From an uncultured Ignavibacteriales bacterium (GTDB lineage: Bacteria > Bacteroidota > Ignavibacteria > UBA10030 > SZUA-254), in the NCBI GenBank assembly GCA_963714795.1, contig CAVQPS010000009.1, positions 550,709-614,708 on the forward strand: a stretch of DNA of 64,000 nucleotides. The letters are read 5' to 3'. Positions 1 to 64,000 of the stretch are shown in pieces; position 1 is the first letter of the stretch; the number at the start of each line of letters is the position of its first letter. Made by a program: the position numbers and the translations under genes. The notes below the pieces were generated by a model. The model had not been told where the DNA came from and made no database searches. It saw only the letters and a list, made by a program, of their open reading frames with translations.

Positions 1-270
1 TTGATTGTGGTGAAAGAAAATAGTGAAAAATGAAACCACTGTCAAACCGATGCCGTAAAAAATAGGGATGAAGATTTGGTTGTGGTATTCACAAGAAAAC
101 CGGCAATTTGCACGATCTTGATTTCAAAATAGTCCATTATGAACGGATTTCGAAGACGGTCTTGATTTTTTGTTCATGCTTTAGTACCTTGACAAAGTAT
201 ATATGTCCGATTTTTCCCCCGGTACGTTCAAATTCTTTAGCATTGATTTTGGAAAATTCTTACGGGAGAT

Positions 271-870
271 TTGAGCGGAGGTTTCAACGCTTTAGCTCAG
301 GTGATGAAAGTGATGCAAAAGTTGACGCAAGATGAAATACGGAAACGTTTTGAGACCTCGAAAGAATTCAATGAGATCTTCGATGCATTTCAGAATGCTC
401 TTGCCCAGAGAATGAACGACATAGAACTCTACCGTCAATTATTCTGGAACCACGCGCTGACGCCGGCGGAACGATGTCTCTTCGGAGAAAAACTGGCAAA
501 AGAATTTCCCGATCTTGCCTACGATGTTTTTATGTGGCTTGCCAACGTGTTCGAAGTAACCAACGCCATGTATGATAATTACGATCTTGCTCTCGAATAT
601 TATAAGAAAGCCGCCGACAACAAACCGTGGGAACATGCACCGTATACCGCCGCGGCAAATTGCTACGAGCCCGACATCAATATCCCGTCGCTTTCCTATC
701 TCACGGAGTTTCTGAAACGTGGAACCCGTACCGTACGGGAACCCCAAAAAATATATGAGCGACTTGCATATTTTTATGACTTGTCCGGCAACGACGAGAT
801 GAGCATGTTTTACCGGCGAAAAATTGATGAATTGCGACATCCTCCGCAACCGCCATCCCCCGCACCATGA
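271..870 (+). CDS. hypothetical protein (true start may be the ATG near 304)
   Basis: ORF of 199 aa with no recognisable motif. It overlaps the start of the next gene by 4 nt (ATGA), which suggests co-transcription. Confidence 0.4.
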   Translation: MSGGFNALAQVMKVMQKLTQDEIRKRFETSKEFNEIFDAFQNALAQRMNDIELYRQLFWNHALTPAERCLFGEKLAKEFPDLAYDVFMWLANVFEVTNAMYDNYDLALEYYKKAADNKPWEHAPYTAAANCYEPDINIPSLSYLTEFLKRGTRTVREPQKIYERLAYFYDLSGNDEMSMFYRRKIDELRHPPQPPSPAP

Positions 871-1787
871 GGTCTTTGAAAGGGTATCTCTTTATCCTTT
901 GCGCGACAACCTTCTGGGGCGTTTCCGCAACGATTGCAAAATTTTTTTTCACGCACAATGAAAGCACGCTCGTTCTCGTGCAAATGAGAATGACGCTTTC
1001 GTTTCTCGTCATGGTCATATTTTTTCTGATTGGAAAACGAAATCTGCTCCGTGTCCGATGGAAGGATTTGTACCGGTTTGCCCTGATGGGAATTATCGGC
1101 GGTGCCGGTTCGAACTTTACCTATTATTTCACCATTCAGCAGACGAACGTTGCAACCGCGATTCTTCTTCAGTACATGGCGCCGTTGGGTGTTCTCGGGT
1201 TTGCCATCGTAACACGGGAAGAAGAAGTGAGTATCATAAAAATCATCGCCGGTATTGTTTCGCTGGCTGGCTGCTTCCTGGCAATCACCGGAACGAATCT
1301 TTCCGTTGTCTCGATCAGCCGGATCGGACTCCTTTCAGGAATTGCTTCGGCATGCTGCTGGGCATTTGCCAATATCTGGCTTCGCCGCCTGCTGAAAGAT
1401 TACAATGTCTGGACATGTCTCGTCTACGCGTTTTTGTTTGCGTCGCTCTTCTGGCTTTTCTTCAATCCGCCGTGGAATGTTATTGCCGCACATTATTCTT
1501 CGAACGCGTGGCTGACGTTTTTCGGTTTCGCGATGATTTCCGTTCTGATTCCGCACTCGCTCTATTTTGCCGGCGTTCGGTACCTGACCGCCTCACGGGC
1601 AATCATCACGGCGACGTTTGAACCAATCGTTGCAATCCTTTCCGCCTATATTATTCTCGGAGAAATCCTGGCACCCGCACAGCTTGCCGGCGCCGTTCTC
1701 GTGATCATTGCAATCATGATTCTTCAGACGAAGAAGGAAGAATCGGCAATTCTCGATCCGATGCCGCCCGTTCCGCACAGCGAATAG
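867..1787 (+). CDS. EamA/DMT-superfamily transporter
   Basis: 306 aa with about ten hydrophobic segments and a duplicated EamA-like architecture typical of drug/metabolite exporters. Confidence 0.7.
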   Translation: MRSLKGYLFILCATTFWGVSATIAKFFFTHNESTLVLVQMRMTLSFLVMVIFFLIGKRNLLRVRWKDLYRFALMGIIGGAGSNFTYYFTIQQTNVATAILLQYMAPLGVLGFAIVTREEEVSIIKIIAGIVSLAGCFLAITGTNLSVVSISRIGLLSGIASACCWAFANIWLRRLLKDYNVWTCLVYAFLFASLFWLFFNPPWNVIAAHYSSNAWLTFFGFAMISVLIPHSLYFAGVRYLTASRAIITATFEPIVAILSAYIILGEILAPAQLAGAVLVIIAIMILQTKKEESAILDPMPPVPHSE

Positions 1788-1797
1788 TCCGAAACTT

Positions 1798-2394
1798 TTG
1801 TATATTCAGATCGGTATGACCGAACGACGAGAAAAAAAATTTCTTTCCGTTCTACGCCATCGTCAGCCGGGTATGACGGTGGTGATGGAAGATATTCACG
1901 ATCCGCACAATGTCAGCGCAATTCTCCGCTCGGCAGATGCCGTCGGCATTATGGAAATCCAGTTGCTCTATGTCAATGAACTATTTCCGAAATTAGGAAA
2001 GAAAAGTTCTGCCAGTGCGGTGAAATGGGTTCCCCGGCGGAAATTCAAATCAGTGAAAGAGTGTTACGATCAGCTGCACGAAGATGGTTTCACGATTTAC
2101 GCGACACAGATCGCCGAACATGCCAAATCAATCTATCAGATCGATTGCACGAAAAAGATCGCATTCGTTTTCGGCAATGAGCATCGCGGCGTTTCCGGTG
2201 AAGCCGCCGAACTTGCCGATGGTCTTGTGCAAATTCCGATGATGGGAATGATCCAGAGCTTGAATGTTTCCGTTGCATGTGCAGTTACATTGTATGAGGC
2301 GCTTCGTCAACGCTCTGCTGCGGGAATGTACGACAAATCCACTCTTTCGGACAAAGCGATCAAGAAATTATTCACCGAGTGGATGAAAAAATAG
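1798..2394 (+). CDS. SpoU/TrmH-family RNA 2'-O-methyltransferase
   Basis: Carries the N-terminal 'VVMEDIHDPHNVSAILRSADAVG' motif and a C-terminal knot region 'GNEHRGVS...IPMMGMIQSLNVSVA' characteristic of SPOUT methyltransferases. The true start may be at 1816. Confidence 0.75.
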   Translation: MYIQIGMTERREKKFLSVLRHRQPGMTVVMEDIHDPHNVSAILRSADAVGIMEIQLLYVNELFPKLGKKSSASAVKWVPRRKFKSVKECYDQLHEDGFTIYATQIAEHAKSIYQIDCTKKIAFVFGNEHRGVSGEAAELADGLVQIPMMGMIQSLNVSVACAVTLYEALRQRSAAGMYDKSTLSDKAIKKLFTEWMKK

Positions 2395-3209
2395 CGATCG
2401 TTTCGGTTATGATGGTAAAAGTCGATGGCATGGATATTCATTTTGAACGAAAAGGGTCAGGAAAAACAATCCTTCTGGTTCACGGTCTCGGAAGTCCGCT
2501 CGTCTGGGATCGGCTGATCGATCCGTTAGCGCAATTCTTTGACGTTATTGCCGTCGACCTGCCGGGATTCGGCAGTTCGAGCAACCCGCCGGCGCCGTTT
2601 TCCACTCAGCAATATGCCGACGTTCTTTTTCATCTCATTGACACACTTCAGCTTCAGCGAACGTCGATCCTCGGGGTTTCGTACGGCGGACAGATTGCGC
2701 TGACCTTCGCATTCGATCATCAGAACAGAATCGACAAACTTATTTTAGTTGCGAGCTCGGGATTGGGACCGAGAAATTCCTTTCTTGCTTCTTCACCTGT
2801 TTGGATGCTCGTTTCATTCATCGTCAAAAATGTGATATTCAAAAGCACGATGATGATTCGATTGTTTAGCCGGATGTCGTTTTTTGACTGCACGAAACGT
2901 CCGGACGATCTTGCCGAACGATTCCATCGTGCCGTTAACGGAAAAGGAAGAAAAGAATCGTGGCTTCAATGCGCGCGGAATGCTTTGCGAACAGAGAACG
3001 ACTTCTCGAAACGGCTTGCAACGCTTTCAGTTCCGACATTAATTGTTTGGGGAAAGGAAGACCGCATTGTGCCGGTGCGGTGGGCGTACGGGTTTCAAAA
3101 GGTACTTCAGAACTCATCACTCAAGATTTTAGAGCGGTGCGGGCATTCATTGCCGTTGGAGAAAGCGGCGGAGTTGTGTGAGGAAGCGAAGGCGTTCTTT
3201 CAAAGATAA
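2379..3209 (+). CDS. alpha/beta-fold hydrolase
   Basis: Has 'ILLVHGLGS' after a beta strand and a nucleophile elbow 'GVSYGG' (GxSxG), at about 270 aa. Confidence 0.7.
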   Translation: MDEKIAIVSVMMVKVDGMDIHFERKGSGKTILLVHGLGSPLVWDRLIDPLAQFFDVIAVDLPGFGSSSNPPAPFSTQQYADVLFHLIDTLQLQRTSILGVSYGGQIALTFAFDHQNRIDKLILVASSGLGPRNSFLASSPVWMLVSFIVKNVIFKSTMMIRLFSRMSFFDCTKRPDDLAERFHRAVNGKGRKESWLQCARNALRTENDFSKRLATLSVPTLIVWGKEDRIVPVRWAYGFQKVLQNSSLKILERCGHSLPLEKAAELCEEAKAFFQR

Positions 3210-3241
3210 TTTATTTCACATCACGAGACTTCACCTCAAGT

Positions 3242-3449
3242 CCTCTCCTAAATGGAGAGGGAATTTATAATCGCCAAGATATAGAGTATTCATATCAAAA
3301 AGTCTTTATGGTTTTTGTTCTCCTTCGTGGTGGTCTTTTATTTGAGACCCCATCTGTAATCTTCCCCTAAGAGGGGAAGATGTTGTGGCTTCCACAAAAG
3401 AATATGATTACACGATCATTGCAAGCATCCTCTCCTCTAAGGAGAGGAT
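3242..3449. repeat. three related short hairpin repeats (CCTCTCC/GGAGAGG-type stems)
   Basis: The sequence shows three hairpins within about 210 bp. H1 3242..3260 is cctctcc-taaat-ggagagg. H2 3360..3380 is tcttcccc-taaga-ggggaaga. H3 3427..3449 is atcctctcc-tctaa-ggagaggat. H3 overlaps the last codons of the DUF559 ORF. Confidence 0.5.
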
Positions 3450-3836
3450 TATAGGTGAGGTCTCGTTTTGCAATCTTTGTCGAATCGTTTCATATATCGA
3501 ATCAAGAAACCCTTGTGTATTTTTCAGCGCATCGATATCCGTAAACCTCACGACCATAATTCCATTCGATTCAAGCAATGCATCTCGTTTCTGATCTCTT
3601 TTCATTCCGCTCTCTGTGCGGTGCTGGCTACCGTCCAGTTCGATACACAACAGGGCATTCTGACAAAAGAAGTCAAGTATATACGGGCCAAATGGAACCT
3701 GCCTTCGGATTTTGACTCCCATCTGATTGTTTCGTAAGTGTCTCCAAATTTTTTTCTCGGCATCAGTCATTTCTCGCCGCAATCGGCGGGCAAGAGAAAT
3801 TAACTTTGAACTATAATTCTCAAAATGTCGATGCAT
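3408..3836 (-). CDS. DUF559 (Vsr-like) endonuclease-domain protein
   Basis: The N-terminus 'LARRLRREMTDAEKKIWRHLRNNQ...FRRQVPFGPYILDFFC' is typical of DUF559 proteins. The C-terminal tail is encoded by hairpin repeat H3, so the real stop may lie upstream of 3408. Confidence 0.7.
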   Translation of the reverse strand: MHRHFENYSSKLISLARRLRREMTDAEKKIWRHLRNNQMGVKIRRQVPFGPYILDFFCQNALLCIELDGSQHRTESGMKRDQKRDALLESNGIMVVRFTDIDALKNTQGFLDSIYETIRQRLQNETSPIILSLEERMLAMIV

Positions 3837-3873
3837 GAATTAATCCCCCCCGGGAGTGTTCGCAAGCGAAAGC

Positions 3874-5316
3874 TTACACCCGTTCTACGCGTATCGTATT
3901 CGTCGGGTGACCTTCGAAGAGCGGAATGCCGGCGAGGAGGACGACCATTTCGCCGCGCTCGATATATCCTTCCGCCGATAATTTTTCCAGAATCCGTTTG
4001 AACGTTGCGTCGGATTCTTTTTTCTGATCTTCCACGATCAATCCCCGGATGCCCCAGATGAGATTCAACCGCTGCATGATTTTCGGTCGTGTTGTAACGG
4101 CGATGATGCGCGCATGCGGTCGAAACTTTGCCACATGCACTGCTGTCGAGCCGGAATGCGTGAGCGCAACGATAGTCGAAGCTTTCAAATTTTCCGCCAG
4201 CACGCATGCCGACTTGCACAGCGGATCATATTCGTGCGTGGTTTGTATCCAATCGGGATTGTACTTTTGCTGCATTGCCACCTGTTCTTCCGTTTTGCGA
4301 ATGATGCGATCCATCATTTGGATTGCCTGTACCGGATATTTTCCGACGGATGTTTCGCCGCTCAGCATGACGGCATCGGTGCCGTCGAGAACGGCGTTGG
4401 CAACGTCGCTTGCCTCTGCGCGTGTCGGGGTCGGATTGTTGATCATCGATTCGAGCATCTGTGTCGCGATGATAACCGGTTTTCCCATCTCATTGCATTT
4501 CCGGACGATCATTTTTTGAAGCAGGGGAACGTCTTCCGCCGGCAATTCAACGCCGAGATCGCCGCGGGCAACCATCACCGCATCTGTCTCCTTCAAAATT
4601 TCGTCGATGTTGGCAATTGCTTCGCCCTTTTCAATCTTCGCGATGATCGGAACTTTTCGCCCCTTCGGTCCATTTTCGATAATAAAATCCCGGAGTACCG
4701 CAACATCATGTGCGCGGCGGACGAACGAAAGCGCGATATAATCTACCTCATGTTCAAACGTAAAAAAAAGATCTTCTTTGTCTTTTTCCGTCAACGACGG
4801 AGCAGAAACTGCGACGCCGGGAAGGTTGATTCCTTTATGCGGTGTCAGTATGCCGCCGGTGACGACCTGAGCTTCGACATCGGTGGAAGTCGTGCGGAGA
4901 ACGCGCAGTTCGATTTTCCCATCGTCCAACAGAACGCGGTCGCCCGGTTTCACATCTTTCGGCAGTTCGGTATATGTCGTCGAAAGAATTTTCTCATTCC
5001 CTTTTTGATCCCTGGTGGTGATGGTGACGAGAGCGTTTGCCTGTAATTCGATGGACGGTGTTTGCAATTCACCTATCCGGATTTTCGGTCCCTGAAGATC
5101 CTGAATAACGCTGATCGGCTCGCCCGACGCGGCGGCGGCTTGCCGCAGGTTTTTCAACGTTTGTAAATGTTCGTCGTGTGTGCCGTGGGAAAAATTCATC
5201 CGCGCAACATCCATTCCCGCCTGTATCATCGACAGCAGCTGTTCTACCGTCGACGACGCAGGACCGAGCGTGCAGACGATTTTTGTTTTTCCAAAAAGAC
5301 GTTTTGTGTTTGACAT
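3874..5316 (-). CDS. pyk: pyruvate kinase
   Basis: 480 aa with 'KIVCTLGPAS', 'MNFSHG' and 'LDTKGPEIR-like QGPKIRIG' motifs. Confidence 0.9.
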   Translation of the reverse strand: MSNTKRLFGKTKIVCTLGPASSTVEQLLSMIQAGMDVARMNFSHGTHDEHLQTLKNLRQAAAASGEPISVIQDLQGPKIRIGELQTPSIELQANALVTITTRDQKGNEKILSTTYTELPKDVKPGDRVLLDDGKIELRVLRTTSTDVEAQVVTGGILTPHKGINLPGVAVSAPSLTEKDKEDLFFTFEHEVDYIALSFVRRAHDVAVLRDFIIENGPKGRKVPIIAKIEKGEAIANIDEILKETDAVMVARGDLGVELPAEDVPLLQKMIVRKCNEMGKPVIIATQMLESMINNPTPTRAEASDVANAVLDGTDAVMLSGETSVGKYPVQAIQMMDRIIRKTEEQVAMQQKYNPDWIQTTHEYDPLCKSACVLAENLKASTIVALTHSGSTAVHVAKFRPHARIIAVTTRPKIMQRLNLIWGIRGLIVEDQKKESDATFKRILEKLSAEGYIERGEMVVLLAGIPLFEGHPTNTIRVERV

Positions 5317-5323
5317 ACAGATT

Positions 5324-6097
5324 CTATAATACTTGAGTGGTGTGTGAATAGCAAGTTCTCATAAGTTGAGGGAGAATAACGCCTGCCTTGCCGAGGAGGA
5401 CTTCATCCGCCTTTGGAGTCAGATCGGTCGGTTCGATATTGATTTCAACGACATATGCTCCTGATTTTTTCGCGATAGCCGGGAGTGATGCCGCGGGAAA
5501 TACCACACCCGACGTTCCGATGGCGAAAAACAGATCGGCGTGTTCTGCGGCTTTGACGCTTTCGTTCCACTCGTCTTCAGGAAGATTTTCACCAAACCAA
5601 ACGACATCGGGCCGTATAAGATTTTTGCAGAACGAACATCGCGGCACCTGTTGTTGAGAAAGAATTTCTTCGTTGGTGAAATATTTCCCGCACCCGATGC
5701 AATAATTGCGTTCGATATTTCCGTGCAGTTCATATATTGTCGTACTGCCGGCGCGGCGATGAAGATTGTCGATATTTTGCGTAATGATCGAGAACCGCCG
5801 GTGATGTTTTTCCATCTCTGCGAGAGCGCGATGTCCGGCGTTCGGTTGAATATCGGCAATCAGCTTTTTCCTGTGGTTGTACCATTCCCAAACGAGATCG
5901 GGATTTCGCATAAATGCATCGAAGTTGGCAAGTTCTTCCGGCTTGAATTTTTTCCAGATGCCGTCTTCGCCGCGGAATGTCGGTACACCGCTTTCAGCAG
6001 ACATGCCGGCGCCGGTAAAAGTCGCGACGGCATCGGCTTGCCGGAGTTTCGCAATCAGCCGTTGTGAGATAGTGATGTTTGAGGATTCAGGTGTCAT
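5324..6097 (-). CDS. cobB: NAD-dependent protein deacylase (Sir2/CobB family)
   Basis: Contains 'GAGMSAESGVPTFRG', 'QNIDNLH', and a Cys-x2-Cys...Cys-x2-Cys zinc ribbon. Its start overlaps the acylase stop by 4 nt (ATGA). Confidence 0.85.
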   Translation of the reverse strand: MTPESSNITISQRLIAKLRQADAVATFTGAGMSAESGVPTFRGEDGIWKKFKPEELANFDAFMRNPDLVWEWYNHRKKLIADIQPNAGHRALAEMEKHHRRFSIITQNIDNLHRRAGSTTIYELHGNIERNYCIGCGKYFTNEEILSQQQVPRCSFCKNLIRPDVVWFGENLPEDEWNESVKAAEHADLFFAIGTSGVVFPAASLPAIAKKSGAYVVEINIEPTDLTPKADEVLLGKAGVILPQLMRTCYSHTTQVL

Positions 6098-8523
6098 TGT
6101 GGCCGTAATTCAAGATGGTCCCACGATTCCTGTTCAATCAGTTTCCAGTCGGTATTCAATTGAATATATCCGCCGTTCAGCCATAGTGAAGTCTGATCGT
6201 CGTAATGTTTGTTGAATGCCTGACCCGATTCGCCCGACGTAATGATGAGATACGATGTTTGCGGTGTGGCGAGATCGACGACTTGCCGCATCGATGGTCC
6301 GACGGATGTTTGGTAAGGCAAGGAAATTGAGAATTCGGTTTTATCGATTGTCGTTTCGCCGCCGGCAATCGGAAACGGTCCGATGTTGAATACCTTATCG
6401 AGCGGTTCACGCGTTCCAAACAGATGTTTGAATGTGACGGTATGAATTTTTCCCCACTGCCACATTTTCATTTCCGGCCCGATCGTCGATTGCAATTCGT
6501 CCACAGCGTCCGATAAACTTTTTCGGAGAATATCGTTCTTGGTTTCGATTTGCGGCGTATTGACATTATCGAACCATTGCGAACTGTCGGCGGCAAGCAA
6601 TTGACTCGTTACACGGTAAGGGATCGCTCCAAAAAAAACAAAATCTTTGAACACATCTTCACCCATTTCATCTTCATACGTGTTGTGAAGAAGTTTGTTG
6701 AAGAAGACATTGAAGATTGTCGATGCGATGTCGGTTTGTGTATAACGAAAATCCCAATTATGAAGATAATTCAGCGCGGCGGAGATTTCCGGCGTTTTAT
6801 TGATCGTACTGTCGTTGTAGGCAGTCAAAAGATGCTGTACGACATCGTGCGCGAACGGAGAAGTGATATCCTGCTGGAACTGTTCGAAGTCCGTTGAAGA
6901 AAATTTTTCTGCAGAATGAAGAAGCTGGCGAATGCGAATGATACGCGACGGCGGTTCCCATAACGTCGAAAGATAAAACGGAAATGATTGGTCGGCGATC
7001 TTCTGGTTGGCGCACGCCAGATATCCTTCCGGCGGGTTTTTTGCATGGGGAAGCTGGTCGAACGGGAGAAATCCTTTCCATTCCGATTCACCGGTCCAGC
7101 CGGCGAGTGGAAGCATCGGGTTTCCTTTGCCGCGGATCGGTATTTTACCGGCAGTCCAGTATGCAATCGTGTTATCGACATCTGCATAAACGATCGATTG
7201 TGCCGGAACGGTAATTTCACGAACTCCTTTCTCAAACGTTTCGTACGAACTCGCTTTGTCCATCAAATAAAAACCGTATATCTCATCGCTGACGTCGAGA
7301 CCGGTCCAGCGCATCGCGACCGGCGTCGAAGCGCGTTGAAGCGAATCGGTGTGCCGAAGCGCCGGATGAACATCGTTGATAATCGGACCGTGATGAGTTT
7401 CGCGAACGGTGATGATCAGACTGTCGGACGGTTTGATATATATTTTTTCTTCATGCGACAGGATCGGCAGAGAAAGTTTTTCAAACCGATACATATTGGA
7501 ATGAGAGGAATCAACCATCTCGTCATAAAAATCCGCATCGTCGATCATTGCATTCGTCAATCCCCACGCGACCCGATCGTTATGACCGATGATGATGACC
7601 GGTGCGCCGGGAATCATAACGCCGGAAACATTCCATGACGGCGCCGATAAATGTGCCTCGTACCACCGGGACGGGCTGGGCATGGCGAGGTGCGGATCGT
7701 TCGCGAGAAGCGGTTTTCCGCTGACTGATTTTGATGAATCGACGACCCATGCATTGCTCCCCGCTTCCAGCGAGCCGAGCCCGAATTGCGCACGGTACGA
7801 TCTTCCGATATCCAGCAGGGCATGAATTCCACCGATATGTTTACCGGATGCCAGTGAAGAAACTATCGGTAAAACAGAATCGGGATAGGAAGGAAAAAGC
7901 TCCTGTAATTTTTTCGGTGAAACCTTTTCTGCTATTTCACCATACGTCAAATCTGTCCACCAAGCGAGATTGAGTTCCCACGCCATTAAACGGGAGACGA
8001 GAAGACTGTGCTGTACCGTCCAATGTTCCGGTTCATAATTCAACATATCGAATTCGACGGGATATTTTCCCTTGTTGTTATCGATGTAGGCATTCACTCC
8101 GTCGGCAAATGCTTCGAGGATGAGTTTTGTTTCCGGATGGAGATGTGCGGCGATAGAATCCGCGACACGCGTAAGATTCAGTGTCCGAAACAGCATGTCA
8201 TATTCCACTGTCGGTTTGCCGAGCACTTCCGATAACCGTCCCTCGCCGGCACGGCGCATGATGTCCATTTGCCATAGACGATCCTGTGCCTGAACGAAGC
8301 CGGTTGCCATCATTAAATCGTGTTCATCGTTTGCATGGATATGTGGGATGCCGTAATTGTCGCGAACGATTTCGACCGTCTCATGCAATCCCGGAATGGA
8401 CAGCGATCCGGTTGTGACCGGATACGATTTTGTTACCAGATGGCGAAGGAAAAGTATTCCCACCAGAATAATGATGATCAATGAAACTGTTGTGCCGACG
8501 ATGATCTTTGCGAGTTTTGACAC
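6094..8523 (-). CDS. penicillin acylase/amidase family protein (Ntn hydrolase)
   Basis: 809 aa with an N-terminal TM/signal segment and the 'GSNAWVV...ANDPHL' catalytic-Ser region typical of penicillin G acylase-like proteins. Confidence 0.8.
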   Translation of the reverse strand: MSKLAKIIVGTTVSLIIIILVGILFLRHLVTKSYPVTTGSLSIPGLHETVEIVRDNYGIPHIHANDEHDLMMATGFVQAQDRLWQMDIMRRAGEGRLSEVLGKPTVEYDMLFRTLNLTRVADSIAAHLHPETKLILEAFADGVNAYIDNNKGKYPVEFDMLNYEPEHWTVQHSLLVSRLMAWELNLAWWTDLTYGEIAEKVSPKKLQELFPSYPDSVLPIVSSLASGKHIGGIHALLDIGRSYRAQFGLGSLEAGSNAWVVDSSKSVSGKPLLANDPHLAMPSPSRWYEAHLSAPSWNVSGVMIPGAPVIIIGHNDRVAWGLTNAMIDDADFYDEMVDSSHSNMYRFEKLSLPILSHEEKIYIKPSDSLIITVRETHHGPIINDVHPALRHTDSLQRASTPVAMRWTGLDVSDEIYGFYLMDKASSYETFEKGVREITVPAQSIVYADVDNTIAYWTAGKIPIRGKGNPMLPLAGWTGESEWKGFLPFDQLPHAKNPPEGYLACANQKIADQSFPFYLSTLWEPPSRIIRIRQLLHSAEKFSSTDFEQFQQDITSPFAHDVVQHLLTAYNDSTINKTPEISAALNYLHNWDFRYTQTDIASTIFNVFFNKLLHNTYEDEMGEDVFKDFVFFGAIPYRVTSQLLAADSSQWFDNVNTPQIETKNDILRKSLSDAVDELQSTIGPEMKMWQWGKIHTVTFKHLFGTREPLDKVFNIGPFPIAGGETTIDKTEFSISLPYQTSVGPSMRQVVDLATPQTSYLIITSGESGQAFNKHYDDQTSLWLNGGYIQLNTDWKLIEQESWDHLELRPQ

Positions 8524-8550
8524 CGAATGTTATCAATATTATGAGAAATA

Positions 8551-8581
8551 AAAATCCCGTCTCGTAAACACGGGACGGGAT
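8551..8581 (-). terminator. rho-independent terminator-like hairpin downstream of the outer-membrane gene cluster
   Basis: The sequence shows the hairpin tcccgtctcg-taaaca-cgggacggga. On the minus strand it is followed by a T-rich run, and it lies between the OM-protein stop (8615) and the acylase start (8523). Confidence 0.45.
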
Positions 8582-8614
8582 AATATACTTCTTTGAAGAA
8601 TGTTCTGCAAAAAC

Positions 8615-10063
8615 TCAGAAGCGGTACGTTACGGTTCCAATAATATTGTTGGTCGTGATGCTTTCGCTAACGAGCGCCGTCGGATCGTATGTCCAGCGAT
8701 ACGCTCCCCACGGATCGGAATAATATTGAGAGGTATTAACGGTTCCGTGTGCGTAACCGATATCGATTGCCATACTGTTTTCAAAAACGAATCCGAGACC
8801 GCAGGTAATATACTTTGTGGCCTGAGAAGAACCGTCCCCGCTGTACGGTGAAGGCAGGTATGCATAACCGCCGCGGATCCGCAATCCGATTTCGGTGAAT
8901 TCATATTCGCCGCCGATTTTCATATTGACGGTCGGACGGAAGAGCTGTTTGATCTGTGTATTGTAATACAGCAATGTCGGATCGTTCGTGTTGCGAAATT
9001 CCATTTGCGTATAATCTTCGTAGTCGATTTCTGCCGAAAGCAAAAGGTCTTTGATGCCTTGAGAATATCCGGCGGAGAAGACAAACGGCGTCGTGACGTC
9101 ATAATCGTTCTTTACATGATCTGCCGAAATGTACGTTGCGGTCGAATCGAGATTTGCGTCGAAGATGTTGTTCCCTTGTTCTGAATATGTTTCATGCACC
9201 GTTATCCACGACGGTGTTCGAACCGTAAGTCCTAACCGGCCCTGAGAATTGAATTTGTATAACAAGCCGAGCGTTGCGGAAAAGCCGCCGATATCATCGT
9301 TGAAGTTTTCCGACAGGGATAACGAATATGGATTCGGTGATGCAACATCACTCAAATTATCTTCGAAATAATTCCGGGCGTAAGAATACGATCCGGTCAT
9401 GAAATTCAAACTGATGCCGAGATAAAGATTCGGTGCTGCTTCAGAAGCAAGGGCAAGAGCGACATTATTCAAACCGCCGTCGTTCAGGATCTGTCCGCTT
9501 TGCGTGACGTTATTTTTTACGCGGCTTACCAACTTGCCGTTCACAGAATCGGCAAGATAAAGATTGTATGCCAAGTTCTGATCATTCGGGTATGGATCTG
9601 CGTCGGATGTCCAAAATTGTCCGATACTGCTTCCGGTGTTATATCCTTTAAAGGAAAGTCCCGAAGCAAAATCCGCCTGCCGGTGGTATCCTACTGAAAA
9701 AACCAAACTTCCCTTATCAGTGGGAAAAGGATACACCAACCCCGCATCGTTAATGCTTGTTGCACTGTTATTGAATGACGAAGAATTATTCAGATACGTT
9801 GCGTTGTTATTGCTTGCAACATTGGACAAACCGAACGAGAGTTCGTTCATCCTGATTTGTCCGAGTCCGGCGGGATTCCAAAACGCTGCGGTGTAATCAT
9901 TGGCAACGCCCGTGTACGCCATACCCATTCCCAGAGCTCTTGCACCGACGCCGAGCCCGGGGAATGATAGTCTTAAAATATCTTCAGGATATTGACTGTA
10001 ACCGGTTGAAGTGAAGATCAGAATTAGTGCAACGCATGATATACCGATCAATGTTGTTTTCAT
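8615..10063 (-). CDS. outer-membrane beta-barrel protein, FadL/TodX- or PorV-like
   Basis: Has a signal peptide and the N-terminal motif 'GARALGMGMAYTGVANDYTAAFWNPAGL' typical of FadL/PorV-type barrels. It is 482 aa, rich in alternating aromatics, and ends with a C-terminal Phe. Confidence 0.5.
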   Translation of the reverse strand: MKTTLIGISCVALILIFTSTGYSQYPEDILRLSFPGLGVGARALGMGMAYTGVANDYTAAFWNPAGLGQIRMNELSFGLSNVASNNNATYLNNSSSFNNSATSINDAGLVYPFPTDKGSLVFSVGYHRQADFASGLSFKGYNTGSSIGQFWTSDADPYPNDQNLAYNLYLADSVNGKLVSRVKNNVTQSGQILNDGGLNNVALALASEAAPNLYLGISLNFMTGSYSYARNYFEDNLSDVASPNPYSLSLSENFNDDIGGFSATLGLLYKFNSQGRLGLTVRTPSWITVHETYSEQGNNIFDANLDSTATYISADHVKNDYDVTTPFVFSAGYSQGIKDLLLSAEIDYEDYTQMEFRNTNDPTLLYYNTQIKQLFRPTVNMKIGGEYEFTEIGLRIRGGYAYLPSPYSGDGSSQATKYITCGLGFVFENSMAIDIGYAHGTVNTSQYYSDPWGAYRWTYDPTALVSESITTNNIIGTVTYRF

Positions 10064-10093
10064 AAGTCAAGTCTTTAATGTCTTCGATAAATG

Positions 10094-10978
10094 TTAACGG
10101 CGTCCGCCGTGTCCACCGCCGCCGCCGCTGCTACGACCACCACCACCACCGCCACCGCTGCGACCGCCACCACCGCCGCCGCCGCCGCCGGATATATGAG
10201 GCGCCGAAAAGTGCTGAGGTGCAGATGCCCTGTAGCTGCGATCACTCGACCGTCCTGCCGAACTTTTCGCATGAGATTGTGACGAGGCATTTGGTGATCT
10301 ATAATATCTCTGTGCAGCATTTCGATTCATATACACATGATTCGATCCGCTACGTACACCGGCAGATCGTCCGTTTACCGTACTTGTATTCGTTCGGGAT
10401 GGAGTTGGTCCGGACATCGGTGTTGCGAGCCGAGCCGCCCGTGGTAAACCGTTTCCGCTCGTTGCATTTGTGTTGATTCCTGCCGCTCCGCGACCGGCTT
10501 CAATTTGCGATTGTCTTACTAAACGTCCCATGGAGGGCGTACGTGTGACTCCGTAACCGTGCCGACCGCCATATCCGTAACCGCCGTGATAATGTCCTCC
10601 GTAATATGCACCCGGAAGATATCCGTATCCATACCATGGATATCCGAAGAACGCTGTGCCAAAATACCACGGATAATAATCGGGACCCCAAATATTGCCA
10701 TACGAATATCCGAGGCCATAGGAAGGATAATAATAATCGAACCCGACTTGCGGACGATAGTATCCGTCGCAATTTCCGTTGTCGCAATCCTGATTATATC
10801 CCTGCATCGAATCTCCGTTTGCCATATATGCGGTGTCCCCATTCGCTTGTGAATAGGTATAGTCACCGTTATCGGGAGTTTCTTCACGCATCGTTTTCAA
10901 TTGCGTGTAACAACCGGAAAACAATACGAATAGTCCTCCGATCAGGGGTATCAATAATAGAGATAAGTTTCGTTTCAT
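10094..10978 (-). CDS. Gly/Tyr-rich secreted lipoprotein with a poly-Gly C-terminal tail
   Basis: Signal peptide with a lipobox-like 'LFSGC'. The central region is extremely rich in Y/G/W/P ('YYPWYFG...GYGYGG'). The C-terminus 'GGGGGGGGGRSGGGGGGGRSSGGGGGHGG' is encoded by a (GGN)n triplet run at 10094..10200. Confidence 0.55.
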   Translation of the reverse strand: MKRNLSLLLIPLIGGLFVLFSGCYTQLKTMREETPDNGDYTYSQANGDTAYMANGDSMQGYNQDCDNGNCDGYYRPQVGFDYYYPSYGLGYSYGNIWGPDYYPWYFGTAFFGYPWYGYGYLPGAYYGGHYHGGYGYGGRHGYGVTRTPSMGRLVRQSQIEAGRGAAGINTNATSGNGLPRAARLATPMSGPTPSRTNTSTVNGRSAGVRSGSNHVYMNRNAAQRYYRSPNASSQSHAKSSAGRSSDRSYRASAPQHFSAPHISGGGGGGGGGRSGGGGGGGRSSGGGGGHGGRR

Positions 10979-11175
10979 AATATACCTGCGCTTTCTGAAT
11001 GTTCTAACAAATAAAATACAATTCCAGTGCCAAAAACGTCTCCCGGTTCATTAATAATGTACACATATAATGCGCTGAAATCAACACTTTTTGAACGTCA
11101 AAAACCGCAAATGCTCCTGCTGTACATTGAATTGGACAAGATTAAGGACAAAATGTTTAATTTTCAGTACATCTC

Positions 11176-11967
11176 TTACATTGCTTGTACATATTCCAGC
11201 ATGAGTGTGCGGTTACCGATGCTGATTTCTTGTTGATTTTGGATGATGTCTTTCAGATTCATTCCCAGCGAAAATCCTTTTCCAACCGAAATGCGAAAAC
11301 CGAGATTTGCATATCCGCGGCCTCTGCCGAGAGCATCTCCGTTGTTGTCGTTGGAACCGAGATTGTATTCTCCGAAACAGGAGATGAACGGACCGAGAGT
11401 TTTTTCGATGCCGACGAAAAAGTTCGGCGATTCGTTTCCATCTGCGCGCTCCAGACTGTAATTGATGCCGCCATGCAGACTCAGGAAACCCATCACTTTA
11501 TAATTCTTGCTCCCGACGGCATAGAATCCCAACGATTTGATGGTGTAGCGGTTAAGTTGATCGATGTATTCTCCTTTTCCCTGTGAATCAAAACCGAGTG
11601 CGATCGCGGGCAATACGATCGTCTCTTCGATAACACGAAAGCGTGCGGCAAATCCGGGAGTGCTGTTCCATGCCGGTTTTTCCGTGCCGATGATATGGCT
11701 ACCACCGAAGGAAATGCCGAGTACCAGCCGGTTGAATGCACCGATAGATAATGTCGAGAGAACACCATCCTGTTCGTAAAATTCCATGTCGAGCGCAACA
11801 TCGCCGTGCGGAATGATTCCCGCCGTCGGAAGATCGATGAGGTACCGCGGCTCGATGGTCGACTCCGAACCGGCGGAACCCTGCGCCAGCAGACATTCGC
11901 TTACAAGGAAAAAACTACAAACGACTGCGATGAATAACGTTCTTCTGAATATGATTTGATTCATCAT
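11176..11967 (-). CDS. hypothetical outer-membrane/secreted protein
   Basis: 263 aa with a signal peptide and beta-rich alternating hydrophobic pattern. It is co-directional with the two downstream OM genes. Confidence 0.45.
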   Translation of the reverse strand: MMNQIIFRRTLFIAVVCSFFLVSECLLAQGSAGSESTIEPRYLIDLPTAGIIPHGDVALDMEFYEQDGVLSTLSIGAFNRLVLGISFGGSHIIGTEKPAWNSTPGFAARFRVIEETIVLPAIALGFDSQGKGEYIDQLNRYTIKSLGFYAVGSKNYKVMGFLSLHGGINYSLERADGNESPNFFVGIEKTLGPFISCFGEYNLGSNDNNGDALGRGRGYANLGFRISVGKGFSLGMNLKDIIQNQQEISIGNRTLMLEYVQAM

Positions 11968-12119
11968 TGACGAAATATATCGAATTCATTTTACCCAATC
12001 AATAATTACCGCATCCGTTGCTTTTCATTCGAAAAGAATCTAAATTTAATATGAAGAAACATAATCACTGTTCGCCGTGTTCTTAAATATATCATACCAA
12101 CGATAATAATGACGAAATT

Positions 12120-13631
12120 ATGAACTCTCCCGCAACCATCGGTGCGTTACGAAAAACCGGATACAAAGTCCTTTCCGTCAAAGATGAAATCCGAAAGAAC
12201 CTGATCGACAAGATCAAACGAAAGGAAACGCTCTTCCCGGCAATTGTCGGGTTTGAAGAGACGGTTGTGCCTGCGATCGTCAATGCCGTTCTGGCGAAAC
12301 ACGACATTATGCTGTTGGGTTTGCGCGGGCAGGCAAAATCGCGCATCGTCCGGCAGTTGCCGATGCTGCTCGATGAGTATATTCCGATCATCAAAGGTTG
12401 CGAGATCAACGACAATCCGTACGCTCCGGTTTGTAAACGGTGTTCCGATCTCGTGCGCGAGTGCGGTGATGCAACAGAAATCGAATGGCTGCACCGCGAT
12501 GCTCGGCTCGGCGAAAAACTTGCAACGCCCGACGTGACGATTGCCGATCTCATCGGCGACATCGATCCGATCAAAGCCGCGGCACAGCGGCTTCATTATT
12601 CGCATGAAGGCGCGATCCATTTCGGCATCATCCCGCGCACGAACCGCGGCATTTTTGCGATCAACGAACTGCCCGATCTCCAGCCGCGTATCCAGGTCGG
12701 TTTGTTCAATATTATGGAAGAAAAAGATATCCAGATCCGCGGCTTCAATGTCCGCATACCGCTCGACATCCTGATCGTCTTCACCGCGAATCCCGAAGAT
12801 TATACCAACCGCGGCAATATTATCACGCCGTTGAAAGACCGTATCGATTCACAGATCTTTACGCATTACCCGCGAACTGTTGAGGATGCTATCCGCATCA
12901 CCGAACAGGAAGCGTGGACACAACGGAACGGTAAAAAACTGATCATTCCGCAATACTTCAAAGAGATTATCGAGCACATCGCGTTCGAAGCGCGCAAGAG
13001 CGAATTTGTCGACCAGAAATCGGGCGTGAGTGCGCGTATGACGATCGCCGCGATGGAAAATCTGGTGAGCAACGCCGAGCGCCGGGCGATTCTGACGAAC
13101 GATTCCTGCCTCGTTCCGCGTGTCTGCGATCTTCCGCACGTTCTTCCCGGCATGACCGGCAAGATCGAACTGGTCTTCGAAGGCGAACAGGAAGGTCCGA
13201 CGAAAGTCGGCAAGGCACTGATCGGAAAAGCTGTGCGCGAAGTGTTCAAAAAATATTTTCCCGATCCGCTCCAGCGAAAAGCTCAGCGTCCGCGTACGAC
13301 CGAAACTCACCAACCCGCAGAAGATCCGGAGTACGGTAAAGTGACGGCATGGTTCGAAGGCGGCAACAAGATCGAGATCGCCGACGATATGCCGGTCGAT
13401 GCGTACTACAGCGAGCTTGATAAAGTCAAAGGACTTCGTGAGCTTACCAAGAAGCATATGAAAATTGCCGACGACGCGAAATACGAGCTTGCCTCAGCGA
13501 TGGAATTTGCGCTCGACGGGTTGCACCAGTTCTCAAAAATTGCAAAGTATGAAGTCGATCACGTGATCGAATACAAAGACCTTGTCGGCAGTATCTTCGC
13601 CGGACGCGGACGGGGCGAAGAGGAAGACTGA
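12120..13631 (+). CDS. AAA+ ATPase, ChlI/MoxR-like (magnesium-chelatase family)
   Basis: The Walker A region 'HDIMLLGLRGQAKS' and the Walker B/sensor region 'IFAINELPDL...RIPLDILIVFTANPED' are present, with a long C-terminal extension (503 aa in total). Its stop overlaps the start of the next gene. Confidence 0.7.
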   Translation: MNSPATIGALRKTGYKVLSVKDEIRKNLIDKIKRKETLFPAIVGFEETVVPAIVNAVLAKHDIMLLGLRGQAKSRIVRQLPMLLDEYIPIIKGCEINDNPYAPVCKRCSDLVRECGDATEIEWLHRDARLGEKLATPDVTIADLIGDIDPIKAAAQRLHYSHEGAIHFGIIPRTNRGIFAINELPDLQPRIQVGLFNIMEEKDIQIRGFNVRIPLDILIVFTANPEDYTNRGNIITPLKDRIDSQIFTHYPRTVEDAIRITEQEAWTQRNGKKLIIPQYFKEIIEHIAFEARKSEFVDQKSGVSARMTIAAMENLVSNAERRAILTNDSCLVPRVCDLPHVLPGMTGKIELVFEGEQEGPTKVGKALIGKAVREVFKKYFPDPLQRKAQRPRTTETHQPAEDPEYGKVTAWFEGGNKIEIADDMPVDAYYSELDKVKGLRELTKKHMKIADDAKYELASAMEFALDGLHQFSKIAKYEVDHVIEYKDLVGSIFAGRGRGEEED

Positions 13632-14731
13632 TGCGATTTCTCTATTCCAAATGGACGCCGGGATCAATGACCGACGCGCAACGGCTCGAAGAGCTGATGT
13701 CGCTCTTCAGTTACCTGCTGCTGCAGACCAGCGGCGACGTTGAAGAAGCGATCGAGTGGCTTCGGCAACTTGCAAAGGAATATGGCATCTTCGATGAAAC
13801 GCTTACCGTCGAAGACCTAATCCAGAAATTGAAAGAGATGGGGATCATCGAGGAAGTCGATGATGTGAAAACCCTGACGACAAAAGGCGTTCAGCGTATC
13901 CGCCAGGACGCGCTGAAAGAAATCTTCACGTCGCTCAGGAAAGGCGGCGCCGGCACGCACGAAACGCCGTACACCGGAAAAGGAGTCGACCGGCTCAGTG
14001 AAACGAAAAAATGGGCGATCGGCGACGCGGCGAACAACATCGATCTCACCTCGACGCTGACGAACGCGTTCAAGCGCGGCGGCATCGAGGACTTCACATT
14101 GAAAGAAGAAGACCTCGAAGTCTACGAAACCGAACACACGACCTCCTGCGCCACGATCCTCATGCTCGATATCAGTCACAGCATGGTGCTCTACGGCGAA
14201 GACCGTATCACGCCCGCGAAACAGGTTGCTCTTGCGCTTGCCGAGCTGATCTCGCAGAAATATCCGAAGGATTACCTTGCTTTGGTCGTCTTCGGAGACG
14301 ATGCGAAACTCGTGAGTCTTGCCGAACTGCCGTTCCTCAATGTCGGACCGTTTCATACCAATACGCGTGCCGGACTGCAGATGGCGCGCAATCTCCTGCG
14401 CCGGAAACGATCTGCTAACAAGCAAATTTTCATGGTGACCGACGGCAAACCGTCGGCGATGTTCGACGACAGCGGGCGTTTGTATAAAAATTCGTTCGGT
14501 CTCGACCCGCGCATCGTGAACAAAACGCTCGACGAAGCGGTTGCCTGCCGCCGTGAGAAAATTACGATCAGCACGTTCATGGTGGCGCGCGATCAGTATC
14601 TTATTAATTTTGTTGAAGAGCTTACCAAAGCCAACCAGGGGAGAGCGTACTACTCACAATTGCAAAATCTGGGAGAGTTTATTTTCGTCGATTACATACG
14701 CAACCGCAGAAAAAAATTCGGGACGATGTAA
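13631..14731 (+). CDS. VWA-domain protein (partner of the preceding ATPase)
   Basis: The MIDAS motif 'LDISHSM' (DxSxS) and a downstream 'VTDGKPS' are present. It is translationally coupled to the ATPase. Confidence 0.75.
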   Translation: MRFLYSKWTPGSMTDAQRLEELMSLFSYLLLQTSGDVEEAIEWLRQLAKEYGIFDETLTVEDLIQKLKEMGIIEEVDDVKTLTTKGVQRIRQDALKEIFTSLRKGGAGTHETPYTGKGVDRLSETKKWAIGDAANNIDLTSTLTNAFKRGGIEDFTLKEEDLEVYETEHTTSCATILMLDISHSMVLYGEDRITPAKQVALALAELISQKYPKDYLALVVFGDDAKLVSLAELPFLNVGPFHTNTRAGLQMARNLLRRKRSANKQIFMVTDGKPSAMFDDSGRLYKNSFGLDPRIVNKTLDEAVACRREKITISTFMVARDQYLINFVEELTKANQGRAYYSQLQNLGEFIFVDYIRNRRKKFGTM

Positions 14732-14786
14732 CAAGTGGTTTGATAGTTTGATAGTTGGATGGTTCCTTGAAATCACCTATCTCGAA

Positions 14787-14904
14787 AATTCCCCGTCTTG
14801 CTGAATTGCTTTTGTTCAGCATCTATTCCAAGCTTGCTTAGTTCAGATTCCGAATAGAATTCCCAAGGGGATCACTTTGTGACATTTCGGAAAGACGGGG
14901 TATT
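14787..14904 (+). repeat. small element with terminal inverted repeats, copy 1 (related to 33689..33795)
   Basis: The termini 'aattccccgtctt' and 'aagacggggtatt' are inverted repeats. The core 'tgttcagcatctat..gattccgaatagaat..atttcggaaagacggggtatt' is shared with copy 2. Confidence 0.5.
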
Positions 14905-14979
14905 ATAAATTGAGGCACTACCCTCGTTTGAATTTCATACAAAATTTGTGCATTTTAGCATAAAGATGCTAACGAATTT

Positions 14980-15732
14980 ATGATTCTCGTCATTCCGGCA
15001 ATCGATATCAAAGGAGGAAAATGCGTCCAGATGGTGCGGGGCGTCGCGGGATTCGTGTACTCCGACGATCCGATCGAAATGGCAAAACTCTGGCGCAAAG
15101 AAAATGCGAAAGCTCTGCACGTGACCGATATCGACGGCGCGATGGAGGGGCATCTCGTGAATTTCGGCATCATTGAAAAAATGGTGCAGACGGTTTCCAT
15201 CCCGATCGTCCTCGCCGGCGGCTTCCGCACATTCGACGAAGTGAAACGGGCATTCGACCTCGGCATTTACCGCGTCGTCATCGAAACGATGCTCATCGAA
15301 ACGCCGGATTTGGCAAAACGTGTGCTCGATACATTCGGCGCCACGCGGGTTGTTGCTGGCATCAGCGCGCAGAACCGCCAGGTTCGCACGCACGGCTGGA
15401 AAGAATTTTCCGGCATGACGGCAATTTCTTTTGCGCTGAATATTGCCGCTCTCGGATTCAAGCGAATTCTTTTCACCGACATCAGCGTCGACGGCACGAT
15501 GCTCGGTCCCAATTTTGCCATGATGAAACAAATTGCCGAAGCGGCACATCTCCGCATCACCTCATCGGGCGGCGTCGCCGGGCTTGAGGATTTATTGAAA
15601 CTGCAGGAGATGGAACCGCTCGGCATCGATTCCGCCATCATCGGCAGAGCATTGTACGAAAATAAATTTGCCTGCCAGGGCATCTGGCGCATGTGCGAAG
15701 CGGGCAACTATCCCTATACGGCACGACTATGA
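14980..15732 (+). CDS. hisA: HisA-family (beta/alpha)8 phosphoribosyl isomerase
   Basis: The N-terminus 'MILVIPAIDIKGGKCVQMVRG' and the C-terminus 'AIIGRALYENKF' are HisA-like, at 250 aa. No other his genes are in the window. Confidence 0.7.
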   Translation: MILVIPAIDIKGGKCVQMVRGVAGFVYSDDPIEMAKLWRKENAKALHVTDIDGAMEGHLVNFGIIEKMVQTVSIPIVLAGGFRTFDEVKRAFDLGIYRVVIETMLIETPDLAKRVLDTFGATRVVAGISAQNRQVRTHGWKEFSGMTAISFALNIAALGFKRILFTDISVDGTMLGPNFAMMKQIAEAAHLRITSSGGVAGLEDLLKLQEMEPLGIDSAIIGRALYENKFACQGIWRMCEAGNYPYTARL

Positions 15733-16670
15733 TTATTCCGGTCATCGGACATCTCTGTCTCGATATTATAGAACATCCGGATAAAACCGAAACGCAAAGT
15801 TATGGCGGGATTTTTTTCTCCGTCGTGACGCTTGCCAACCTGCTTTCTGCAAAAGACACGATACGACCGGTCTTCGGTGTCGGCAAAAGCGATTATGATG
15901 CATTGGTCGAACGACTCAACGTGTATCCCAATGTCGACTCATCCGGCATTTTTAAATTCAGCGGACCGACCAATCAGGTCCGGCTGATGTATTCTTCGAA
16001 AGAACAACGCATCGAATGTTCAAAATCAATTTCCGAGCCGATACCGTGGAAACGAATCCGTCCGGAATTGTCGCATGCCGACATGGTGCTCGTGAATATG
16101 ATTTCCGGAATGGATATCACGCTTGAAACGCTTGACGAAATCCGTATGGATGTGCGTGACGATCACGTTCCCGTCTATCTCGATGTGCACAGTTTAACAC
16201 TCGGCATCAATCCGGACTTCACTCGGTTCCATCGTTCCGTCGAACAATGGCGGCGTTGGCTGTTCATGCTTCACGCGGTGCATCTCAACGAAGAAGAAGC
16301 TTCGATTCTGACGAACGAACGGTTGAATGAACCGTCGCTTGCGAAGCATGTCCTTGCGATGAACACGAAGACATTGCACATCACGCGGGGCAAGCGCGGC
16401 GCCACGGCGTATGTCGACGAACATAAACATATTCAGCGGGCCGATTTTGCGGGAATCGAACCGGAAAAAGGAATCGACCCGACCGGCTGCGGCGATGTGT
16501 TTGTAGCGGCATATTGCGCGCATTATATGAAATTCAAAAACATCAACGCGGCTGTCGAGTTTGCGAACCGCGTTGCCGCGCGGAAGGCGCAGATGCCTGG
16601 TTCAACGGACATCGATACGTTATCGTTATTTCGGGTTGAGGATCTTTCGCTTCAGGAGCGCACAGCATGA
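15729..16670 (+). CDS. PfkB-family carbohydrate/nucleoside kinase
   Basis: Carries the 'DPTGCGDVFVAAY' anion-hole/GAGD motif. Its ATG overlaps the hisA stop (ATGA). The ORF track begins at 15693, but the in-frame ATG at 15729 is preferred. Confidence 0.75.
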   Translation: MIIPVIGHLCLDIIEHPDKTETQSYGGIFFSVVTLANLLSAKDTIRPVFGVGKSDYDALVERLNVYPNVDSSGIFKFSGPTNQVRLMYSSKEQRIECSKSISEPIPWKRIRPELSHADMVLVNMISGMDITLETLDEIRMDVRDDHVPVYLDVHSLTLGINPDFTRFHRSVEQWRRWLFMLHAVHLNEEEASILTNERLNEPSLAKHVLAMNTKTLHITRGKRGATAYVDEHKHIQRADFAGIEPEKGIDPTGCGDVFVAAYCAHYMKFKNINAAVEFANRVAARKAQMPGSTDIDTLSLFRVEDLSLQERTA

Positions 16671-17404
16671 ATATTGCTTTGATCGGTCACGGAAATATGG
16701 GAAAAGAAGTCGAGCGGGCTGCGGCGGCCCGCAATATTACCGTCAAAAAGATTTTTAATATTGAAAACAATCTCCGCGGCATCGGTATCACGCCGACTAT
16801 CCTGGACAACGTCGATGTCTGTATTGATTTTTCCGTTCCGTCCGCCGTGGTGAATAATATTTCGATCATTGCCGGATGCGGAAAAAATATCGTTGTCGGA
16901 ACGACCGGCTGGTACGATAAACTCGACGAGGTGAAAAAAATCGTGCACGACAAAAAGATCGGCTTGCTCTACTCGCCGAATTTTTCTCTCGGCATGAATA
17001 TTTTTTATCAGATGGTCGCATCCGCGGTGACGGCAATGGATAAATTCGATATGTACGATATTGCCGTCCAGGAAATTCATCACCGGAAGAAAGCCGATAG
17101 TCCCAGCGGCACGGCTCTGACGTTGAGCCAAATTATTCTTCAGCACACGCGGAGAAAAAAAGAAGTGTTTCACGAACCGTCGCATCATGAAATCAAACCG
17201 GAACAGCTTCATGTCGCCTCACTGCGTGTCGGCAGTGTTGCCGGAACGCATTCGGTGATATTCGATTCGGAATCGGATTCCGTTCAGCTTACGCACACGG
17301 CAAAAAATCGAAGCGGGTTTGCGCTGGGAGCATTGATTGCCGCCGAATGGTTAAAAGGAAAAAAAGGTTTATACACAATGAAGGATGTCTTCACATCGAT
17401 ATGA
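16667..17404 (+). CDS. dapB: 4-hydroxy-tetrahydrodipicolinate reductase
   Basis: 'MNIALIGHGNMGK' Rossmann start, 245 aa, with ATGA overlaps at both ends. Confidence 0.85.
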   Translation: MNIALIGHGNMGKEVERAAAARNITVKKIFNIENNLRGIGITPTILDNVDVCIDFSVPSAVVNNISIIAGCGKNIVVGTTGWYDKLDEVKKIVHDKKIGLLYSPNFSLGMNIFYQMVASAVTAMDKFDMYDIAVQEIHHRKKADSPSGTALTLSQIILQHTRRKKEVFHEPSHHEIKPEQLHVASLRVGSVAGTHSVIFDSESDSVQLTHTAKNRSGFALGALIAAEWLKGKKGLYTMKDVFTSI

Positions 17405-18294
17405 AACGAACGATTCTTTTTAGAGGAACCGGAACCGCGCTCGTCACCCCGTTTACTTCAACGGGAGCAGTTGACGAAAGTGCGTTGCGGAAGCTTGTCG
17501 ATTTTCAAATTAAAAATCGCGTCGAAGCGATTCTGCCGACCGGCACAACCGGCGAGAGTGTGACGCTGACCGATGATGAACAGGTTCGTGTTGTCGAGAT
17601 CGTCCTTGATCAGGCACGCGGGCGCGTAAAAATTATCGCCGGAGCCGGAAGCAACGCGACCGCCAAAGCCATTGCAATTTCCAAGCGAATGGTCAGTGCC
17701 GGAGTGGACGGAATTCTTTCCGTTGCGCCGTACTATAATAAGCCGACGCAGGAAGGTTTCTACCGCCATTATGAAGCGATCGCTTCTGCCGTGCCTGCAC
17801 CGATTGTGATGTATAATGTTCCCGGGAGAACGGCGAGTAATATGGATGCATCAACAACGCTCAGGATTGCCGAAAAAATTCCGACCGTTGCCGGCATTAA
17901 AGAAGCATCGGGAAATTTCGGACAGGTGATGGATATTCTTCGTTACCGCCCGAAAGGATTTGGTGTCTGGTCTGGCGACGATGCAATCACGTTGCCGATG
18001 GTGGCGCTCGGGGCGGACGGCGTCGTGTCTGTCGTTTCGAATGAAGTTCCGAAACAATTTTCGGACATGGTGCGGTTGTGTCTCAAAGGAAAATTTACCG
18101 AAGCGACGGCGCTTCACAATACGTTGCTTGACCTTATGAATGTCAATTTTGTAGAATCGAATCCGATTCCGGTGAAAGCCGCGCTTGCGATGATGGGAAT
18201 GGTGAAAGAATATTACCGCCTGCCGCTTGTGCCGTTGAGCCAGCATCATCGTCCGAAATTGAAAGCAATCCTCAAAGATTTGCGACTGATATAA
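17401..18294 (+). CDS. dapA: 4-hydroxy-tetrahydrodipicolinate synthase
   Basis: The 'ALVTPF...[10 protein letters not shown]' region and the Schiff-base lysine region 'GIKEASGN' are present. The start is taken at the ATG at 17401, which overlaps the dapB stop. Confidence 0.85.
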
Positions 18295-18310
18295 AACTGA
18301 AAATTTTCGA

Positions 18311-19141
18311 ATGAATCTTCAGCAAACAATCGAACAATTGTACGAAAGCGCGCCAGCGCATGTCGATAAAAAAAATGCGTTGAACGCAATCGGTGAATTG
18401 AAATCTGCACTCAACAATGGCGGCGTTCGCGCCGCGGAATTTCAGAACGGTTCATGGCACGTTAACACATGGGTGAAGAAAGGGATTCTGCTCGCTTTTC
18501 GTTTCGGCTCGTTGAAAGAAATCAATAACGGTGCGTTTCCGTTTTTCGATAAAGAAACGATGACGCTGAAACAATTTTCGATGAATGATAATGTCCGCAT
18601 CGTGCCGGGCGGAAGCGCCGTGCGCGACGGTTCCTTTGTTGCCAACGGCGTCGTGATGATGCCGCCGTCGTACGTGAATATCGGCGCGTATGTCGACGAA
18701 GGAACAATGATCGATTCGCATGCGTTGATCGGCTCGTGCGCGCAAATCGGCAAACGTGTTCATGTGAGCGCTGCGGCGCAGATCGGCGGTGTGCTGGAAC
18801 CGATCGGTTCATTGCCGGTGATCGTGGAAGACGACGTGTTCATCGGCGGCAACTGCGGCGTGTACGAAGGGACGATCATAAAACGCCGCGCTGTCATTGC
18901 TTCCGGAGTAATCCTGACCGGCGGAACGCCGGTATACGATATCGTTCATTCAAAAATTTATAAAAGGACGGCGAACGAACCGCTGTCCATTCCGGAAAAT
19001 GCAGTTGTCGTTGCCGGCAACAGGCACATTCATCAGCCGTTTGCGAAAGAACATCACCTTTCAATCTATACGCCTGTGATAATCAAGTACCGTGATGAAA
19101 AGACCGACGCATCGACGGTGCTTGAAGAAAGTTTGCGGTAA
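18311..19141 (+). CDS. dapD: tetrahydrodipicolinate N-acyl(succinyl)transferase
   Basis: Hexapeptide-repeat left-handed beta-helix segments ('[22 protein letters not shown]', '[12 protein letters not shown]'), 276 aa, adjacent to dapA. Confidence 0.7.
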
Positions 19142-19149
19142 CCTGGCGG

Positions 19150-20091
19150 ATGAAACGCATTCTTGTTACAGGCAGCAACGGGTTATTGGGACAAAAACTT
19201 GCCGAGTTGTTTTCACGCAGTACGAATTATAACCTTCTGCTGACATCAAAACAGGAACATTCCGTCTTCGACGAAGAATTGATCCGCTACCGGCAACTCG
19301 ATACGACACATAAACGCAATGTTCAAAGTATCGTGGAAGAATTTGAACCGGAAGTTATCGTGAACGCAGCCGCGGTGACGAATGTCGATTTATGCGAAAC
19401 GGAACGCGAACTTGCATGGAAAGCAAACGTCGCTTCGGTTGAAAATCTCGTCTATGCCGCAAAATTGACCGGTTCAAAAATCATTCAGATCTCGACCGAT
19501 TATGTGTTTGACGGAAAAAACGGACCATACAGCGAACTGGACCGGCCGAACCCGATAAGTTACTACGGCCGGACAAAACTTGCGAGCGAAAACGTTATTC
19601 ATGCCGGCGGCATACCGTCGACAATCGTCCGAACAATGGTTCTCTACGGTGCGGGATTGAATGTGAAGGCAAATTTCGCGCTCTGGCTTGTCCAGAATCT
19701 CGGCGAAGGCAAACCGGTCCGTGTTGTCGACGATCAGATCGGCAACCCGACGCTTGCCGACGATCTCGCGTATGCCATTCTGAAAATTGTAGAAATGGAT
19801 CGATCAGGTTTGTATCATGTTTCCGGTCCCGACCTCATCAGCCGGTATGACGTTGCGATCAAGCTGGCAGAAATTTTTGGCTTCAACAAAAAATTAATCA
19901 CGCCTGTCAAGACCGCGGTGTTTAACCAACCGGCTCCGCGGCCGCTGAACTCCGGATTCATCACGCTCAAAGCGGAGATCGATCTCTATATCAAAATGTC
20001 CAATACGCGCCAGGGACTTCTCGCACTGAAAAATCAAATTGCTGCATATCAATCAATGAAAAAAATCCATATCGAAAAAGTAAAACGGTAA
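19150..20091 (+). CDS. RmlD-like NAD(P)-dependent reductase (dTDP-4-dehydrorhamnose reductase family)
   Basis: 'ILVTGSNGLLG' Rossmann motif, 'STDYVFDG', and a catalytic 'YGRTK' (YxxxK). Confidence 0.6.
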   Translation: MKRILVTGSNGLLGQKLAELFSRSTNYNLLLTSKQEHSVFDEELIRYRQLDTTHKRNVQSIVEEFEPEVIVNAAAVTNVDLCETERELAWKANVASVENLVYAAKLTGSKIIQISTDYVFDGKNGPYSELDRPNPISYYGRTKLASENVIHAGGIPSTIVRTMVLYGAGLNVKANFALWLVQNLGEGKPVRVVDDQIGNPTLADDLAYAILKIVEMDRSGLYHVSGPDLISRYDVAIKLAEIFGFNKKLITPVKTAVFNQPAPRPLNSGFITLKAEIDLYIKMSNTRQGLLALKNQIAAYQSMKKIHIEKVKR

Positions 20092-20095
20092 ATAT

Positions 20096-21361
20096 ATGCT
20101 TGACATAAAATTCATTCGTGAACATCCCGATCTCGTTCGTGACGGCATCCGGAAAAAAGGAGCCGTCGATTCTGTCGACGAAATCATGAACCTCGATACG
20201 CGGCGACGTGACATCTTACAAAAAGGCGAGGCGTTGAAAAACCGGCGTAATGTCGTTTCGGAAGAAATCGGCAAACTGAAACGCGGCGGTGGCGATGCAA
20301 GCGGCGCGATGACGGAAATGGAATCGGTCAAGAGCCAGATCAAATCGTTTGATGATGAACTTCGCGTCATCGATGAATCGTTGCGGCAATTGATGCTGAC
20401 GGTTCCGAATATTCCTCATCCGTCCGTGCCGGAAGGAAAAACTCCGGCCGACAACCAGGAAATTGCAAAGTGGGGCGAAATTCCGGTTATCGACTTCAAA
20501 CCGAAACCGCACTGGGAGATCGTGGAAAAGCTCGATATCATCGATTTCGAACGCGGCGTGAAAATTACCGGCGCCGGATTTCCGGTCTATAAAGGTCAGG
20601 GTGCAAAACTCCAGCGTGCGTTGATCAATTTCTTTCTCGATGAAGCCGGCGCACGCGGGTACAAAGAAATCCAGCCGCCATTGATGGTGAACGAAGCAAG
20701 CGCAACCGGAACCGGTCAGCTTCCCGACAAAGAGGATTTGATGTATGTCGCAACGAGAGATGGATTTTTCCTGATTCCGACTGCCGAAGTTCCCGTGACG
20801 AACATTCATCGCGACGAAATTCTTTCCGAACAGCAATTGCCGGTGAAATATTGCGCGTACACTCCGTGCTTCCGCCGCGAAGCCGGATCGTACGGCAAAG
20901 ATGTCCGCGGATTGAATCGTCTGCATCAATTCGATAAAGTGGAATTGGTCAAACTCGTTCATCCGGGCGTCTCCTACAACGAGCTGGAAAGTTTACGGCA
21001 GGATGCCGAGCAGCTTCTCCAGAAACTTGGGTTGCATTATCATGTTTTACTGATGAGCACCGGCGATATGGGATTCACGCAATCAAAAAAATACGATCTT
21101 GAAGTGTGGTCGATCGGACAGCAGAAATGGCTCGAAGTTTCTTCCATCAGCAATTTTGAGGCGTTTCAGGCGCGGCGGATGAATATCCGGTTCAAATCCA
21201 AAGGTGAAAGCAAACCGGAATTCGTTCACACGCTGAACGGTTCGGGGCTCGCCTTGCCCCGCGTTGTTGCGGCGATCATCGAACATTACCAGACGCCGGA
21301 AGGGAAAGTGATCGTTCCGAAAGTTCTGCAGAAATATACCGGCTTCGACGTGATCGGCTAA
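20096..21361 (+). CDS. serS: seryl-tRNA synthetase
   Basis: N-terminal coiled-coil 'MLDIKFIREHPDLV' and class II motifs ('FRRE...GLNRLHQFDKVE'). Confidence 0.9.
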   Translation: MLDIKFIREHPDLVRDGIRKKGAVDSVDEIMNLDTRRRDILQKGEALKNRRNVVSEEIGKLKRGGGDASGAMTEMESVKSQIKSFDDELRVIDESLRQLMLTVPNIPHPSVPEGKTPADNQEIAKWGEIPVIDFKPKPHWEIVEKLDIIDFERGVKITGAGFPVYKGQGAKLQRALINFFLDEAGARGYKEIQPPLMVNEASATGTGQLPDKEDLMYVATRDGFFLIPTAEVPVTNIHRDEILSEQQLPVKYCAYTPCFRREAGSYGKDVRGLNRLHQFDKVELVKLVHPGVSYNELESLRQDAEQLLQKLGLHYHVLLMSTGDMGFTQSKKYDLEVWSIGQQKWLEVSSISNFEAFQARRMNIRFKSKGESKPEFVHTLNGSGLALPRVVAAIIEHYQTPEGKVIVPKVLQKYTGFDVIG

Positions 21362-21555
21362 AACCGAAAAGGACGTTTGTCAGATTCGGGCTTTTCCGGG
21401 AATATGTAACCGTTGCCCGAAAATGTATCCATCAAATTCTCCGGAAAATATACCACCGGATTCACCGCGTTAATTATTGCAGCGTAAAATTCCCATCATT
21501 CCGAAATTCTTCGTATCTTAAAAGACATGATTTGTCCCGACGTTCATTACAATAG

Positions 21556-23316
21556 ATGAAACCGCTTTTTCGACTTAAACCGTATTTAATCCGTTACCGG
21601 AAAACGTTGTTGCTTGGGCTCCTCACCGTCGTTCTTAGCAATGCGTTCAACGTGGTTCAACCGCGGCTGGTCGGTCTGGCAATCGACAAACTGAAAACCG
21701 GCATCGAGTTGCAAAAGATCGACGAATCGGGATTGATCACCTACGCCTGTTTGATTGTCGGACTGGCGCTCATCGCCGGATTTTTTACATTCCTGACGCG
21801 GCAAACGATCATCGTCGCATCGCGGCATATCGAATTCGATATGCGCAACGATTTTTTGAGCCACATACAAAAACTTTCGCTTTCCTATTTTCAAAATACG
21901 CCGACCGGCGATTTGATGGCGCATGCAACCAACGACATCAATTCGGTCCGCAACGCGCTCGGTCCCGGCATCATGTATCCGACCGATACGTTGATGACAT
22001 TTTCCATGACACTCGTGATGATGTTCTGGGCAGATTGGCAATTGACATTGCTCGCCCTGATTCCTCTTCCGCTGGTGTCGTACGCGGTCTACAAACTCGG
22101 CAAACTCATTCATGAAAAGTTCGAAGGACGGCAGGAACAATTTTCGCGCCTAACCATGCGCGCTCAGGAAAATCTCTCCGGCATCCGCATCGTGAAAGCG
22201 TACGTTCGGGAAAAATATGAAATCGACCGATTCGATGAATTGAGCCGGGATTATTTGAGACGAAACCTCGTACTGGCGAAAATCCAATCACTGATGTGGC
22301 CGCTCATGTTTTTGCTTGTCGGATGTTCTCTGGTGATTGTCGTGTACGTCGGCGGGCTCAAAGTGATCAGCGGGCAAATTTCTATCGGCACGTTGACGGC
22401 ATTTTTCGGTTACCTGACGCTGCTGATCTGGCCGATGATCGCGTTCGGTTGGGTGGTGAATATTTTGCAGCAGGGCGCGGCGTCGATGGAACGTCTTTCC
22501 AGAATTATGGATACGAAGCCGGATATTGCCGATTCCAATGCGACGACGCACAGTATCAAGGAAATTAACGGGGCAATCGAATTCCGCAACGTCTCCTTTA
22601 TACATAAAAGTGCACCGTCGCCGACACTTCGCAATATCGATCTGAAAATTCCTGCCGGAACGACACTTGCCATTGTCGGCTATACCGGTTCCGGCAAAAC
22701 GACGCTCATCAATTTGATCCCTCGATTATACGATGTGACCGACGGAGAAATTCTGATCGACGGGCACAACATAAAAACGATTCCGCTCGACGTCTTGCGG
22801 ACGAACATCGGTTATGTCCAGCAGGAAACATTCCTTTTTTCCGACAGTATTCTCGACAATATTTCCTACGGCGTCGATAACGGTACCGAAGATCATGTGC
22901 GCAGCGCGGCAGAAGTTTCCCAAATTGCAAAAGATGTAACCGAATTCCCGAAAGGATACGCGACGATGATTGGCGAGCGGGGAATTACGCTTTCCGGCGG
23001 GCAAAAACAGCGCGCGAGCATCGCACGTGCCGTGATGCGCAATCCGAAAATTTTAATCCTCGATGACGCACTTTCCGCCGTCGATACGTATACGGAAGAA
23101 GAAATTCTGAAACGCCTCAAGCAGGTGATGGCAAACCGGACAAGCATCATCATCAGTCACCGCATTTCGACAGTGAAAGAGGCCGATATGATTATCGTAC
23201 TCGACAACGGTGCCATCAGCGAACGCGGCACACATGATGAGCTTGTTGCCCACGGTGGAATTTACGCGGAGCTCTATGAGAAGCAGTTGCTTGAAGAGGA
23301 ACTTGAGCAGTTGTAA
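21556..23316 (+). CDS. ABC exporter, fused permease/ATPase (MsbA/MdlB type)
   Basis: Six N-terminal TM helices, Walker A 'GYTGSGKTT', the signature 'LSGGQKQR', and Walker B 'ILILDDALS'. Confidence 0.85.
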   Translation: MKPLFRLKPYLIRYRKTLLLGLLTVVLSNAFNVVQPRLVGLAIDKLKTGIELQKIDESGLITYACLIVGLALIAGFFTFLTRQTIIVASRHIEFDMRNDFLSHIQKLSLSYFQNTPTGDLMAHATNDINSVRNALGPGIMYPTDTLMTFSMTLVMMFWADWQLTLLALIPLPLVSYAVYKLGKLIHEKFEGRQEQFSRLTMRAQENLSGIRIVKAYVREKYEIDRFDELSRDYLRRNLVLAKIQSLMWPLMFLLVGCSLVIVVYVGGLKVISGQISIGTLTAFFGYLTLLIWPMIAFGWVVNILQQGAASMERLSRIMDTKPDIADSNATTHSIKEINGAIEFRNVSFIHKSAPSPTLRNIDLKIPAGTTLAIVGYTGSGKTTLINLIPRLYDVTDGEILIDGHNIKTIPLDVLRTNIGYVQQETFLFSDSILDNISYGVDNGTEDHVRSAAEVSQIAKDVTEFPKGYATMIGERGITLSGGQKQRASIARAVMRNPKILILDDALSAVDTYTEEEILKRLKQVMANRTSIIISHRISTVKEADMIIVLDNGAISERGTHDELVAHGGIYAELYEKQLLEEELEQL

Positions 23317-23438
23317 GCAAGTTAAAATTTAAAAGTAAAATTAAAAAAATTGAAGTAAACATTAATGGTATCATTATTGAATTTTATAGAATCTAAAACG
23401 TATTTTTTCCTTTTTCATTTTGACTTTTGAATTGATTT

Positions 23439-25244
23439 ATGCAGGACGAAGAAATACTCGGTAAGGCATACGACAGTCGCTTGATGAAGCGGTTGCTGAA
23501 GTATATCCGTCCGTACAAATGGCAGGTGGCGCTCGGTATTTTCCTGAGCATCATCGTGTCGGCGATGGAAGCGGTGCGCCCGTGGTTCACCAAACATGCC
23601 GTCGATGTGAATATTGCGGACCACGATTCACACGGCTTGCTGATGACCGCCTTTGCGTTTCTCGCTGTTCTTATTATGCGAGGTTTTGTTCAATATATCA
23701 ACGCGTATCTTACGCAGTGGATCGGTCAGCAGACTATTTTCGATTTGCGGATGGAATTGTACACGCATCTGCAGCGGTTAAGCCTGAAATTTTTCGACCG
23801 TAATCCTCTTGGAAGACTTATCACGCGCGTCACGAACGATATCGAAGTGCTGAACGAAATGTTCTCATCCGGTATCGTTATGGTCTTCAGCGACGTGTTC
23901 ATGATTGCCGGCATTCTCTATTTCATGTTCTCGATGAGCTGGAAACTTGCGCTGGTTTCTCTTTCGGTTTTGCCGCTGTTGTTTTACGCAACATTCCTTT
24001 TCAGAAAAAAAGCGCGCGAAGCATACCGTGAAGTCCGTATCCAGCTTGCGCGCATCAATACATTCATGCAGGAACATATCACCGGTATGATGGTCGACCA
24101 GATTTTCAATCGCGAAAAGAAATCATTCAAGCAATTTTCCGACATCAACGGACTTCACCGCGACGCGAACATCAAATCGATTTTCTATTACGCGTGGTTC
24201 TATCCCGGCGTCGATCTCATCGGCGCAATCGCTGTCGGATTGATCGTGTGGTATTCCGGACTGAGTGCTTTGAAAGGTTCGATCACCATCGGGGCAGTGA
24301 TGGCGTTTCTGCAATGGAATGAAATGTTCTGGCGTCCGATCCGTGACCTTTCGGAAAAATACAACATCATGCAAACAGCGATGGCGTCGTCGGAACGCGT
24401 ATTTAAATTGCTTGACGATCAAACGCTGATTCCGAATCCGGAACATCCCGTGCCGTTTACCAACGTTCAAGGGAAAATCGAATTCAAGAATGTCTGGTTC
24501 GCGTATGTCGATGAAGATTGGGTGCTGAAAGATGCTTCGTTCACGATCGAGCCGGGGGAAACGGTTGCCATCGTCGGTCACACCGGTGCCGGAAAAACGA
24601 CGATCATCAATCTTCTCTGCCGGTTTTACGAATTCCAGCGCGGGCAGATTCTTGTCGATGGTATCGATATCCGCACGATCAATGTTGAAGACCTTCGCCG
24701 TCATCTTGCGATCGTTCTGCAGGATGTGTTTCTCTTTTCCGGCGACATCAGTTCCAATATCAACCTCGGCAACGAAGGAATTTCCGGCGACCGCATCAAG
24801 GCCTCGGCGCGGGTGGTCGGCATTCATCATTTCATCGAACGTCTTCCCAATCAATATCATGAAGAAGTGAAAGAACGCGGGGCAACACTTTCTGTCGGTC
24901 AGAAACAGTTGATCTCGTTTGCACGCGCGCTTGCACACCAGCCGAAAATTCTCGTGCTCGATGAAGCGACCTCGAGCATCGATACCGAAACCGAAATTCT
25001 CATCCAGCAGGCGATCAAGAAACTTCTCCAGGGAAGAACATCGATCGTGATCGCTCACCGGCTCTCGACGATTCAGCGCGCGAATAAAATTATCGTGATG
25101 CACAAAGGGGAAATCCGCGAGATGGGAACGCACCAGCAACTGTTGTCGCTGGGCGGCATCTATTATAAGCTCTACAAATTACAATACAAAGAACAGGAAG
25201 CAACGGTTGCCGCGAACAGCGGCACGCCAAAGGAGGTTGTATGA
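23439..25244 (+). CDS. ABC exporter, fused permease/ATPase (heterodimer partner)
   Basis: Walker A 'GHTGAGKTT', signature 'LSVGQKQL', and Walker B 'ILVLDEATS'. It is adjacent to and co-directional with the preceding exporter. Confidence 0.85.
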   Translation: MQDEEILGKAYDSRLMKRLLKYIRPYKWQVALGIFLSIIVSAMEAVRPWFTKHAVDVNIADHDSHGLLMTAFAFLAVLIMRGFVQYINAYLTQWIGQQTIFDLRMELYTHLQRLSLKFFDRNPLGRLITRVTNDIEVLNEMFSSGIVMVFSDVFMIAGILYFMFSMSWKLALVSLSVLPLLFYATFLFRKKAREAYREVRIQLARINTFMQEHITGMMVDQIFNREKKSFKQFSDINGLHRDANIKSIFYYAWFYPGVDLIGAIAVGLIVWYSGLSALKGSITIGAVMAFLQWNEMFWRPIRDLSEKYNIMQTAMASSERVFKLLDDQTLIPNPEHPVPFTNVQGKIEFKNVWFAYVDEDWVLKDASFTIEPGETVAIVGHTGAGKTTIINLLCRFYEFQRGQILVDGIDIRTINVEDLRRHLAIVLQDVFLFSGDISSNINLGNEGISGDRIKASARVVGIHHFIERLPNQYHEEVKERGATLSVGQKQLISFARALAHQPKILVLDEATSSIDTETEILIQQAIKKLLQGRTSIVIAHRLSTIQRANKIIVMHKGEIREMGTHQQLLSLGGIYYKLYKLQYKEQEATVAANSGTPKEVV

Positions 25245-26693
25245 AACGGTCATTGTGGTGCGTAATGCCCTGTGTCATTTTATCCTGCACGAATATTTTT
25301 GCTCAGCCAAAACAAATCAATGCGAGCGATCGTACATCGGTCGATCTGACAATTTATAATGATAATCTTTCTCTCATCCGGGAAGAACGGTCGATCGACC
25401 TGCCGAAAGGATTGAGTCATGTCGTCGTTCCCGATATTCCCGCCACCATCGACGGTACATCGCTTCACTTTACAAGTTTGACCGATCCGCTTGCAGTGCG
25501 GGTGCTTGAACAGAATTACGAATACGATCTCGTGAGCCGCGAGAAATTGCTGGAACGGTATGTCGGAAAGGAAATTCAGTTCGGCGGCGTGACCGGAAAA
25601 CTTCTTGCTGTCGGTTCGCAATCCGGTTTCACGGGACAAAATCTCGGCATGGTCGCGGAAATCAACGGGAAAATCGAATTGAATTCAAGCAATCAAATCA
25701 CCTTGCCGAAATTGCCGGAAGGATTGATTCTGAAACCGCAGCTTGAATGGCTCGTCAGCAATACGCATGAAGGCGAGCATAAAACGGAAATCAGTTATCT
25801 CGCCGGACAGCTTTCGTGGAGCGCTAATTATGTAGCGTTGCTCGATAAGTCGGATACGAAACTCGATCTGACCGGCTGGGTGACGCTGACGAACAATTCC
25901 GGGACGTCGTTTCATGATGCCGGATTGAAGCTGGTTGCCGGAGACGTCAATCTTGTACGGGATCAGTTCAATCGCGGAATGGCGAAAGGTGGCGGAGTAA
26001 TGGCTATGGAAAGTGCTGCGCCGCAATTTAAACAAACGGATCTGTTTGAGTACAAATTGTATACGCTTCAGCGTCGTACCGATCTCAACACCAGTGAAAC
26101 GAAACAGATCGAACTCGTCAACGGTCGAAACGTTACGGCGAAAAAATCGTTTGTCTACGACGGGCTTGCCGATCAGTGGCGATACTGGTTCAACGATTAT
26201 TCGAGCCGCAACCAGAGCACGTTTGGTCAGCAATCGAATGCGAAAGTCGGTGTGTATGTGATGTTCCGGAATGATGAAAAATCCGGACTCGGCATTCCGT
26301 CTGCCGAAAGGAAAAATCCGCGTGTACAAACAGGACGACGACGGCAAAGAACAGTTCATCGGCGAGGACGAAATCGATCATACGCCGAAAGACGAAGAGC
26401 TTCGTTTGTATTTGGGAAATGCTTTCGATATCGTCGGCGAGCGTGCGCAGTCGGATTTCAAACAACTGCCGAAAGGCGCCGAAGAAACGGTACGGATCAA
26501 AGTGCGCAATCACAAAACGGAGCCGGTGGAAGTTCAGATCTATGAACATCCGTGGCGCTCGAGTCAATGGGAAATCATACAAAACTCAGCCGATTTCGTG
26601 AAGATCGATCAATCGACCATAAAATTTCCGGTGACGATCGCAAAGGATGAAGAAAAAACCGTCACCTATACGATCCGGTATTCGTGGCAATGA
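25241..26693 (+). CDS. DUF4139-like secreted protein, apparent +1/-1 frameshift near 26285
   Basis: The signal-peptide ORF 25241..26545 becomes Arg-rich nonsense after about 26290. The overlapping ORF 26271..26693 carries the plausible continuation 'RLPKGKIRVYKQDDDG...TYTIRYSWQ'. Confidence 0.5.
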
Positions 26694-26774
26694 ACGGAAA
26701 CTTGTTTGATTTTCGTATTGTTCACTTCTCAGGATAAAGAAATTAATCACAATCATATTCACGAAAGGAAACAA

Positions 26775-27939
26775 ATGAAACGCACTATGTACCTGTTCAT
26801 CGTGGCAACGATGGCTGTCTGTTCAGTCACGTTCGGTCAAACTGTCAAAAAACCGGATAAGCCGGATCATTATTTTCTGACCAAGCTCGGCAATGATACG
26901 CTTGCTGTCGAAGAATTTTCGATCAACAGTCATGAAATCCAGGGAACGAGCATTGCGCGCGCGCCTCGGCTGACCGTCCGAAAATACAAAGCAACGTTCG
27001 GCGATAACGGCATGTTGGAGCATTTTCACGTGACGTACCAGCGGTTCAGCGGACAAGTTTCTTTCGGAGCGGGATTATACGTACACGAACGACAGCGTTT
27101 ATGTCGTGAACAAACAGGATACGATGACCACGAAATATTCTGTGGCAACTTCCGAGCATCCCTTTCCGCTTTTTTATGATATTTTTGCCGGATGGCAGGC
27201 AACAGTGCAGAAAGCTTTGAACTCAAAAGGTAAAAAAGAATTTTCAATTCTTGCCGGCAGACAAGTTTACCATTATGATGTTCAGGAAACTGCGCCGGGC
27301 AAATTTGATCTGGTGATGCCGATCGGCGAGTTCAGTCCGTTGCACGTTGTGGTCGGCAAAGGAAACGAAATTGAATCGTTTGACATGACGGCAACGACGG
27401 ATAAAGTTGTCGTTGAAAAAACTGTTGAACTTGATGTGAAGGAGGCGGTGATACGCTATGCCGCTGCCGAAAAAGCAGGCAAACAGCTCGGTGTACTTTC
27501 GCCGGGAGACAGTGTCCGAGCAACGATTAACGGAGCCAAAATTTTCATTAGTTATAGCAGACCATCGATGCGGGGACGCACGATATTCGGACAGGTTGTT
27601 CCGTGGGACATCGTCTGGCGCACCGGCGCAAATGCAGCAACGCAACTTGTATCCGATAAAGATCTGACGTTCGGAACGACGGTTGTTCCGGCCGGAACAT
27701 ATACGTTGTTCTCGCTTCCGTCACAGTCCGGCTGGAAGCTGATCATCAACAGCCAGCACGGGCAGTGGGGAACGGATTACGATCAGAAAAAAGATTTTGC
27801 GCGGCTTCCGCTCACCGTGAAAAAGATCGATGATGCAGTCGAGCAGTTCACATTTGAAATAACTTCGGAAGGTTCAGGCGGAACGATTCATATGAAATGG
27901 GAAAACACGGACGCATCGATTCCGTTTTCGGTGAAATAA
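26775..27939 (+). CDS. DUF2911-like secreted protein, apparent frameshift at about 27035..27105 (could instead be two overlapping genes)
   Basis: The N-terminal signal-peptide ORF (frame 1, from MKRTMYLFIVATMAV) runs into the ORF 27106..27939, which carries 'GANAATQLVSDKDLTFGTTVVPAGTYTLFS'. The second ORF lacks its own signal peptide. Confidence 0.45.
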
Positions 27940-28070
27940 ATTAGTTTGATGGTTCCGTGCCGCCAAGACGGCACGGAACATCTGTTTGATGCTATCGGTG
28001 GTATTAATACGATCGGGCATGAAGGATATAACTTGCGCATTTCAGATTTCTCTACTATCCCTTTTCCTTC

Positions 28071-28841
28071 TTAGTGATGTACAGTATATAGCTTACAAAA
28101 GTAATCACGGCAAAGTAGACGATTGCCAGCGAATGAAAGTCCACTGTTGGTACGACGACATTGCCTCCTGGCTGGTCCTTCAAATAATTGAACATGCAAT
28201 AGGTATACGGGATCAGGTAACCGTAATTCCACGACAACGCGCTCAGCGCTCCGATCCAAAATAAGAATCCCAGTCCGACCGGCACAAGAAAATTCTTGAA
28301 TTTCAAACTTATCAGGTATTGAAGTGCAATGATCGGGCAGGCAGTCAATAAAATAAAACATGTTCTCTTTGAGAAAGAACATGGTGGGAAAAGGATCGTG
28401 CGGATACGGCACTCCGCTTACGAGAAGGTAGGGAACCACAGCCGACAAATATATCCCGATATTAAATAAAATAAAAAACTGAACCATCATAACGATGATA
28501 ACGACAAGCTTCGAAAAGAAAGTTGTTGTAAGGTTCAGCGGGAGTGTATGCAGTTGCTTCCACGTGTTGTTCTTGTACTCGATTTGAGTGATTAAACTTG
28601 TCGCAAGTATAACACCCAGCGGCAATAAGAAAATCGCCATCGATTCCCACGAATTCTTCCAGAGCAGTTTCCAGAACCCGTCGGCGGAATACAACGCCTG
28701 GAGCGTATCGTGACGCACCAATCTCGCGATGATGATAATTGCCGGAGTGAAGAAACCGCCGACGACAACAATCCACGACGCAAGGCTTCTTTTTTTCTTC
28801 AGCCACTCACTCTGAAAACTATGGATGAAAGAGATTGCCAT
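28071..28841 (-). CDS. ABC-2 type transporter permease
   Basis: 256 aa, polytopic membrane protein, immediately downstream of the ABC ATPase gene on the same strand. Confidence 0.6.
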   Translation of the reverse strand: MAISFIHSFQSEWLKKKRSLASWIVVVGGFFTPAIIIIARLVRHDTLQALYSADGFWKLLWKNSWESMAIFLLPLGVILATSLITQIEYKNNTWKQLHTLPLNLTTTFFSKLVVIIVMMVQFFILFNIGIYLSAVVPYLLVSGVPYPHDPFPTMFFLKENMFYFIDCLPDHCTSIPDKFEIQEFSCAGRTGILILDRSAERVVVELRLPDPVYLLHVQLFEGPARRQCRRTNSGLSFAGNRLLCRDYFCKLYTVHH

Positions 28842-28844
28842 GCC

Positions 28845-29751
28845 TTAATTGTTCACCATGTCGATAAAAATCGCTTCCAGATCGTTTTTCATCACACTCA
28901 TTTCATACACTTCAATGCCGCTCTCCACCAATTGTTCATTGATCCGTGCGATGATTTCTTTTGAAACAGCCGGGATAACAATCTTTCCGTTTTTAATGAT
29001 CGGTTGTAGATTATTTTCCTCGATGATTTGTACCGTTTTTGGATTGATTGTTCGTTTCAAAGACGATGGATATCGATTGTTGCTGTTTGCTTTTTAATTC
29101 ATCCAGCGTTCCTTCGAACATCATTTTCCCTTTGTTGATAATGCCGACATGGGTCACCAATCGTTCTATTTCGGAGAGAATGTGGCTTGAGATGATGACC
29201 GTAATTCCGTTTTCCTGATTGAGCTTTTTCAATAATTCCCGGATCTCGATGGTGCCGTTCGGATCCAAACCATTCGTGGGTTCATCCAGAATCAGCAGGG
29301 ACGGTTCGTGAAGGAGAGCAATGGCAATGCTCAGTCGCTGTTTCATTCCGAATGAGAATTGACTTGCTTTCTTTTTGCCGGTATTGGTCAGGCCGACCAA
29401 CGTGAGAACCTCCTGAATTCGTTCTTTCGGGCATCGATAGATTTTTTGCAGAAGGGCCAGGTTTTCAACGGCCGTGAGATGCCCGTAGAGGGAAGGACTT
29501 TCGATCAGTGAACCGACATTTCTTAAAATTTCGATGCGGTTTTTCTCGAACGGTTTTCCAAAAATGGAAATGCTGCCTGTTTGTTTTTTAAGCAATCCCA
29601 GTATCAACCGTAACGTGGTGGTTTTGCCGGCACCGTTCGGTCCGAGGAAGCCATACAGCGAACCTTGTTCGACGTTGAGATGTAAGTCGTTAAGAACGAA
29701 TTCTTCGCCGGTAAAACTAAAGGTAAGGTTTCGTGTTTCTACTATTGTCAT
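28845..29751 (-). CDS. ABC transporter ATP-binding protein (ABC-2 partner), apparent frameshift at about 29030..29060
   Basis: Walker A 'GPNGAGKTTT', signature 'FSFGMKQRL', and Walker B 'LLILDEPTNGLD'. The typical C-terminal tail '...NDLEAIFIDMV' is in a different frame (ORF 28845..29060). Confidence 0.8.
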
Positions 29752-29946
29752 TTAAACTCTTGTTACAGCCGTATACATAGGGTTCTATTGTTTAAGGCAC
29801 AACGATTGATCCGTTGTCTTGTACGGTATGAAAGGCGGACTGTTTCGTTTTTGTCTCTCGGAAAAAAAGTTGAGCAGCAGATAATTTTGATGAACCGGGG
29901 TTGGGCGTAGTCGCACTTTTCGATGGAAGGCGGCAATTTTTTTTCA

Positions 29947-30681
29947 TCAACAGTCATCGTTCAGATAAATTCCACCGCCGGCAGAAAGCCCGCCGGGATT
30001 CATCACGGAGGCATACACGCCGGCGCAATTTTGCCGCGAACGGGCGATTGTCTTGAGAATGCGCGGTTCCGCGACTGCCGTTTCGGGATCGAGGTTCACC
30101 ATGACACAGCGAATATCGTTGACTGTCACCCGCACCGATGGTGCGTCGGCGTGATTGCCGAAGAAAACTGTTTTGCCGGTCCAGGCGTCTTCGCGAACGG
30201 GTGCGTTACCGGTCGGCTCGATAAGAAGATTTGGGCGAAACCGGCGCGCGTCTAAATTTCCGCAGCCGGATTCTGTTTCGAGCATCGCGAGAGTTGTCGT
30301 GCTTATCATTGAAACGGGAGCGTCGTCGAAAATGCCGTTGCCCATGCGCATCAGCGTAATCTCCGACCCGAATGTCGCCGCAATTTGCTGACGCAGTGAT
30401 TCATGCCCAACCTCGGTGTCCTCACCGTCCGGTGTGCGCACGCGGACAATCGGCGATGAAGAATTGCCGCCATCGACATGGTACGCTTTGTAGCGGATGA
30501 GTTCCGGCATTTTGCTGGCGGTAAGCCACGGCATGCCGCTCATATTTCCCGTGCGCATGAACGCGAAACGGCGGTCTCCTTCGATACCGTGCCAACCGAG
30601 TTCAGCCGACGGTAGTTCTTCGCCCGCCATCGATTTGACGGGATAACGGTAGATCGATTTTATGATGCCGACCTGGTGCAT
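29947..30681 (-). CDS. MOSC-domain protein (YcbX-like)
   Basis: N-terminal beta-barrel 'IYRYPVKSMAGE' plus a MOSC domain with a conserved Cys region, 244 aa. Confidence 0.8.
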   Translation of the reverse strand: MHQVGIIKSIYRYPVKSMAGEELPSAELGWHGIEGDRRFAFMRTGNMSGMPWLTASKMPELIRYKAYHVDGGNSSSPIVRVRTPDGEDTEVGHESLRQQIAATFGSEITLMRMGNGIFDDAPVSMISTTTLAMLETESGCGNLDARRFRPNLLIEPTGNAPVREDAWTGKTVFFGNHADAPSVRVTVNDIRCVMVNLDPETAVAEPRILKTIARSRQNCAGVYASVMNPGGLSAGGGIYLNDDC

Positions 30682-30766
30682 GGATTTTTGGATGGAAGGC
30701 GACAGGGAAAAAATTTATTTAGAATGGGAAAACAGGGATGCATCGATTCCGTTTATAGTGAAATAG
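30680..30766 (+). other. relic 3' fragment of a DUF2911 paralog
   Basis: Translates to 'MDFWMEGDREKIYLEWENRDASIPFIVK*', which matches the C-terminus of the 27939-ending gene ('EGSGGTIHMKWENTDASIPFSVK*'). At the DNA level about 42 nt match with 5 mismatches. Confidence 0.5.
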
Positions 30767-31267
30767 GTGACTTTGTCCTGAGTCAATGGCTTCCGTCTGA
30801 ATTGATAGGGCATAGGTTAGTTATTTAAAACATTCTTATGAAAGTGAGCCTTGTTCTTGAAGCACATGGCAAGTCGAACGACGACGGTTTTGAATTTTCT
30901 CTCTGTAAGCTTGGATTTCATCTGGTTGATGAGTTTCGCAGCTACAACGATACTTGTTTTATCCCCAGGTATGCTGTGGTCAAAGTTCAAGTACCAATTA
31001 GAATTAGAATCCTCTTTTGTGTCAGTGAGCAAAACCTTTGTGTAGTGGCAACGAAACTTCGCTTTCTTACGGTCCCATGCATCTATGAGTGCTTTCTCGC
31101 GTGCTGCCGTGTCGATTGAGCCTTTCTAGCTCGCTCGACCAGTTTCTGGCATCGCTCGCAACGTTTACAATGAAGGCGCTTTCGTGGTAATTTTTTCTTA
31201 CAAGTTGAGCATGTTTTAGGGGTGGTCTCCATGATATATGTCTCTAATTATATAGATTGCAAAAGAT

Positions 31268-32475
31268 TTATTTCAACAAAACAAGCTTCTTTGTTTCAGT
31301 TAAATTACCGGACTGCAGTTGGTAGAAATATACACCGGTCGGGATATTACTCGCGTCGAAACTCACCAACTTATACCCGGGTTCCTCAAACTGATTGACC
31401 AGAGTGCAGACCTCTTGCCCGAGTGTATTGAAGATCGACAGTCGAACCAGTGACGCATGAGGAAGTGCGTATGAAATTTTCGTGGTTGGATTAAAGGGGT
31501 TCGGATAGTTTGTTAAGAGCGAATTGAGTCGGTAAATTATCATGCGATTGTTCTACCGAGGTAGTAATCATTTCAGATAAGGGGCGTCGCCATACGCCGT
31601 TACCAGTTCCCGCGAAGATATTTGCGCCGATAATGGCAAGAGCAGTAACATTAGTGTTCGTCAATCCGCTATCGACGGCTGTCCAGTTTGTGCCATTATT
31701 AGTCGAAAGGTAAACCCCAACGCTAGTCCCAGCAATGAGTTTTGTACCGCTCACTGCAAAAGCATTGACTTTATTGCCGTACAATCCGGCATTAGCCCAG
31801 CTTGTGCCGTTATTGGTCGAAAGATAAACTCCATAGAGCAAAGTCCCTGCAAAGAGGTTCGTGTCACTAAGAGCAAGAGAATAAACTGAATAAAATCTTT
31901 GCAATCCGGTATTGTAAGCAAACCAGCTTGTGCCATTGTTTGTGGAAAGATAAACTCCACTATCTGTCCCCGCAAAGAGATTTGTGCCGCTTGCTAGGAA
32001 AGAATAGATGGAAATATTGGTGGAGGGCAAGCCAGTATTAGCCGCCGTCCAGTCATAACCATCATTGGTAGAAAGAAGAACCCTCGTGGAGAATAGTCCC
32101 GGCAAAGAGATCGAAACCGCCACAGCTAAAGCAGTTACATTAGGGTTCGACACGCTGGTGACGGGTTGTACCCACTGGTTAATCCAAACATAAAGATTGC
32201 CGTGAGTTCCCACTGCAAACGAGATTCGAACCACTGACCGCAAAAGCAGTGACAAAATGATTAGTCAAATCACTATCGACTGCCGTCCAGGTAAACCCAT
32301 CATTGCTGGAGCGAAGGATTCCACCGCCATTCGTCCCGGCGAGGAGATCTGTGCCAATGACGGCAAGCGTATTGACAGTGCCAGCATAGGGTTCATTAGT
32401 GTTGATCCATTGTGCATGCGCCGGTAAAAGCTCACAACAAAGAATGAGAATAAATAATAGCAATATCTGCTTCAT
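31268..32475 (-). CDS. secreted BNR/Asp-box-like repeat protein with a type IX secretion C-terminal sorting domain, at least two apparent frameshifts
   Basis: Signal peptide 'MKQILLLFILILCCELLPAHA'. It has tandem 'AGTxxGVYLSTNNGTSWTAxNxGL' repeats. The C-terminal domain is 'YPNPFNPTTKISYALP...GVYFYQLQ'. The gene is split over three overlapping ORFs. Confidence 0.65.
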
Positions 32476-32582
32476 AGTCAGTACCCCTTAAAACGCTTTT
32501 GGAATGGTTTCAAAAAAAGTAGATATTTTATTCAGTAAAGTCAAATCGCAAAACTTAATAAACACCTTTTAAAAAAAATTCC

Positions 32583-33593
32583 CTATCTTTTCCCCATCAA
32601 AAACTCTTCGCACAATTTTACATCTTCTTCACTGCCGAGAATGACCGGCGTGTGCTGGTGAAGCGACGTCGGCTGAACCTGCAAAATACTTTTCGAGCCG
32701 TCGCTCGAGCGCCCGCCCGCCTGCTCGATGATGTATGCCATCGGGTTGCACTCGTACATGAGGCGGAGTTTCCCGTCGGGATTTTTCTTGTCGCCGGGGT
32801 ATGCAAAAATTCCGCCGTACAACAGCGTGCGATGCGCGTCGCCCACCATCGTCCCGATGTATCGCATGGAATATGGCCGCCCGGTCGCTTTGTCTTCCTG
32901 TTTCAAATAGGTGATGTAGTTTTGCATTCCTTTATCCCAATTATGGAAGTTGCCCTCGTTCATGCTGTAGATTTTTCCTTTTTTCGGAATGCGAATGTTT
33001 TCATGCGAAAGTAAAAATTCCCCGACACTCGGATCGAGCGTGAAACCGTGTACGCCGTGTCCGGTCGAGTATACGAAGATCGTGCTCGTGCCGTAAATGA
33101 TGTAGCCCGCGGCTACCTGTTTGTATCCGGGCTGTAAACAATCCTGAAGCGTGCCGTTTCCTTCTTCAGAGACGCGACGGAAGATTGCAAAGATCGAACC
33201 GATGGTGATGTTGGCGTCGATGTTGGAAGAACCGTCGAGCGGATCGTAGAGCAGAACATATTTTCCCGATTTATATTCGCTGGGGATATGCAGAATGTCT
33301 TCATTTTCTTCCGAAGCCATGACGCAGACATGGCCGCCGTGATCCATTGCTTTGTAAATCGTTTCGTCGGCGAAGACATCTAATTTTTTTACAATATCGC
33401 CGCTGACGTTCATACGGTCGGTTGTGCCGAGGATGTTGACGAGTCCCGCTTTACTCACTTCGCGCCAGACAAGTTTTGCGGCGAGCGCAAGATCGTGAAG
33501 CAAGCCGGAAAATTCGCCGGTCGCGCCGGGATAAAATTGTTCCTGCTCGTTGATGAACCGCTCCAGCGTCATAAATTTTTTTGTTGCCGGCAT
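32583..33593 (-). CDS. fbp: fructose-1,6-bisphosphatase class I
   Basis: 336 aa with the 'DPLDGSSNID' metal-binding motif and 'GKLRLMYECNPMAYI'. Confidence 0.9.
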   Translation of the reverse strand: MPATKKFMTLERFINEQEQFYPGATGEFSGLLHDLALAAKLVWREVSKAGLVNILGTTDRMNVSGDIVKKLDVFADETIYKAMDHGGHVCVMASEENEDILHIPSEYKSGKYVLLYDPLDGSSNIDANITIGSIFAIFRRVSEEGNGTLQDCLQPGYKQVAAGYIIYGTSTIFVYSTGHGVHGFTLDPSVGEFLLSHENIRIPKKGKIYSMNEGNFHNWDKGMQNYITYLKQEDKATGRPYSMRYIGTMVGDAHRTLLYGGIFAYPGDKKNPDGKLRLMYECNPMAYIIEQAGGRSSDGSKSILQVQPTSLHQHTPVILGSEEDVKLCEEFLMGKR

Positions 33594-33688
33594 TCAGAAA
33601 TTCCCTTCGGGCTGGTGATGAGGATAGTATGAATTCACAAACATAGGAAAAACTTTTTTGAGTTGCAAGAAACAGTATCTCAATTTAT

Positions 33689-33795
33689 AATTCCGCGTCT
33701 TACTGTCCCGCTCATTGAGCGGGATTGTTCAGCATCTATACCGAGCATCCTTCGTTCGGATTCCGAATAGAATCATTTCGGAAAGACGGGGTATT
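33689..33795 (+). repeat. small element with terminal inverted repeats, copy 2
   Basis: Termini 'aattccgcgtctt' and 'aagacggggtatt'. It shares its core with copy 1 and has an extra internal perfect hairpin 'tcccgctc-attg-agcggga'. Confidence 0.5.
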
Positions 33796-33953
33796 GTTGG
33801 GGGATGATTTCAGGAAACTGAGACGTCACCCAGCAGGATGATTTCTTGCAGAAGTGGAGAAATGTCCGTATATTTTGATCACATCATTGAAAATTTCGCA
33901 ATACCATCACGAAATACTTGCCACAAATATAATCACGACAGAGAAATTACCGT

Positions 33954-34701
33954 ATGAAAATCGTTGTGTGTGTGAATCACGTTCCCGATACGGAAGTCAA
34001 AGTAAAAATCGGACCGGACGGAAAAGTAATCGATAAAACCGGCGTCAATTTTATCCTCAACCCATACGATGAGTTTGCCATCGAAGCGGCTTTGAAGCTG
34101 AAAGAGCAGCATGGCGGCGAAACGATCGCTTTGTCGTTGGGCGGCGATGTTCATAAAGAAACATTGCGCAAAGCGCTGGCAATGGGTGTCGAGAAAGCCG
34201 TGCTGTTGAAAGACGAAAGCGTCCGCGATTCTTTTTCGATTGCAAAAGCTCTTGCCGAACAATTAAAAACGATGTCACCCGATTGCGTTCTGTTCGGTAA
34301 GCAATCGATCGATTATTATGATGAACAAATTCCCGGGCTTGTTGCGGAATGGTTGGGAATGCCTTCTATTTCCGTCGTTGTGAAATTGGAAGTGCAGAAC
34401 GGCAAGCTTATTTGCGAGCGGGAAATCGAAGGTGGACACGAAGTTGTCGAATCGACCCTGCCGGCAGTCATCTCTGCACAAAAAGGGATTGAACGAGCCG
34501 CGCTACCCGTCGTTGAAAGGAATTATGGGTGCAAAAACAAAACCGATCGAAGAGCGTCAGCCGGTTGCGCAAGCGCCGGTCGTCGAAGTGATCGGGATGC
34601 AAAAGCCGCCGGCAAAACAGCCGGGCAAGATTGTCGGTACGGATGCTTCTGCCGTTCCTGAACTCGTCCGGTTGCTCCACGAAGAAGCCAAAGTTATTTA
34701 A
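33954..34701 (+). CDS. etfB: electron transfer flavoprotein beta subunit, apparent 1-nt indel in an A5 run at 34480..34484
   Basis: 'MKIVVCVNHVPD...' N-terminus. The conserved 'LNEPRYPSLKGIMGAKTKPIEE' segment lies in the +1 frame (ORF 34432..34701). Confidence 0.85.
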
Positions 34702-34718
34702 TTTTTTTTATTTTTGGA

Positions 34719-35699
34719 TTGATTATGAAAATTTTAGCTTGTGCAGAACAACGGGACGGAAAATTTAAAAAATCCGCATTTGAAGTTACACAGGCCGCAA
34801 AACGCGTTGCAGACCAGTTGCATGCCGAATTGGTTGTGCTTGTCATCGGCGATGCGGTGGAAGGAATTGCGCCACAACTCGGGCAATATGGGGCAACACG
34901 GGTTATTGCGGTTCAGGATCCGCGGCTTCACTATTATTCAACGACGGCGTATGCAAAGGTCGTTGCCGAGATTGTTCAAAAAGAACAAGCCGGTATCGTC
35001 TTTATCTCTGCAACGCAGATGGGAAAAGATATCGCTCCACGTGTTGCCGGGAAACTTCAAGCCGGACTTGTTGCCGAATGCACCGCGTTGAAAGTTGACA
35101 ACGGCGATATCGTTGCCACACGTCCGGTGTATGCCGGAAAAGCGATGGTCGATGTGAAAGTAACCACACCGATAAAAATTTTCACATTGCGTCCGAATGT
35201 ATTCACGGCGAGCGCAGCAGGTAATGCAGCTGCAACCGTCGAAAAAGTTTCCGTGAATCTTGTTGATGCAGATTTTGCAACGAAAGTAACCGGAGTGAAA
35301 GTTGCGGAAGGGCGTCCCGACGTAACCGAAGCAGGCATAGTTATTTCCGGCGGCCGCGGCATGAAAGGACCGGAGCATTTTCATCTCATTGAAAAAATTG
35401 CCGATATTCTTGGCGGCGGTGTCGGCGCTTCCCGTGCTGTCGTCGATGCAGGATGGCGTCCGCATGATGAGCAGGTCGGACAAACGGGGAAAACAGTATC
35501 ACCTTCGCTGTATATCGCATGCGGAATTTCCGGCGCGGTTCAGCACCTTGCAGGAATGTCGACTTCTAAGTATATTGTAGCTATCAATAAAGATAAAGAC
35601 GCGCCGATTTTTCAAGTTGCTGATTACGGTATAGTGGGCGACGTATTCGACGTTCTGCCTGCATTGACGCAGGAATTACAAAAGACATTGGGAAAGTAA
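34719..35699 (+). CDS. etfA: electron transfer flavoprotein alpha subunit
   Basis: 326 aa with the FAD-binding C-terminal region '[10 protein letters not shown]...[23 protein letters not shown]'. Confidence 0.9.
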
Positions 35700-35712
35700 A
35701 GGAATCGTTCGT

Positions 35713-36282
35713 GTGGAAAAAATTCAAGTAGATATTTTAGGACTTTCAACAAGCCCGGCAAGCGGCGGAGCGTATGCGCTCATTCTGAAAGAAGTGAACG
35801 GAAACCGCCGGCTTCCCATCATTATCGGTGCGTTTGAAGCGCAATCGATTGCACTGGAGATGGAAGGTATTAAGCCGCCGCGGCCGTTGACGCACGATTT
35901 GATGAAAAACCTTCTCGAAACACTGGGAGCCGATCTTGCCGAAATCATCATCAGCGAATTGCGTGACGGAACGTTTTATGCGAAACTCAACTTCGACAGT
36001 CAGGAAGTTGATGCCCGTCCGAGCGATGCGATTGCCCTTGCCGTCCGTTTCGGCGCTCCGATTTTCGTTGCCGACAAAGTGATGGATGAAGCGGCATTCC
36101 TTCCGGAAGCCGAAAATCCGGAAATTACCGAAGGGGAGAAACCGGAATCAAAAGGTGTTGAACCGAAACTGACAAAATTGGAAGCTCTTCGTGCGCAGCT
36201 GAAAGAAGCTATTGAGCGGGAAGATTACGAATCAGCAGCGAAATTACGCGACGAAGTCAGAAAAGTTGAACAGCGGCAATAA
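35713..36282 (+). CDS. bifunctional nuclease (DUF151) with a C-terminal UVR motif
   Basis: A DUF151 core followed by the UvrB/C-like helix 'LEALRAQLKEAIEREDYESAAKLRDEV'. Confidence 0.7.
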   Translation: MEKIQVDILGLSTSPASGGAYALILKEVNGNRRLPIIIGAFEAQSIALEMEGIKPPRPLTHDLMKNLLETLGADLAEIIISELRDGTFYAKLNFDSQEVDARPSDAIALAVRFGAPIFVADKVMDEAAFLPEAENPEITEGEKPESKGVEPKLTKLEALRAQLKEAIEREDYESAAKLRDEVRKVEQRQ

Positions 36283-36287
36283 CGTTA

Positions 36288-36998
36288 TCATTTGATCAGC
36301 CGGACCATTTCCCGGACGGCACGTTCTAATCCGACACTCACCGCACGCACAATCACCGCGTGCCCGATACTGACCTCTTCAATTTCCCGGATTCTTGCAA
36401 CCGGTTTGATGTTGTCATAATCAAGCCCATGTCCGGCATTCACAATGAGACCAAGTGATTTTCCGTACAGTGACATCTTTTTGATTTGTTGAAGATGACG
36501 ATTTCGCTCTGGCGCTGATTTTCCGTCCGCATATTCTCCCGTGTGCAGTTCAATCATATCGGATCCGATTTCTTTCGACGCATCGATCTGATCGTTATCC
36601 GGATCGACAAATACACTCACCGCAATTCCTTTATCGTGAAACCGTTTGACTGCTCTTTGCAGCGGACGGCGTAACCGTACGATATCGAGCCCGCCTTCGG
36701 TCGTGAGTTCCTGCCGTTTTTCCGGAACGAGCGTAACAAGATCGGGTTTAATTTTCAGTGCAATGGAAATAATTTCCGGTGTTGCCGCCATTTCCAGATC
36801 AAGTTTCGTTGCGATCGATTTTCGTAATCGGATGACATCATTATCGCGGATGTGCCGCCGGTCTTCGCGTAAATGACAGACGATACCGTCGGCTCCGGCA
36901 CCTTCGGCAACTAATGCCGCATCAAGCGGATCCGGAATAGTGCCGCCGCGGGCATTGCGCAATGTCGCTATGTGATCGATATTGATCGAAAGTCGCAT
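36288..36998 (-). CDS. pdxJ: pyridoxine 5'-phosphate synthase
   Basis: 'LSINIDHIATLRNARGG' and 'VCHLREDRRHI' motifs, 236 aa. Confidence 0.9.
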   Translation of the reverse strand: MRLSINIDHIATLRNARGGTIPDPLDAALVAEGAGADGIVCHLREDRRHIRDNDVIRLRKSIATKLDLEMAATPEIISIALKIKPDLVTLVPEKRQELTTEGGLDIVRLRRPLQRAVKRFHDKGIAVSVFVDPDNDQIDASKEIGSDMIELHTGEYADGKSAPERNRHLQQIKKMSLYGKSLGLIVNAGHGLDYDNIKPVARIREIEEVSIGHAVIVRAVSVGLERAVREMVRLIK

Positions 36999-37001
36999 GA
37001 G

Positions 37002-37943
37002 TTATAGTCGTTTACGAATGATGAATTGAAAGCGTGCCGGTTTCTGGCTGACGATTTTGATTTCTTCGGGACCCGAAAGCTCGGGAACAATTGTTGTGAC
37101 GGAATCCTGATCGAGCTCCTGGTAATTGACCGTTGCCTGAAAATCGGACAGCGATAATTTTGCAAGCTGTTCGATACCGCCGCGCACGATAATATCTATT
37201 TTCGGCGGAATGAAAATGACCTCTCTGTTAAAGGGCGTTCCATTTGCCGTGACCGGGATTCCGACGAAGGTCTTTTCCGCAAACGGCTGGACATTGACCT
37301 GCAACCGCGTAGTCGTTGCCGATACCTCCAGCGAATAATCCGGCGATTCTTCAACCGGCATTATGAGATCGATTGGTGCACGGATATCCTCGAATTTTTT
37401 ATATGCCGTATGCCATGTTGAAATCGAGCGGACGATATGTTCTGTTCCACCGATCGTCGTGCTGTCGGGTGATAAATGAATTGCACCGACCTGCCCGTAC
37501 CCATCATGAAACTCAAGCATGAATTTCGGTTCGATTGGCACGCGCTTTTCCGTATAATCTTCCACCGCTAACACCAGAGAGTCGGGTTTTATATCGATCG
37601 ATTGAAGAGAGAACGGTAATTTGATATGTTCGAAAAGATCTTTGCCTGTGATGATAAAATCTTCCGTTCCGATGGAAGACATGTCGATAAAATATTTAAT
37701 GTCGGGTGTCAGCGATAATCCTGCCAGCAGCCAGCCGGTACCGCGAAAACGAATGCTCATCGTTTTCGGGACCGGATATTTCAATGCTTTGCCATCTTTC
37801 ATGTTTTCCAGGACGACGGGAACCCGCCGCACGACGGTATAGTCATCGCGCATATTGACCGACAGCCACATGACGACGGCGAAGAGGATCGATCCGATAA
37901 CGATATGGTAGCGTTTTTTTTCCATGCAAATAAAAAACTCCAT
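37002..37943 (-). CDS. YbbR/CdaR-like domain protein
   Basis: An N-terminal TM segment followed by repeated 'V..P..V...GW/G' beta-rich modules, 313 aa. Confidence 0.4.
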   Translation of the reverse strand: MEFFICMEKKRYHIVIGSILFAVVMWLSVNMRDDYTVVRRVPVVLENMKDGKALKYPVPKTMSIRFRGTGWLLAGLSLTPDIKYFIDMSSIGTEDFIITGKDLFEHIKLPFSLQSIDIKPDSLVLAVEDYTEKRVPIEPKFMLEFHDGYGQVGAIHLSPDSTTIGGTEHIVRSISTWHTAYKKFEDIRAPIDLIMPVEESPDYSLEVSATTTRLQVNVQPFAEKTFVGIPVTANGTPFNREVIFIPPKIDIIVRGGIEQLAKLSLSDFQATVNYQELDQDSVTTIVPELSGPEEIKIVSQKPARFQFIIRKRL

Positions 37944-37981
37944 CCGTTCATGCCGGGTGGAGTTTTCTTATAGAGCAAAAA

Positions 37982-38596
37982 TTATTTTGGAAATTTTGTT
38001 TTTATCAGGATTTCGATAAGCTCATCGCGGTTCGCGCGGGAAATCTGCCTGCCGAAAATCGGCAGTCCTTCGACGCTTCGCGCGTAATGCCGGAGTTTGT
38101 GCACCGTCATTTCCTCGAGTTGTGTGCGATATGTCTGCTCGTCATCGCTCAGGGGTGGAGTGACCGTCGTCTCCGGTAATTCGCTCGGCGGTTCCGTTGA
38201 ATCTTCAACGGTAGTTTCAATGACTCGTTTCTCTTCGATTTTCTTCGGTGGTCTGCCGCGGCGTTTTGAAGAAACTTCAACTGCTGCCGGTTCTTCGCGT
38301 GGTTTTTCTTTGGTTTGCGACGGCGGAGGATAGATCAGAATTTCCACTTCATCATCGGGTCTGGGAATAACGTGAACCGAAACCAGCTCTCCGACCCGCT
38401 GTGCTGCCGCCGCGCCCGCATCGACAGCCGCACGTACCGCGGCAACATCGCCTTTGAGCTTGATGGTCATCAAGCCGGCGTCGGCGCGTTCCTTGCCGAT
38501 GAGTTCTACATCCGCGGCTTTCGTCGCGGCATCAGCCGCTTCAATAGCGCCGATAAGACCGCGGGTTTCTATAAGTCCTAAAGCGTAATCAAGCAT
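37982..38596 (-). CDS. bacterial microcompartment hexamer shell protein (Pfam00936 domain, PduA/EutM-like) fused to an AT-hook and a Rho-N/SAP-like C-terminal extension
   Basis: The N-terminal 90 aa are 'ALGLIETRGLIGAIEAADAATKAADVELIG...[32 protein letters not shown]'. These are followed by a Pro/Glu-rich linker, 'KRRGRPPKK', and 'LEEMTVHKLRHYARSVEGLPIFGRQISRANRDELIEILI'. Confidence 0.8.
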   Translation of the reverse strand: MLDYALGLIETRGLIGAIEAADAATKAADVELIGKERADAGLMTIKLKGDVAAVRAAVDAGAAAAQRVGELVSVHVIPRPDDEVEILIYPPPSQTKEKPREEPAAVEVSSKRRGRPPKKIEEKRVIETTVEDSTEPPSELPETTVTPPLSDDEQTYRTQLEEMTVHKLRHYARSVEGLPIFGRQISRANRDELIEILIKTKFPK

Positions 38597-38638
38597 ACGA
38601 GTCGACCGTTATACCGGAACCCGGTTCCGGCATTGCGA

Positions 38639-38953
38639 TTATTTCGGTTGCGGCCGTTTGGGAAGAATCAATTCCACATCCGCATGCGGACGCGGGATGA
38701 CATGAACGGAGACGAGCTCTCCGACGCGCTGTGCCGCCGCTGCGCCGGCATCTGTCGCCGCTTTCACCGCGCCGACGTCGCCGCGTACCATCACGGTAAC
38801 ATATCCGCCGCCAATCACTTCCTTGCCGATCAGCGTGACTTTTGCCGCTTTGACCATTGCATCGGCTGCTTCAATAGAGCCGACTAAACCTTTTGTCTCG
38901 ACCATTCCGAGCGCATCGAGCGATATATCTGCCATTAGAAAAACTCCTTTCAA
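38639..38953 (-). CDS. bacterial microcompartment hexamer shell protein (PduA/EutM/CcmK-like)
   Basis: '[30 protein letters not shown]...[35 protein letters not shown]', about 95 to 104 aa. Confidence 0.85.
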
Positions 38954-39323
38954 TCAATGTGAGATGGCATTCCTGTTTCCAAAGACGTGAAACGAATATA
39001 GTGAAATGGGAGCATATTGTCAATTATAGATAATAAATATTCGAGGGTTCTAAACAAAAATCCTTAAAAAACATGTCCGATTTGGTAGATTCTGAATTTT
39101 TTGCTACTATGCTCCACTGTAGAACGTCTGCACGGCAAGGGTGGAGACGATGAAGATTGTGGGTAAGATGGAATCCGGTTAGTTAGATAGTTGGACACCA
39201 CCTTTAAGGTGGAGTCCATCTGGTCTGACCATCTGCCATTGTTATTCTTCATCAATTTTACTATCTTTTGACGGTTACCTTTCTAACTCTTGAATCAGTT
39301 GTTTCCAATCGGAGAACATTCTA

Positions 39324-41846
39324 ATGGCACTCAATAAAACTGCAAAAATCTGGATTATTATTCTCTGCATTCCTGTCGTGCTCATCGTTGCTGCGGGGAT
39401 TGCTGCAAAGCTCTATTTTACCAGCGACCGGTTGAAAGCTTTAGTCGTTCCCAAAATTGAAGATGCAACACATCGCACGGTTTCGGTCGGGGATATTTCG
39501 CTGTCGATTTTTCCTTCGCTGGCGGTTTCGATCGATGATTTGAAAATTTCCAACATGGCGGGATCGTCGTTCGACCGGGATGAATTTATCTCTCTCGACA
39601 ATTTAAAACTGAATGTGAAAATTCTCGAGCTCCTTCATTCGAAGTTAGAAATTGCATATGTCATCGTCAATCATCCGGTGATTTATCTGGAGACGTCCAA
39701 AGACGGCAAGAGTAATTACTCAAGCTCGGCGCAGGGCGAGAAAAGCAATGTCAAAGTTACGGTGACAACCGATAACAGCAGCAGCGGAGCACTGCTTCTT
39801 TCCAATCTCGAAATCAATGACGGCGAGATCGAGCAGGTCGACAAGAAATTCGATGTCCACATGCTGATCAAGGGTTTGCATCAGACCGCAAATGTTGAAA
39901 TGCCGACCGGCGAAAATACATTTTATATAAAAGGATCGACGTCAATCGAATCGTTCAGTTACGGTTCGATGAAGATGTGGTATCTCAGCGATCAGCCGAT
40001 CAATGCCGACGAGAAACTTTCGTATAAAGTGGGCGACGACGTTTTAACCCTCGACGGCGTTACAGTCAAAGTGCGCGATCTTCCGTTGACGATTTCCGGA
40101 TCGGTTTCCCGTTTGACGAAACCTGAATTGATGATGAACATGACCGTTACATCGCCCGGAGCGCAGATGACGCAGCTTCTTTCGATCATTCCGCCGGAGA
40201 TGTTGAAGAAAACCCAGGGACTTTCGAGTTCCGGTGATGTGAAATTTACGATGAACATCAAAGGCCCTTCGAGCGAAACGATGAATCCCGGGATCGACGG
40301 ATCGTTTTCGGTGACGAACGGAAAAGTGCAGTACGCGTCGCTCCCGAAATCGATTACGAATATCAACATTGCCGGATCGTTTGAGAAACCATCCGCCTTG
40401 GTCGGAAACATCGGCGGCGGAAGTTTCGGCATTGAAAAAATGACCGCCACGATCGGCAGTAACGATCTGAACGGCGTCCTGCATGTTTCGAATTTCGGCG
40501 ACCCGACTGTTTCCGCGACGTTTGCCGGTACACTCGTGCTTGATGAAGTGAAAGAATTTTATCCGCTCGAACAGGGAACAGAGGTGAGCGGTGTGATGAA
40601 AGCGAACATTTCAGTCGAAGGGAAACCAAAAACGCCTCAAACATTGAAAGCATCCGGCAGTATCAATTTTCAGAATGTCGTTATCAAAACCGCCGGATCG
40701 CCGAAGCCGCTGAAGAATCTCAACGGCACGATCACGTTCAACAATCAGGTCATCGAATCGAAACAACTTGCAATGAACATCGGTGAATCGGATATGAATC
40801 TTTCGTTCACGGTGAAAAATTACCTCGGCATGGTGATGAATGATGCCGCACAATCGTCGGGCAAGCCGAGCGCAACAGCGACGCTGACATCGAAGCAGTT
40901 ACGCACCGCCGATCTGATGCCCGAACAACAGCCGGCGCCGAAAACAACCGATACGAAAAAACAGGTTCCGGCAAAACCGGCAGGCAGTATGCTGGCAGGA
41001 ATCGACATCGATGCGAATGTTACCGTGGATAAACTGCAGACGGAAAAATTCACATTCACGAATGCAAAAGGAAATGTGACTGTTTCCGGCGGCATCGTCA
41101 ATCTCAAAAATTTCAGTGTGAACGCATTCAATGGAACGATTCAAAGCAAAGGAACACTCGATCTTCGCGATCCGAAAAAGAGTCCGTTCGATCTGACGCT
41201 CGATATCAAGAATGTCGAATCGAATGCAATGCTGTCGAATTTCACGTCGTTCGGGCAATATCTTTTCGGAAAATTTTCAACGACGACGTCGATGAAAGGC
41301 GACTTGAACGACACACTTGGCTTAAACTCACAAACATTGTTCGGGAACGGAACAATCAATATTTCAAACGGCAAACTGAGCGGATATCCGCTGACGCAAA
41401 AACTTGCCGACTTTACAAATCTGGCCGACCTACGGGAAGTGAATTTCAAAGATTGGGCAAATGCATTTTCGATTTCCAACGGACGATTGACCGTCAAAGA
41501 TCTGAAAGTATCGACCGGCTCGACCGATTTTCTTGTGGAAGGATCGGAAGGACTTGACGGCTCAATGGATTATCATGTGAACGTAAAGCTTCCGGCATCG
41601 GCTTCGGATAAAATCAATATCGGCAGCGTCGGCAATCAACTGCTCCAATTCCTGAAAGATAAAGACGGCAGGATCAATCTGCCGCTGACCGTTTCGGGCT
41701 CGAGCGCGAGTCCGGTGGTCGGTCTCGATTCGAAAGCACAGGCAGATGCAACGAAGAATGCTCTCCAGCAGAAAGCGAATGGTCTACAGGACGATTTGAA
41801 AAAGAAAGCGCAGGATGCCTTGAAAAATCTTTTCAAAAAACCGTGA
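39324..41846 (+). CDS. AsmA-family outer-membrane assembly protein
   Basis: 840 aa with an N-terminal TM anchor and a long beta-rich periplasmic region with AsmA-like repeats. Confidence 0.7.
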   Translation: MALNKTAKIWIIILCIPVVLIVAAGIAAKLYFTSDRLKALVVPKIEDATHRTVSVGDISLSIFPSLAVSIDDLKISNMAGSSFDRDEFISLDNLKLNVKILELLHSKLEIAYVIVNHPVIYLETSKDGKSNYSSSAQGEKSNVKVTVTTDNSSSGALLLSNLEINDGEIEQVDKKFDVHMLIKGLHQTANVEMPTGENTFYIKGSTSIESFSYGSMKMWYLSDQPINADEKLSYKVGDDVLTLDGVTVKVRDLPLTISGSVSRLTKPELMMNMTVTSPGAQMTQLLSIIPPEMLKKTQGLSSSGDVKFTMNIKGPSSETMNPGIDGSFSVTNGKVQYASLPKSITNINIAGSFEKPSALVGNIGGGSFGIEKMTATIGSNDLNGVLHVSNFGDPTVSATFAGTLVLDEVKEFYPLEQGTEVSGVMKANISVEGKPKTPQTLKASGSINFQNVVIKTAGSPKPLKNLNGTITFNNQVIESKQLAMNIGESDMNLSFTVKNYLGMVMNDAAQSSGKPSATATLTSKQLRTADLMPEQQPAPKTTDTKKQVPAKPAGSMLAGIDIDANVTVDKLQTEKFTFTNAKGNVTVSGGIVNLKNFSVNAFNGTIQSKGTLDLRDPKKSPFDLTLDIKNVESNAMLSNFTSFGQYLFGKFSTTTSMKGDLNDTLGLNSQTLFGNGTINISNGKLSGYPLTQKLADFTNLADLREVNFKDWANAFSISNGRLTVKDLKVSTGSTDFLVEGSEGLDGSMDYHVNVKLPASASDKINIGSVGNQLLQFLKDKDGRINLPLTVSGSSASPVVGLDSKAQADATKNALQQKANGLQDDLKKKAQDALKNLFKKP

Positions 41847-41849
41847 GGA

Positions 41850-42677
41850 ATGAGGAAGCAGACAGGGCTGAAGATTACTCCGAAACAATCGCTCGGTCAA
41901 AATTTTCTCGTCGACGAAAATATCGTCGGGAAAATTATCGGGGAGATGCATCTCGGGACGAACGATGCCGTTATTGAAATCGGTCCCGGTCACGGAGCGT
42001 TAACCGCGAAGCTTGCCGGCAACGTCCGGCATTTGCTGATCGTTGAAATTGACGGAAGGATGATCGAATCGTTGCGGGAACGGTTTGCACCGCTCGGCGT
42101 TGAAATTCTTCATCAGGATTTTTTAGAAGTTGATCTTGCCGAATGGCGACGGCACTGGAATGCAAAATTGCGGCTGGTGGGAAATCTTCCGTATCATTTA
42201 ACAAGCCCGATTTTATTCAAGGTCTTTGATGCCTCGGCATTTGTTCATGACATTACATTCACGATACAACGTGAAGTGGCACAGCGTCTCGTTGCTCCGC
42301 CCGGCTCGAAAACCTACGGCATTCTCTCCGTGATGACACAATTCTACGGCGATGCGAAACTGTTGTTTCATGTTTCTCCCAACTGCTTTTCTCCGAAACC
42401 GAAGGTAACATCTTCCGTTGTTCAGATCGTATTTCACGATAAGCACTCATCGTCGGTCGATCCTGAGATTTTTCGCACCGTTGTCCGGACGGCATTTGGA
42501 AAGCGCCGGAAAACATTGAAAAACAGCCTGTCGTATCTTCCCTATGGCGAAAAAGTTCTGGACAGTATTATAAAAAGTTCATCATTTTCACTGGAAAAAC
42601 GTCCGGAACAACTTACACTCGAACAATTTATCGAGCTTGCCCGCCATGTTGAAAATTGTCCGGTCAAAAAAATTTAA
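41850..42677 (+). CDS. rsmA: 16S rRNA (adenine1518/1519-N6)-dimethyltransferase
   Basis: 'LGQNFLVDENIV', the SAM-binding motif 'EIGPGHGALT', and 'NLPY'. Confidence 0.9.
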   Translation: MRKQTGLKITPKQSLGQNFLVDENIVGKIIGEMHLGTNDAVIEIGPGHGALTAKLAGNVRHLLIVEIDGRMIESLRERFAPLGVEILHQDFLEVDLAEWRRHWNAKLRLVGNLPYHLTSPILFKVFDASAFVHDITFTIQREVAQRLVAPPGSKTYGILSVMTQFYGDAKLLFHVSPNCFSPKPKVTSSVVQIVFHDKHSSSVDPEIFRTVVRTAFGKRRKTLKNSLSYLPYGEKVLDSIIKSSSFSLEKRPEQLTLEQFIELARHVENCPVKKI

Positions 42678-42766
42678 TACTTCATTTTTTTATGAATTTT
42701 TGTACATTGAAAGCAGTGAATTTGTAATGGCTCTTCCATAAAAATGAAAGTGGTAGTTTTGACGCG

Positions 42767-45376
42767 ATGATATCACTCATATCCAATCCTCTGAAAAAAT
42801 CAACGGGCGGTATACAGATTTCTCCGTTGTTGGCCGAAGCTGCCCGCGCAGAAACGCATGATGTGCTGACGAAGCTCGGAAGCTCTGCGCAGGGATTATC
42901 CGAGTCCGAAGCGGAAGCGCGCATCGCAACGTACGGTGTGAATGAAGTTGCCCAAGAAGTAAAACATGGCTGGGTCTATCGCCTGATGACAACGTTCCGC
43001 AATCCGCTTGTCATCCTTCTCGGTGCGTTGGCAACGATTTCCTTTTTGACGGATGACGTTACCGGTGGAATCGTGATGTGCCTGATGGTGGTTCTCGGAG
43101 TCATGCTCAGATTTATTCAGGAGAACCGTGCCGACTCTGCGGCGGCACAACTCAAGGCGATGATTAAAGTTACGGCGACAGTTATCCGCGATGGACAACC
43201 CAAAGAAATACCGCTCAAGGAATTGGTGCCGGGTGATGTCGTGAAACTTTCTGCCGGTGATATGATCCCGGCGGACATTCGCGTGATCTCATCGAAAGAT
43301 TTGTTCCTTATTCAGGCGACGCTGACGGGAGAGTCGTTGCCGATTGAAAAATTCGATGCGCGGGAAACACGCGAAAATATTTCACCGCTCGAATTTTCCA
43401 ATATCTGTTTTCTCGGTACCAGCGTGGAAAGCGGAACGGCGCTCGCCGTCGTTGTCACGTCCGGGCGGCAAACATATTTCGGCAGTATGGCGGGGAGTAT
43501 TGCGGGTCAGCAAATTGAGACGAGCTTCGACAAAGGCATCAAACGTTTTACATGGCTGATGATTCAATTTATGATCGTGATGGTTCCGCTGGTCTTTGTC
43601 ATCAACGGGCTGACGAAGGGGAATTGGGGCGAAGCATTTTTCTTTGCCCTTGCCGTGGCGGTCGGATTGACGCCGGAAATGCTGCCGATGATCGTATCGG
43701 TCAGTCTTTCGAAAGGCGCTATTCTGATGTCGCGGAAGAAAGTGATCGTGAAGCGGCTGAATTCCATTCAGAATTTCGGAGCAATGGATGTCCTCTGTAC
43801 CGATAAAACCGGTACGCTGACGATGGATCATGTCGTTCTGGAACGGCATTGTGATGTCGTTCGCAAAGAAGATGAGCTGGTATTATTGGATGCATGTCTC
43901 ATCAGTCACTTCCAAACCGGATTGAAGAACGTTCTGGATCGTGCGATTCTTGATTATCGTGATAAAGCATTCGAACAGGTGAGCATCGAGCAGTATAAAA
44001 AAGTCGATGAGATTCCGTTCGATTTTTCGCGGCGAATGATGTCCGTTGTGGTGGAGCAGCCCGGCGGAGTACACCGCCTGCTGACAAAAGGGGCTCCGGA
44101 AGAAATTTTCCGGCGATGCACGCGCTTTGAATTGGAAGAAGAAGTTCTGCCGATGGATCCGATTCTCATTCAGGATTTGCGCGACGAGTATGAACGTTTG
44201 AGCGCCGACGGTTTCCGCGTGCTTGCCGTTGCCTACAGAGATCTTGAGAGCCGTCCTGCCTATTCGAAAGATGATGAGAGCGACCTGGTGTTGAAAGGGT
44301 ATGTTGCATTTCTCGATCCGCCGAAAGAAAGCGCCGGACCGGCAATTGCCGCCCTGCAAAAACACGGCGTGGTTGTAAAAATTCTTACCGGGGATAACGA
44401 TCTCGTCAGTAAAAAAGTTTGTCACGAAGTCGGCCTTTCCACCGATCATCTCGTGCTCGGGACGGATATCGACAAAATGTCGGATGCAGAATTGCTCGAG
44501 TCGGCAGAAACAACGACTATTTTTGCACGATTATCACCGGCACACAAACAACGTATCATTCAGGTGTTGCGTGCGAAAGGGCATGTTGTCGGCTTCATGG
44601 GAGACGGCATTAACGATGCCCCTGCTTTGCGCGCGGCAGATGTCGGCATTTCCGTCGATTCCGCAGTTGATATCGCGAAGGAATCTGCCGACGTTATTCT
44701 GCTCGAGAAAAGTTTGATGGTTCTGGAAGAAGGAGTTCTCGAAGGACGCAAAGTGTTTGCCAATATTGTCAAATACGTGCGGATGGGTGCGAGTTCCAAT
44801 TTCGGCAACATGTTCAGCGTGTTGGGCGCGAGCGCTTTTCTTCCGTTCGTTCCGATGCGGCCGATTCAAATTCTTACGAATAATTTGTTATACGATTTTT
44901 CTCAAGTTCCGATTCCCACCGATAATGTCGATCCCGAACGAATTGCCAAACCGCACCCGTGGTCAATGGATGCGATCCGGCGGTTTATTCTTTTTATCGG
45001 GCCAATCAGTTCAATATTTGATTACACGACATACTTCGTCATGTTGTACGTTTTCAAATGCTGGGATCCTTCGCGGGCATCCTTATTCCAAACCGGTTGG
45101 TTCGTCGAATCGCTGATGACACAGACACTCATCATTCATATTATACGAACGAATAAAATTCCGTTTATACAGAGCATGCCGAGTGTTCCTCTCGTTTTAA
45201 CCTCGGGTATTATTATGGCGTTGGGCATGTGGCTCCCGTACTCCGGGTTAGCGTCGTCGCTCGGCTTTACAGAACTTCCGATATTGTACTGGCCCATTTT
45301 GCTGGTCACACTTCTCTGTTATATTTCGCTGACGCAATTTGTTAAAATGTGGCTTATCAAAAAAACGTGGATATGA
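42767..45376 (+). CDS. mgtA: magnesium-translocating P-type ATPase
   Basis: The phosphorylation site 'CTDKTGTLT', 'TGDN', 'GDGINDAPAL', and an MgtA-type N-terminus, 869 aa. Confidence 0.85.
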   Translation: MISLISNPLKKSTGGIQISPLLAEAARAETHDVLTKLGSSAQGLSESEAEARIATYGVNEVAQEVKHGWVYRLMTTFRNPLVILLGALATISFLTDDVTGGIVMCLMVVLGVMLRFIQENRADSAAAQLKAMIKVTATVIRDGQPKEIPLKELVPGDVVKLSAGDMIPADIRVISSKDLFLIQATLTGESLPIEKFDARETRENISPLEFSNICFLGTSVESGTALAVVVTSGRQTYFGSMAGSIAGQQIETSFDKGIKRFTWLMIQFMIVMVPLVFVINGLTKGNWGEAFFFALAVAVGLTPEMLPMIVSVSLSKGAILMSRKKVIVKRLNSIQNFGAMDVLCTDKTGTLTMDHVVLERHCDVVRKEDELVLLDACLISHFQTGLKNVLDRAILDYRDKAFEQVSIEQYKKVDEIPFDFSRRMMSVVVEQPGGVHRLLTKGAPEEIFRRCTRFELEEEVLPMDPILIQDLRDEYERLSADGFRVLAVAYRDLESRPAYSKDDESDLVLKGYVAFLDPPKESAGPAIAALQKHGVVVKILTGDNDLVSKKVCHEVGLSTDHLVLGTDIDKMSDAELLESAETTTIFARLSPAHKQRIIQVLRAKGHVVGFMGDGINDAPALRAADVGISVDSAVDIAKESADVILLEKSLMVLEEGVLEGRKVFANIVKYVRMGASSNFGNMFSVLGASAFLPFVPMRPIQILTNNLLYDFSQVPIPTDNVDPERIAKPHPWSMDAIRRFILFIGPISSIFDYTTYFVMLYVFKCWDPSRASLFQTGWFVESLMTQTLIIHIIRTNKIPFIQSMPSVPLVLTSGIIMALGMWLPYSGLASSLGFTELPILYWPILLVTLLCYISLTQFVKMWLIKKTWI

Positions 45377-45453
45377 TCCGGACCGATGTCGATCGTTTGT
45401 CGGTTTCGTATGGTAGTTCAACTCTCTGTCATTATTGAAAGAATTTCGATTTT

Positions 45454-46377
45454 GTGAGCAATACCCCCACGTTCCGTCAGTGCCTGCGCCCCGTTGATGT
45501 GCTTGTCATTGCGTTTGCCGTGTTGCTTTGTTTCATCAATCTTTTTTCGATGGGACTGATTCATGACTGGGCTATTCTCATCGGCATCAACATTTTTTTC
45601 TGTTTCGGAATTGCAATTATTTCCTATCTTTCCGAAACGCGCACATCCAAATTGATTCGTGCAATTCACAATTGGTATCCGGTTCCGACGATTTTTCTCG
45701 TCTTCAAAGAAATGTATGTCATCATCCAATCGATCGCCCATCCGGATTGGGATCCGTTACTGATCAGGATCGATCACGGCATGTTCGGCGCCGACCCGAC
45801 TGTCTGGCTCGGGATGCATGCTTCGCCGGTGCTGACGGAAATTCTTCAAATTGCGTACGTGAGTTATTATTTCATCATGCTCACTGTCGGTATCGAATTG
45901 TTTTTAAGAAATGAGCGAGAGAAATTTTCGTATATAGTTTTTGTTATCGTCTACGGTTTTTTTCTTTCCTATCTCGGCTACCTCGCTGTTCCCGCCGTTG
46001 GTCCGCGATTTACATTGCATGATTTTTCCGCGTTGAAGAGCGATCTTCCCGGCGTATGGCTGACGAACGGACTTCGCGACTTCATCGATGCGGGTGAATC
46101 GATTCCGAATAATGTTTCGAACGCGATCGTGTATGCACAGCGGGATGCGTTTCCCAGCGGTCATACCGAAATGACGCTGATCTCGGTGTATCTTGCATTT
46201 CACTACAAATTAAAATCCCGGTGGATACTGCTTCTTTTCGGAACATTGCTCATCATCAGTACTGTCTACCTCCGGTATCATTACGTGATCGATGTGATCG
46301 GCGGAACGGTGTTCATGCTGTTCACGGTGTGGACTGCGCCGAAATTGTCCGCGTGGTGGGAAAAAATCCGCGGGTAA
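45454..46377 (+). CDS. PAP2-superfamily membrane phosphatase/phosphotransferase
   Basis: Polytopic membrane protein with the C-terminal PAP2 motifs 'PSGHT' and 'RYHYVIDVIGG'. Confidence 0.65.
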   Translation: MSNTPTFRQCLRPVDVLVIAFAVLLCFINLFSMGLIHDWAILIGINIFFCFGIAIISYLSETRTSKLIRAIHNWYPVPTIFLVFKEMYVIIQSIAHPDWDPLLIRIDHGMFGADPTVWLGMHASPVLTEILQIAYVSYYFIMLTVGIELFLRNEREKFSYIVFVIVYGFFLSYLGYLAVPAVGPRFTLHDFSALKSDLPGVWLTNGLRDFIDAGESIPNNVSNAIVYAQRDAFPSGHTEMTLISVYLAFHYKLKSRWILLLFGTLLIISTVYLRYHYVIDVIGGTVFMLFTVWTAPKLSAWWEKIRG

Positions 46378-46558
46378 GATCACACAGCGCTCTTGCATTT
46401 CACTCACTCATTTCGTATTTTTTATAAACCACGATGTAGTTCACTCAACAGAGGAGTCGTATGGCGCCGATGTCGTACAATTCGGGATTGTTGCTGAATC
46501 GTATGCCGTACTCTCTTCCGGATTCTCCCGTAGAATCCTGCAATGATTTCCCTGCTCG

Positions 46559-47275
46559 ATGATCGTCTCCATTTTTAAAATAATTCTTATTGTCGTGTAT
46601 ACGATTCTGATTTCGACGATGGAATTATTAATTACGCCATTCCTCCGGACAGGAAATTTGTATCATGCATTGGCGAAACTTCATGCACGCGGGGTGCTTG
46701 CGATGAGCGGGGTGAAACTTGAGGTTGAAGGTCTTGAACGCGTGGATTTTTCGCGGGGATATATTTATGTATCGAATCATGCAAGTTACTTTGATATTCC
46801 CGCCGTCATCGCCGGCATTCCCGATCAGATCCGGATCGTGTATAAAAAAGAATTGGAAAAAATTCCAATTTTCGGGTGGGGATTGAAATACGGAAAAACC
46901 TATATCGGCATCAATCGCGGCAAGGGACAAGATGCCATCCAAAGTCTGGATGAAGCGGCAGATAAGATCCGGAACGGTGCTTCGGTGATTTTGTTTGCGG
47001 AAGGCACGCGTACGCCGGACGGAAACTTACAGCCGTTTAAGCGCGGTCCGTTTAATCTTGCGGTAAAAGCGCAGGCGCCGGTTGTGCCGGTAGCTATTCA
47101 GGGAAGCCGTGCCGTGTTGCCGAAAGATTCCTGGCGCATTCGTCCGGGAACGATCAAGCTGATACTGTCGGAACCGATCGATTCCCCGAAACCGAACGGC
47201 AAAGAAAGTGAATTCGGTTTGCGGGATAAAGTGCACGAAATTATTCAGAATAATTTGAGAGGCAGGCAACCATAA
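46559..47275 (+). CDS. plsC: 1-acyl-sn-glycerol-3-phosphate acyltransferase-like
   Basis: The HX4D motif 'NHASYFD' and 'FAEGTRT', 238 aa. Confidence 0.8.
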   Translation: MIVSIFKIILIVVYTILISTMELLITPFLRTGNLYHALAKLHARGVLAMSGVKLEVEGLERVDFSRGYIYVSNHASYFDIPAVIAGIPDQIRIVYKKELEKIPIFGWGLKYGKTYIGINRGKGQDAIQSLDEAADKIRNGASVILFAEGTRTPDGNLQPFKRGPFNLAVKAQAPVVPVAIQGSRAVLPKDSWRIRPGTIKLILSEPIDSPKPNGKESEFGLRDKVHEIIQNNLRGRQP

Positions 47276-47279
47276 CGAT

Positions 47280-47573
47280 ATGTCGATCACCATTCAGGAT
47301 GTTGAACAGATCGCCAAGCTTGCACGTCTGGAATTTACGCGTGAGGAAAAAGAAAAACTGACGCATCAAATGAATCAGATTTTGACATACATGGAAAAGC
47401 TGAACGAAGTCGATACAACAAATGTCGAACCGTTATCCCATGTCATCGAGCTCAATAATGTCTTTCGTGAAGATGTCGTACGGCCGTCATCGTCCCGTCA
47501 GGAAATGTTACAGAATGCACCGGATCATACCGAAGAATTTTTTAAAGTTCCTAAAGTGATCGGATCGCAATAA
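47280..47573 (+). CDS. gatC: Asp/Glu-tRNA amidotransferase subunit C
   Basis: 'IAKLARLEFTREEKEK...' at 97 aa, a typical GatC. Confidence 0.85.
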   Translation: MSITIQDVEQIAKLARLEFTREEKEKLTHQMNQILTYMEKLNEVDTTNVEPLSHVIELNNVFREDVVRPSSSRQEMLQNAPDHTEEFFKVPKVIGSQ

Positions 47574-48350
47574 ATGAAATCGGAAAAACCATATATCGTG
47601 GGAATAATTCCGGCACGGTACGGATCGACACGATTGGCGGCAAAACCGCTCGTCGATTTGTGCGGCAAGCCGATGATTCAACATGTCTGTGAACGCGCGT
47701 CTCAAGCGGCTTTGCTGGATGAAGTCATTGTTGCTACCGATGACGATAGAATCATTACTGCCGTGAGAAATTTCGGCGGCAATGCAATAATGACCCCGGC
47801 AAGTTTACGTTCCGGAACCGACCGTATCGCATTTGTAGCAAAGGAGTTACGGGAAGCCGATATCATCGTCAACATTCAGGGTGATGAGCCGCTCATCGTC
47901 CCGGCAATGATCGACGAAGCGGTACGTCCGTTGATGAACGACGCGTCGATTGTTGCCGGAACAATTGTGAAAAAGATCGGACAGGCGGAAGAAATTTCAA
48001 ATCCGAATGTTGTGAAAGTCGTTCTTGATGATGAAAATAATGCGCTCTATTTTTCCCGGTCTCCGATTCCGTATATGCGGGATAATAATTCGGTCGAATC
48101 GTGGTACCGGCATCACACATACTTCAAACATTTCGGTTTGTATGTTTTTCGCCGGGAATTTTTATTGAAATTTGCTCAATGGGATGAATCGAAATTGGAA
48201 AAGACAGAGAAGCTTGAACAACTCCGTATTCTCGAACATGGGTTTAAAATTAAAGCAACGATAACAGAACATGACAGTATCCCGATTGATACGGCAGAAG
48301 ATGCTGAAAAAGTTCGTACGATTCTTCAACAACAAAAAAAGAAATATTAA
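47574..48350 (+). CDS. kdsB: 3-deoxy-manno-octulosonate cytidylyltransferase
   Basis: 'GIIPARYGSTRL..KPL..L.GKPMIQHV' and 'ATDD' motifs. Its ATG directly follows the gatC stop. Confidence 0.85.
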   Translation: MKSEKPYIVGIIPARYGSTRLAAKPLVDLCGKPMIQHVCERASQAALLDEVIVATDDDRIITAVRNFGGNAIMTPASLRSGTDRIAFVAKELREADIIVNIQGDEPLIVPAMIDEAVRPLMNDASIVAGTIVKKIGQAEEISNPNVVKVVLDDENNALYFSRSPIPYMRDNNSVESWYRHHTYFKHFGLYVFRREFLLKFAQWDESKLEKTEKLEQLRILEHGFKIKATITEHDSIPIDTAEDAEKVRTILQQQKKKY

Positions 48351-48352
48351 CC

Positions 48353-50604
<2,252 letters not shown>

Positions 50605-50897
50605 AGGGTAAAAGTTCTGCCGGCGGAGTTCTTTGGAGAACGGATTAACTAAAACCGGCATTATCTAATATGAAACAGATAAATCATCGGGAGCACCATC
50701 TTGTAATTATTTTTCGAATTTTATAAATTATTCAGTATTCCCCTCCTAAAAGCCACTTCATAAAAACCAGCAAAACAAGTAAAAAACGCACTTTTCTATT
50801 TAAAGATTTCACCCACCGATTTAAAAACACAAAAATGCCCCAAAATGTGCATTTTCACTTGACTTTCAACAAAAAAAGTCTAAATTTAAAAGTCACA

Positions 50898-50922
50898 GTG
50901 GGTAAAAGTGGGGAATTTTGGT
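50898..50922 (+). promoter_or_regulatory. MraZ-box-like direct repeats upstream of mraZ
   Basis: GTGGG (50898), GTGGG (50908) and TTGGT (50918) at 10-bp phasing, about 35 to 55 nt before the mraZ start. This resembles the TGGGN repeats bound by MraZ. Confidence 0.4.
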
Positions 50923-50954
50923 TTTTAAAATTTTGAACAATTTCGGTCGAAAAA

Positions 50955-51395
50955 ATGTCTTCGTTTAAAGGCTCATACACATATTCTGTCGATGACAAAG
51001 GAAGAATAAATCTTCCCGCGAAGTTGCGGAAATACGTTTCTCCGGAAGCAAATGAAACGTTTGTTGTCACGCGCGGGTTCGAACAGTGTTTATATGTATA
51101 CCCGGCCGACGAGTGGAACAAGCTTGAACAAAATCTGAGAAACTTATCGAACTACGATGCGGAGCACCGGCGGTTTGTCCGGACACTTCTGGAACTTGCC
51201 TCCGAGGGACAACTGGACGCTCAGTCACGACTTTCTATTCCTCAGGAACTGCGTGAATATGCAAACATCCGGGAAGATGTTCGCATCATCGGTACGCTGG
51301 ATAAAATTGAATTGTGGAATCCGAAAATATACGAAGAATATAAACGCTCGCAATCCGAACCGTACGAAAGCATCGCTGCAAAAGTGATGCGATGA
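50955..51395 (+). CDS. mraZ: transcriptional regulator MraZ
   Basis: 'YTYSVDDKGRINLPAKLR' and a second DxxxR repeat, 146 aa. Confidence 0.9.
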   Translation: MSSFKGSYTYSVDDKGRINLPAKLRKYVSPEANETFVVTRGFEQCLYVYPADEWNKLEQNLRNLSNYDAEHRRFVRTLLELASEGQLDAQSRLSIPQELREYANIREDVRIIGTLDKIELWNPKIYEEYKRSQSEPYESIAAKVMR

Positions 51396-51452
51396 GCAAT
51401 GATTGTCTCATTTCCAAAATGCCCGTTCTGTGTTCTTTCTGTTGTTGATTAG

Positions 51453-52382
51453 ATGGAAGCGGCGTACCACGTTCCGGTCCTGGTGGATGCCGTGCTTCAG
51501 TATCTTCTGAGGGAGCCCGAGGGGATTTATGTCGATGGTACGCTTGGCGGCGGCGGGCATGCAGAATATATGTTGAACGCCCTTTCACCATCGGGAAAAG
51601 TTATCGGGTTCGATTGTGATCATGAAGCATTGCAGTTCGCACAAATTCGTTTGAAAAGGTTTGGTGACCGTGTTCAATTCGTTCACGATAATGTTGCAAA
51701 TCTTGTCCAGGGGTTATCTTCTGTTGGTATTACGAACGTGGATGGAATCCTGCTTGATCTCGGTGTTTCGTCGCACCAAATTGATACCGGTACACGCGGG
51801 TTTAGTTTTCAGTCCGAAGGGCATCTCGACATGCGAATGAATGCTGAACAACGATTGGACGGCTGGACGGTTGTCAACACCTATGACCGGGATACGCTGG
51901 CGGACATTATCTGGAAGTACGGTGAAGAACGAACATCCCGCCGCATTGCACGGGAAATTGTTGCAGCGAGAGTACAGCATCCGATTGATTCGACCCGGCA
52001 ACTCGCCGAAATTGTGGAAAAAACTGCTGGAAAAAAATTTCTCCAGAAAACTCTTGCACGGGTATTTCAGGCAATTCGTATCGAAGTAAATAACGAAATG
52101 GATAATTTACAACGCGCACTTTCATCGGCAATCGACATTCTTCATCCCCACGGACGCATTGTGGTGATATCGTACCATTCGCTGGAAGATCGGATGACGA
52201 AAGATTTTTTTCGGAATGAAGCACGCGACGTTATTCGATCGGAAAATGAATTTCTTCCGGACATACATCGCAATCCGCGATTACATGTCCTGACGAAAAA
52301 GCCGCTCGAAGCAAGCCCCGAAGAAACTCTTCACAATCCGCGGGCACGAAGCGCAAAATTACGTGCGGCAGAGAAGGTATAA
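51453..52382 (+). CDS. rsmH: 16S rRNA (cytosine1402-N4)-methyltransferase
   Basis: 'HVPVLVDAVLQYL', 'DGTLGGGGH' and 'SYHSLEDR' motifs. Confidence 0.9.
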   Translation: MEAAYHVPVLVDAVLQYLLREPEGIYVDGTLGGGGHAEYMLNALSPSGKVIGFDCDHEALQFAQIRLKRFGDRVQFVHDNVANLVQGLSSVGITNVDGILLDLGVSSHQIDTGTRGFSFQSEGHLDMRMNAEQRLDGWTVVNTYDRDTLADIIWKYGEERTSRRIAREIVAARVQHPIDSTRQLAEIVEKTAGKKFLQKTLARVFQAIRIEVNNEMDNLQRALSSAIDILHPHGRIVVISYHSLEDRMTKDFFRNEARDVIRSENEFLPDIHRNPRLHVLTKKPLEASPEETLHNPRARSAKLRAAEKV

Positions 52383-52384
52383 TC

Positions 52385-52837
52385 ATGGCTAAACCGTTAC
52401 TATCAGAAACTGAAGCTCCCGTCGCCGAATACAAAGAACGGCGCCATGTTTACAACGGCGATACGCCGCGCGCATTATCGGAATCCCCCGCACGCACCAA
52501 CAGGAAAGTTCAAACAAGAAAACGTTCTCCGCTGGTCATGATTATGGCGGTCCTGGGAATTTCTTTATTGATCGTCGTGTATGTCTGGAACAAAATTACC
52601 GTAGATCGTCTCGTCGTTGATGTGAACGATCTCCGTGGACAATATGACAAGGTTGTGAATGCGAATGACATCCTCCGGGCGGAGATCAATAAAAAATCAA
52701 GTCTTGAACGAATTGGAAAAATTGCCACCGACCAGCTTCATCTGATATCACCGAAAGAACAACCGGTTTGGTTCGAGGTGGATGCCGACCGGTTGAAAGA
52801 ACTGCAACCACAGGGATATGTCCGAGATGAAAAATAA
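52385..52837 (+). CDS. ftsL: cell division protein FtsL-like
   Basis: Small bitopic protein with a single TM helix followed by a coiled coil, in the position between rsmH and ftsI. Confidence 0.55.
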   Translation: MAKPLLSETEAPVAEYKERRHVYNGDTPRALSESPARTNRKVQTRKRSPLVMIMAVLGISLLIVVYVWNKITVDRLVVDVNDLRGQYDKVVNANDILRAEINKKSSLERIGKIATDQLHLISPKEQPVWFEVDADRLKELQPQGYVRDEK

Positions 52838-52853
52838 TACGAGCCGGTAACGG

Positions 52854-54878
52854 ATGACCGAAACGGATTTCCATACCAGTTTTCAAAAACCTGCGACGTC
52901 GCAACAAGGGATGCGCTTGAGGATTGTTCAAATTGCCATTCTCGTGTTGTTCGCCGCCGTGTGTTGCCGGCTGGGTCAAATTCAAATTATCCAATCGCAA
53001 AAGTATCGGTTGCTGGCACAGAAACAATATCAATCAAAAGTCATTCTGCCGGCACCGCGCGGAAATCTCTTCGATCGTAATGGTAATAGTATTGCATCCA
53101 ATACGACCACGGTTTCGTTTGCGGCGGATCCGCAGGGTGCCGGAGATGATGCACGAACAATTTCCGAAACTTTTTCCAATCTGTTCGGAAAACCGCGGAA
53201 GTTATATCTGGATAAGTTGCAGTCCGATTCACGTTTTGTCTGGCTCGAACGCGGTGCCGATGCAAGCATGATCAACAAAATCGATTTAAAAAAACTGCCC
53301 GGTATTGTTCTTCGCAATGAGTCGAAACGCTTGTATTATCATGACCACATTGCCGGTCAACTGATCGGTATGACGGATGTCGACAATAAAGGCGTTGCGG
53401 GAGTTGAACTCGCATTCGACAAAGAATTATCCGGCCGGGATGGATACGTCATGTTTCAGCGAGACGGTCTTGGACATGCCCGCCCGTCGGTCGATTATCC
53501 CCGCGTCGAACCTGAAAGCGGTCACAACGTGGTGCTGACCGTTGATATGGGAATCCAGGCGATTGCCGAAAAAGAATTAAAAAAAGGAATTGAGGAAAAT
53601 AAAGCGGACGGCGGTATTGTCGTCATACTCCAGCCCAAAACCGGCGAAGTGCTTGCTATCGCGCAACAACCGGAGATCGACCCGGATAATTTTGGAAAGT
53701 ACAGATTGGAAGATCAAAAACTTCGCGCCATTACCGATGCCTTTGAGCCGGGATCGGTTTTTAAAATTGTAACGGCATCGGCAGCGCTCGAGAACGAATT
53801 GGTAACGCCGGCGAGAAAATTTTTTGCAGAAAACGGGAAGTATGTCGTTGCCGGCCGGCCCAAACCAATTGAAGATACGCACAAAGAAGGATGGATTACG
53901 TTTCAGCAGGCCATGGAAGTTTCCAGCAATATTGTCATGGCGAAGGTCAGCGATCTGATCGGCAGCGAGCGTCTCTTCCGGATGGCACGGGATTACGGTT
54001 TCGGCATTCCGACGAATATCGATTTTCCCGGTGAAGCACGCGGCGTGTTACGGAAGCCGTCGGAATGGCATGGGACGACGACATTGAATTCAATCGCGTT
54101 CGGTTATGAAGTCGGAGTTACGCCGATGCAAATTGCTTCCGCGTATGCTGCTATCGCGAACGGCGGCGTACTCATGCAACCGTATATTTTTAAAAAAGAA
54201 TATGATGCGACGGGAAAAATAATTCGTGAGGGAAAACAGCAGCAGGTACGGCGCGTCGTTTCTCCGCAGACCGCCGCCACGATGCGTGATCTGTTCGAAG
54301 GCGTGGTGCTCCGCGGGACGGGAAAAATTGCAGCGATTCCCGGCGTTCGCATCGCGGGGAAAACAGGCACATCGAAAAAATACGTCGAAGGACAATATGA
54401 AACGGGAAGCTACACGGCCTCCTTCGTAGGATTTTTTCCCGTCGAGGATCCGCAAATCGTTTGCCTCGTGATGATGGATAATCCGCGTGCAGGAAATTAT
54501 ACCGGCGGAACAACCAGTGCCCCGATTTTTCGTGCCATTGCAGAACAGTTACTGAATACCTCCGATGTCTTTGCTTCACCGGCACCGACGGTGGTGGCGA
54601 GCTCGGCGGCTCCGCAGCAAAATACCGGTGCGATGTTCGACCCGTCGTCGACAAAAGAACAAAGCACAATAATTGCCGTTGCGGGAACTGTTCCCAACGT
54701 AAAAGGATGCAGCGTTCGCCGTGCGGTTAATATTTTAACGACAGGAAAATTCGAACCGGTGATCAGCGGTTCCGGAACGGTGATCGACCAACAGCCGGCA
54801 CCGGGCGAACCGGCAAAAGCCGGAATGAAAGTACATCTGATTTGTCAGCCGAAAACATCGGCGGCACTGATCAATTAA
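52854..54878 (+). CDS. ftsI: penicillin-binding protein (FtsI/PBP3 class) with a C-terminal PASTA-like domain
   Basis: Transpeptidase motifs 'SVFK' (SxxK), 'SSN' and 'KTGT'. It has an N-terminal TM anchor. Confidence 0.85.
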   Translation: MTETDFHTSFQKPATSQQGMRLRIVQIAILVLFAAVCCRLGQIQIIQSQKYRLLAQKQYQSKVILPAPRGNLFDRNGNSIASNTTTVSFAADPQGAGDDARTISETFSNLFGKPRKLYLDKLQSDSRFVWLERGADASMINKIDLKKLPGIVLRNESKRLYYHDHIAGQLIGMTDVDNKGVAGVELAFDKELSGRDGYVMFQRDGLGHARPSVDYPRVEPESGHNVVLTVDMGIQAIAEKELKKGIEENKADGGIVVILQPKTGEVLAIAQQPEIDPDNFGKYRLEDQKLRAITDAFEPGSVFKIVTASAALENELVTPARKFFAENGKYVVAGRPKPIEDTHKEGWITFQQAMEVSSNIVMAKVSDLIGSERLFRMARDYGFGIPTNIDFPGEARGVLRKPSEWHGTTTLNSIAFGYEVGVTPMQIASAYAAIANGGVLMQPYIFKKEYDATGKIIREGKQQQVRRVVSPQTAATMRDLFEGVVLRGTGKIAAIPGVRIAGKTGTSKKYVEGQYETGSYTASFVGFFPVEDPQIVCLVMMDNPRAGNYTGGTTSAPIFRAIAEQLLNTSDVFASPAPTVVASSAAPQQNTGAMFDPSSTKEQSTIIAVAGTVPNVKGCSVRRAVNILTTGKFEPVISGSGTVIDQQPAPGEPAKAGMKVHLICQPKTSAALIN

Positions 54879-54896
54879 CGCCTTCATCGAAAACGA

Positions 54897-56468
54897 ATGT
54901 TGGCAAGATCGCTCGGCATTGAAGAAGAAACTCAACGGATCGAAGACGAGAACAGCACAATGACGTTGTCCGAATTATTGAAAGATGTTACCGTTCAGAA
55001 AATATTTCAAACCATGTACGGTAGAATGGTCGTGACCCACGAAGTGGAGATACATGCGATTCAATACGATTCCCGCAAGGTGCAGCGCGGAGATGTTTTT
55101 GTCGCCATTCGCGGAACATCATCGGACGGACATCAGTTTATTCCCCGTGCGATCGACAGCGGCGCAAAAGCGGTTGTCGTTGAACAGAACGATGCGTTGC
55201 CGGATTCATATTTCATGCATACCGGCGTCGTCAAAGTGGTCGTTCCGGATACACGCGTTGCGCTGGCGCGGATGGCTGCACGGTTCTACGACTATCCGTC
55301 CCGCAAACTCACGATGGTCGGTGTCACCGGAACCAACGGAAAGACGACAACGACGCATCTCATAACCTCGATTCTGAAATCGGTCGGGCAGACGAGCGGA
55401 TTGATCGGGACCATCGAATATAAAATCGGTGACGAAGTCATCCCTGCAACCCACACGACTCCCGAATCGCTCGAGTTGAACGGTATGCTTGCCCGTATGG
55501 CGGAACGGAAATGTTCTGCGGCGGTGATGGAAGTTTCTTCTCATGCGCTTCATCAGCGCCGCGTGGATGGAATGGATTTTTCCGTCGGAGTATTTACCAA
55601 TTTGACGCAGGATCATCTCGATTACCATAAGACGATGGAGAATTATTTCGATGCGAAAAAAATTCTCTTCGAGTCGTTATCCGGCTCGTCATGGGCGGTT
55701 GTCAATATCGATGACCCATGGGGAGAACGAATGTTGAATGCCACGAAAGCAAAAAAAATGTCGTACGGTATCCATCCATCTGCCGATATACGAGCGACGG
55801 ATGTGTCGCTTTCGATCAGAGGACTGCAATGCCGGATCATTCATCAAAATGAAGAAACGCAGATTACATCACCGCTGACCGGTCGATTTAATGTCAGCAA
55901 TATTCTTGCGGCATTCGGAACCGGCCTTGCTCTTGGCGTACCGAAACAGTCATTGGTACGGGCGATGCAAACTGCTCAGGCTGCAGCGGGAAGATTTGAA
56001 AAATTTTTTTCGCCGAAAGGCTGGATTGCCCTTATCGATTATGCGCATACACCCGATGCTTTGCAGAAAATTTTGACGGCAATTCACGAAATTTTTGATC
56101 ACGAAAAGAGCGGTCGGATCATTACTGTTTTTGGCTGCGGCGGCAACCGGGACCGGGCAAAACGACCGATCATGGGAAAAATTGCTGCAGAAATGAGCGA
56201 AGCGGTGATTGTTACGTCCGATAATCCGCGCCACGAAGATCCGGATGCCATTATCGATGAGGTGATGAAGGGAATTTCATCAACCGCAAATGTCCGCCGT
56301 GAATCCGATCGGACAAAGGCAATAGAGCTTGGGCTTTCACTTGCCCAGCCGAACGATGTTGTGCTGATTGCCGGCAAAGGGCATGAAAATTATCAGATTG
56401 TCGGTGATAATAAAATCCACTTCAGCGATCGCGAAGTGGTGGAAAACTTTTTGCGAACAGATGCATGA
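54897..56468 (+). CDS. murE: UDP-MurNAc-L-Ala-D-Glu:meso-DAP ligase
   Basis: Mur ligase P-loop 'GVTGTNGKTTTT' and 'DNPR' near the C-terminus, the DAP-adding type. Confidence 0.9.
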   Translation: MLARSLGIEEETQRIEDENSTMTLSELLKDVTVQKIFQTMYGRMVVTHEVEIHAIQYDSRKVQRGDVFVAIRGTSSDGHQFIPRAIDSGAKAVVVEQNDALPDSYFMHTGVVKVVVPDTRVALARMAARFYDYPSRKLTMVGVTGTNGKTTTTHLITSILKSVGQTSGLIGTIEYKIGDEVIPATHTTPESLELNGMLARMAERKCSAAVMEVSSHALHQRRVDGMDFSVGVFTNLTQDHLDYHKTMENYFDAKKILFESLSGSSWAVVNIDDPWGERMLNATKAKKMSYGIHPSADIRATDVSLSIRGLQCRIIHQNEETQITSPLTGRFNVSNILAAFGTGLALGVPKQSLVRAMQTAQAAAGRFEKFFSPKGWIALIDYAHTPDALQKILTAIHEIFDHEKSGRIITVFGCGGNRDRAKRPIMGKIAAEMSEAVIVTSDNPRHEDPDAIIDEVMKGISSTANVRRESDRTKAIELGLSLAQPNDVVLIAGKGHENYQIVGDNKIHFSDREVVENFLRTDA

Positions 56469-57856
56469 AAATCGGTGCCGATGATCTGCTTCGCGTGCCG
56501 CATGTTTCTGTATGGAATATAGAATCGGGTCGCACGAAATTTTTTGCCGGCGTCTCCACCGACTCCCGGACGGTGAAACGCGGTGAAATATTTTTTGCCC
56601 TGCGCGGCGAAAAGTTTGATGGTCATGAATTTATCGACCGTGCATTCACCCAGGGTGCTGCATGCGCCGTTATCGATGATCAGGCGGAAAGCGATCGGTG
56701 GAAATCCTGCCCGATCCTCGTTGTCCGGGATACGACCAGAGCATTCGGTGTCCTGGCAAATATCTGGCGAAAGAAATTTGATATTCCGATTCTTGCCGTC
56801 GCCGGCAGTAACGGCAAGACGACAACGAAAGAAATGATTGCCGCCGTGTTAGGCACGAACTATCGCGTGTTGAAGACGGAAGGAAATTTGAACAATCAAG
56901 TCGGAGTGCCGCAGACATTGTTGCGTCTGAATGGCAGGCACGAAATCGGTGTTGTGGAAATCGGTACGAATCATGCCGGAGAAATTGCGTATCTCTGCGA
57001 CATACTGGCTCCGACACACGGCATGATCACGAATATCGGCCGCGAGCATCTTGAATTTTTCGGCGATATCGACGGTGTGGCACATGCCGAAGCGGAACTG
57101 TTCTCCGCCATTGCAAAAACCGGAACAGGATTTATCAATACCGATGATGCACGCGTTGTCCGGCATGCAAAAAAAATTAAAAAGAAAATGACATACGGAT
57201 TCACAAAAAATTCAAACATGGTTCGTGGAACTTTTCAAGCAATGACACAGAACGGTTGTGCAGAATTTTCTGTGCGTTTACGGAGCGGGAAACCGTTCGA
57301 TGTTCATCTTTCGGTGCCGGGAAAACATGCTATGGCAAACGCCCTTGCCGCGGCAACGGTCGGACTTTCGTTCGGTGTTCAGCAGAAAAAAATTCAACAG
57401 GCATTGAGGAAATTTCACGCGGTCGGTAAAAGAATGGAAGTTCTTACCATCGGCGGCATAACGATTTTGAACGATACGTATAACGCAAATCCCGACTCAG
57501 TCATTTCCGCACTGGAAACGTTATCGGCGATGAAATGCCGTGGGAAGAAAATTGTCGTACTTGCCGATATGCTCGAGATGGGCAGTGCAGCACGGGAAGA
57601 ACATGCGCGCATTGGTGACAGTATTTCAACCATGAAGTTCGATTATTTGTTCACGTTTGGTGAATTGTCACGGGCAATTCACGATCGGGCGCACATCAAC
57701 ATGAAAGTTCATTACGATCAGAAAAATATTTTGTCGCAATTTGTTTTTGAATTATTAACACCCGGAGATGCCGTTTTGGTGAAAGGATCGCGCGGGATGA
57801 AAATGGAAGATGTGGTCACATTTCTTACTCAACGTTTGCGAAAGGATGCCCGATGA
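56465..57856 (+). CDS. murF: UDP-MurNAc-tripeptide:D-Ala-D-Ala ligase
   Basis: P-loop 'AVAGSNGKTTTKE', 463 aa. Its start overlaps the murE stop. Confidence 0.9.
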   Translation: MKIGADDLLRVPHVSVWNIESGRTKFFAGVSTDSRTVKRGEIFFALRGEKFDGHEFIDRAFTQGAACAVIDDQAESDRWKSCPILVVRDTTRAFGVLANIWRKKFDIPILAVAGSNGKTTTKEMIAAVLGTNYRVLKTEGNLNNQVGVPQTLLRLNGRHEIGVVEIGTNHAGEIAYLCDILAPTHGMITNIGREHLEFFGDIDGVAHAEAELFSAIAKTGTGFINTDDARVVRHAKKIKKKMTYGFTKNSNMVRGTFQAMTQNGCAEFSVRLRSGKPFDVHLSVPGKHAMANALAAATVGLSFGVQQKKIQQALRKFHAVGKRMEVLTIGGITILNDTYNANPDSVISALETLSAMKCRGKKIVVLADMLEMGSAAREEHARIGDSISTMKFDYLFTFGELSRAIHDRAHINMKVHYDQKNILSQFVFELLTPGDAVLVKGSRGMKMEDVVTFLTQRLRKDAR

Positions 57857-58359
57857 AAAAAATACTCACACTGTTCTTTGCGGTGATCTGGATGTTCACG
57901 ACCGGTTTTCAACATAAGCACACCGATTTTGCCGGTACGTGGAAACTCGATGTCAAAAAAAGCAAAGGATTGCCGAAATCGTTTGCCCATATCGATTCTT
58001 TCTCGATGGATGTCAATCAAACAGCCGATTCGATGGTGACAGTCACATCATTTGCCGGTGACGGCGTTTCGATGAAACTTCCGCCGACAACGATAAAATT
58101 TGACGGGACAGAAATATTTCGTGAAGACACAACCCGCGGCTCCAAACGATGGATCAAGGCATCGTGGACGACAACAGGGGAAAAGTTGATTGTTGATAAC
58201 CGCGTTGAACAGCGTCGCGGTCCATCGACGCAAAAGTATACGGAAACGGATGTCTGGGAATTCGGTAAACGCGGTATGCTGATGATTCTGGTAACACAAA
58301 AGTTTGAAGGCGGCGACTCGACACATACGGAACAGCGGTATTTTAGCAAGAAAAAATAA
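57853..58359 (+). CDS. hypothetical secreted protein inserted in the dcw cluster
   Basis: Signal peptide followed by a lipocalin-like start 'FAGTWKLD', 168 aa. Its start overlaps the murF stop and its stop overlaps the mraY start. Confidence 0.5.
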   Translation: MKKILTLFFAVIWMFTTGFQHKHTDFAGTWKLDVKKSKGLPKSFAHIDSFSMDVNQTADSMVTVTSFAGDGVSMKLPPTTIKFDGTEIFREDTTRGSKRWIKASWTTTGEKLIVDNRVEQRRGPSTQKYTETDVWEFGKRGMLMILVTQKFEGGDSTHTEQRYFSKKK

Positions 58360-59483
58360 TGCTTTATTATTTTCTCGAATACATACGTAAAAAATTTAAT
58401 CCGCCCGGATTCGGATTGTTTCATTATATCACCTTTCGTGCCGGTGCGGCTGCGGTCACCGCGTTGACGATCGCGTTCTGGCTCGGTCCGAAATTTATCC
58501 GGCTGCTGAAGAAACATCAGATAGGCGAAGCGGCCAAAATCGAAGCGCCGAAGAATCATCTGAGTAAAGCCGGCACACCGACGATGGGCGGCTTGATTTT
58601 ACTTTCAGCAATTCTGATTCCGTCGTTTCTCTGGATCGATCTGAAGAACGGTTATGTCCTGTTGATTTTGTTTGTTACGGTATCGCTCGGCGGTGTCGGA
58701 TTTCTTGATGATTATCTGAAAGTAGTAAAAAAGAAACCGAGAGGATTGATCGAAGAATATAAACTCGTCGGGCAAATTCTGGTCGGATTATTTGTCGGCG
58801 GTATCATTTATTTCATGCCGGATTATGTCGATCCCGGATTGGCAAAACTGAAATCGAGCACGACCGTTCCGTTCATCAAAAATATGGAAATCGATTTCGG
58901 CATTTTTTATATCCCGGTCGTTGTCTTCGTCATTACTGCCACCAGTAATGCGGTCAATCTGACCGACGGTTTGGACGGACTCGCGGCCGGCACTGTCGGA
59001 ATTGTCGGTTCAACGCTTGCAGTGATGTGTTATGTTTCCGGTCGTGCCGATATCAGTCAATATTTGACGATCCCGTTTCTCCGCGGCAACGGGGAACTGA
59101 CAATTTACTGCGCGGCTTTGGTCGGTGCATCAATCGGATTTCTCTGGTTCAACGCATATCCCGCTCAGATATTTATGGGAGACACCGGATCGCTTGCCCT
59201 CGGCGGCGCGATCGGCGCGCTTTGCGTTTTGATTAAGATGGAACTGTTATTGCCGACACTCGGCGGAGTGTTTTTGATGGAAACACTTTCGGTGATTATC
59301 CAGCGGGGATATTTTAAATACACGAAACGAAAATACGGTGAGGGCCGCCGGGTTTTTAAAATGGCGCCGCTCCACCATCATTTTGAAATGCTCGGGTGGC
59401 CCGAGCCGAAAATTGTTACGCGTTTTTACATCATTGCAATTCTCTTGATGATTTTGAGTCTGGCAACATTTAAAATTCGATGA
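58359..59483 (+). CDS. mraY: phospho-N-acetylmuramoyl-pentapeptide transferase
   Basis: 'NAVNLTDGLDGLA' and 'MGDTGSLALGG' motifs, ten TM helices. Confidence 0.95.
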   Translation: MLYYFLEYIRKKFNPPGFGLFHYITFRAGAAAVTALTIAFWLGPKFIRLLKKHQIGEAAKIEAPKNHLSKAGTPTMGGLILLSAILIPSFLWIDLKNGYVLLILFVTVSLGGVGFLDDYLKVVKKKPRGLIEEYKLVGQILVGLFVGGIIYFMPDYVDPGLAKLKSSTTVPFIKNMEIDFGIFYIPVVVFVITATSNAVNLTDGLDGLAAGTVGIVGSTLAVMCYVSGRADISQYLTIPFLRGNGELTIYCAALVGASIGFLWFNAYPAQIFMGDTGSLALGGAIGALCVLIKMELLLPTLGGVFLMETLSVIIQRGYFKYTKRKYGEGRRVFKMAPLHHHFEMLGWPEPKIVTRFYIIAILLMILSLATFKIR

Positions 59484-60886
59484 TTGTTTCAATGGAACAG
59501 TGTGAAATTGAAGTTCAAGATATGATAACCGGTAACATAGAGGGGAAAAAAGTTTCCGTCATCGGTGCTGCACGCAGCGGTGTTGCCGCAGCGCGACTGC
59601 TCAAAACGCACGGGGCAAAAGTGTTTGTGAGCGATAGCGGTTCTGAAGAAAAGTTGAAGGAGAATCTTGCCGATATTAAAAATTCCGGCATTGACTATGA
59701 AACCGGGAATCATTCTCAGCGCGTCTTTGATGCCGATCTGATTGTCGTCAGCCCCGGTGTTCCATCGAATGTTCCGATTCTCCGAGAAGCGGAACGAAGA
59801 GATATTCAGATTGTCAGCGAGCTTGAACTGGCAAGCTGGTTTTGCCCCGCCCCGATGATCGGCGTTACCGGAACGAACGGCAAAACGACGACCACAACGC
59901 TCATCGGTAGGATTCTGGATGATGGCAGAAAGAAAAATATTGTCGGAGGAAATATCGGAACGGCATTTTCTTCTTTTGTCGACACACTTGATGCGCAATC
60001 GATTGCCGTACTCGAGGTCAGCAGTTTTCAGCTGGATTATTCTCATTCATTCCATCCAAAAGTCTCGATACTATTGAATATTACTCCCGATCATCTTGAC
60101 CGGTACGATCATGATTTTGTAAAATATATCGCTTCGAAATGCCGCATCTTCGAAAATCAAACGAGAGAAGATGTTCTTATTTATAATTATGACGATGAAG
60201 AAACCCGCGAACATGTTCGCCGGCTGGCAAGTCTGCATGTCCGGACGCTTGCGTTTGGTACGGAACGACAATTTGAGGAAGGCGCGTTTGTCGACGGGGA
60301 AATATTTGTGACGATCGTCGGCGGACGAAGATCGGAAGTTATTCCAATCGATCAAATCAGTATTCGGGGAACACATAATCTCTACAATGCCATGGCGGCA
60401 ACACTGGCAGCACAGGTTTTTGAAGTTGGCATTCCATCGATTCGCGCTACGTTAAAAAATTTCAAAGGAGTCGAACATCGTCTCGAATTTGTCCGTGAAG
60501 TCCATGGCGTGAAATATGTGAACGATTCCAAAGCGACGAACGTCGATTCTGTGTGGTATGCGTTGCAGTCGTTTTCCGAACCGATCATCGTTCTTCTCGG
60601 CGGGCGCGACAAGGGAAATGATTATTCCCGGCTGTTCGATCTTGTTGAACGTCACGTGAAAGCGATTGTCGCGATCGGCGAATCGGCAGAAAAAGTCTAT
60701 GAAGAATTTCACACGATGAAACCGACCGTGCGGGTAACTTCGATGGAAGACGCTGTATCTGCCGCAACGAAATTTGCTTCGCCGGGCGATGTCGTTCTGC
60801 TTTCGCCGGCATGCGCATCGTTCGATTGGTTCACGAATTATGAACATCGCGGGCAGGTCTTCAAAAAAATTGTGAATGCAATATGA
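59480..60886 (+). CDS. murD: UDP-MurNAc-L-Ala:D-Glu ligase
   Basis: Rossmann-like 'VSVIGAARSG' and P-loop 'GVTGTNGKTTTT'. The true start is probably at 59525. Confidence 0.9.
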   Translation: MIVSMEQCEIEVQDMITGNIEGKKVSVIGAARSGVAAARLLKTHGAKVFVSDSGSEEKLKENLADIKNSGIDYETGNHSQRVFDADLIVVSPGVPSNVPILREAERRDIQIVSELELASWFCPAPMIGVTGTNGKTTTTTLIGRILDDGRKKNIVGGNIGTAFSSFVDTLDAQSIAVLEVSSFQLDYSHSFHPKVSILLNITPDHLDRYDHDFVKYIASKCRIFENQTREDVLIYNYDDEETREHVRRLASLHVRTLAFGTERQFEEGAFVDGEIFVTIVGGRRSEVIPIDQISIRGTHNLYNAMAATLAAQVFEVGIPSIRATLKNFKGVEHRLEFVREVHGVKYVNDSKATNVDSVWYALQSFSEPIIVLLGGRDKGNDYSRLFDLVERHVKAIVAIGESAEKVYEEFHTMKPTVRVTSMEDAVSAATKFASPGDVVLLSPACASFDWFTNYEHRGQVFKKIVNAI

Positions 60887-62050
60887 TGCTTCAGCGCAAC
60901 CATATCGACCTTTCGATCCTCATTGCCGTGCTGACGCTGATGCTGTTGAGTCTCGGTATTGTCTATAGCGCTTCGGCGAGTTATGCGTTCGCGAAATACG
61001 GTGAAAGCGAAAAAATGTTGATCAGTCATGCCATCAAAGTTTTTCTTGGCGTGATCTGCCTGGTCGTCGGCATGAAACTGGATTATCATAAACTTCAAAA
61101 ATTAACCAAGATTGGTGTAATTGCTGCCGTTGGGTTGCTGATGATAACGCTGGTGCTGGGTGGTGAGGCGAAAGGTGCAACACGCTGGCTGCGGTGGAGC
61201 AGTATTGGTTTTCAACCGTCCGAGTTTGCAAAATACGCACTGATGTTTCATCTCTGCACGTTGATAGCGACAAAAGGAGAATTGATCCGGGATTTCAAAA
61301 AAGGATTTATCCCGATGATGATCTGGATCGGACTGGTCACCGGGCTTGTCATGCTCCAGCCGAATTTCAGCATGGGATCGATGATTTTCCTGTTGAGTTT
61401 GTTGATGCTATTCATCGGTCGTGCAAAGCTTTCTCATCTTGTCCTGACATTCGCGGTTTTGATTCCCGTGCTGGTGCTTTACATGATGAGCGCGGAATAT
61501 CGCCGCGCCCGAGTTATGGCATTTTTTAACGGAAGCAGTTCGTCCGGGAAAGTCGACGTATCAGGTATGGCAGGGAATGCTGGGATTCGGCAACGGGGGA
61601 ATTTTCGGTGTTGGTCCGGGCGAAAGCAAACAACGCGATTTCTTTTTGCCGGAATCGTATGGCGATTTTGTTTTTTCGATTGTCGGCGAGGAATATGGAT
61701 TTATCGGTACGATTTTCTTTATGGCTCTTTTTTTAATTGTGATGTTCCGCGGGTTTCGGATCGCTCGCCATGCGATGGATACGTTCGGCAGAAATCTTGC
61801 CATTGCCATTACCTGCGCGATAACATTGTATGCCCTGATCAATGCCGGTGTGACCCTGGGGATTTTGCCGACAACCGGTTTACCGATGCCGTTTGTCAGT
61901 TACGGCGGTTCGTCCATGGTGTTTTCTGCCGGAGCTATCGGTGTGTTATTGAATATTTCGTCGCAGACGGACCTCCATCCGCGAATTCGTCATGTGCCGA
62001 TTGTCGGTTCGGTGAATGCGGATGAGGTGAATGTCGGGAAAGTGTATTGA
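60883..62050 (+). CDS. ftsW: SEDS-family peptidoglycan glycosyltransferase FtsW, apparent frameshift at about 61530..61550
   Basis: The N-terminal two thirds are in frame 1. The conserved 'GYQxxQ...GNGGIFGVGPGESKQRDFFLPESYGDFVFS...PFVSYGGSS' region is in frame 2 (ORF 61577..62050). Confidence 0.85.
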
Positions 62051-63170
62051 TGTGCATTCAGTACGAGCCATATTTGCGGGTGGCGGGACAGGCGGACATC
62101 TGTTTCCCGCGATCGCCATTGCCGACGAACTTAAAAAACTTGACCCCGGCGCCGAAATTCTTTTTATCGGAACTGCACAGAAAATCGAAGCGCGAGTCGT
62201 ACCGCAATGCGGATACGCATTCCGGACAATTTGGATCAGCGGATTTCACAGAAAATTTCGTGTCGGCAATTTCTTGTTTCCATTGAAGGTGGTTATTTCA
62301 TTTATGCAGTCAAGATCGATCATACAAGAATTTAAACCGGATGTCGTGATAGGAACCGGCGGATATGTTTCCGGTCCCGTTCTTCGTGCGGCTGTGATGA
62401 TGAAAATCCCGACGCTGATCCAGGAGCAGAACAGTTATCCCGGCGTTACGACCCGCATGCTTGCCGAACGCGTTGATGAACTTCATCTGACATTTGAAAG
62501 TTCGGAAAAATATTTTTCCCGGAAAGATCGTGTCTTTGTTTCAGGGAATCCGACAAGAAATATACTGGAAAATGCCGACACCGAAAAAGCGTCGGCATAT
62601 TTCGGATTTGATCGAGCACAAAAAATAAAAACACTGTTCGTCGTCGGCGGCAGTCTCGGTGCGCGCAGTATCAATGAAGCCGTGCAACGGCATCTCGATG
62701 AATTGATAAAGAACGGTTTCCGGATTCTCTGGCAGACAGGAAAGGAATATTTCCCTGAAGCTTCAGCAGCTGCAAAAAAATATTCTTCGAATATGATCTC
62801 TGTTCATCAGTTTATCGACAGAATGGATTATGCGTATGCTGTGGCAGATCTTGTTGTTTGCCGTGCCGGTGCGACGACGCTTGCCGAGTTGACACGGCTT
62901 GGTAAACCGGCAATTTTAGTCCCGTACCCGCAAGCTGCCGCGAATCATCAGGTGGAAAACGCGCGCGCAATGGCGGAACACGGTGCAGCGGAAATTTTGT
63001 ATGATGCTGAAGTTTCTGAACGGTTGCTCCAATCTGTGTTAGCGGCATCGGAAGATACACGATTATTACAAATGAGTGCACAAAGCCGCAAACTTGGAAA
63101 ACCGGACGCGGCAAAAGAAATCGGACAACACATTATCGCTCTCTCTCAACATCATAACAGGACGGTGTGA
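62031..63170 (+). CDS. murG: UDP-GlcNAc:MurNAc-pentapeptide GlcNAc transferase
   Basis: 'IFAGGGTGGHLFPAIAIA' G-loop and 'CRAGATTLAE'. Confidence 0.9.
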   Translation: MSGKCIDVHSVRAIFAGGGTGGHLFPAIAIADELKKLDPGAEILFIGTAQKIEARVVPQCGYAFRTIWISGFHRKFRVGNFLFPLKVVISFMQSRSIIQEFKPDVVIGTGGYVSGPVLRAAVMMKIPTLIQEQNSYPGVTTRMLAERVDELHLTFESSEKYFSRKDRVFVSGNPTRNILENADTEKASAYFGFDRAQKIKTLFVVGGSLGARSINEAVQRHLDELIKNGFRILWQTGKEYFPEASAAAKKYSSNMISVHQFIDRMDYAYAVADLVVCRAGATTLAELTRLGKPAILVPYPQAAANHQVENARAMAEHGAAEILYDAEVSERLLQSVLAASEDTRLLQMSAQSRKLGKPDAAKEIGQHIIALSQHHNRTV

Positions 63171-63676
63171 AGATGGAAGAGCATCGGTTGCCCGCAGGAT
63201 CAAAGATGTTCAAATATAAGCTGGACTTTTATTACCAGCAATCGTTGTTGTATCTGCTGACCCTTATATTGTATGCAGGTATCCGCGGTACATTTTCGTT
63301 CGACCAGCTTCCATCGCTGGAAGTCGATCCGATATTGTACATCATTATTTTCTTTGTATTGCTTTCGTTCGTTGTGCTCTTGTTGAACAAAGCGCGTGAC
63401 CGGAAATTGATTCTCGCTCCCGACAAAATCATTTTTCATAATAAATTTCGTGAACGGGAAATTGCTTTGAACGAAATTGAATGGTTTCATATCGGCCGCG
63501 AGCGATCCGTCCAAACGGCCGGCCGCTCGCAGGTTATCGTTTTTAAAATTAAACACCGGCGGAGATTATTCCGCATCAGAATCGGACGGTATGAACGTGA
63601 CAAGGAATTATATATAGAAATGCAGCGTCTCGGCGAACAATTGCCCAAAGGGAAACGATTCGCCTTCGATATGTAA
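63167..63676 (+). CDS. hypothetical membrane protein (bacterial PH-like soluble domain?)
   Basis: Two TM helices followed by a basic beta-rich domain of about 90 aa. It sits where murC is normally found. Confidence 0.35.
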   Translation: MKMEEHRLPAGSKMFKYKLDFYYQQSLLYLLTLILYAGIRGTFSFDQLPSLEVDPILYIIIFFVLLSFVVLLLNKARDRKLILAPDKIIFHNKFREREIALNEIEWFHIGRERSVQTAGRSQVIVFKIKHRRRLFRIRIGRYERDKELYIEMQRLGEQLPKGKRFAFDM

Positions 63677-63695
63677 TTTTGATGAAAGGATTGCG

Positions 63696-64000
63696 ATGGA
63701 AATAGTTCAGTATATCGCTTTGGGACTTTTCGGCGGAACGCTTGCCGGTTTGTTCGGCATCGGCGGAGCAATTATCATCGTTCCGGCACTTGTGTATCTT
63801 TTCGGATTCGATCAGAAAATGGCACAGGGGACGACGCTGGCGATGCTGATTCCCCCGACCGGATTGCTGGCGGCATGGCAATATTACCAAGGCGGTCATA
63901 TGAATATCAAAGTCGCCGTCATCCTTTGCATCGGCATGTTTGTCGGCGGATACTTCGGCGGATATGTGGCAAATCATGTTCCTGCCGAATCTGATGCGAA
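63696..64000 (+). CDS. TSUP (TauE/SafE, DUF81) family permease, 3'-truncated by the window edge
   Basis: 'LGLFGGTLAGLFGIGGAIIIVPAL' and a second Gly-rich TM helix. Confidence 0.65.
   Translation, partial: MEIVQYIALGLFGGTLAGLFGIGGAIIIVPALVYLFGFDQKMAQGTTLAMLIPPTGLLAAWQYYQGGHMNIKVAVILCIGMFVGGYFGGYVANHVPAESDA

Follow-up and report, generated by a model that had tools for sequence, protein, structure and literature searches.

Enterobacterial ERIC (IRU) elements are imperfect intergenic palindromes of ~120 bp, which occur in larger variants through insertions at fixed internal sites and which fold in read-through transcripts; to our knowledge, neither target-site duplications nor recent mobility have been demonstrated for them. 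Prokaryotic MITEs have been defined as small intergenic elements with terminal inverted repeats (TIRs), direct repeats in young copies and stable stem-loops (PMC10969869), and their direct repeats fade with age (PMC10969869). MITEAba12 of Acinetobacter, for example, measures 113 bp and has 16-bp TIRs and 9-bp duplications (PMC6382973). Correia elements (CREE/NEMIS) of Neisseria have 26-bp repeats, a TA (or CA) duplication and hundreds of copies (PMC2649163, PMC10969869). Among insertion sequences, GGnnnTG is a feature of the ends of IS1, which makes 8-9-bp duplications, and of IS6/IS26, which make 8-bp duplications (PMC6807381).

Two repeats of 110-120 bp lie in the 64-kb stretch of DNA analysed here (the window), for which the first-pass annotation had offered three readings: a MITE-like element, a REP-type repeat or a small structured RNA family. 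Our analysis indicates that the repeats are very probably the inner parts of a non-coding miniature transposon, and that they represent a new MITE family in uncultured Ignavibacteria. The MITE-like reading is supported by a filled and empty site pair with a 9-bp duplication, by presence and absence among close relatives and by the occurrence of both orientations at one site. Every testable defining feature of a MITE was found, namely small size and non-coding sequence, TIRs, target duplication and dispersed polymorphic copies.

Two copies in the window

The two same-orientation look-alike copies were located where they had first been placed, at 14787-14904 (copy 1) and 33689-33795 (copy 2), both on the + strand and both intergenic, with an identity of ~88-91%. 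The shared core that had been proposed corresponds to a 49-nt block with 88% identity between the copies, and a 22-mer, CATTTCGGAAAGACGGGGTATT, is identical in both and absent elsewhere in the window (chance expectation 0). As also described previously, each copy has its own internal insertion, TCCCAAGGGGATCACTTTGTGA in copy 1 (14861-14882) and the hairpin TCCCGCTCATTGAGCGGGA in copy 2 (33706-33724). The shared 5' termini, AATTCC(C/G)CGTCTT (AATTCCCCGTCTT / AATTCCGCGTCTT), and the common 3' terminus, AAGACGGGGTATT, had been taken as mutual reverse complements. They are indeed complementary at 12 of 13 positions, but constitute an inner inverted repeat, extendable to 22 nt at 82% in copy 1, and not the ends of the transposon, which lie 2-30 nt outside them. 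Likewise, the first-pass annotation bounded the inner core correctly, but conserved sequence reaches ~14750-14922 and 33671-33830. The reported core palindrome and its 'gattc..gaatc' repeat are exact in copy 2 (ttcggattccgaa) but not in copy 1 (ttcagattccgaa, with the end gaatt).

Copy 1 lies between a VWA-domain gene (stop at 14731) and hisA (start at 14980), both on the + strand, and copy 2 in the divergent intergenic region between fbp (fructose-1,6-bisphosphatase; 32583-33593, - strand) and etfB (33954-34661, + strand). Homologues of the flanking proteins carry the names of Ignavibacteria, Ignavibacteriales or Bacteroidota MAG proteins, and the window itself has matches in metagenome assemblies. 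The features of both are as follows, where L numbers denote sequences of relatives, and w1 and w2 here and below denote window copies 1 and 2.

14750-14922, + strand: full-length copy 1, delimited by flank comparisons and consisting of degenerate 5' outer end, 5' spacer, core and 3' outer TIR; its 5' boundary is uncertain by ~15 nt
14750-14786, + strand: degenerate 5' outer end of copy 1, GATAGTTGGATGGTT, tentatively assigned as such, and 5' spacer, CCTTGAAATCACCTATCTCGA, which mirrors the 3' spacer of copy 2
14787-14904, + strand: core of copy 1, quasi-palindromic, with the 13-nt inner inverted repeat AATTCCCCGTCTT / AAGACGGGGTATT at its ends
14861-14882, + strand: private 22-nt insertion of copy 1, TCCCAAGGGGATCACTTTGTGA, elsewhere in the family only in the 99.7%-identical strain L001
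14907-14922, + strand: 3' outer TIR of copy 1, AAATTGAGGCACTACC (reverse complement GGTAGTGCCTCAATTT), 15/15 against the reverse complement of the L006 5' outer end
33662-33670, no strand: GTTGCAAGA, the presumed 9-bp target-site duplication to the left of the site 2 insert, postulated on the model of L006, whose 9-bp duplication is perfect
33671-33830, + strand: full-length copy 2, consisting of 5' outer TIR, core, 3' spacer and 3' outer TIR, within a 166-nt insert between flanks shared with L023
33671-33686, + strand: 5' outer TIR of copy 2, AACAGTATCTCAATTT
33689-33795, + strand: core of copy 2
33706-33724, + strand: 19-nt perfect hairpin module, TCCCGCTCATTGAGCGGGA, standing where copy 1 has AATTGCTT; also in L007 and L023
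33796-33814, + strand: 3' spacer of copy 2, GTTGGGGGATGATTTCAGG, 17/19 against the reverse complement of the L005 5' flank and 10/10 against L007
33815-33830, + strand: 3' outer TIR of copy 2, AAACTGAGACGTCACC
~33830-33838: right target-site duplication at site 2, degenerate, CCAGCAGGA, a 5/9 match to the left copy

No further copies or solo ends were found in the window by nhmmer (--max, filters off), a motif search allowing 3 mismatches or repeat finders, and in the same motif search the 3' outer TIR of copy 1 was the sole match of its motif. Elsewhere in the window, an 82-nt direct repeat with 73% identity (27867-27948 and 30694-30775) spans the ends and stop regions of two neighbouring genes and likely represents paralogous C-termini.

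Element architecture

The complete element measures ~150-173 bp (150 nt at L006 and ~160-173 nt in the window). Stacking of the copies yields outer TIRs of 14-16 bp with the consensus 5'-GGTAGTGCCTCAATTT ... AAATTGAGGCACTACC-3'; those of L006 are TAGTGCCTCAATTT / AAATTGGGGCACTA (14 nt, 93% complementary), and the motif flanks the other copies too, in the correct orientation. Within this frame lies a quasi-palindromic core of 96-118 bp with the 13-nt inner inverted repeat at its edges, separated from the outer repeat on one side only by a spacer of ~6-22 nt, which is 5' in w1, L005, L006, L007 and L024 and 3' in w2 and L023. Mirror pairs of spacers include TGAAATCA / TGATTTCA and, in L007, CCTGAAATCA, which is the reverse complement of TGATTTCAGG at 10/10 positions. 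Over its full length, the element can be aligned to its reverse complement (E 1e-7 to 1e-12), and no ORF of at least 40 aa was found within it. No duplication was seen flanking the core, which leaves a nested insertion of the core into the outer element unsupported.

Copies in relatives and the empty insertion site

When JGI metagenome contigs were scanned for an exact 19-mer, a single metagenome yielded three real copies (L005, L006 and L007), and later loci added those of L023 and L024/L025. Five further loci in related contigs carry the family, with the copies at L005, L006 and L024/L025 occupying unrelated loci. Five independent loci are known, three of them in both filled and empty states, and the density in the sampled sequence is ~one copy per 30 kb by an unbiased estimate. 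The exact 19-mer scan of 185,579 species-representative genomes gave three matches, all due to chance, in coding genes from Calothrix and a Bacillota MAG; the lineage is evidently absent from this genome set. Viral contigs gave 0 matches to the element and plasmids no match.

The movement of the element can be read most directly at L006, where a copy occupies the intergenic region of two divergent genes, one FKBP-type and one encoding a Gate domain. At the orthologous position, L024/L025 align with this region end to end except for a single 159-nt gap. The filled site reads GGGGTTT-CCAAATTAC-(150 nt, GTAGTGCCTCAATTT...AAATTGGGGCACTATC)-CCAAATTAC-ACTAAG and the empty site GGGGTTT-CCAAATTAC-ACCGAG, with a single CCAAATTAC. 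The gap thus equals the 150-nt element plus a perfect 9-bp duplication, the hallmark of transposition with a 9-bp staggered cut. A target-site duplication, which the first-pass annotation had suggested looking for, is therefore present in perfect form at L006 and as a single copy at the orthologous empty site. L006 is the one site with a perfect duplication; the two copies match at 7/9 positions in L023 (GTTGCAAGA / CTTTCAAGA), at ~6/9 in L005 and in L024, and at 5/9 in window copy 2. Such decay at the older copies agrees with the published fading of MITE direct repeats (PMC10969869).

Other small palindromic repeats were observed in the same sequences. A second, unrelated family is represented at 3344-3463 of the window and at 2910-3021 (- strand) of L006, with 79% identity over 121 nt, inverted termini GAGACCCCAWCTRTAATC / GATTAYAGGTGAGGTCTC and two internal GC hairpins, cttcccctaagaggggaag and cctctcctctaaggagagg; this is probably another MITE family. 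A third palindromic element, with termini GTACTGTCCTAAT / ATTAGGACAGTAC and internal hairpins GGTCGGGTCTTTCGACCCGACC and GATGTCAGGTCGAAAGACCTGACATC, lies at ~17782-17889 (- strand) of L024, where it directly adjoins the 5' end of the MITE copy, so that small repeats are clustered side by side.

Insertion site between the VWA gene and hisA

At site 1, the element is present in the window, in L001 (99.7% identical) and in L007/L010/L012 (8% nucleotide divergence), and absent from L026/L027 (VWA protein 99% identical) and L013/L014 (84-86%). L026/L027 have a different 88-nt palindromic sequence at this site together with a larger island. Homology between copy 1 and L007, a 91%-identical relative, stops at 14922-14926, directly after CACTACC, and in the L007 group a 1.77-kb insertion encoding an Mrr-type nuclease and a CoA-binding protein begins right after the outer repeat. 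Given the differing presence and absence at the insertion sites, three related genomes have three distinct insertion profiles.

Since w1 and L007 share the degenerate 5' end, both derive from one insertion. L007 has the hairpin module of the w2 type and lacks the 22-nt insert of w1. Over alignable core columns, w1 is 95.5% identical to L006 and 93.1% identical to L007, and the core divergence of 7% between w1 and L007 compares with 20-22% at fourfold-degenerate sites. This low divergence could reflect gene conversion between copies, template switching inside the palindrome or some degree of constraint.

The intergenic spot downstream of the VWA gene acquires palindromic elements repeatedly: L026 (4567-4660) and L027 (4581-4675) have CACCCT...CTTCCGAAGG..CCTTCGGCAG..AGGGTG here, and L013 (12720-12880) has a string of hairpins (ccccacgatttatcgtgggg and others). 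A variable gene island is also found between the VWA gene and hisA. The window has nothing at the corresponding position (14922-14926), and the island spans 4676-6444 in L007, 11369-12936 in L010 and 4764-8344 in L026. It encodes an Mrr-type restriction nuclease and a CoA-binding protein in L007/L010/L012, and Mrr, an M78 peptidase, DUF4411 and a CoA-binding protein in L026/L027; in L007 its start coincides exactly with the MITE's outer end. Immediately before copy 1, the window has a tandem duplication, GTTTGATA-GTTTGATA (14742-14757), for which L007 has a single GTTTGATA, and just beyond copy 1, GTTTGAAT occurs again at 14926-14933 and may be a remnant of a target duplication.

Insertion site between fbp and etfB and changes of orientation

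Site 2 is empty in L015-L022 (FBPase 90-91% identical), which have 21-22 nt where the window has the 166-nt insert; in six contigs with a 90-91% identical FBPase the fbp/etfB intergenic region measures 205 nt. In L023, whose FBPase is 97% identical and whose fourfold-degenerate sites diverge by 17%, exactly the flanks of the window enclose a 167-nt insert. This insert is the reverse complement of that in the window at ~87% identity, including the outer repeats to within at most 2 nt of the ends. Opposite orientations are thus observed only between lineages, in copies that are ~13% apart.

A single insertion that was later flipped in place appears somewhat more probable than two independent insertions into a hot spot. 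The flip is favoured because w2 and L023 alone combine the spacer-3' architecture with the hairpin module, and it has a precedent in the inversion of Correia MITEs (PMC10969869). Two insertions are favoured by a similarity between w2 and L023 (86%) that is no higher than between random family members, by differences between their right-hand duplications at 4 of 9 positions, and by the reconstructed target TTGCAAGA-TGATT-TCTTGCA, itself a small palindrome. The empty target of site 2, reconstructed as GTTGCAAGA-TGATT-TCTTGCAG (33662-33670 with 33837-33851), is a palindrome with a 7-bp stem and could be an insertion hot spot. An inversion through the flanking native repeat TGCAAGA/TCTTGCA was rejected, since the intervening GATGATT has the same place and orientation in both strains.

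The difference in spacer side implies that, in the w2/L023 type, the core lies the other way round within the outer frame. This could have come about by core inversion via the inner repeats, or if alternative arms were lost from an ancestral perfect palindrome measuring ~190 nt. The two sides of the inner repeat differ at position 4 (T/C on the left, A on the right), and this difference moves together with the core, which places any crossover at or outside the inner-repeat edge.

With the core found in both orientations relative to spacer and frame, and the site 2 element in both orientations between the same flanks, the element might have two layers, an outer MITE frame and, enclosed by the 13-nt repeat AAT(T/C)CCCCGTCTT / AAGACGGGGTATT, an inner cassette of 100 nt that flips independently, with the whole element flipping in place as well. 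We consider this unlikely; if true, the transposon would deliver a portable, orientation-switchable promoter/terminator module beside housekeeping genes.

An invertible promoter switch (inverton), in which a site-specific recombinase, acting between inverted repeats, flips the element or its core and thereby changes the gene that is driven (fbp versus etfB; hisA), would likewise produce opposite orientations at one site in two related strains and a core that lies opposite relative to the frame in copies with 5' and 3' spacers. Inversion of promoter-carrying Correia MITEs has been reported (PMC10969869). Sigma-70-like hexamers are present at the junctions, TTGCAA-17-TATAAT (33663-33691), formed from target and element, and GTGACA-16-TATTAT (14879-14906; 10/12), made by the copy 1 insert with hisA 75 nt downstream, and a same-strand gene begins 75-158 nt downstream at four of the five independent loci. 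However, these promoter matches are to a bare consensus that may not be the host's, as the promoter type of Ignavibacteria may differ, and the flanking hisA, fbp and etfB are housekeeping genes. The flipped segment takes in the outer repeats themselves, and the two flipped versions differ by ~13%, suggesting a fixed lineage difference rather than fast switching. No recombinase gene adjoining any copy was found in the gene tables. Moreover, orthologous sites in close relatives are without the element and its insertion duplicates the target, and we know of no inverton that inserts with target duplication. An inverton is therefore very unlikely. Read as a miniature transposon, which we prefer, the element is unusual only in its in-place flip and its reversible core orientation, and the orientation changes pose a modestly interesting question.

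Folding and covariation

The structured RNA family of the first-pass annotation would be an sRNA gene or a cis-regulatory leader, with the stems as its product and the transposon look incidental. Consistent with such a family, + strand cores fold far below shuffled controls (z -3.8 and -5.5). Among seven distinct cores, 93.6% of cells pair in a rod model and 94.5% in a multi-branch model, compared to 38-50% with slid partners. In addition, several C-to-U changes opposite G in the closing stem keep + strand pairing, and the positional orthologues w1 and L007 are 93% alike compared to ~79% at neutral sites. However, the minus strand folds as well as the + strand (-37.6/-38.5 and -41.9/-38.3 kcal/mol), and on the + strand A-C mismatches occur about as often as G-U (5 versus ~7 columns), a comparison uninformative on the RNA strand. 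Covariation scores were 0.119 against a shuffled mean of 0.130 (389 of 500 shuffles as high) and 0.077 against 0.088, and compensatory pairs and pair types were at or below shuffled controls in both structure models, in each case with the low power of 7 sequences. Rfam searches at gathering thresholds gave 0 matches in the whole window, and a permissive search of two copy-bearing loci returned on the element only microRNA-hairpin noise (E 0.6-0.7), with tRNAs elsewhere. Orientation relative to neighbouring genes is also inconsistent, with the L005 copy directed towards the 3' end of a convergent gene and the site 2 element inverted in L023, and the element is missing at the same loci in relatives of 84-99% protein identity. 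With no Rfam match, no covariation above controls and no strand-specific folding, an RNA family is extremely improbable. Strand-symmetric folding together with covariation not above controls argues for a DNA palindrome by descent rather than a demonstrated RNA gene, and the pairing pattern is that of a decaying DNA palindrome.

Mechanism of movement

We propose that a transposase encoded elsewhere, predicted to be of the DDE type, would bind the outer repeats and move the element in trans. An IS1-like enzyme is probably responsible, given the length of the duplication (9 bp), the GGnnnTG termini and the 14 of 18 positions shared with an IS1 end. The terminus consensus GGTAGTG fits GGnnnTG, and the 18-nt consensus matches the E. 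coli IS1A end GGTAATGACTCCAACTTAT at 14 of 18 positions, with 9 of 2000 shuffles as good. As IS6 ends share the GGnnnTG motif, we regard this link to IS1 as a suggestive lead and not a classification. No autonomous partner or transposase with matching ends was found in the window or in ~350 kb of related loci; we thus infer mobilisation in trans, and the IS1 link rests on the 18-nt end similarity and the length of the duplication.

The internal modules (19-nt hairpin and 22-nt insert) and the side of the spacer may change by recombination or template switching, either between the arms of the palindrome or between copies. Any read-through transcript would contain a hairpin of -38 to -42 kcal/mol. 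Effects on neighbouring genes, whether by hairpins in read-through transcripts or by hybrid junction promoters, would be by-products and not the reason for the element.

A REP/REPIN-type repeat spread by RAYT (IS200/IS605-like TnpA) on single-stranded hairpins, corresponding to the REP-type option of the first-pass annotation, has next to no probability: the element is palindromic, intergenic and hairpin-forming, and other small palindromic repeat families are clustered with it in the same genomes, but its clean 9-bp duplication and 14-16-bp TIRs are DDE-transposase hallmarks, HUH/RAYT-type (IS200/IS605) movement makes no target duplication, a RAYT gene is absent from all gene tables examined, and 150+ bp is far above the REP unit (short palindromic units of 20-40 nt). 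An integron attC site, as a palindrome beside a variable gene island, was rejected on the basis of ends that are not RYYYAAC/GTTRRRY and of the target duplication.

Significance

The literature searched contained no paper combining MITE with Ignavibacteria, and the family is seemingly the first of its kind to be described in that group. As a type of element it is well known and in principle ordinary; the family itself is new, is useful for annotation and shares no sequence with MITEAba12 or Correia. The repeat should be labelled as a repeat or mobile element and not as an sRNA or riboswitch candidate, and its true extent reaches ~50 nt beyond what the two window copies alone suggest. The family further shows that transposition has occurred recently in an uncultured lineage of groundwater or soil, gives insertion markers that resolve strains, and marks intergenic hot spots with turnover of palindromic repeat families and small defence-type gene islands. 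If the orientation changes are frequent, the element would generate regulatory variation much as Correia elements do, in a phylum with no such source known.

Comparison with known systems

The new family resembles MITEs such as MITEAba12 in being non-coding and 100-200 bp long, with imperfect TIRs of ~16 bp and 9-bp duplications that are perfect only when young, and also in its intergenic location, its presence or absence among close strains and its sigma-70-like hexamers near the ends (PMC6382973, PMC10969869). It has no sequence similarity to MITEAba12, is not AT-rich, and differs in that its interior itself forms a long imperfect palindrome whose modules can be swapped. The ends of MITEAba12 are shared with ISAba12, whereas no partner IS was found for the new family. 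Correia elements are likewise composed of inverted repeats around a conserved core, with length variants due to indels and strain-specific insertions (PMC2649163, PMC10969869). They too lie mostly just upstream of genes, with reported inversion and possible junction promoters (PMC2649163, PMC10969869). Unlike Correia, the new family has a 9-bp duplication, and both its sequence and its phylum are unrelated. The outer-end consensus, GGTAGTGCCTCAATTTAC, fits GGnnnTG as do the ends of IS1, matching the IS1A end at 14/18, and the 9-bp duplication is also IS1-like, but the element is without a transposase gene and measures ~150 bp compared to ~770 bp for IS1. Finally, as an intergenic imperfect palindrome the element recalls ERIC/IRU, from which it differs in its target duplication and recent mobility.

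Follow-up and report, generated by a model that had tools for sequence, protein, structure and literature searches.

Here, we describe two consecutive hexamer-type (BMC-H) microcompartment shell genes on the minus strand of a 64-kb stretch of DNA (the window) from an uncultured Ignavibacteriales bacterium. Each gene holds one PF00936 domain (Pfam scan), the two are 42 bp apart, and they are followed by a gene for a YbbR-like protein and by pdxJ, in surroundings that include etfB/etfA, a BFN_dom (former DUF151) nuclease and asmA (Pfam). An initial annotation, read from the DNA alone, had reported this shell pair, its 42-bp gap and these neighbours, and was borne out on each point, including pdxJ, which is genuine. 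The features, from upstream to downstream, are as follows.

38995..39023, minus strand: promoter of the shell cassette (TTGACA, 17-nt spacer, TATATT; 11 of 12 positions in a sigma-70 consensus scan)
38639..38935, minus strand: shell gene 1, a canonical BMC-H of 98 aa (PF00936, NCBIfam and PDB matches)
38614..38630, minus strand: hairpin between the shell genes, a GC-rich palindrome CCGGAACCGGGTTCCGG with no T-run after it (read from the sequence)
38333..38596, minus strand: BMC domain of shell gene 2, aa 1-88 (PF00936 E=1e-27)
38147..38332, minus strand: Pro/Lys/Glu-rich linker of shell gene 2, aa 89-150 (predicted disordered, pLDDT 43-67)
37982..38146, minus strand: C-terminal helical domain of shell gene 2, aa 151-204 and stop codon (Rho_N/SAP-like, helix-extended loop-helix)
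37932..37962, minus strand: intrinsic terminator or attenuator (CTCCAcCCGG-loop-CGGaTGGAG, then TTTTTT)
37002..37925, minus strand: YbbR-fold membrane protein, 307 aa from a conserved ATG (AlphaFold and Foldseek)
36288..36998, minus strand: pdxJ, pyridoxine 5'-phosphate synthase (PF03740 E=9.5e-100; NCBIfam pdxJ equivalog models match)

PF00936 matches both shell proteins over profile positions 1-75 of 75, with 102.5 bits (E=1.2e-29) for shell 1 and 96.4 bits (E=1e-27) for shell 2 against a cut-off of 24.5, so the call of hexamer-type shell genes stands. The nearest solved relatives of both are PduA, EutM and HO BMC-H; the alignments are collinear and the domain is non-permuted. Shell 1 matches PduA (7mmx) with E=9.5e-43, exceeds the cut-off of the NCBIfam EutM equivalog model (135.8 bits, cut-off 133), and has standard interface motifs (VKAAKV, with its lysine, and IPRPH) and the pore sequence IGGGY. 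Its start codon is the ATG at 38935, which is kept in all relatives, and the TTG at 38953 is a wrong start. Shell 1 is probably the major facet hexamer. The initial description of both genes as closely PduA-like holds for shell 1 and fails for shell 2 (37982-38596, minus strand; 204 aa), in which an 88-aa BMC domain is followed by a 116-aa C-terminal extension. The BMC domain of shell 2 (AlphaFold pLDDT 83-96 over aa 1-80) keeps the interface lysine (TKAADV), has the non-standard PRPD in place of PRPH, and carries the pore sequence RADAGL.

More than 120 full-length homologues of shell 2, about 200 aa long, were collected, and their named sources are Ignavibacteria/Bacteroidota MAGs. The exact window protein is absent from the contig index, and close homologues were therefore used for comparison (family alignment of 41 members). 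The linker opens with a conserved motif (YPPPxQTKEK) and varies in length and sequence across the family. An AT-hook in the linker (KRRGRPPKK) was considered as a conserved DNA-binding element and rejected, with the RGRP core present in 25 of 120 family members and a Pfam AT_hook match of E=0.022. The C-terminal domain has 74% column identity across the family, four predicted helices (AlphaFold pLDDT 86-90) with a secondary structure that fits helix-loop-helix, and a net charge of +5 over aa 163-204. Pfam Rho_N (PF07498) matches 20 of 20 family members, all under the gathering threshold (best E=1e-4), and gives the window domain 18.3 bits against a gathering score of 24.9 (E=0.0023); a profile of the domain had 0 matches to PDB sequences at E<=10. 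Searching with this profile returned 520 clusters, with PF00936 on 103 of the 108 full-length matches, and the domain is almost confined to BMC-H proteins.

In its layout, shell 2 resembles EutK and PduK, in which a flexible linker likewise joins a single N-terminal BMC domain to a small, basic helical one, and which are encoded next to the major hexamer gene. It was rejected as a member of the EutK family: the NCBIfam EutK model (NF012010) scores 86.6 bits against a cut-off of 218 and aligns only over 4-105 of 166, a stretch that takes in the BMC domain and the beginning of the linker and leaves the EutK helix-turn-helix part unaligned. The C-terminal domains are not homologous (Rho_N/SAP-like in shell 2, helix-turn-helix in EutK), and EutK, unlike shell 2, is part of a complete enzyme-containing operon. 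Experiments indicate that EutK and PduK govern how compartments are distributed within the cell; when eutK is deleted, Eut compartments stay static at the poles, and nucleotide binding has been proposed for the basic C-terminal domain of EutK (PMC12487888). By analogy, the C-terminal domain of shell 2 probably serves compartment positioning, perhaps on nucleic acid.

The promoter precedes shell gene 1 by about 55-60 nt. Its spacer core (TGCTCCC) is invariant across relatives, and the block TTGACAnTnTGCTCCCnnTTnnnTATATTCG is kept in 22/22 aligned upstream regions (the window and 21 relatives). Between the shell genes, the spacer ranges from 15 to 131 nt in relatives, several of the longer ones having GC-rich hairpins comparable to that of the window. 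Downstream, the window terminator begins 19 nt past the stop codon of shell gene 2 (fold of the region, -21.7 kcal/mol). In 22 relatives, a basal stem CTCCAyC/GrTGGAG lies 17-21 nt past the stop and is followed by 6-9 T, and the inner stem shows compensatory changes. A terminator stands between the shell genes and the YbbR-like gene in the window and in 22 of 23 distinct Ignavibacteria-type loci, the remaining locus (L012) having a hairpin with an interrupted T-run. The consensus scan caught just the plus-strand mirror of this terminator hairpin. An Rfam scan of 36000-39400 (E<=1) returned chance-level matches only, far under gathering scores; neither a riboswitch nor a known leader precedes the shell genes, and no regulator gene adjoins the cassette. 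From these signals, the shell pair reads as an autonomous cassette with its own promoter and terminator.

The YbbR-like gene starts at the conserved ATG at 37925 (MEKKRYH). The ORF start at 37943, from which the initial annotation had derived a 38-bp gap, falls inside the terminator hairpin; the spacer from shell gene 2 to the YbbR-like start is 56 nt, with the terminator inside it. The 4-nt overlap onto pdxJ is likewise corrected, to a 3-nt gap (YbbR-like stop at 37004-37002, pdxJ ATG at 36998-36996). The distance from the terminator to the YbbR-like start codon is just 6-20 nt in the window and in several relatives, and because the two are so close, read-through co-transcription into the YbbR-like gene is likely, which leaves room for some functional link. 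In the window, the YbbR-like gene and pdxJ can be co-transcribed with the shell genes only by such read-through.

The YbbR-like assignment holds by fold and not by sequence family. AlphaFold (pLDDT 84.6) gives one N-terminal transmembrane helix (residues 12-31) and three beta-rich YbbR-like domains, and Foldseek matches this model to 4qdy (E=7e-8), 5hqh (the lmo2119 YbbR-like domain), 2kq1, 3lyw and 2l3u. No Pfam or NCBIfam model matches the window protein, even at E<=10, and PF07949 is undetected; among the homologues, some match PF07949 or are named 'YbbR domain-containing protein' by JGI. Since only about 10 residues lie on the cytoplasmic side ahead of the transmembrane helix, an extracytoplasmic location is predicted for the YbbR domains. 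An N-terminal transmembrane helix with tandem YbbR-fold domains is shared with CdaR/YbbR, whose Firmicutes operon is cdaA-cdaR-glmM, whereas the constant partner here is pdxJ. Neither DisA_N (cdaA, diadenylate cyclase) nor phosphoglucosamine mutase (glmM) was found among the window ORFs, and because these genes are missing from the window and the sequence is too divergent for PF07949, the label 'c-di-AMP cyclase regulator' is unsupported.

In relatives, the order BMC-H, extended BMC-H, YbbR-like, pdxJ is kept in 23/23 of the Ignavibacteria-type loci (genome scan) and in two further loci (L078 and L082), with differing outer flanks. The shell pair is conserved across lineages of 41-93% protein identity, and its order is also kept in a Rhodothermales locus (L027), where BMC-H, extended BMC-H and the YbbR-like gene follow one another with gaps of 1 and 11 nt, without a terminator and without pdxJ. 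This locus looks like a tight BMC-H, BMC-H, YbbR operon. Two other relatives (L083 and L084) have the asmA / ybbR-like-pdxJ / BFN context with no BMC genes, and L083 retains promoter-like and terminator-like remnants about 45 nt apart. The shell genes appear to have been lost from these two relatives by a clean deletion.

These comparisons bear on whether the four genes form a functional module, in which shell hexamers would work with the YbbR-like protein and PdxJ, for example membrane-anchored, linked to c-di-AMP, or sequestering a reactive PdxJ substrate. The initial annotation had proposed such an operon, with a c-di-AMP-cyclase regulator and pdxJ. The constant gene order despite differing flanks favours it, as do the close spacing in the Rhodothermales locus and the lack of room in the window for a separate promoter after the terminator. 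We nevertheless regard such a module as very improbable: the conserved terminator parts the two halves, L083 and L084 keep ybbR-like-pdxJ in the absence of shell genes, the predicted place of the YbbR domains is extracytoplasmic, the Rhodothermales cluster has no pdxJ, the window has no diadenylate cyclase gene, and PdxJ offers no terminal extension usable as an encapsulation peptide. PdxJ matches its 234-position profile over residues 2-235 of 236, leaving no extension at either end, and as compartment cargo it was rejected on this ground together with its absence from the Rhodothermales cluster and the persistence of ybbR-like-pdxJ without shell genes. The promoter- and terminator-bounded cassette and the two relatives that keep ybbR-like-pdxJ without it make the link between shell genes and YbbR/pdxJ a positional one. 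The YbbR-like protein is best called a conserved neighbour and not a proven part of the microcompartment, and, judged from gene order across relatives, it and pdxJ appear to be long-standing positional neighbours of the shell genes.

No PF03319 (vertex, BMC-P) gene, third PF00936 gene or trimer shell protein, and no PduS/PduT, aldehyde dehydrogenase, PduL or any other core enzyme, is present in the 64-kb window, as the initial annotation had stated for vertex, trimer and core-enzyme genes. This was searched with Pfam on all 61 called ORFs and with HMMs on every six-frame ORF of >=40 aa; as a positive control, the BMC-P scan recovered 52 BMC-P genes in other fetched loci. Around 30 relevant relative loci also have no BMC-P gene within 10 kb of the shell pair or of PduS/PduT. 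In two relatives (L013 and L082), a PduT with two BMC domains and a PduS (Complex1_51K, SLBB, Fer4_17 and RnfC_N domains) lie 5 kb from the pair, and in four others (L079-L081 and L085) PduS/PduT lie away from it. The window has 370 bp between the pair and asmA, where L013 and L082 hold the PduS/PduT segment, which is absent here. Xanthine-dehydrogenase-family molybdenum enzymes and purine/pyrimidine-catabolism genes adjoin PduS/PduT in 3 of 7 relatives examined.

The initial annotation held that the locus fits no described type; the pair does match FRAG1. In the microcompartment catalogue (Sutter, Melnicki, Schulz, Woyke and Kerfeld, 2021, Nat Commun 12:3809; PMC8217296, with Supplementary Data 2), FRAG1 is a shell-protein-only, scattered locus type with 57 loci, most prominent in Ignavibacteria and listed for Ignavibacteria, Kryptonia, Bacteroidetes, Chlorobi and Rhodothermaeota. 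Of its two hexamers, one is a standard BMC-H and the other is lengthened at the C terminus by a long extension that ends in an ordered domain; this second hexamer has a non-standard interface motif, the HMM colour class of the extended BMC-H is H_teal2c, and the BMC-H tree includes a 229-aa Ignavibacteria FRAG1 BMC-H (PMC8217296). FRAG1 genomes carry a BMC-P triplet (green, grey and orange clades), PduS/PduT is optional (24 of 57 loci), and for FRAG types the catalogue found neither enzymes nor encapsulation peptides (PMC8217296).

The window pair has this architecture, with a standard 98-aa shell 1 and a 204-aa shell 2 bearing a disordered linker and an ordered helical domain. The closest named homologues and the syntenic loci come from Ignavibacteria/Bacteroidota MAGs, with a single Rhodothermales locus besides, and within 64 kb there are no adjoining enzymes or other shell types. 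The same taxon, shell genes only, the same hexamer pair and scattered parts are shared with FRAG1, as is PduS/PduT in part of the genomes (here the relatives L013, L079-L082 and L085), and the absence of BMC-P within 10 kb of the pair in relative loci fits fragmentation. No feature contradicts FRAG1; for its defining BMC-P triplet, the search in this genome spanned the 64 kb of the window. The best explanation, which we hold to be quite probable, is that an uncultured bacterium of the Ignavibacteria lineage carries a 'fragmented' microcompartment of the FRAG1 type and that the window genes encode its two BMC-H proteins; the assignment is based on architecture, taxonomy and context, with the genome read over 64 kb.

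'Satellite shell locus', one of the terms initially offered, is a fair description of the pair, and in its ordinary sense it would mean hexamers that serve a complete, enzyme-bearing main locus elsewhere, such as MIC4 (aldehyde dehydrogenase, PTAC, aldolase and acetate kinase), which is present in some Ignavibacteria (PMC8217296). The window is 64 kb of a larger genome, satellite BMC-H loci are common, MIC4 is listed in Ignavibacteria, and Melioribacter roseus has both a MIC4 main locus and FRAG1 components (PMC8217296), all of which would suit this reading. As portrayed in the same source, though, MIC4 loci have their own BMC-H genes, and the standard-plus-extended pair is filed under FRAG1, not MIC4 (PMC8217296). 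Retention of the pair with its own promoter and terminator across lineages of such divergence points to a unit that stands on its own and is inherited vertically, not to an appendage of a main locus with a patchy distribution, and we consider service to such a main locus unlikely. The closest parallel among satellite loci is CcmK3/CcmK4 of beta-carboxysomes, also two adjoining BMC-H paralogues apart from the other compartment genes and with their own transcription signals. Those belong to a defined main locus with known cargo, whereas no main locus is known for FRAG1, and the window pair differs further in the extra domain on one paralogue.

The missing vertex genes raise another reading, a non-compartment use in which the hexamers, by way of the Rho_N/HeH-like domain, would assemble into sheets, tubes or a nucleoid-associated scaffold and not into a closed organelle. 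It would account for the lack of BMC-P in the window and within 10 kb of the pair in any relative locus, for the missing PduS/T segment, for a promoter that looks strong and unregulated, and for an attached domain of apparently nucleic-acid-binding type, and it is in keeping with the lack of enzymes and encapsulation peptides reported for FRAG types in the catalogue (PMC8217296). Against this, shell 1 keeps every canonical facet-interface motif, the PduT/PduS of relatives are typical shell-associated components, and a BMC-P triplet is reported in FRAG1 genomes (PMC8217296), so that a non-compartment role seems quite unlikely.

The strong promoter suggests that shell protein is abundant and probably made constitutively. 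Under the FRAG1 assignment, a BMC-P triplet encoded elsewhere and, in many genomes, the PduS/PduT electron-transfer pair would join the hexamers in a closed shell around cargo. In solved shells, the BMC-H termini are on the face that points to the cytosol, and the C-terminal domain of shell 2 would accordingly project outward, where, as with EutK and PduK, it would probably position or partition compartments, perhaps via nucleoid or RNA binding. The only enzymes recurring beside FRAG1 components are the xanthine-dehydrogenase-family and purine/pyrimidine-catabolism genes described above. As a speculative and rather doubtful proposal, the FRAG1 pair might build a constitutive compartment (an open scaffold if without vertex proteins), tethered to the nucleoid or RNA by its previously unnamed, BMC-H-specific Rho_N/HeH-like domain, with a chemistry other than classical aldehyde metabolism; the neighbouring genes hint at a redox compartment for N-heterocycle degradation with electrons passing via the PduT pore.

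In the parts of the catalogue drawn on here (PMC8217296), the following were not found: a conserved promoter and terminator for the cassette, the resemblance of the C-terminal domain to Rho_N/HeH and its near-restriction to BMC-H proteins, YbbR-like and pdxJ as constant neighbours, and relatives in which the pair is deleted. Few protein organelles are as poorly understood as FRAG-type microcompartments, which have shell genes and no known cargo, substrate or regulation. The window holds no new kind of locus, and 'orphan' shell pairs in Ignavibacteria are better labelled FRAG1 than a new system. The comparative data give testable handles on FRAG1, and the BMC-H-linked C-terminal domain, with its 520 sequence clusters, suggests a general positioning or tethering module that may be analogous to that of EutK.

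Four genes follow one another on the minus strand of the window, beginning with the two microcompartment shell genes.

Genes of the shell locus, in order of transcription
38639-38935, minus strand: shell 1, canonical BMC-H gene, 98 aa
37982-38596, minus strand: shell 2, extended hexamer (BMC-H) gene, 204 aa
37002-37925 or 37002-37943, minus strand: YbbR-like gene, 307 or 313 aa
36288-36998, minus strand: pdxJ

Each shell protein carries one full-length BMC domain (PF00936; 102.5 bits for shell 1 and 96.4 bits for shell 2, cut-off 24.5 bits), so the two hexamer shell genes of the initial annotation are upheld, as is its 42-bp gap between them; where it gives a 4-nt overlap of the YbbR-like gene with pdxJ, the two genes lie 3 nt apart. 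The shell 1 start (38935), which follows an AAAGGAG box, is kept across all relatives, and the TTG at 38953 called by the ORF tool is probably not used. For both proteins, the closest solved structures are PduA, EutM-type proteins and the Haliangium BMC-H. Shell 1 has canonical motifs (VKAAKV lysine, IPRPH, IGGGY pore) and passes the NCBI EutM equivalog cut-off. Shell 2 starts with a BMC domain of 88 aa whose PRPD motif departs from the standard. A variable linker of ~60 aa follows, rich in proline and charged residues and predicted to be disordered (pLDDT 43-67), and the protein ends in a strongly conserved helical domain (pLDDT 86-90). The RGRP of the linker resembles an AT-hook and was rejected as a conserved element; it is present in 25 of 120 members. 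Between the shell genes lies a perfect GC-rich palindrome (CCGGAACCGGGTTCCGG; 38614-38630, minus strand) with no T-run behind it. Other GC-rich hairpins occupy this position in relatives whose spacers are long and are missing where the spacer is 15-26 nt. The palindrome might set how much major hexamer is made relative to the extended one.

The shell pair is an autonomous conserved cassette. Its promoter (TTGACA-17-TATATT; 39023-38995, minus strand) agrees with the consensus at 11 of 12 positions, and the block TTGACAnTnTGCTCCCnnTTnnnTATATTCG is kept in 22 of 22 aligned upstream regions (the window and 21 relatives, from fetched loci L004-L026), with an invariant spacer core, TGCTCCC. It is unusual for the core of a promoter spacer to be invariant, and a regulator could bind there; no such gene lies next to the cassette. 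A Rho-independent terminator (37932-37962, minus strand) begins 19 nt past the shell 2 stop codon, and 17-21 nt past that of the extended hexamer in the 22 relatives with a detected terminator; the T-run is interrupted in the remaining relative, L012. The basal stem (CTCCAyC/GrTGGAG) is conserved, the inner stem shows compensatory changes and the T-run is 6-9 long. Terminators are usually less conserved in sequence than this one, whose basal stem is the same in lineages with just 41-93% protein identity. For the YbbR-like gene, the start called by the ORF tool (37943) falls within the hairpin; the conserved start is 37925.

The third gene product is missed by sequence profiles (Pfam, NCBIfam), and its structural model (pLDDT 84.6; a single membrane-spanning helix at residues 12-31 and three beta-rich domains) identifies it as a predicted YbbR-fold protein, with YbbR structures 4qdy, 5hqh, 2kq1, 3lyw and 2l3u as best Foldseek matches and PF07949 present on some homologues. 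The order BMC-H, extended BMC-H, YbbR-like, pdxJ occurs in 23 of 23 distinct Ignavibacteria-type genome-scan loci and in loci L078 and L082, and persists despite differing outer flanks; a Rhodothermales locus retains the first three genes. Read-through into ybbR-like-pdxJ is likely because the window has no space for a separate promoter, and low-level co-transcription with the shell pair is possible. A true functional module with the YbbR-like protein and PdxJ, which the conserved order might suggest, is very improbable: the shell pair has its own promoter and terminator, the YbbR-like domains are predicted to be extracytoplasmic (about 10 residues precede the membrane helix), no diadenylate cyclase gene lies near the YbbR-like gene, and two relatives retain ybbR-like-pdxJ without shell genes. 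These relatives, L083 (GCA_044449065.1, JBIOHP010000004.1) and L084 (Logan SRR22452313), keep the same asmA, ybbR-like-pdxJ and BFN-etfAB neighbourhood, and the cassette is therefore dispensable in some relatives. Both probably lost it by deletion; in L083, a promoter-like block (TTGCCT..CCTGCCC..TATATT) ~45 nt from a terminator-like hairpin (ACTCCTTCA..TGAGGGAGTTTTT; ~4830-4870) looks like a deletion scar.

Pfam searches of all 61 called ORFs show the gene content of the window to be housekeeping: the dcw cluster (mraZ to murG), dapA, dapB, dapD, pyruvate kinase, serS, CTP synthase, kdsB, ABC transporters, etfBA, a BFN (former DUF151) nuclease, asmA, ksgA and a P-type ATPase. The window etfB (33954-34701, plus strand) has an apparent frameshift at 34480-34495: ORF 33954-34661 encodes residues 1-~180, and the conserved C-terminal end (KGLNEPRYPSLKGIM...EEAKVI) is read from ORF 34432-34701 in the +1 frame. 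EtfB is intact (248 aa) in relatives; either the gene is a pseudogene in the window, or the sequencing or assembly is in error there. No PF03319, second BMC locus, PduS/PduT, aldehyde dehydrogenase or PduL was found in the 64 kb. An independent BMC-P HMM (built from 52 BMC-P genes of other fetched loci, which make it a positive control) gave zero matches at E<=10 among six-frame ORFs of at least 40 aa, and BMC, PduT and PduS queries returned nothing beyond shell 1 and shell 2. The reported absence of vertex, other shell and core-enzyme genes from the window is thus correct.

The locus is fragmented and enzyme-free, with one canonical and one extended BMC-H. In their catalogue, Sutter et al. 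(2021; PMC8217296) describe FRAG (fragmented) microcompartments as having shell genes dispersed across as many as six places in the genome, with neither recognisable enzymes nor matches to encapsulation peptides. All FRAG1 features testable within 64 kb match in the window, a scope that leaves the BMC-P triplet outside. The close relatives L013 and L082 carry a PduT-like protein with tandem BMC domains and a flavoprotein of the PduS type 5 kb from the shell pair on the asmA side, in a segment encoding aminotransferase, PEP carboxykinase, PduS and PduT between the pair and asmA (L013 4377-9122, L082 5634-10552); the same interval of the window (38954-39323) is just 370 bp of non-coding DNA. Given these matches and the PduT/PduS genes of L013 and L082, the statement that the pair fits no described locus type is wrong, FRAG1 as characterised in that catalogue being the likely match. 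The initial observation thus largely holds and its interpretation partly, since the locus type is described though enigmatic. We consider it likely that the pair belongs to FRAG1 and assembles with BMC-P (and PduT/PduS where present) encoded elsewhere. Set beside this assignment, an ordinary satellite of a MIC4-type main locus is improbable, and a non-compartment scaffold built of shell hexamers somewhat more so. As FRAG1 components, the hexamers, BMC-P and any PduT/PduS would form a closed shell around some cargo.

Full-length shell 2 homologues (~200 aa) number more than 120, and those with named sources come from Ignavibacteria/Bacteroidota metagenome-assembled genomes. In all 20 family members tested, the last ~55 residues (aa 151-204; window 37985-38146; consensus MTVHELRRYARSVxGLPIFGRQISRANRDxLIxEL) give a match to Pfam Rho_N, every one below gathering score (best E=1e-4). 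No Pfam model scores above its gathering score on this Rho_N/HeH-like family, PDB sequences contain no homologue, and coverage by the NCBIfam EutK model stops short of the domain. When 1.84 billion representative proteins were searched by profile, the domain turned up in 520 clusters (50% identity) at E<=1e-3. Among the representatives listed (P0361-P0510), 108 are at least 160 aa long and 103 of these have PF00936, which points to an essentially BMC-H-specific C-terminal module; the exceptions include a SPOR-domain protein (P0506) as well as many short fragments. Latescibacterota encode a solitary BMC-H of 145-153 aa with the domain after a short linker (L050, L052, L055-L069, L071, L072), in a conserved context of Reg_prop protein, BMC-H, then sigma-70 family factor, with no second BMC-H or BMC-P within 10 kb. 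The helix-loop-helix part has a net charge of +5. EutK is an experimental precedent for such a module: when eutK is deleted, Eut compartments stay immobile at the poles, and nucleotide binding has been proposed for the basic C-terminal domain of EutK; the PduK extension also influences positioning (PMC12487888). By analogy, we infer that the extended FRAG1 hexamer may be a minor subunit that projects outward and positions or tethers the compartments; that its domain tethers or partitions compartments via nucleic acid is a more tentative proposal.

Among relatives, outside the window, the PduS/PduT pair directly adjoins xanthine-dehydrogenase-family molybdenum enzymes in three of seven contexts (L079, L081 and the contig carrying protein P0329), and the remaining four differ. 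L079 and L081 hold the pair inside a cluster akin to ygeW/ygeX/ygeY/hyuA/xdh (amidohydrolase, PreT/PreA-like reductases, PALP enzyme, M20 peptidase and OTCase-like proteins, with carbamate kinase also in L079), resembling purine/pyrimidine catabolism in gene content. A xanthine role is proposed for the BUF1 type of Firmicutes in the catalogue's account of that type (PMC8217296). These neighbours are a suggestive clue, and only that, to FRAG1 function or cargo. The value of the locus lies mainly in the question of what FRAG compartments do and in the small new handles that the comparison provides.

Follow-up and report, generated by a model that had tools for sequence, protein, structure and literature searches.

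Two microcompartment shell (BMC-H) genes lie side by side on the minus strand of the window, the 64-kb stretch of DNA analyzed here, and they are the only two BMC open reading frames (ORFs) within it. The first encodes a basal BMC-H protein, and the second encodes an extended BMC-H protein in which the shell domain is fused, through a long linker, to a C-terminal tail. In the direction of transcription, the features of the locus are as follows.

38995..39023, minus strand: sigma-70-like promoter match (TTGACA-17-TATATT, 11/12), ~60 nt upstream of the first shell gene
38639..38935, minus strand: basal BMC-H, 98 aa, first gene of the pair (Pfam, NCBIfam)
38605..38639, minus strand: spacer hairpin with the core CCGGAACC/GGTTCCGG, in the 42-nt spacer between the shell genes
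37982..38596, minus strand: extended BMC-H, 204 aa (ORF translation, Pfam, homologues, AlphaFold2)
38357..38584, minus strand: BMC domain of the extended BMC-H, residues 5-80 (Pfam, AlphaFold2)
38141..38356, minus strand: predicted disordered linker, residues 81-152 (pLDDT 44-69, variable in length and sequence)
38240..38266, minus strand: AT-hook-type motif KRRGRPPKK, residues 111-119 (GRP core flanked by Lys/Arg)
37985..38152, minus strand: predicted four-helix C-terminal module, residues 149-204 (AlphaFold2, conservation, tail profile)
37932..37968, minus strand: intrinsic-terminator-like hairpin followed by UUUUUUAUUU, directly past the stop codon of the fusion

Translation of the ORF at 37982..38596 on the minus strand gives exactly the 204-aa protein of a preliminary description of this DNA, which had regarded the reading frame through the linker as in need of verification. 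The frame is intact. We found 119 database proteins of 190-234 aa that match the protein at full length (96-100% query coverage, 60-93% identity), and a homologue with 83% identity, encoded on an independent contig of 199 kb, aligns over all 204 residues without a gap, linker and AT-hook included. Per-column conservation of the last ~55 residues equals that of the BMC domain, and the linker is variable; a frame artefact could not yield such conservation. The idea that the tail arises from a 1-nt indel, or from the chance extension of an ORF, draws on a general concern about indels in this assembly, raised in the preliminary description, and on gene calls from other assemblies (P0126 and P0128) that join the tail to the downstream gene and so point to errors near the locus elsewhere. 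It is nevertheless refuted by the more than 100 independent full-length homologues, by the gapless alignment of the linker, by tail conservation equal to that of the BMC domain together with a confident predicted fold, and by a scan of one genome per species in which 452 species representatives were found to encode the tail; we give it practically no credence. Thus, the gene for the extended shell protein is real, intact and in frame.

AlphaFold2, run with a 56-sequence alignment, modeled the BMC domain (residues 5-78) with pLDDT above 90 and the tail (residues 153-201) with pLDDT of ~90, whereas residues 80-150 lack secondary structure and have block-mean pLDDT values of 44-69. The full-length pTM of 0.44 implies that the BMC domain is free to change its orientation relative to the tail. 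In the model, therefore, the architecture is that of two folded modules with a flexible tether between them.

The N-terminal module is, as first described, a canonical shell domain: a single PF00936 (BMC) match spans residues 5-80 with 96.4 bits (E 1e-27), well above the gathering score of 24.5, and the prediction has the expected beta-alpha-beta layout at pLDDT >90. NCBIfam shell-protein models match the BMC part alone, all of them below cutoff. The 98-aa protein scores 102.5 bits with Pfam BMC and 135.6 bits with the NCBIfam EutM model (cutoff 133), and carries the motifs KAAK and PRPH and a GGG pore loop. In the extended protein, the tiling Lys (K26) and Arg (R79) are retained, but its edge motifs read KAAD in place of KAAN and PRPD in place of PRPH, and its pore loop reads ERADAGLM in place of the GGG loop. 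These differences recur in related loci, where the fusions retain the tiling Lys together with the Arg of the PRP motif but have lost the His in 76/79 cases and the GGG pore loop likewise in 76/79, and where all of the 74 upstream partners have KAA(K/R), GGG and PRPH. Judged by these motifs, the extended protein is a specialized rather than a basal BMC-H, with the N and H of the edge motifs replaced. Because the Lys and Arg are kept but the pore and edge are altered, it probably forms a minor, specialized tile among bulk hexamers. A separate idea, charge complementarity between basal KAAK and fusion KAAD edges, was dropped, since K(A/T)AN is found in many fusions and the edge of EutM itself reads KAAR.

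The mechanically called ORF of the basal BMC-H starts with TTG at 38953; the ATG at 38935, which has AAAGGAG 8 nt upstream, is likely the true start. The promoter at 38995..39023 is putative: match quality and position speak for it, and no other evidence does, the total of sigma-70-like sites in the region being that expected from shuffled sequence. Between the two genes, the spacer hairpin folds with -17.3 kcal/mol (z -2.4). Spacers of 59 related loci have a mean folding z of -3.06, with z <= -2 in 35 of them, and differ in sequence. Such a hairpin is a possible attenuator or mRNA-stability element that would set the ratio of the two proteins, and its recurrence suggests that the fusion is expressed below the bulk hexamer. 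The terminator-like hairpin past the fusion folds with -20 kcal/mol (z -3.5), and none of 200 shuffles folds as well; in a crude test with no shuffle control, 63/78 loci had a strong hairpin with a T-run within 90 nt downstream of the fusion. From these sequence features, the pair in the window looks like a self-contained bicistronic unit consisting of promoter match, BMC-H, hairpin, extended BMC-H and terminator.

The pairing is conserved. A BMC-H gene (93-98 aa) lies directly upstream of the fusion, on the same strand, in 77 of the 80 best loci, and in just one of these 80 is the pair joined by a third BMC gene no more than 10 kb away. The 80 loci, the best of the 452 tail-positive genomes, all belong to Ignavibacteria-type MAGs, among them Ignavibacterium album, Melioribacter and Stygiobacter. 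Two cultured organisms, Melioribacter roseus and I. album, carry the pair. Two downstream genes are syntenic, pdxJ in 51 loci and a gene for a 313-aa membrane protein in 43; the latter had no match in Pfam or NCBIfam even at E <= 10. The neighbors in the window are housekeeping genes, encoding FBPase, ETF, a bifunctional nuclease, PdxJ, AsmA, KsgA and a P-type ATPase. A single-sequence EutN probe, whose sensitivity is limited, detected no EutN-like (BMC-P) ORF anywhere in the window, nor any up to 10 kb from the shell-gene pair in the 80 loci. A PduS/PduT pair is absent from the window and present in one related locus (L017), where a PduS-like flavoprotein adjoins a PduT-like tandem-BMC protein ~5 kb from the shell-gene pair.

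A locus type of this kind has been catalogued. Sutter et al. (2021, Nat Commun 12:3809) applied the name FRAG to loci whose shell genes occupy as many as six separate places in a genome and for which neither enzymes nor encapsulation peptides could be identified. The FRAG1 type, most prominent in Ignavibacteria, combines a standard BMC-H with a BMC-H whose large C-terminal extension holds an ordered domain; its BMC-P triplet (green, grey and orange clades) is encoded elsewhere in the genome, and a pair of PduS/PduT homologues, optional for the type, occurs in 24/57 catalogued FRAG1 loci (Sutter et al. 2021). The catalog tree includes A0A1G0T956, a 229-aa Ignavibacteria FRAG1 BMC-H, in clade 'teal2c' (Sutter et al. 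2021, Supplementary Data 2). In the window, too, the shell genes are remote from enzymes and the lineage is Ignavibacteria. Given the gene pair, the ordered C-terminal domain, the Ignavibacteria loci and the PduS/PduT genes of L017, there is little doubt that the window protein is a FRAG1 extended BMC-H. The preliminary description had called the domain combination unfamiliar and so overestimated its novelty: the architecture was published for FRAG1 in 2021 and is therefore not new. In the literature that we searched, we saw neither follow-up studies of FRAG1 nor a description of a Rho_N, SAP, AT-hook or DNA-binding shell protein.

The linker begins with a conserved YPPPSQTKEK (residues 89-98), which is followed by a basic and then an acidic half, an order of basic before acidic residues that holds in 119/120 relatives. 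Its description as Pro/Glu-rich is borne out by the composition across the family (P 21%, E 13%, A 10%, K+R 15%). Net charge is ~0 in the linker and ~+2 in the tail. The AT-hook claimed for the basic half stands in part. AT-hooks are minor-groove DNA binders, and KRRGRPPKK is a canonical example, but Pfam AT_hook (PF02178) matches residues 111-121 with 13.9 bits, under the gathering score of 17.4, and the motif is found in few relatives. RGRP occurs 25 times in 120 linkers, compared to 0.24 occurrences expected from composition (~100-fold enrichment), and always in the context (K/R)RGRP(R/P)K. In contrast, the GRP core is present in the linkers of 34/120 close relatives (~28%) and of 2/105 distant ones, whereas 71 of the 105 distant relatives have a basic cluster. 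Because the AT-hook is rare and the basic cluster common, the comparison of linkers points to the AT-hook as the form that a more widespread basic patch takes in one subclade, the patch being the conserved feature.

The C-terminal module, a real folded unit as had been proposed, is conserved like the shell domain and modeled at pLDDT ~90. In the AlphaFold2 model its folded part consists of four helices (residues 153-201); modeled alone, the tail reaches pLDDT 91.4, with helices at 9-17, 21-30, 39-43 and 46-57 in tail numbering. The segment quoted in the preliminary description corresponds to residues 160-200. Mean column identity of the tail is 75% in close relatives, and a core motif, VHxLRxxAR...PIxGRxISRANRxxL, runs across the subfamilies. 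Invariant residues are V165, R169, A172, R173, G182, R183, I185, S186, A188, N189 and L193, and 10 positions (V, L, R, R, G, R, I, S, A, L) are invariant across subfamilies that are 31-68% identical; among the basic residues, three are invariant and two nearly so. A word-index homology search with the tail alone returned 1 candidate. An exhaustive HMMER search of 1.84 billion cluster representatives with a tail profile returned 603 clusters (50% identity) at E <= 0.001, 180 of them at E <= 1e-10, with the tail nearly always at the extreme C terminus. A BMC domain is recognizable in 111 of the best 150 matches; the other 39 are short proteins (40-213 aa), several of which are demonstrably fragments of fusions or mis-called genes. 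By this profile search, the tail module is essentially restricted to shell (BMC-H) proteins.

The preliminary description had assigned the tail to the Rho_N/SAP type. The part of this claim that stands is a Rho_N match (PF07498) that recurs throughout the family. Rho_N is the sole recurrent Pfam match in diverse tails, being found in 21/42, 8/10 and 8/10 members of three sets, and the next Pfam family reaches 3/42. Scores across the family range from 13 to 24.9 bits, and the tail of one genuine, 5'-truncated fusion (P0136) lies exactly at the gathering score of 24.9 bits. What does not stand is significance for the window protein itself, in which Rho_N matches residues 159-199 with 14.0 bits in the whole protein and 18.1 bits in the tail alone, both under the gathering score. 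Nor was a significant SAP match found in searches of the 42 diverse tails against Pfam and of the tail profile against PDB sequences: SAP (PF02037) matched 1/42 tails (E 0.13), FANC_SAP matched 1/42 (E 0.037), and the SAP chain of SIZ1 matched the diverse-tail profile with E 0.54. Profiles of both close and diverse tails matched PDB sequences at chance level only (RdRp, BMI-1, SIZ1 SAP). Foldseek searches with the tail model found no match in the PDB and nothing at E <= 0.001 in BFVD, where the weak structural neighbors include two proteins annotated as Rho_N-domain and one as SAP-domain. Direct comparison of the E. coli Rho N terminus with the tail revealed no similarity, and no rho gene on which a Rho profile could be built was present in the window or related loci. 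We also sought intermediates that might link the tail to Rho_N transitively; no 'standalone' tail protein scored above the Rho_N gathering score, and several were fragments of fusions. A tblastn search for Rho_N/SAP relatives in 50,697 phage genomes gave one match, with E 0.6. Homology to the C-terminal domain of EutK (PDB 3I71) was rejected (hhalign probability 0.2%), and the NCBIfam EutK model (NF012010), which scores 86.6 bits against a cutoff of 218, matches residues 5-106.

The tail nonetheless shares with the Rho_N/SAP/LEM class the pattern L..(M/L)(T/N)V.ELR..AR...G..I.GR.IS.A.R..LI and a predicted helix/extended-loop/helix layout. It differs from Rho_N by an insertion of 3-5 residues and an extra N-terminal helix, and also in that its family is confined to shell proteins; neither E. 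coli Rho nor any PDB chain resembles the tail significantly. On these sequence patterns, we consider a divergent Rho_N-like, helix-extended-helix (HeH) module a plausible and rather probable assignment.

From these observations we infer which class of fold the tail belongs to, what it binds and what it does in the cell, and we propose the following model. The extended BMC-H would be co-transcribed behind the canonical 'bulk' BMC-H of a FRAG1-type microcompartment and would take its place among bulk hexamers as a minor component of the facets. The termini of BMC-H proteins sit on the concave face of the hexamer (PMC5534457), and this face points outward, to the cytosol, in solved shells (PMC6787980), which would put six tails per hexamer on the outside of the shell. 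Each hexamer would thus display six cytosol-facing tails, if FRAG1 shells follow the orientation of the solved ones. Each tail would comprise a disordered tether of ~70 residues with a basic patch (an AT-hook in the window protein's own clade), ending in a four-helix domain of ~50 residues with invariant arginines. Among the roles considered, we favor multivalent binding of nucleic acid by the tails, most plausibly of chromosomal DNA, which would anchor or position the compartment on the nucleoid, with no need for a separate adaptor. We advance this reading as a whole tentatively; it is somewhat more apt to fail in some part than to hold in all.

The leaning toward nucleic acid comes from the recurrent Rho_N match, the weak SAP-type matches and the Rho_N/SAP-annotated BFVD neighbors, and equally from the enrichment of (K/R)RGRP(R/P)K, the basic clusters of the linker and the invariant basic residues of the tail. 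Against it, no sequence or structure match to a characterized nucleic-acid-binding domain is statistically significant, the AT-hook is missing in most relatives, and net charge is ~0 in the linker and only ~+2 in the tail. As for the model at large, BMC-P genes and any sign of shell formation would have to be sought beyond the window. On this sequence evidence, we judge the chances of nucleic-acid binding by the tail to be evenly poised. The narrower role of nucleoid tether is, on balance, unlikely. More doubtful again is the generalization that the shell hexamers of FRAG1 compartments supply a nucleic-acid-binding device of the organelle's own, whether for hitch-hiking on the nucleoid by way of six AT-hook/HeH tails per tile or, more radically, for a shell that associates with nucleic acid or encloses it as 'cargo' in the manner of a capsid.

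The serious rival to nucleic-acid binding is protein docking: the tail would bring a specific, conserved partner to the surface of the shell, such as cargo, a scaffold for assembly, a positioning ATPase or some other shell component, and its likeness to Rho_N would be that of a common small helical fold only. The degree of tail conservation in close relatives (75%), the 10 positions invariant across subfamilies and the near restriction of the module to BMC-H proteins all favor docking, as does the failure to match a nucleic-acid-binding structure significantly. Conservation of the tail far exceeds that usual for non-specific DNA binders and, together with its confinement to BMC-H fusions, better fits a specific, co-evolving partner. 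Moreover, FRAG loci, which are devoid of recognizable enzymes and encapsulation peptides, need some other recruitment mechanism. The outward display of the tails, however, speaks against recruitment of cargo to the lumen, and no conserved candidate for a partner is encoded beside the pair, where the 313-aa membrane protein and pdxJ are the only syntenic genes. Docking would also leave unexplained the Rho_N/SAP signal and the basic, AT-hook-bearing linker. We regard docking as unlikely, albeit to be taken seriously.

RNA, rather than DNA, is a minor rival as the ligand; the tail would then serve in autogenous control of the operon, co-translational assembly or the tethering of transcripts. The N-terminal domain of Rho belongs to its primary RNA-binding region, so the status of Rho_N as sole recurrent family match is consistent with this idea, and the recurrent spacer hairpins of the operon itself offer a possible target. 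Nevertheless, these hairpins have no conserved sequence, the E. coli Rho N terminus is dissimilar to the tail, the OB-fold that bears the primary RNA site of Rho is absent, and AT-hooks bind the minor groove of DNA. RNA binding is thus improbable, and DNA remains our preferred ligand for a nucleic-acid-binding tail.

The window protein is a further member of a known but uncharacterized class, the FRAG1 extended BMC-H proteins. FRAG-type microcompartments are widespread, being found in Ignavibacteria and several candidate phyla, and come with neither linked enzymes nor known targeting peptides. Because the extended BMC-H is the sole FRAG1 shell component with an extra, highly conserved module, it offers the most direct experimental entry to FRAG1 function. 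From what was a single line in a catalog, the analysis derives a hypothesis that is concrete and cheap to test, namely DNA or RNA binding and association with the nucleoid. If the tail does act as a nucleic-acid tether, it would be the first organelle-to-nucleoid tether that is intrinsic to a shell; if compartments hitch-hike on the nucleoid, a protein organelle would be positioned and inherited independently of ParA and of any adaptor. Should the tail bind a protein instead, the partner would probably reveal what FRAG1 compartments do.

Attachment of a cellular inclusion to DNA has precedents. Tethers of the PhaM/PhaF type use histone-like basic tails rich in Lys, Pro and Ala to attach polyhydroxyalkanoate granules to DNA, which ensures inheritance by daughter cells; they differ from the extended BMC-H in their cargo-binding domains and in having no folded HeH-like end-domain, and the two are not homologous. 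If our hypothesis is right, the McdA/McdB system, which positions carboxysomes on DNA (PMC6328274, PMC7182216, PMC8359340), also compares, in that the nucleoid is the matrix that holds or distributes a protein organelle. There, however, a separate ParA-type ATPase binds the DNA and the contact with the shell is made by a separate adaptor, whereas in the extended BMC-H the putative DNA-binding part belongs to the shell protein, with no linked ATPase. The likeness to Mcd would be an analogy of function only.

EutK, of the ethanolamine-utilization system of E. coli and Salmonella, is closer in layout: a BMC-H domain and a linker precede a small helical domain of ~60 aa at the C terminus, which is suspected to bind nucleic acid. 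The loose analogy with EutK drawn in the preliminary description thus holds for the layout, and Sutter et al. (2021) had already drawn it for the extended BMC-H class. The solved C-terminal domain of EutK (PDB 3I71) is unrelated in sequence to the tail, the EutK linker has ~20 residues compared to ~70 in the extended BMC-H, and the gene for EutK lies inside an enzyme-rich operon, whereas that for the extended BMC-H lies among housekeeping genes. The closest comparison is with the FRAG1 extended BMC-H proteins of Sutter et al. (2021), with which the window protein shares its lineage, the gene pair and the location of the shell genes away from enzymes; it shows no essential difference from them and is another member. 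The catalog does not note the fold of the tail, the AT-hook or the basic patch. What our sequence comparisons add to it is that the tail is unrelated to the domain of EutK, that Rho_N is its sole recurrent Pfam match, that the AT-hook is limited to a subclade, and that the tail is nearly restricted to shell proteins.

The two shell genes are separated by a short spacer that contains a stable hairpin:

38639..38953, minus strand: basal BMC-H, mechanical ORF of 104 aa with a TTG start at 38953
38605..38639, minus strand: stable hairpin in the short spacer between basal and extended BMC-H

An alternative start for the basal BMC-H, an ATG at 38935 preceded by AAAGGAG, yields a protein of 98 aa, which is the length of the basal BMC-H in most related loci. 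A stable hairpin is also found in this spacer in most of these loci (mean z -3.06; z <= -2 in 35 of the 59 spacers taken from the 80 best related loci, L001-L080). The sequence of the hairpins is not conserved among related loci, and some are followed by T-runs. Within the operon, the spacer hairpin may act as an attenuator or stabiliser and in this way set the stoichiometry of both shell proteins.

Downstream of the extended BMC-H lies a gene with conserved synteny:

37002..37943, minus strand: 313-aa protein with a hydrophobic segment at its N-terminus

On the 3' side of the shell pair, this protein is encoded in 43 related loci and pdxJ in 51. It has no matches in Pfam or NCBIfam, even at E <= 10. 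Because the terminator-like hairpin that follows the extended BMC-H overlaps the first Met, the second Met (ca. 37925) is probably the true start. In gene calls of other assemblies (P0126 and P0128), the 313-aa protein carries the tail module directly at its N-terminus; no such fusion occurs in the window. Frameshifts or wrong gene calls in their contigs probably account for these fusions, and the calls are independent confirmation of the gene order, with the tail-bearing BMC-H followed by the 313-aa protein.

A further neighbour, with conserved synteny in 30 loci, is located ca. 1.7 kb from the shell pair:

35713..36282, plus strand: protein with a bifunctional-nuclease domain (BFN_dom) and a C-terminal UVR motif

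A nucleic-acid enzyme is encoded close to a putative nucleic-acid-binding shell protein; the proximity probably reflects coincidental gene order.

Tail-bearing BMC-H proteins include several variant subfamilies. Long-linker subfamilies within P0140-P0271 (e.g. P0171, P0204, P0212 and P0213) have linkers of 100-300 residues and share a second short conserved linker motif, roughly (T/S)I(E/S)RL(R/K)(R/K)EALG, which is missing from the window protein. In a divergent subfamily (P0176, P0194, P0201 and P0243), the N-terminal domain is barely recognisable as BMC-like (21.6 bits with Pfam BMC, under the gathering score), and the tail module lies 20-40 residues ahead of the C-terminus rather than at the very end.

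In one MAG (JASEHD01, Yes70-14), the BMC-H pair occurs twice, each copy on a contig of its own (L008 and L015), reflecting either true duplication or a strain mix in the bin. Another related locus, L017, encodes a pair that is absent from the 64-kb window:

L017 3954..5822, minus strand: PduS-like flavoprotein and PduT-like tandem-BMC protein

The PduS-like protein has Nuo51 FMN, 4Fe-4S dicluster, SLBB and RnfC_N domains, and its gene is directly upstream of the PduT-like gene, ca. 5 kb from the BMC-H pair. The presence of this PduS/PduT-like pair suggests that electrons are transferred across the shell of FRAG1 compartments.
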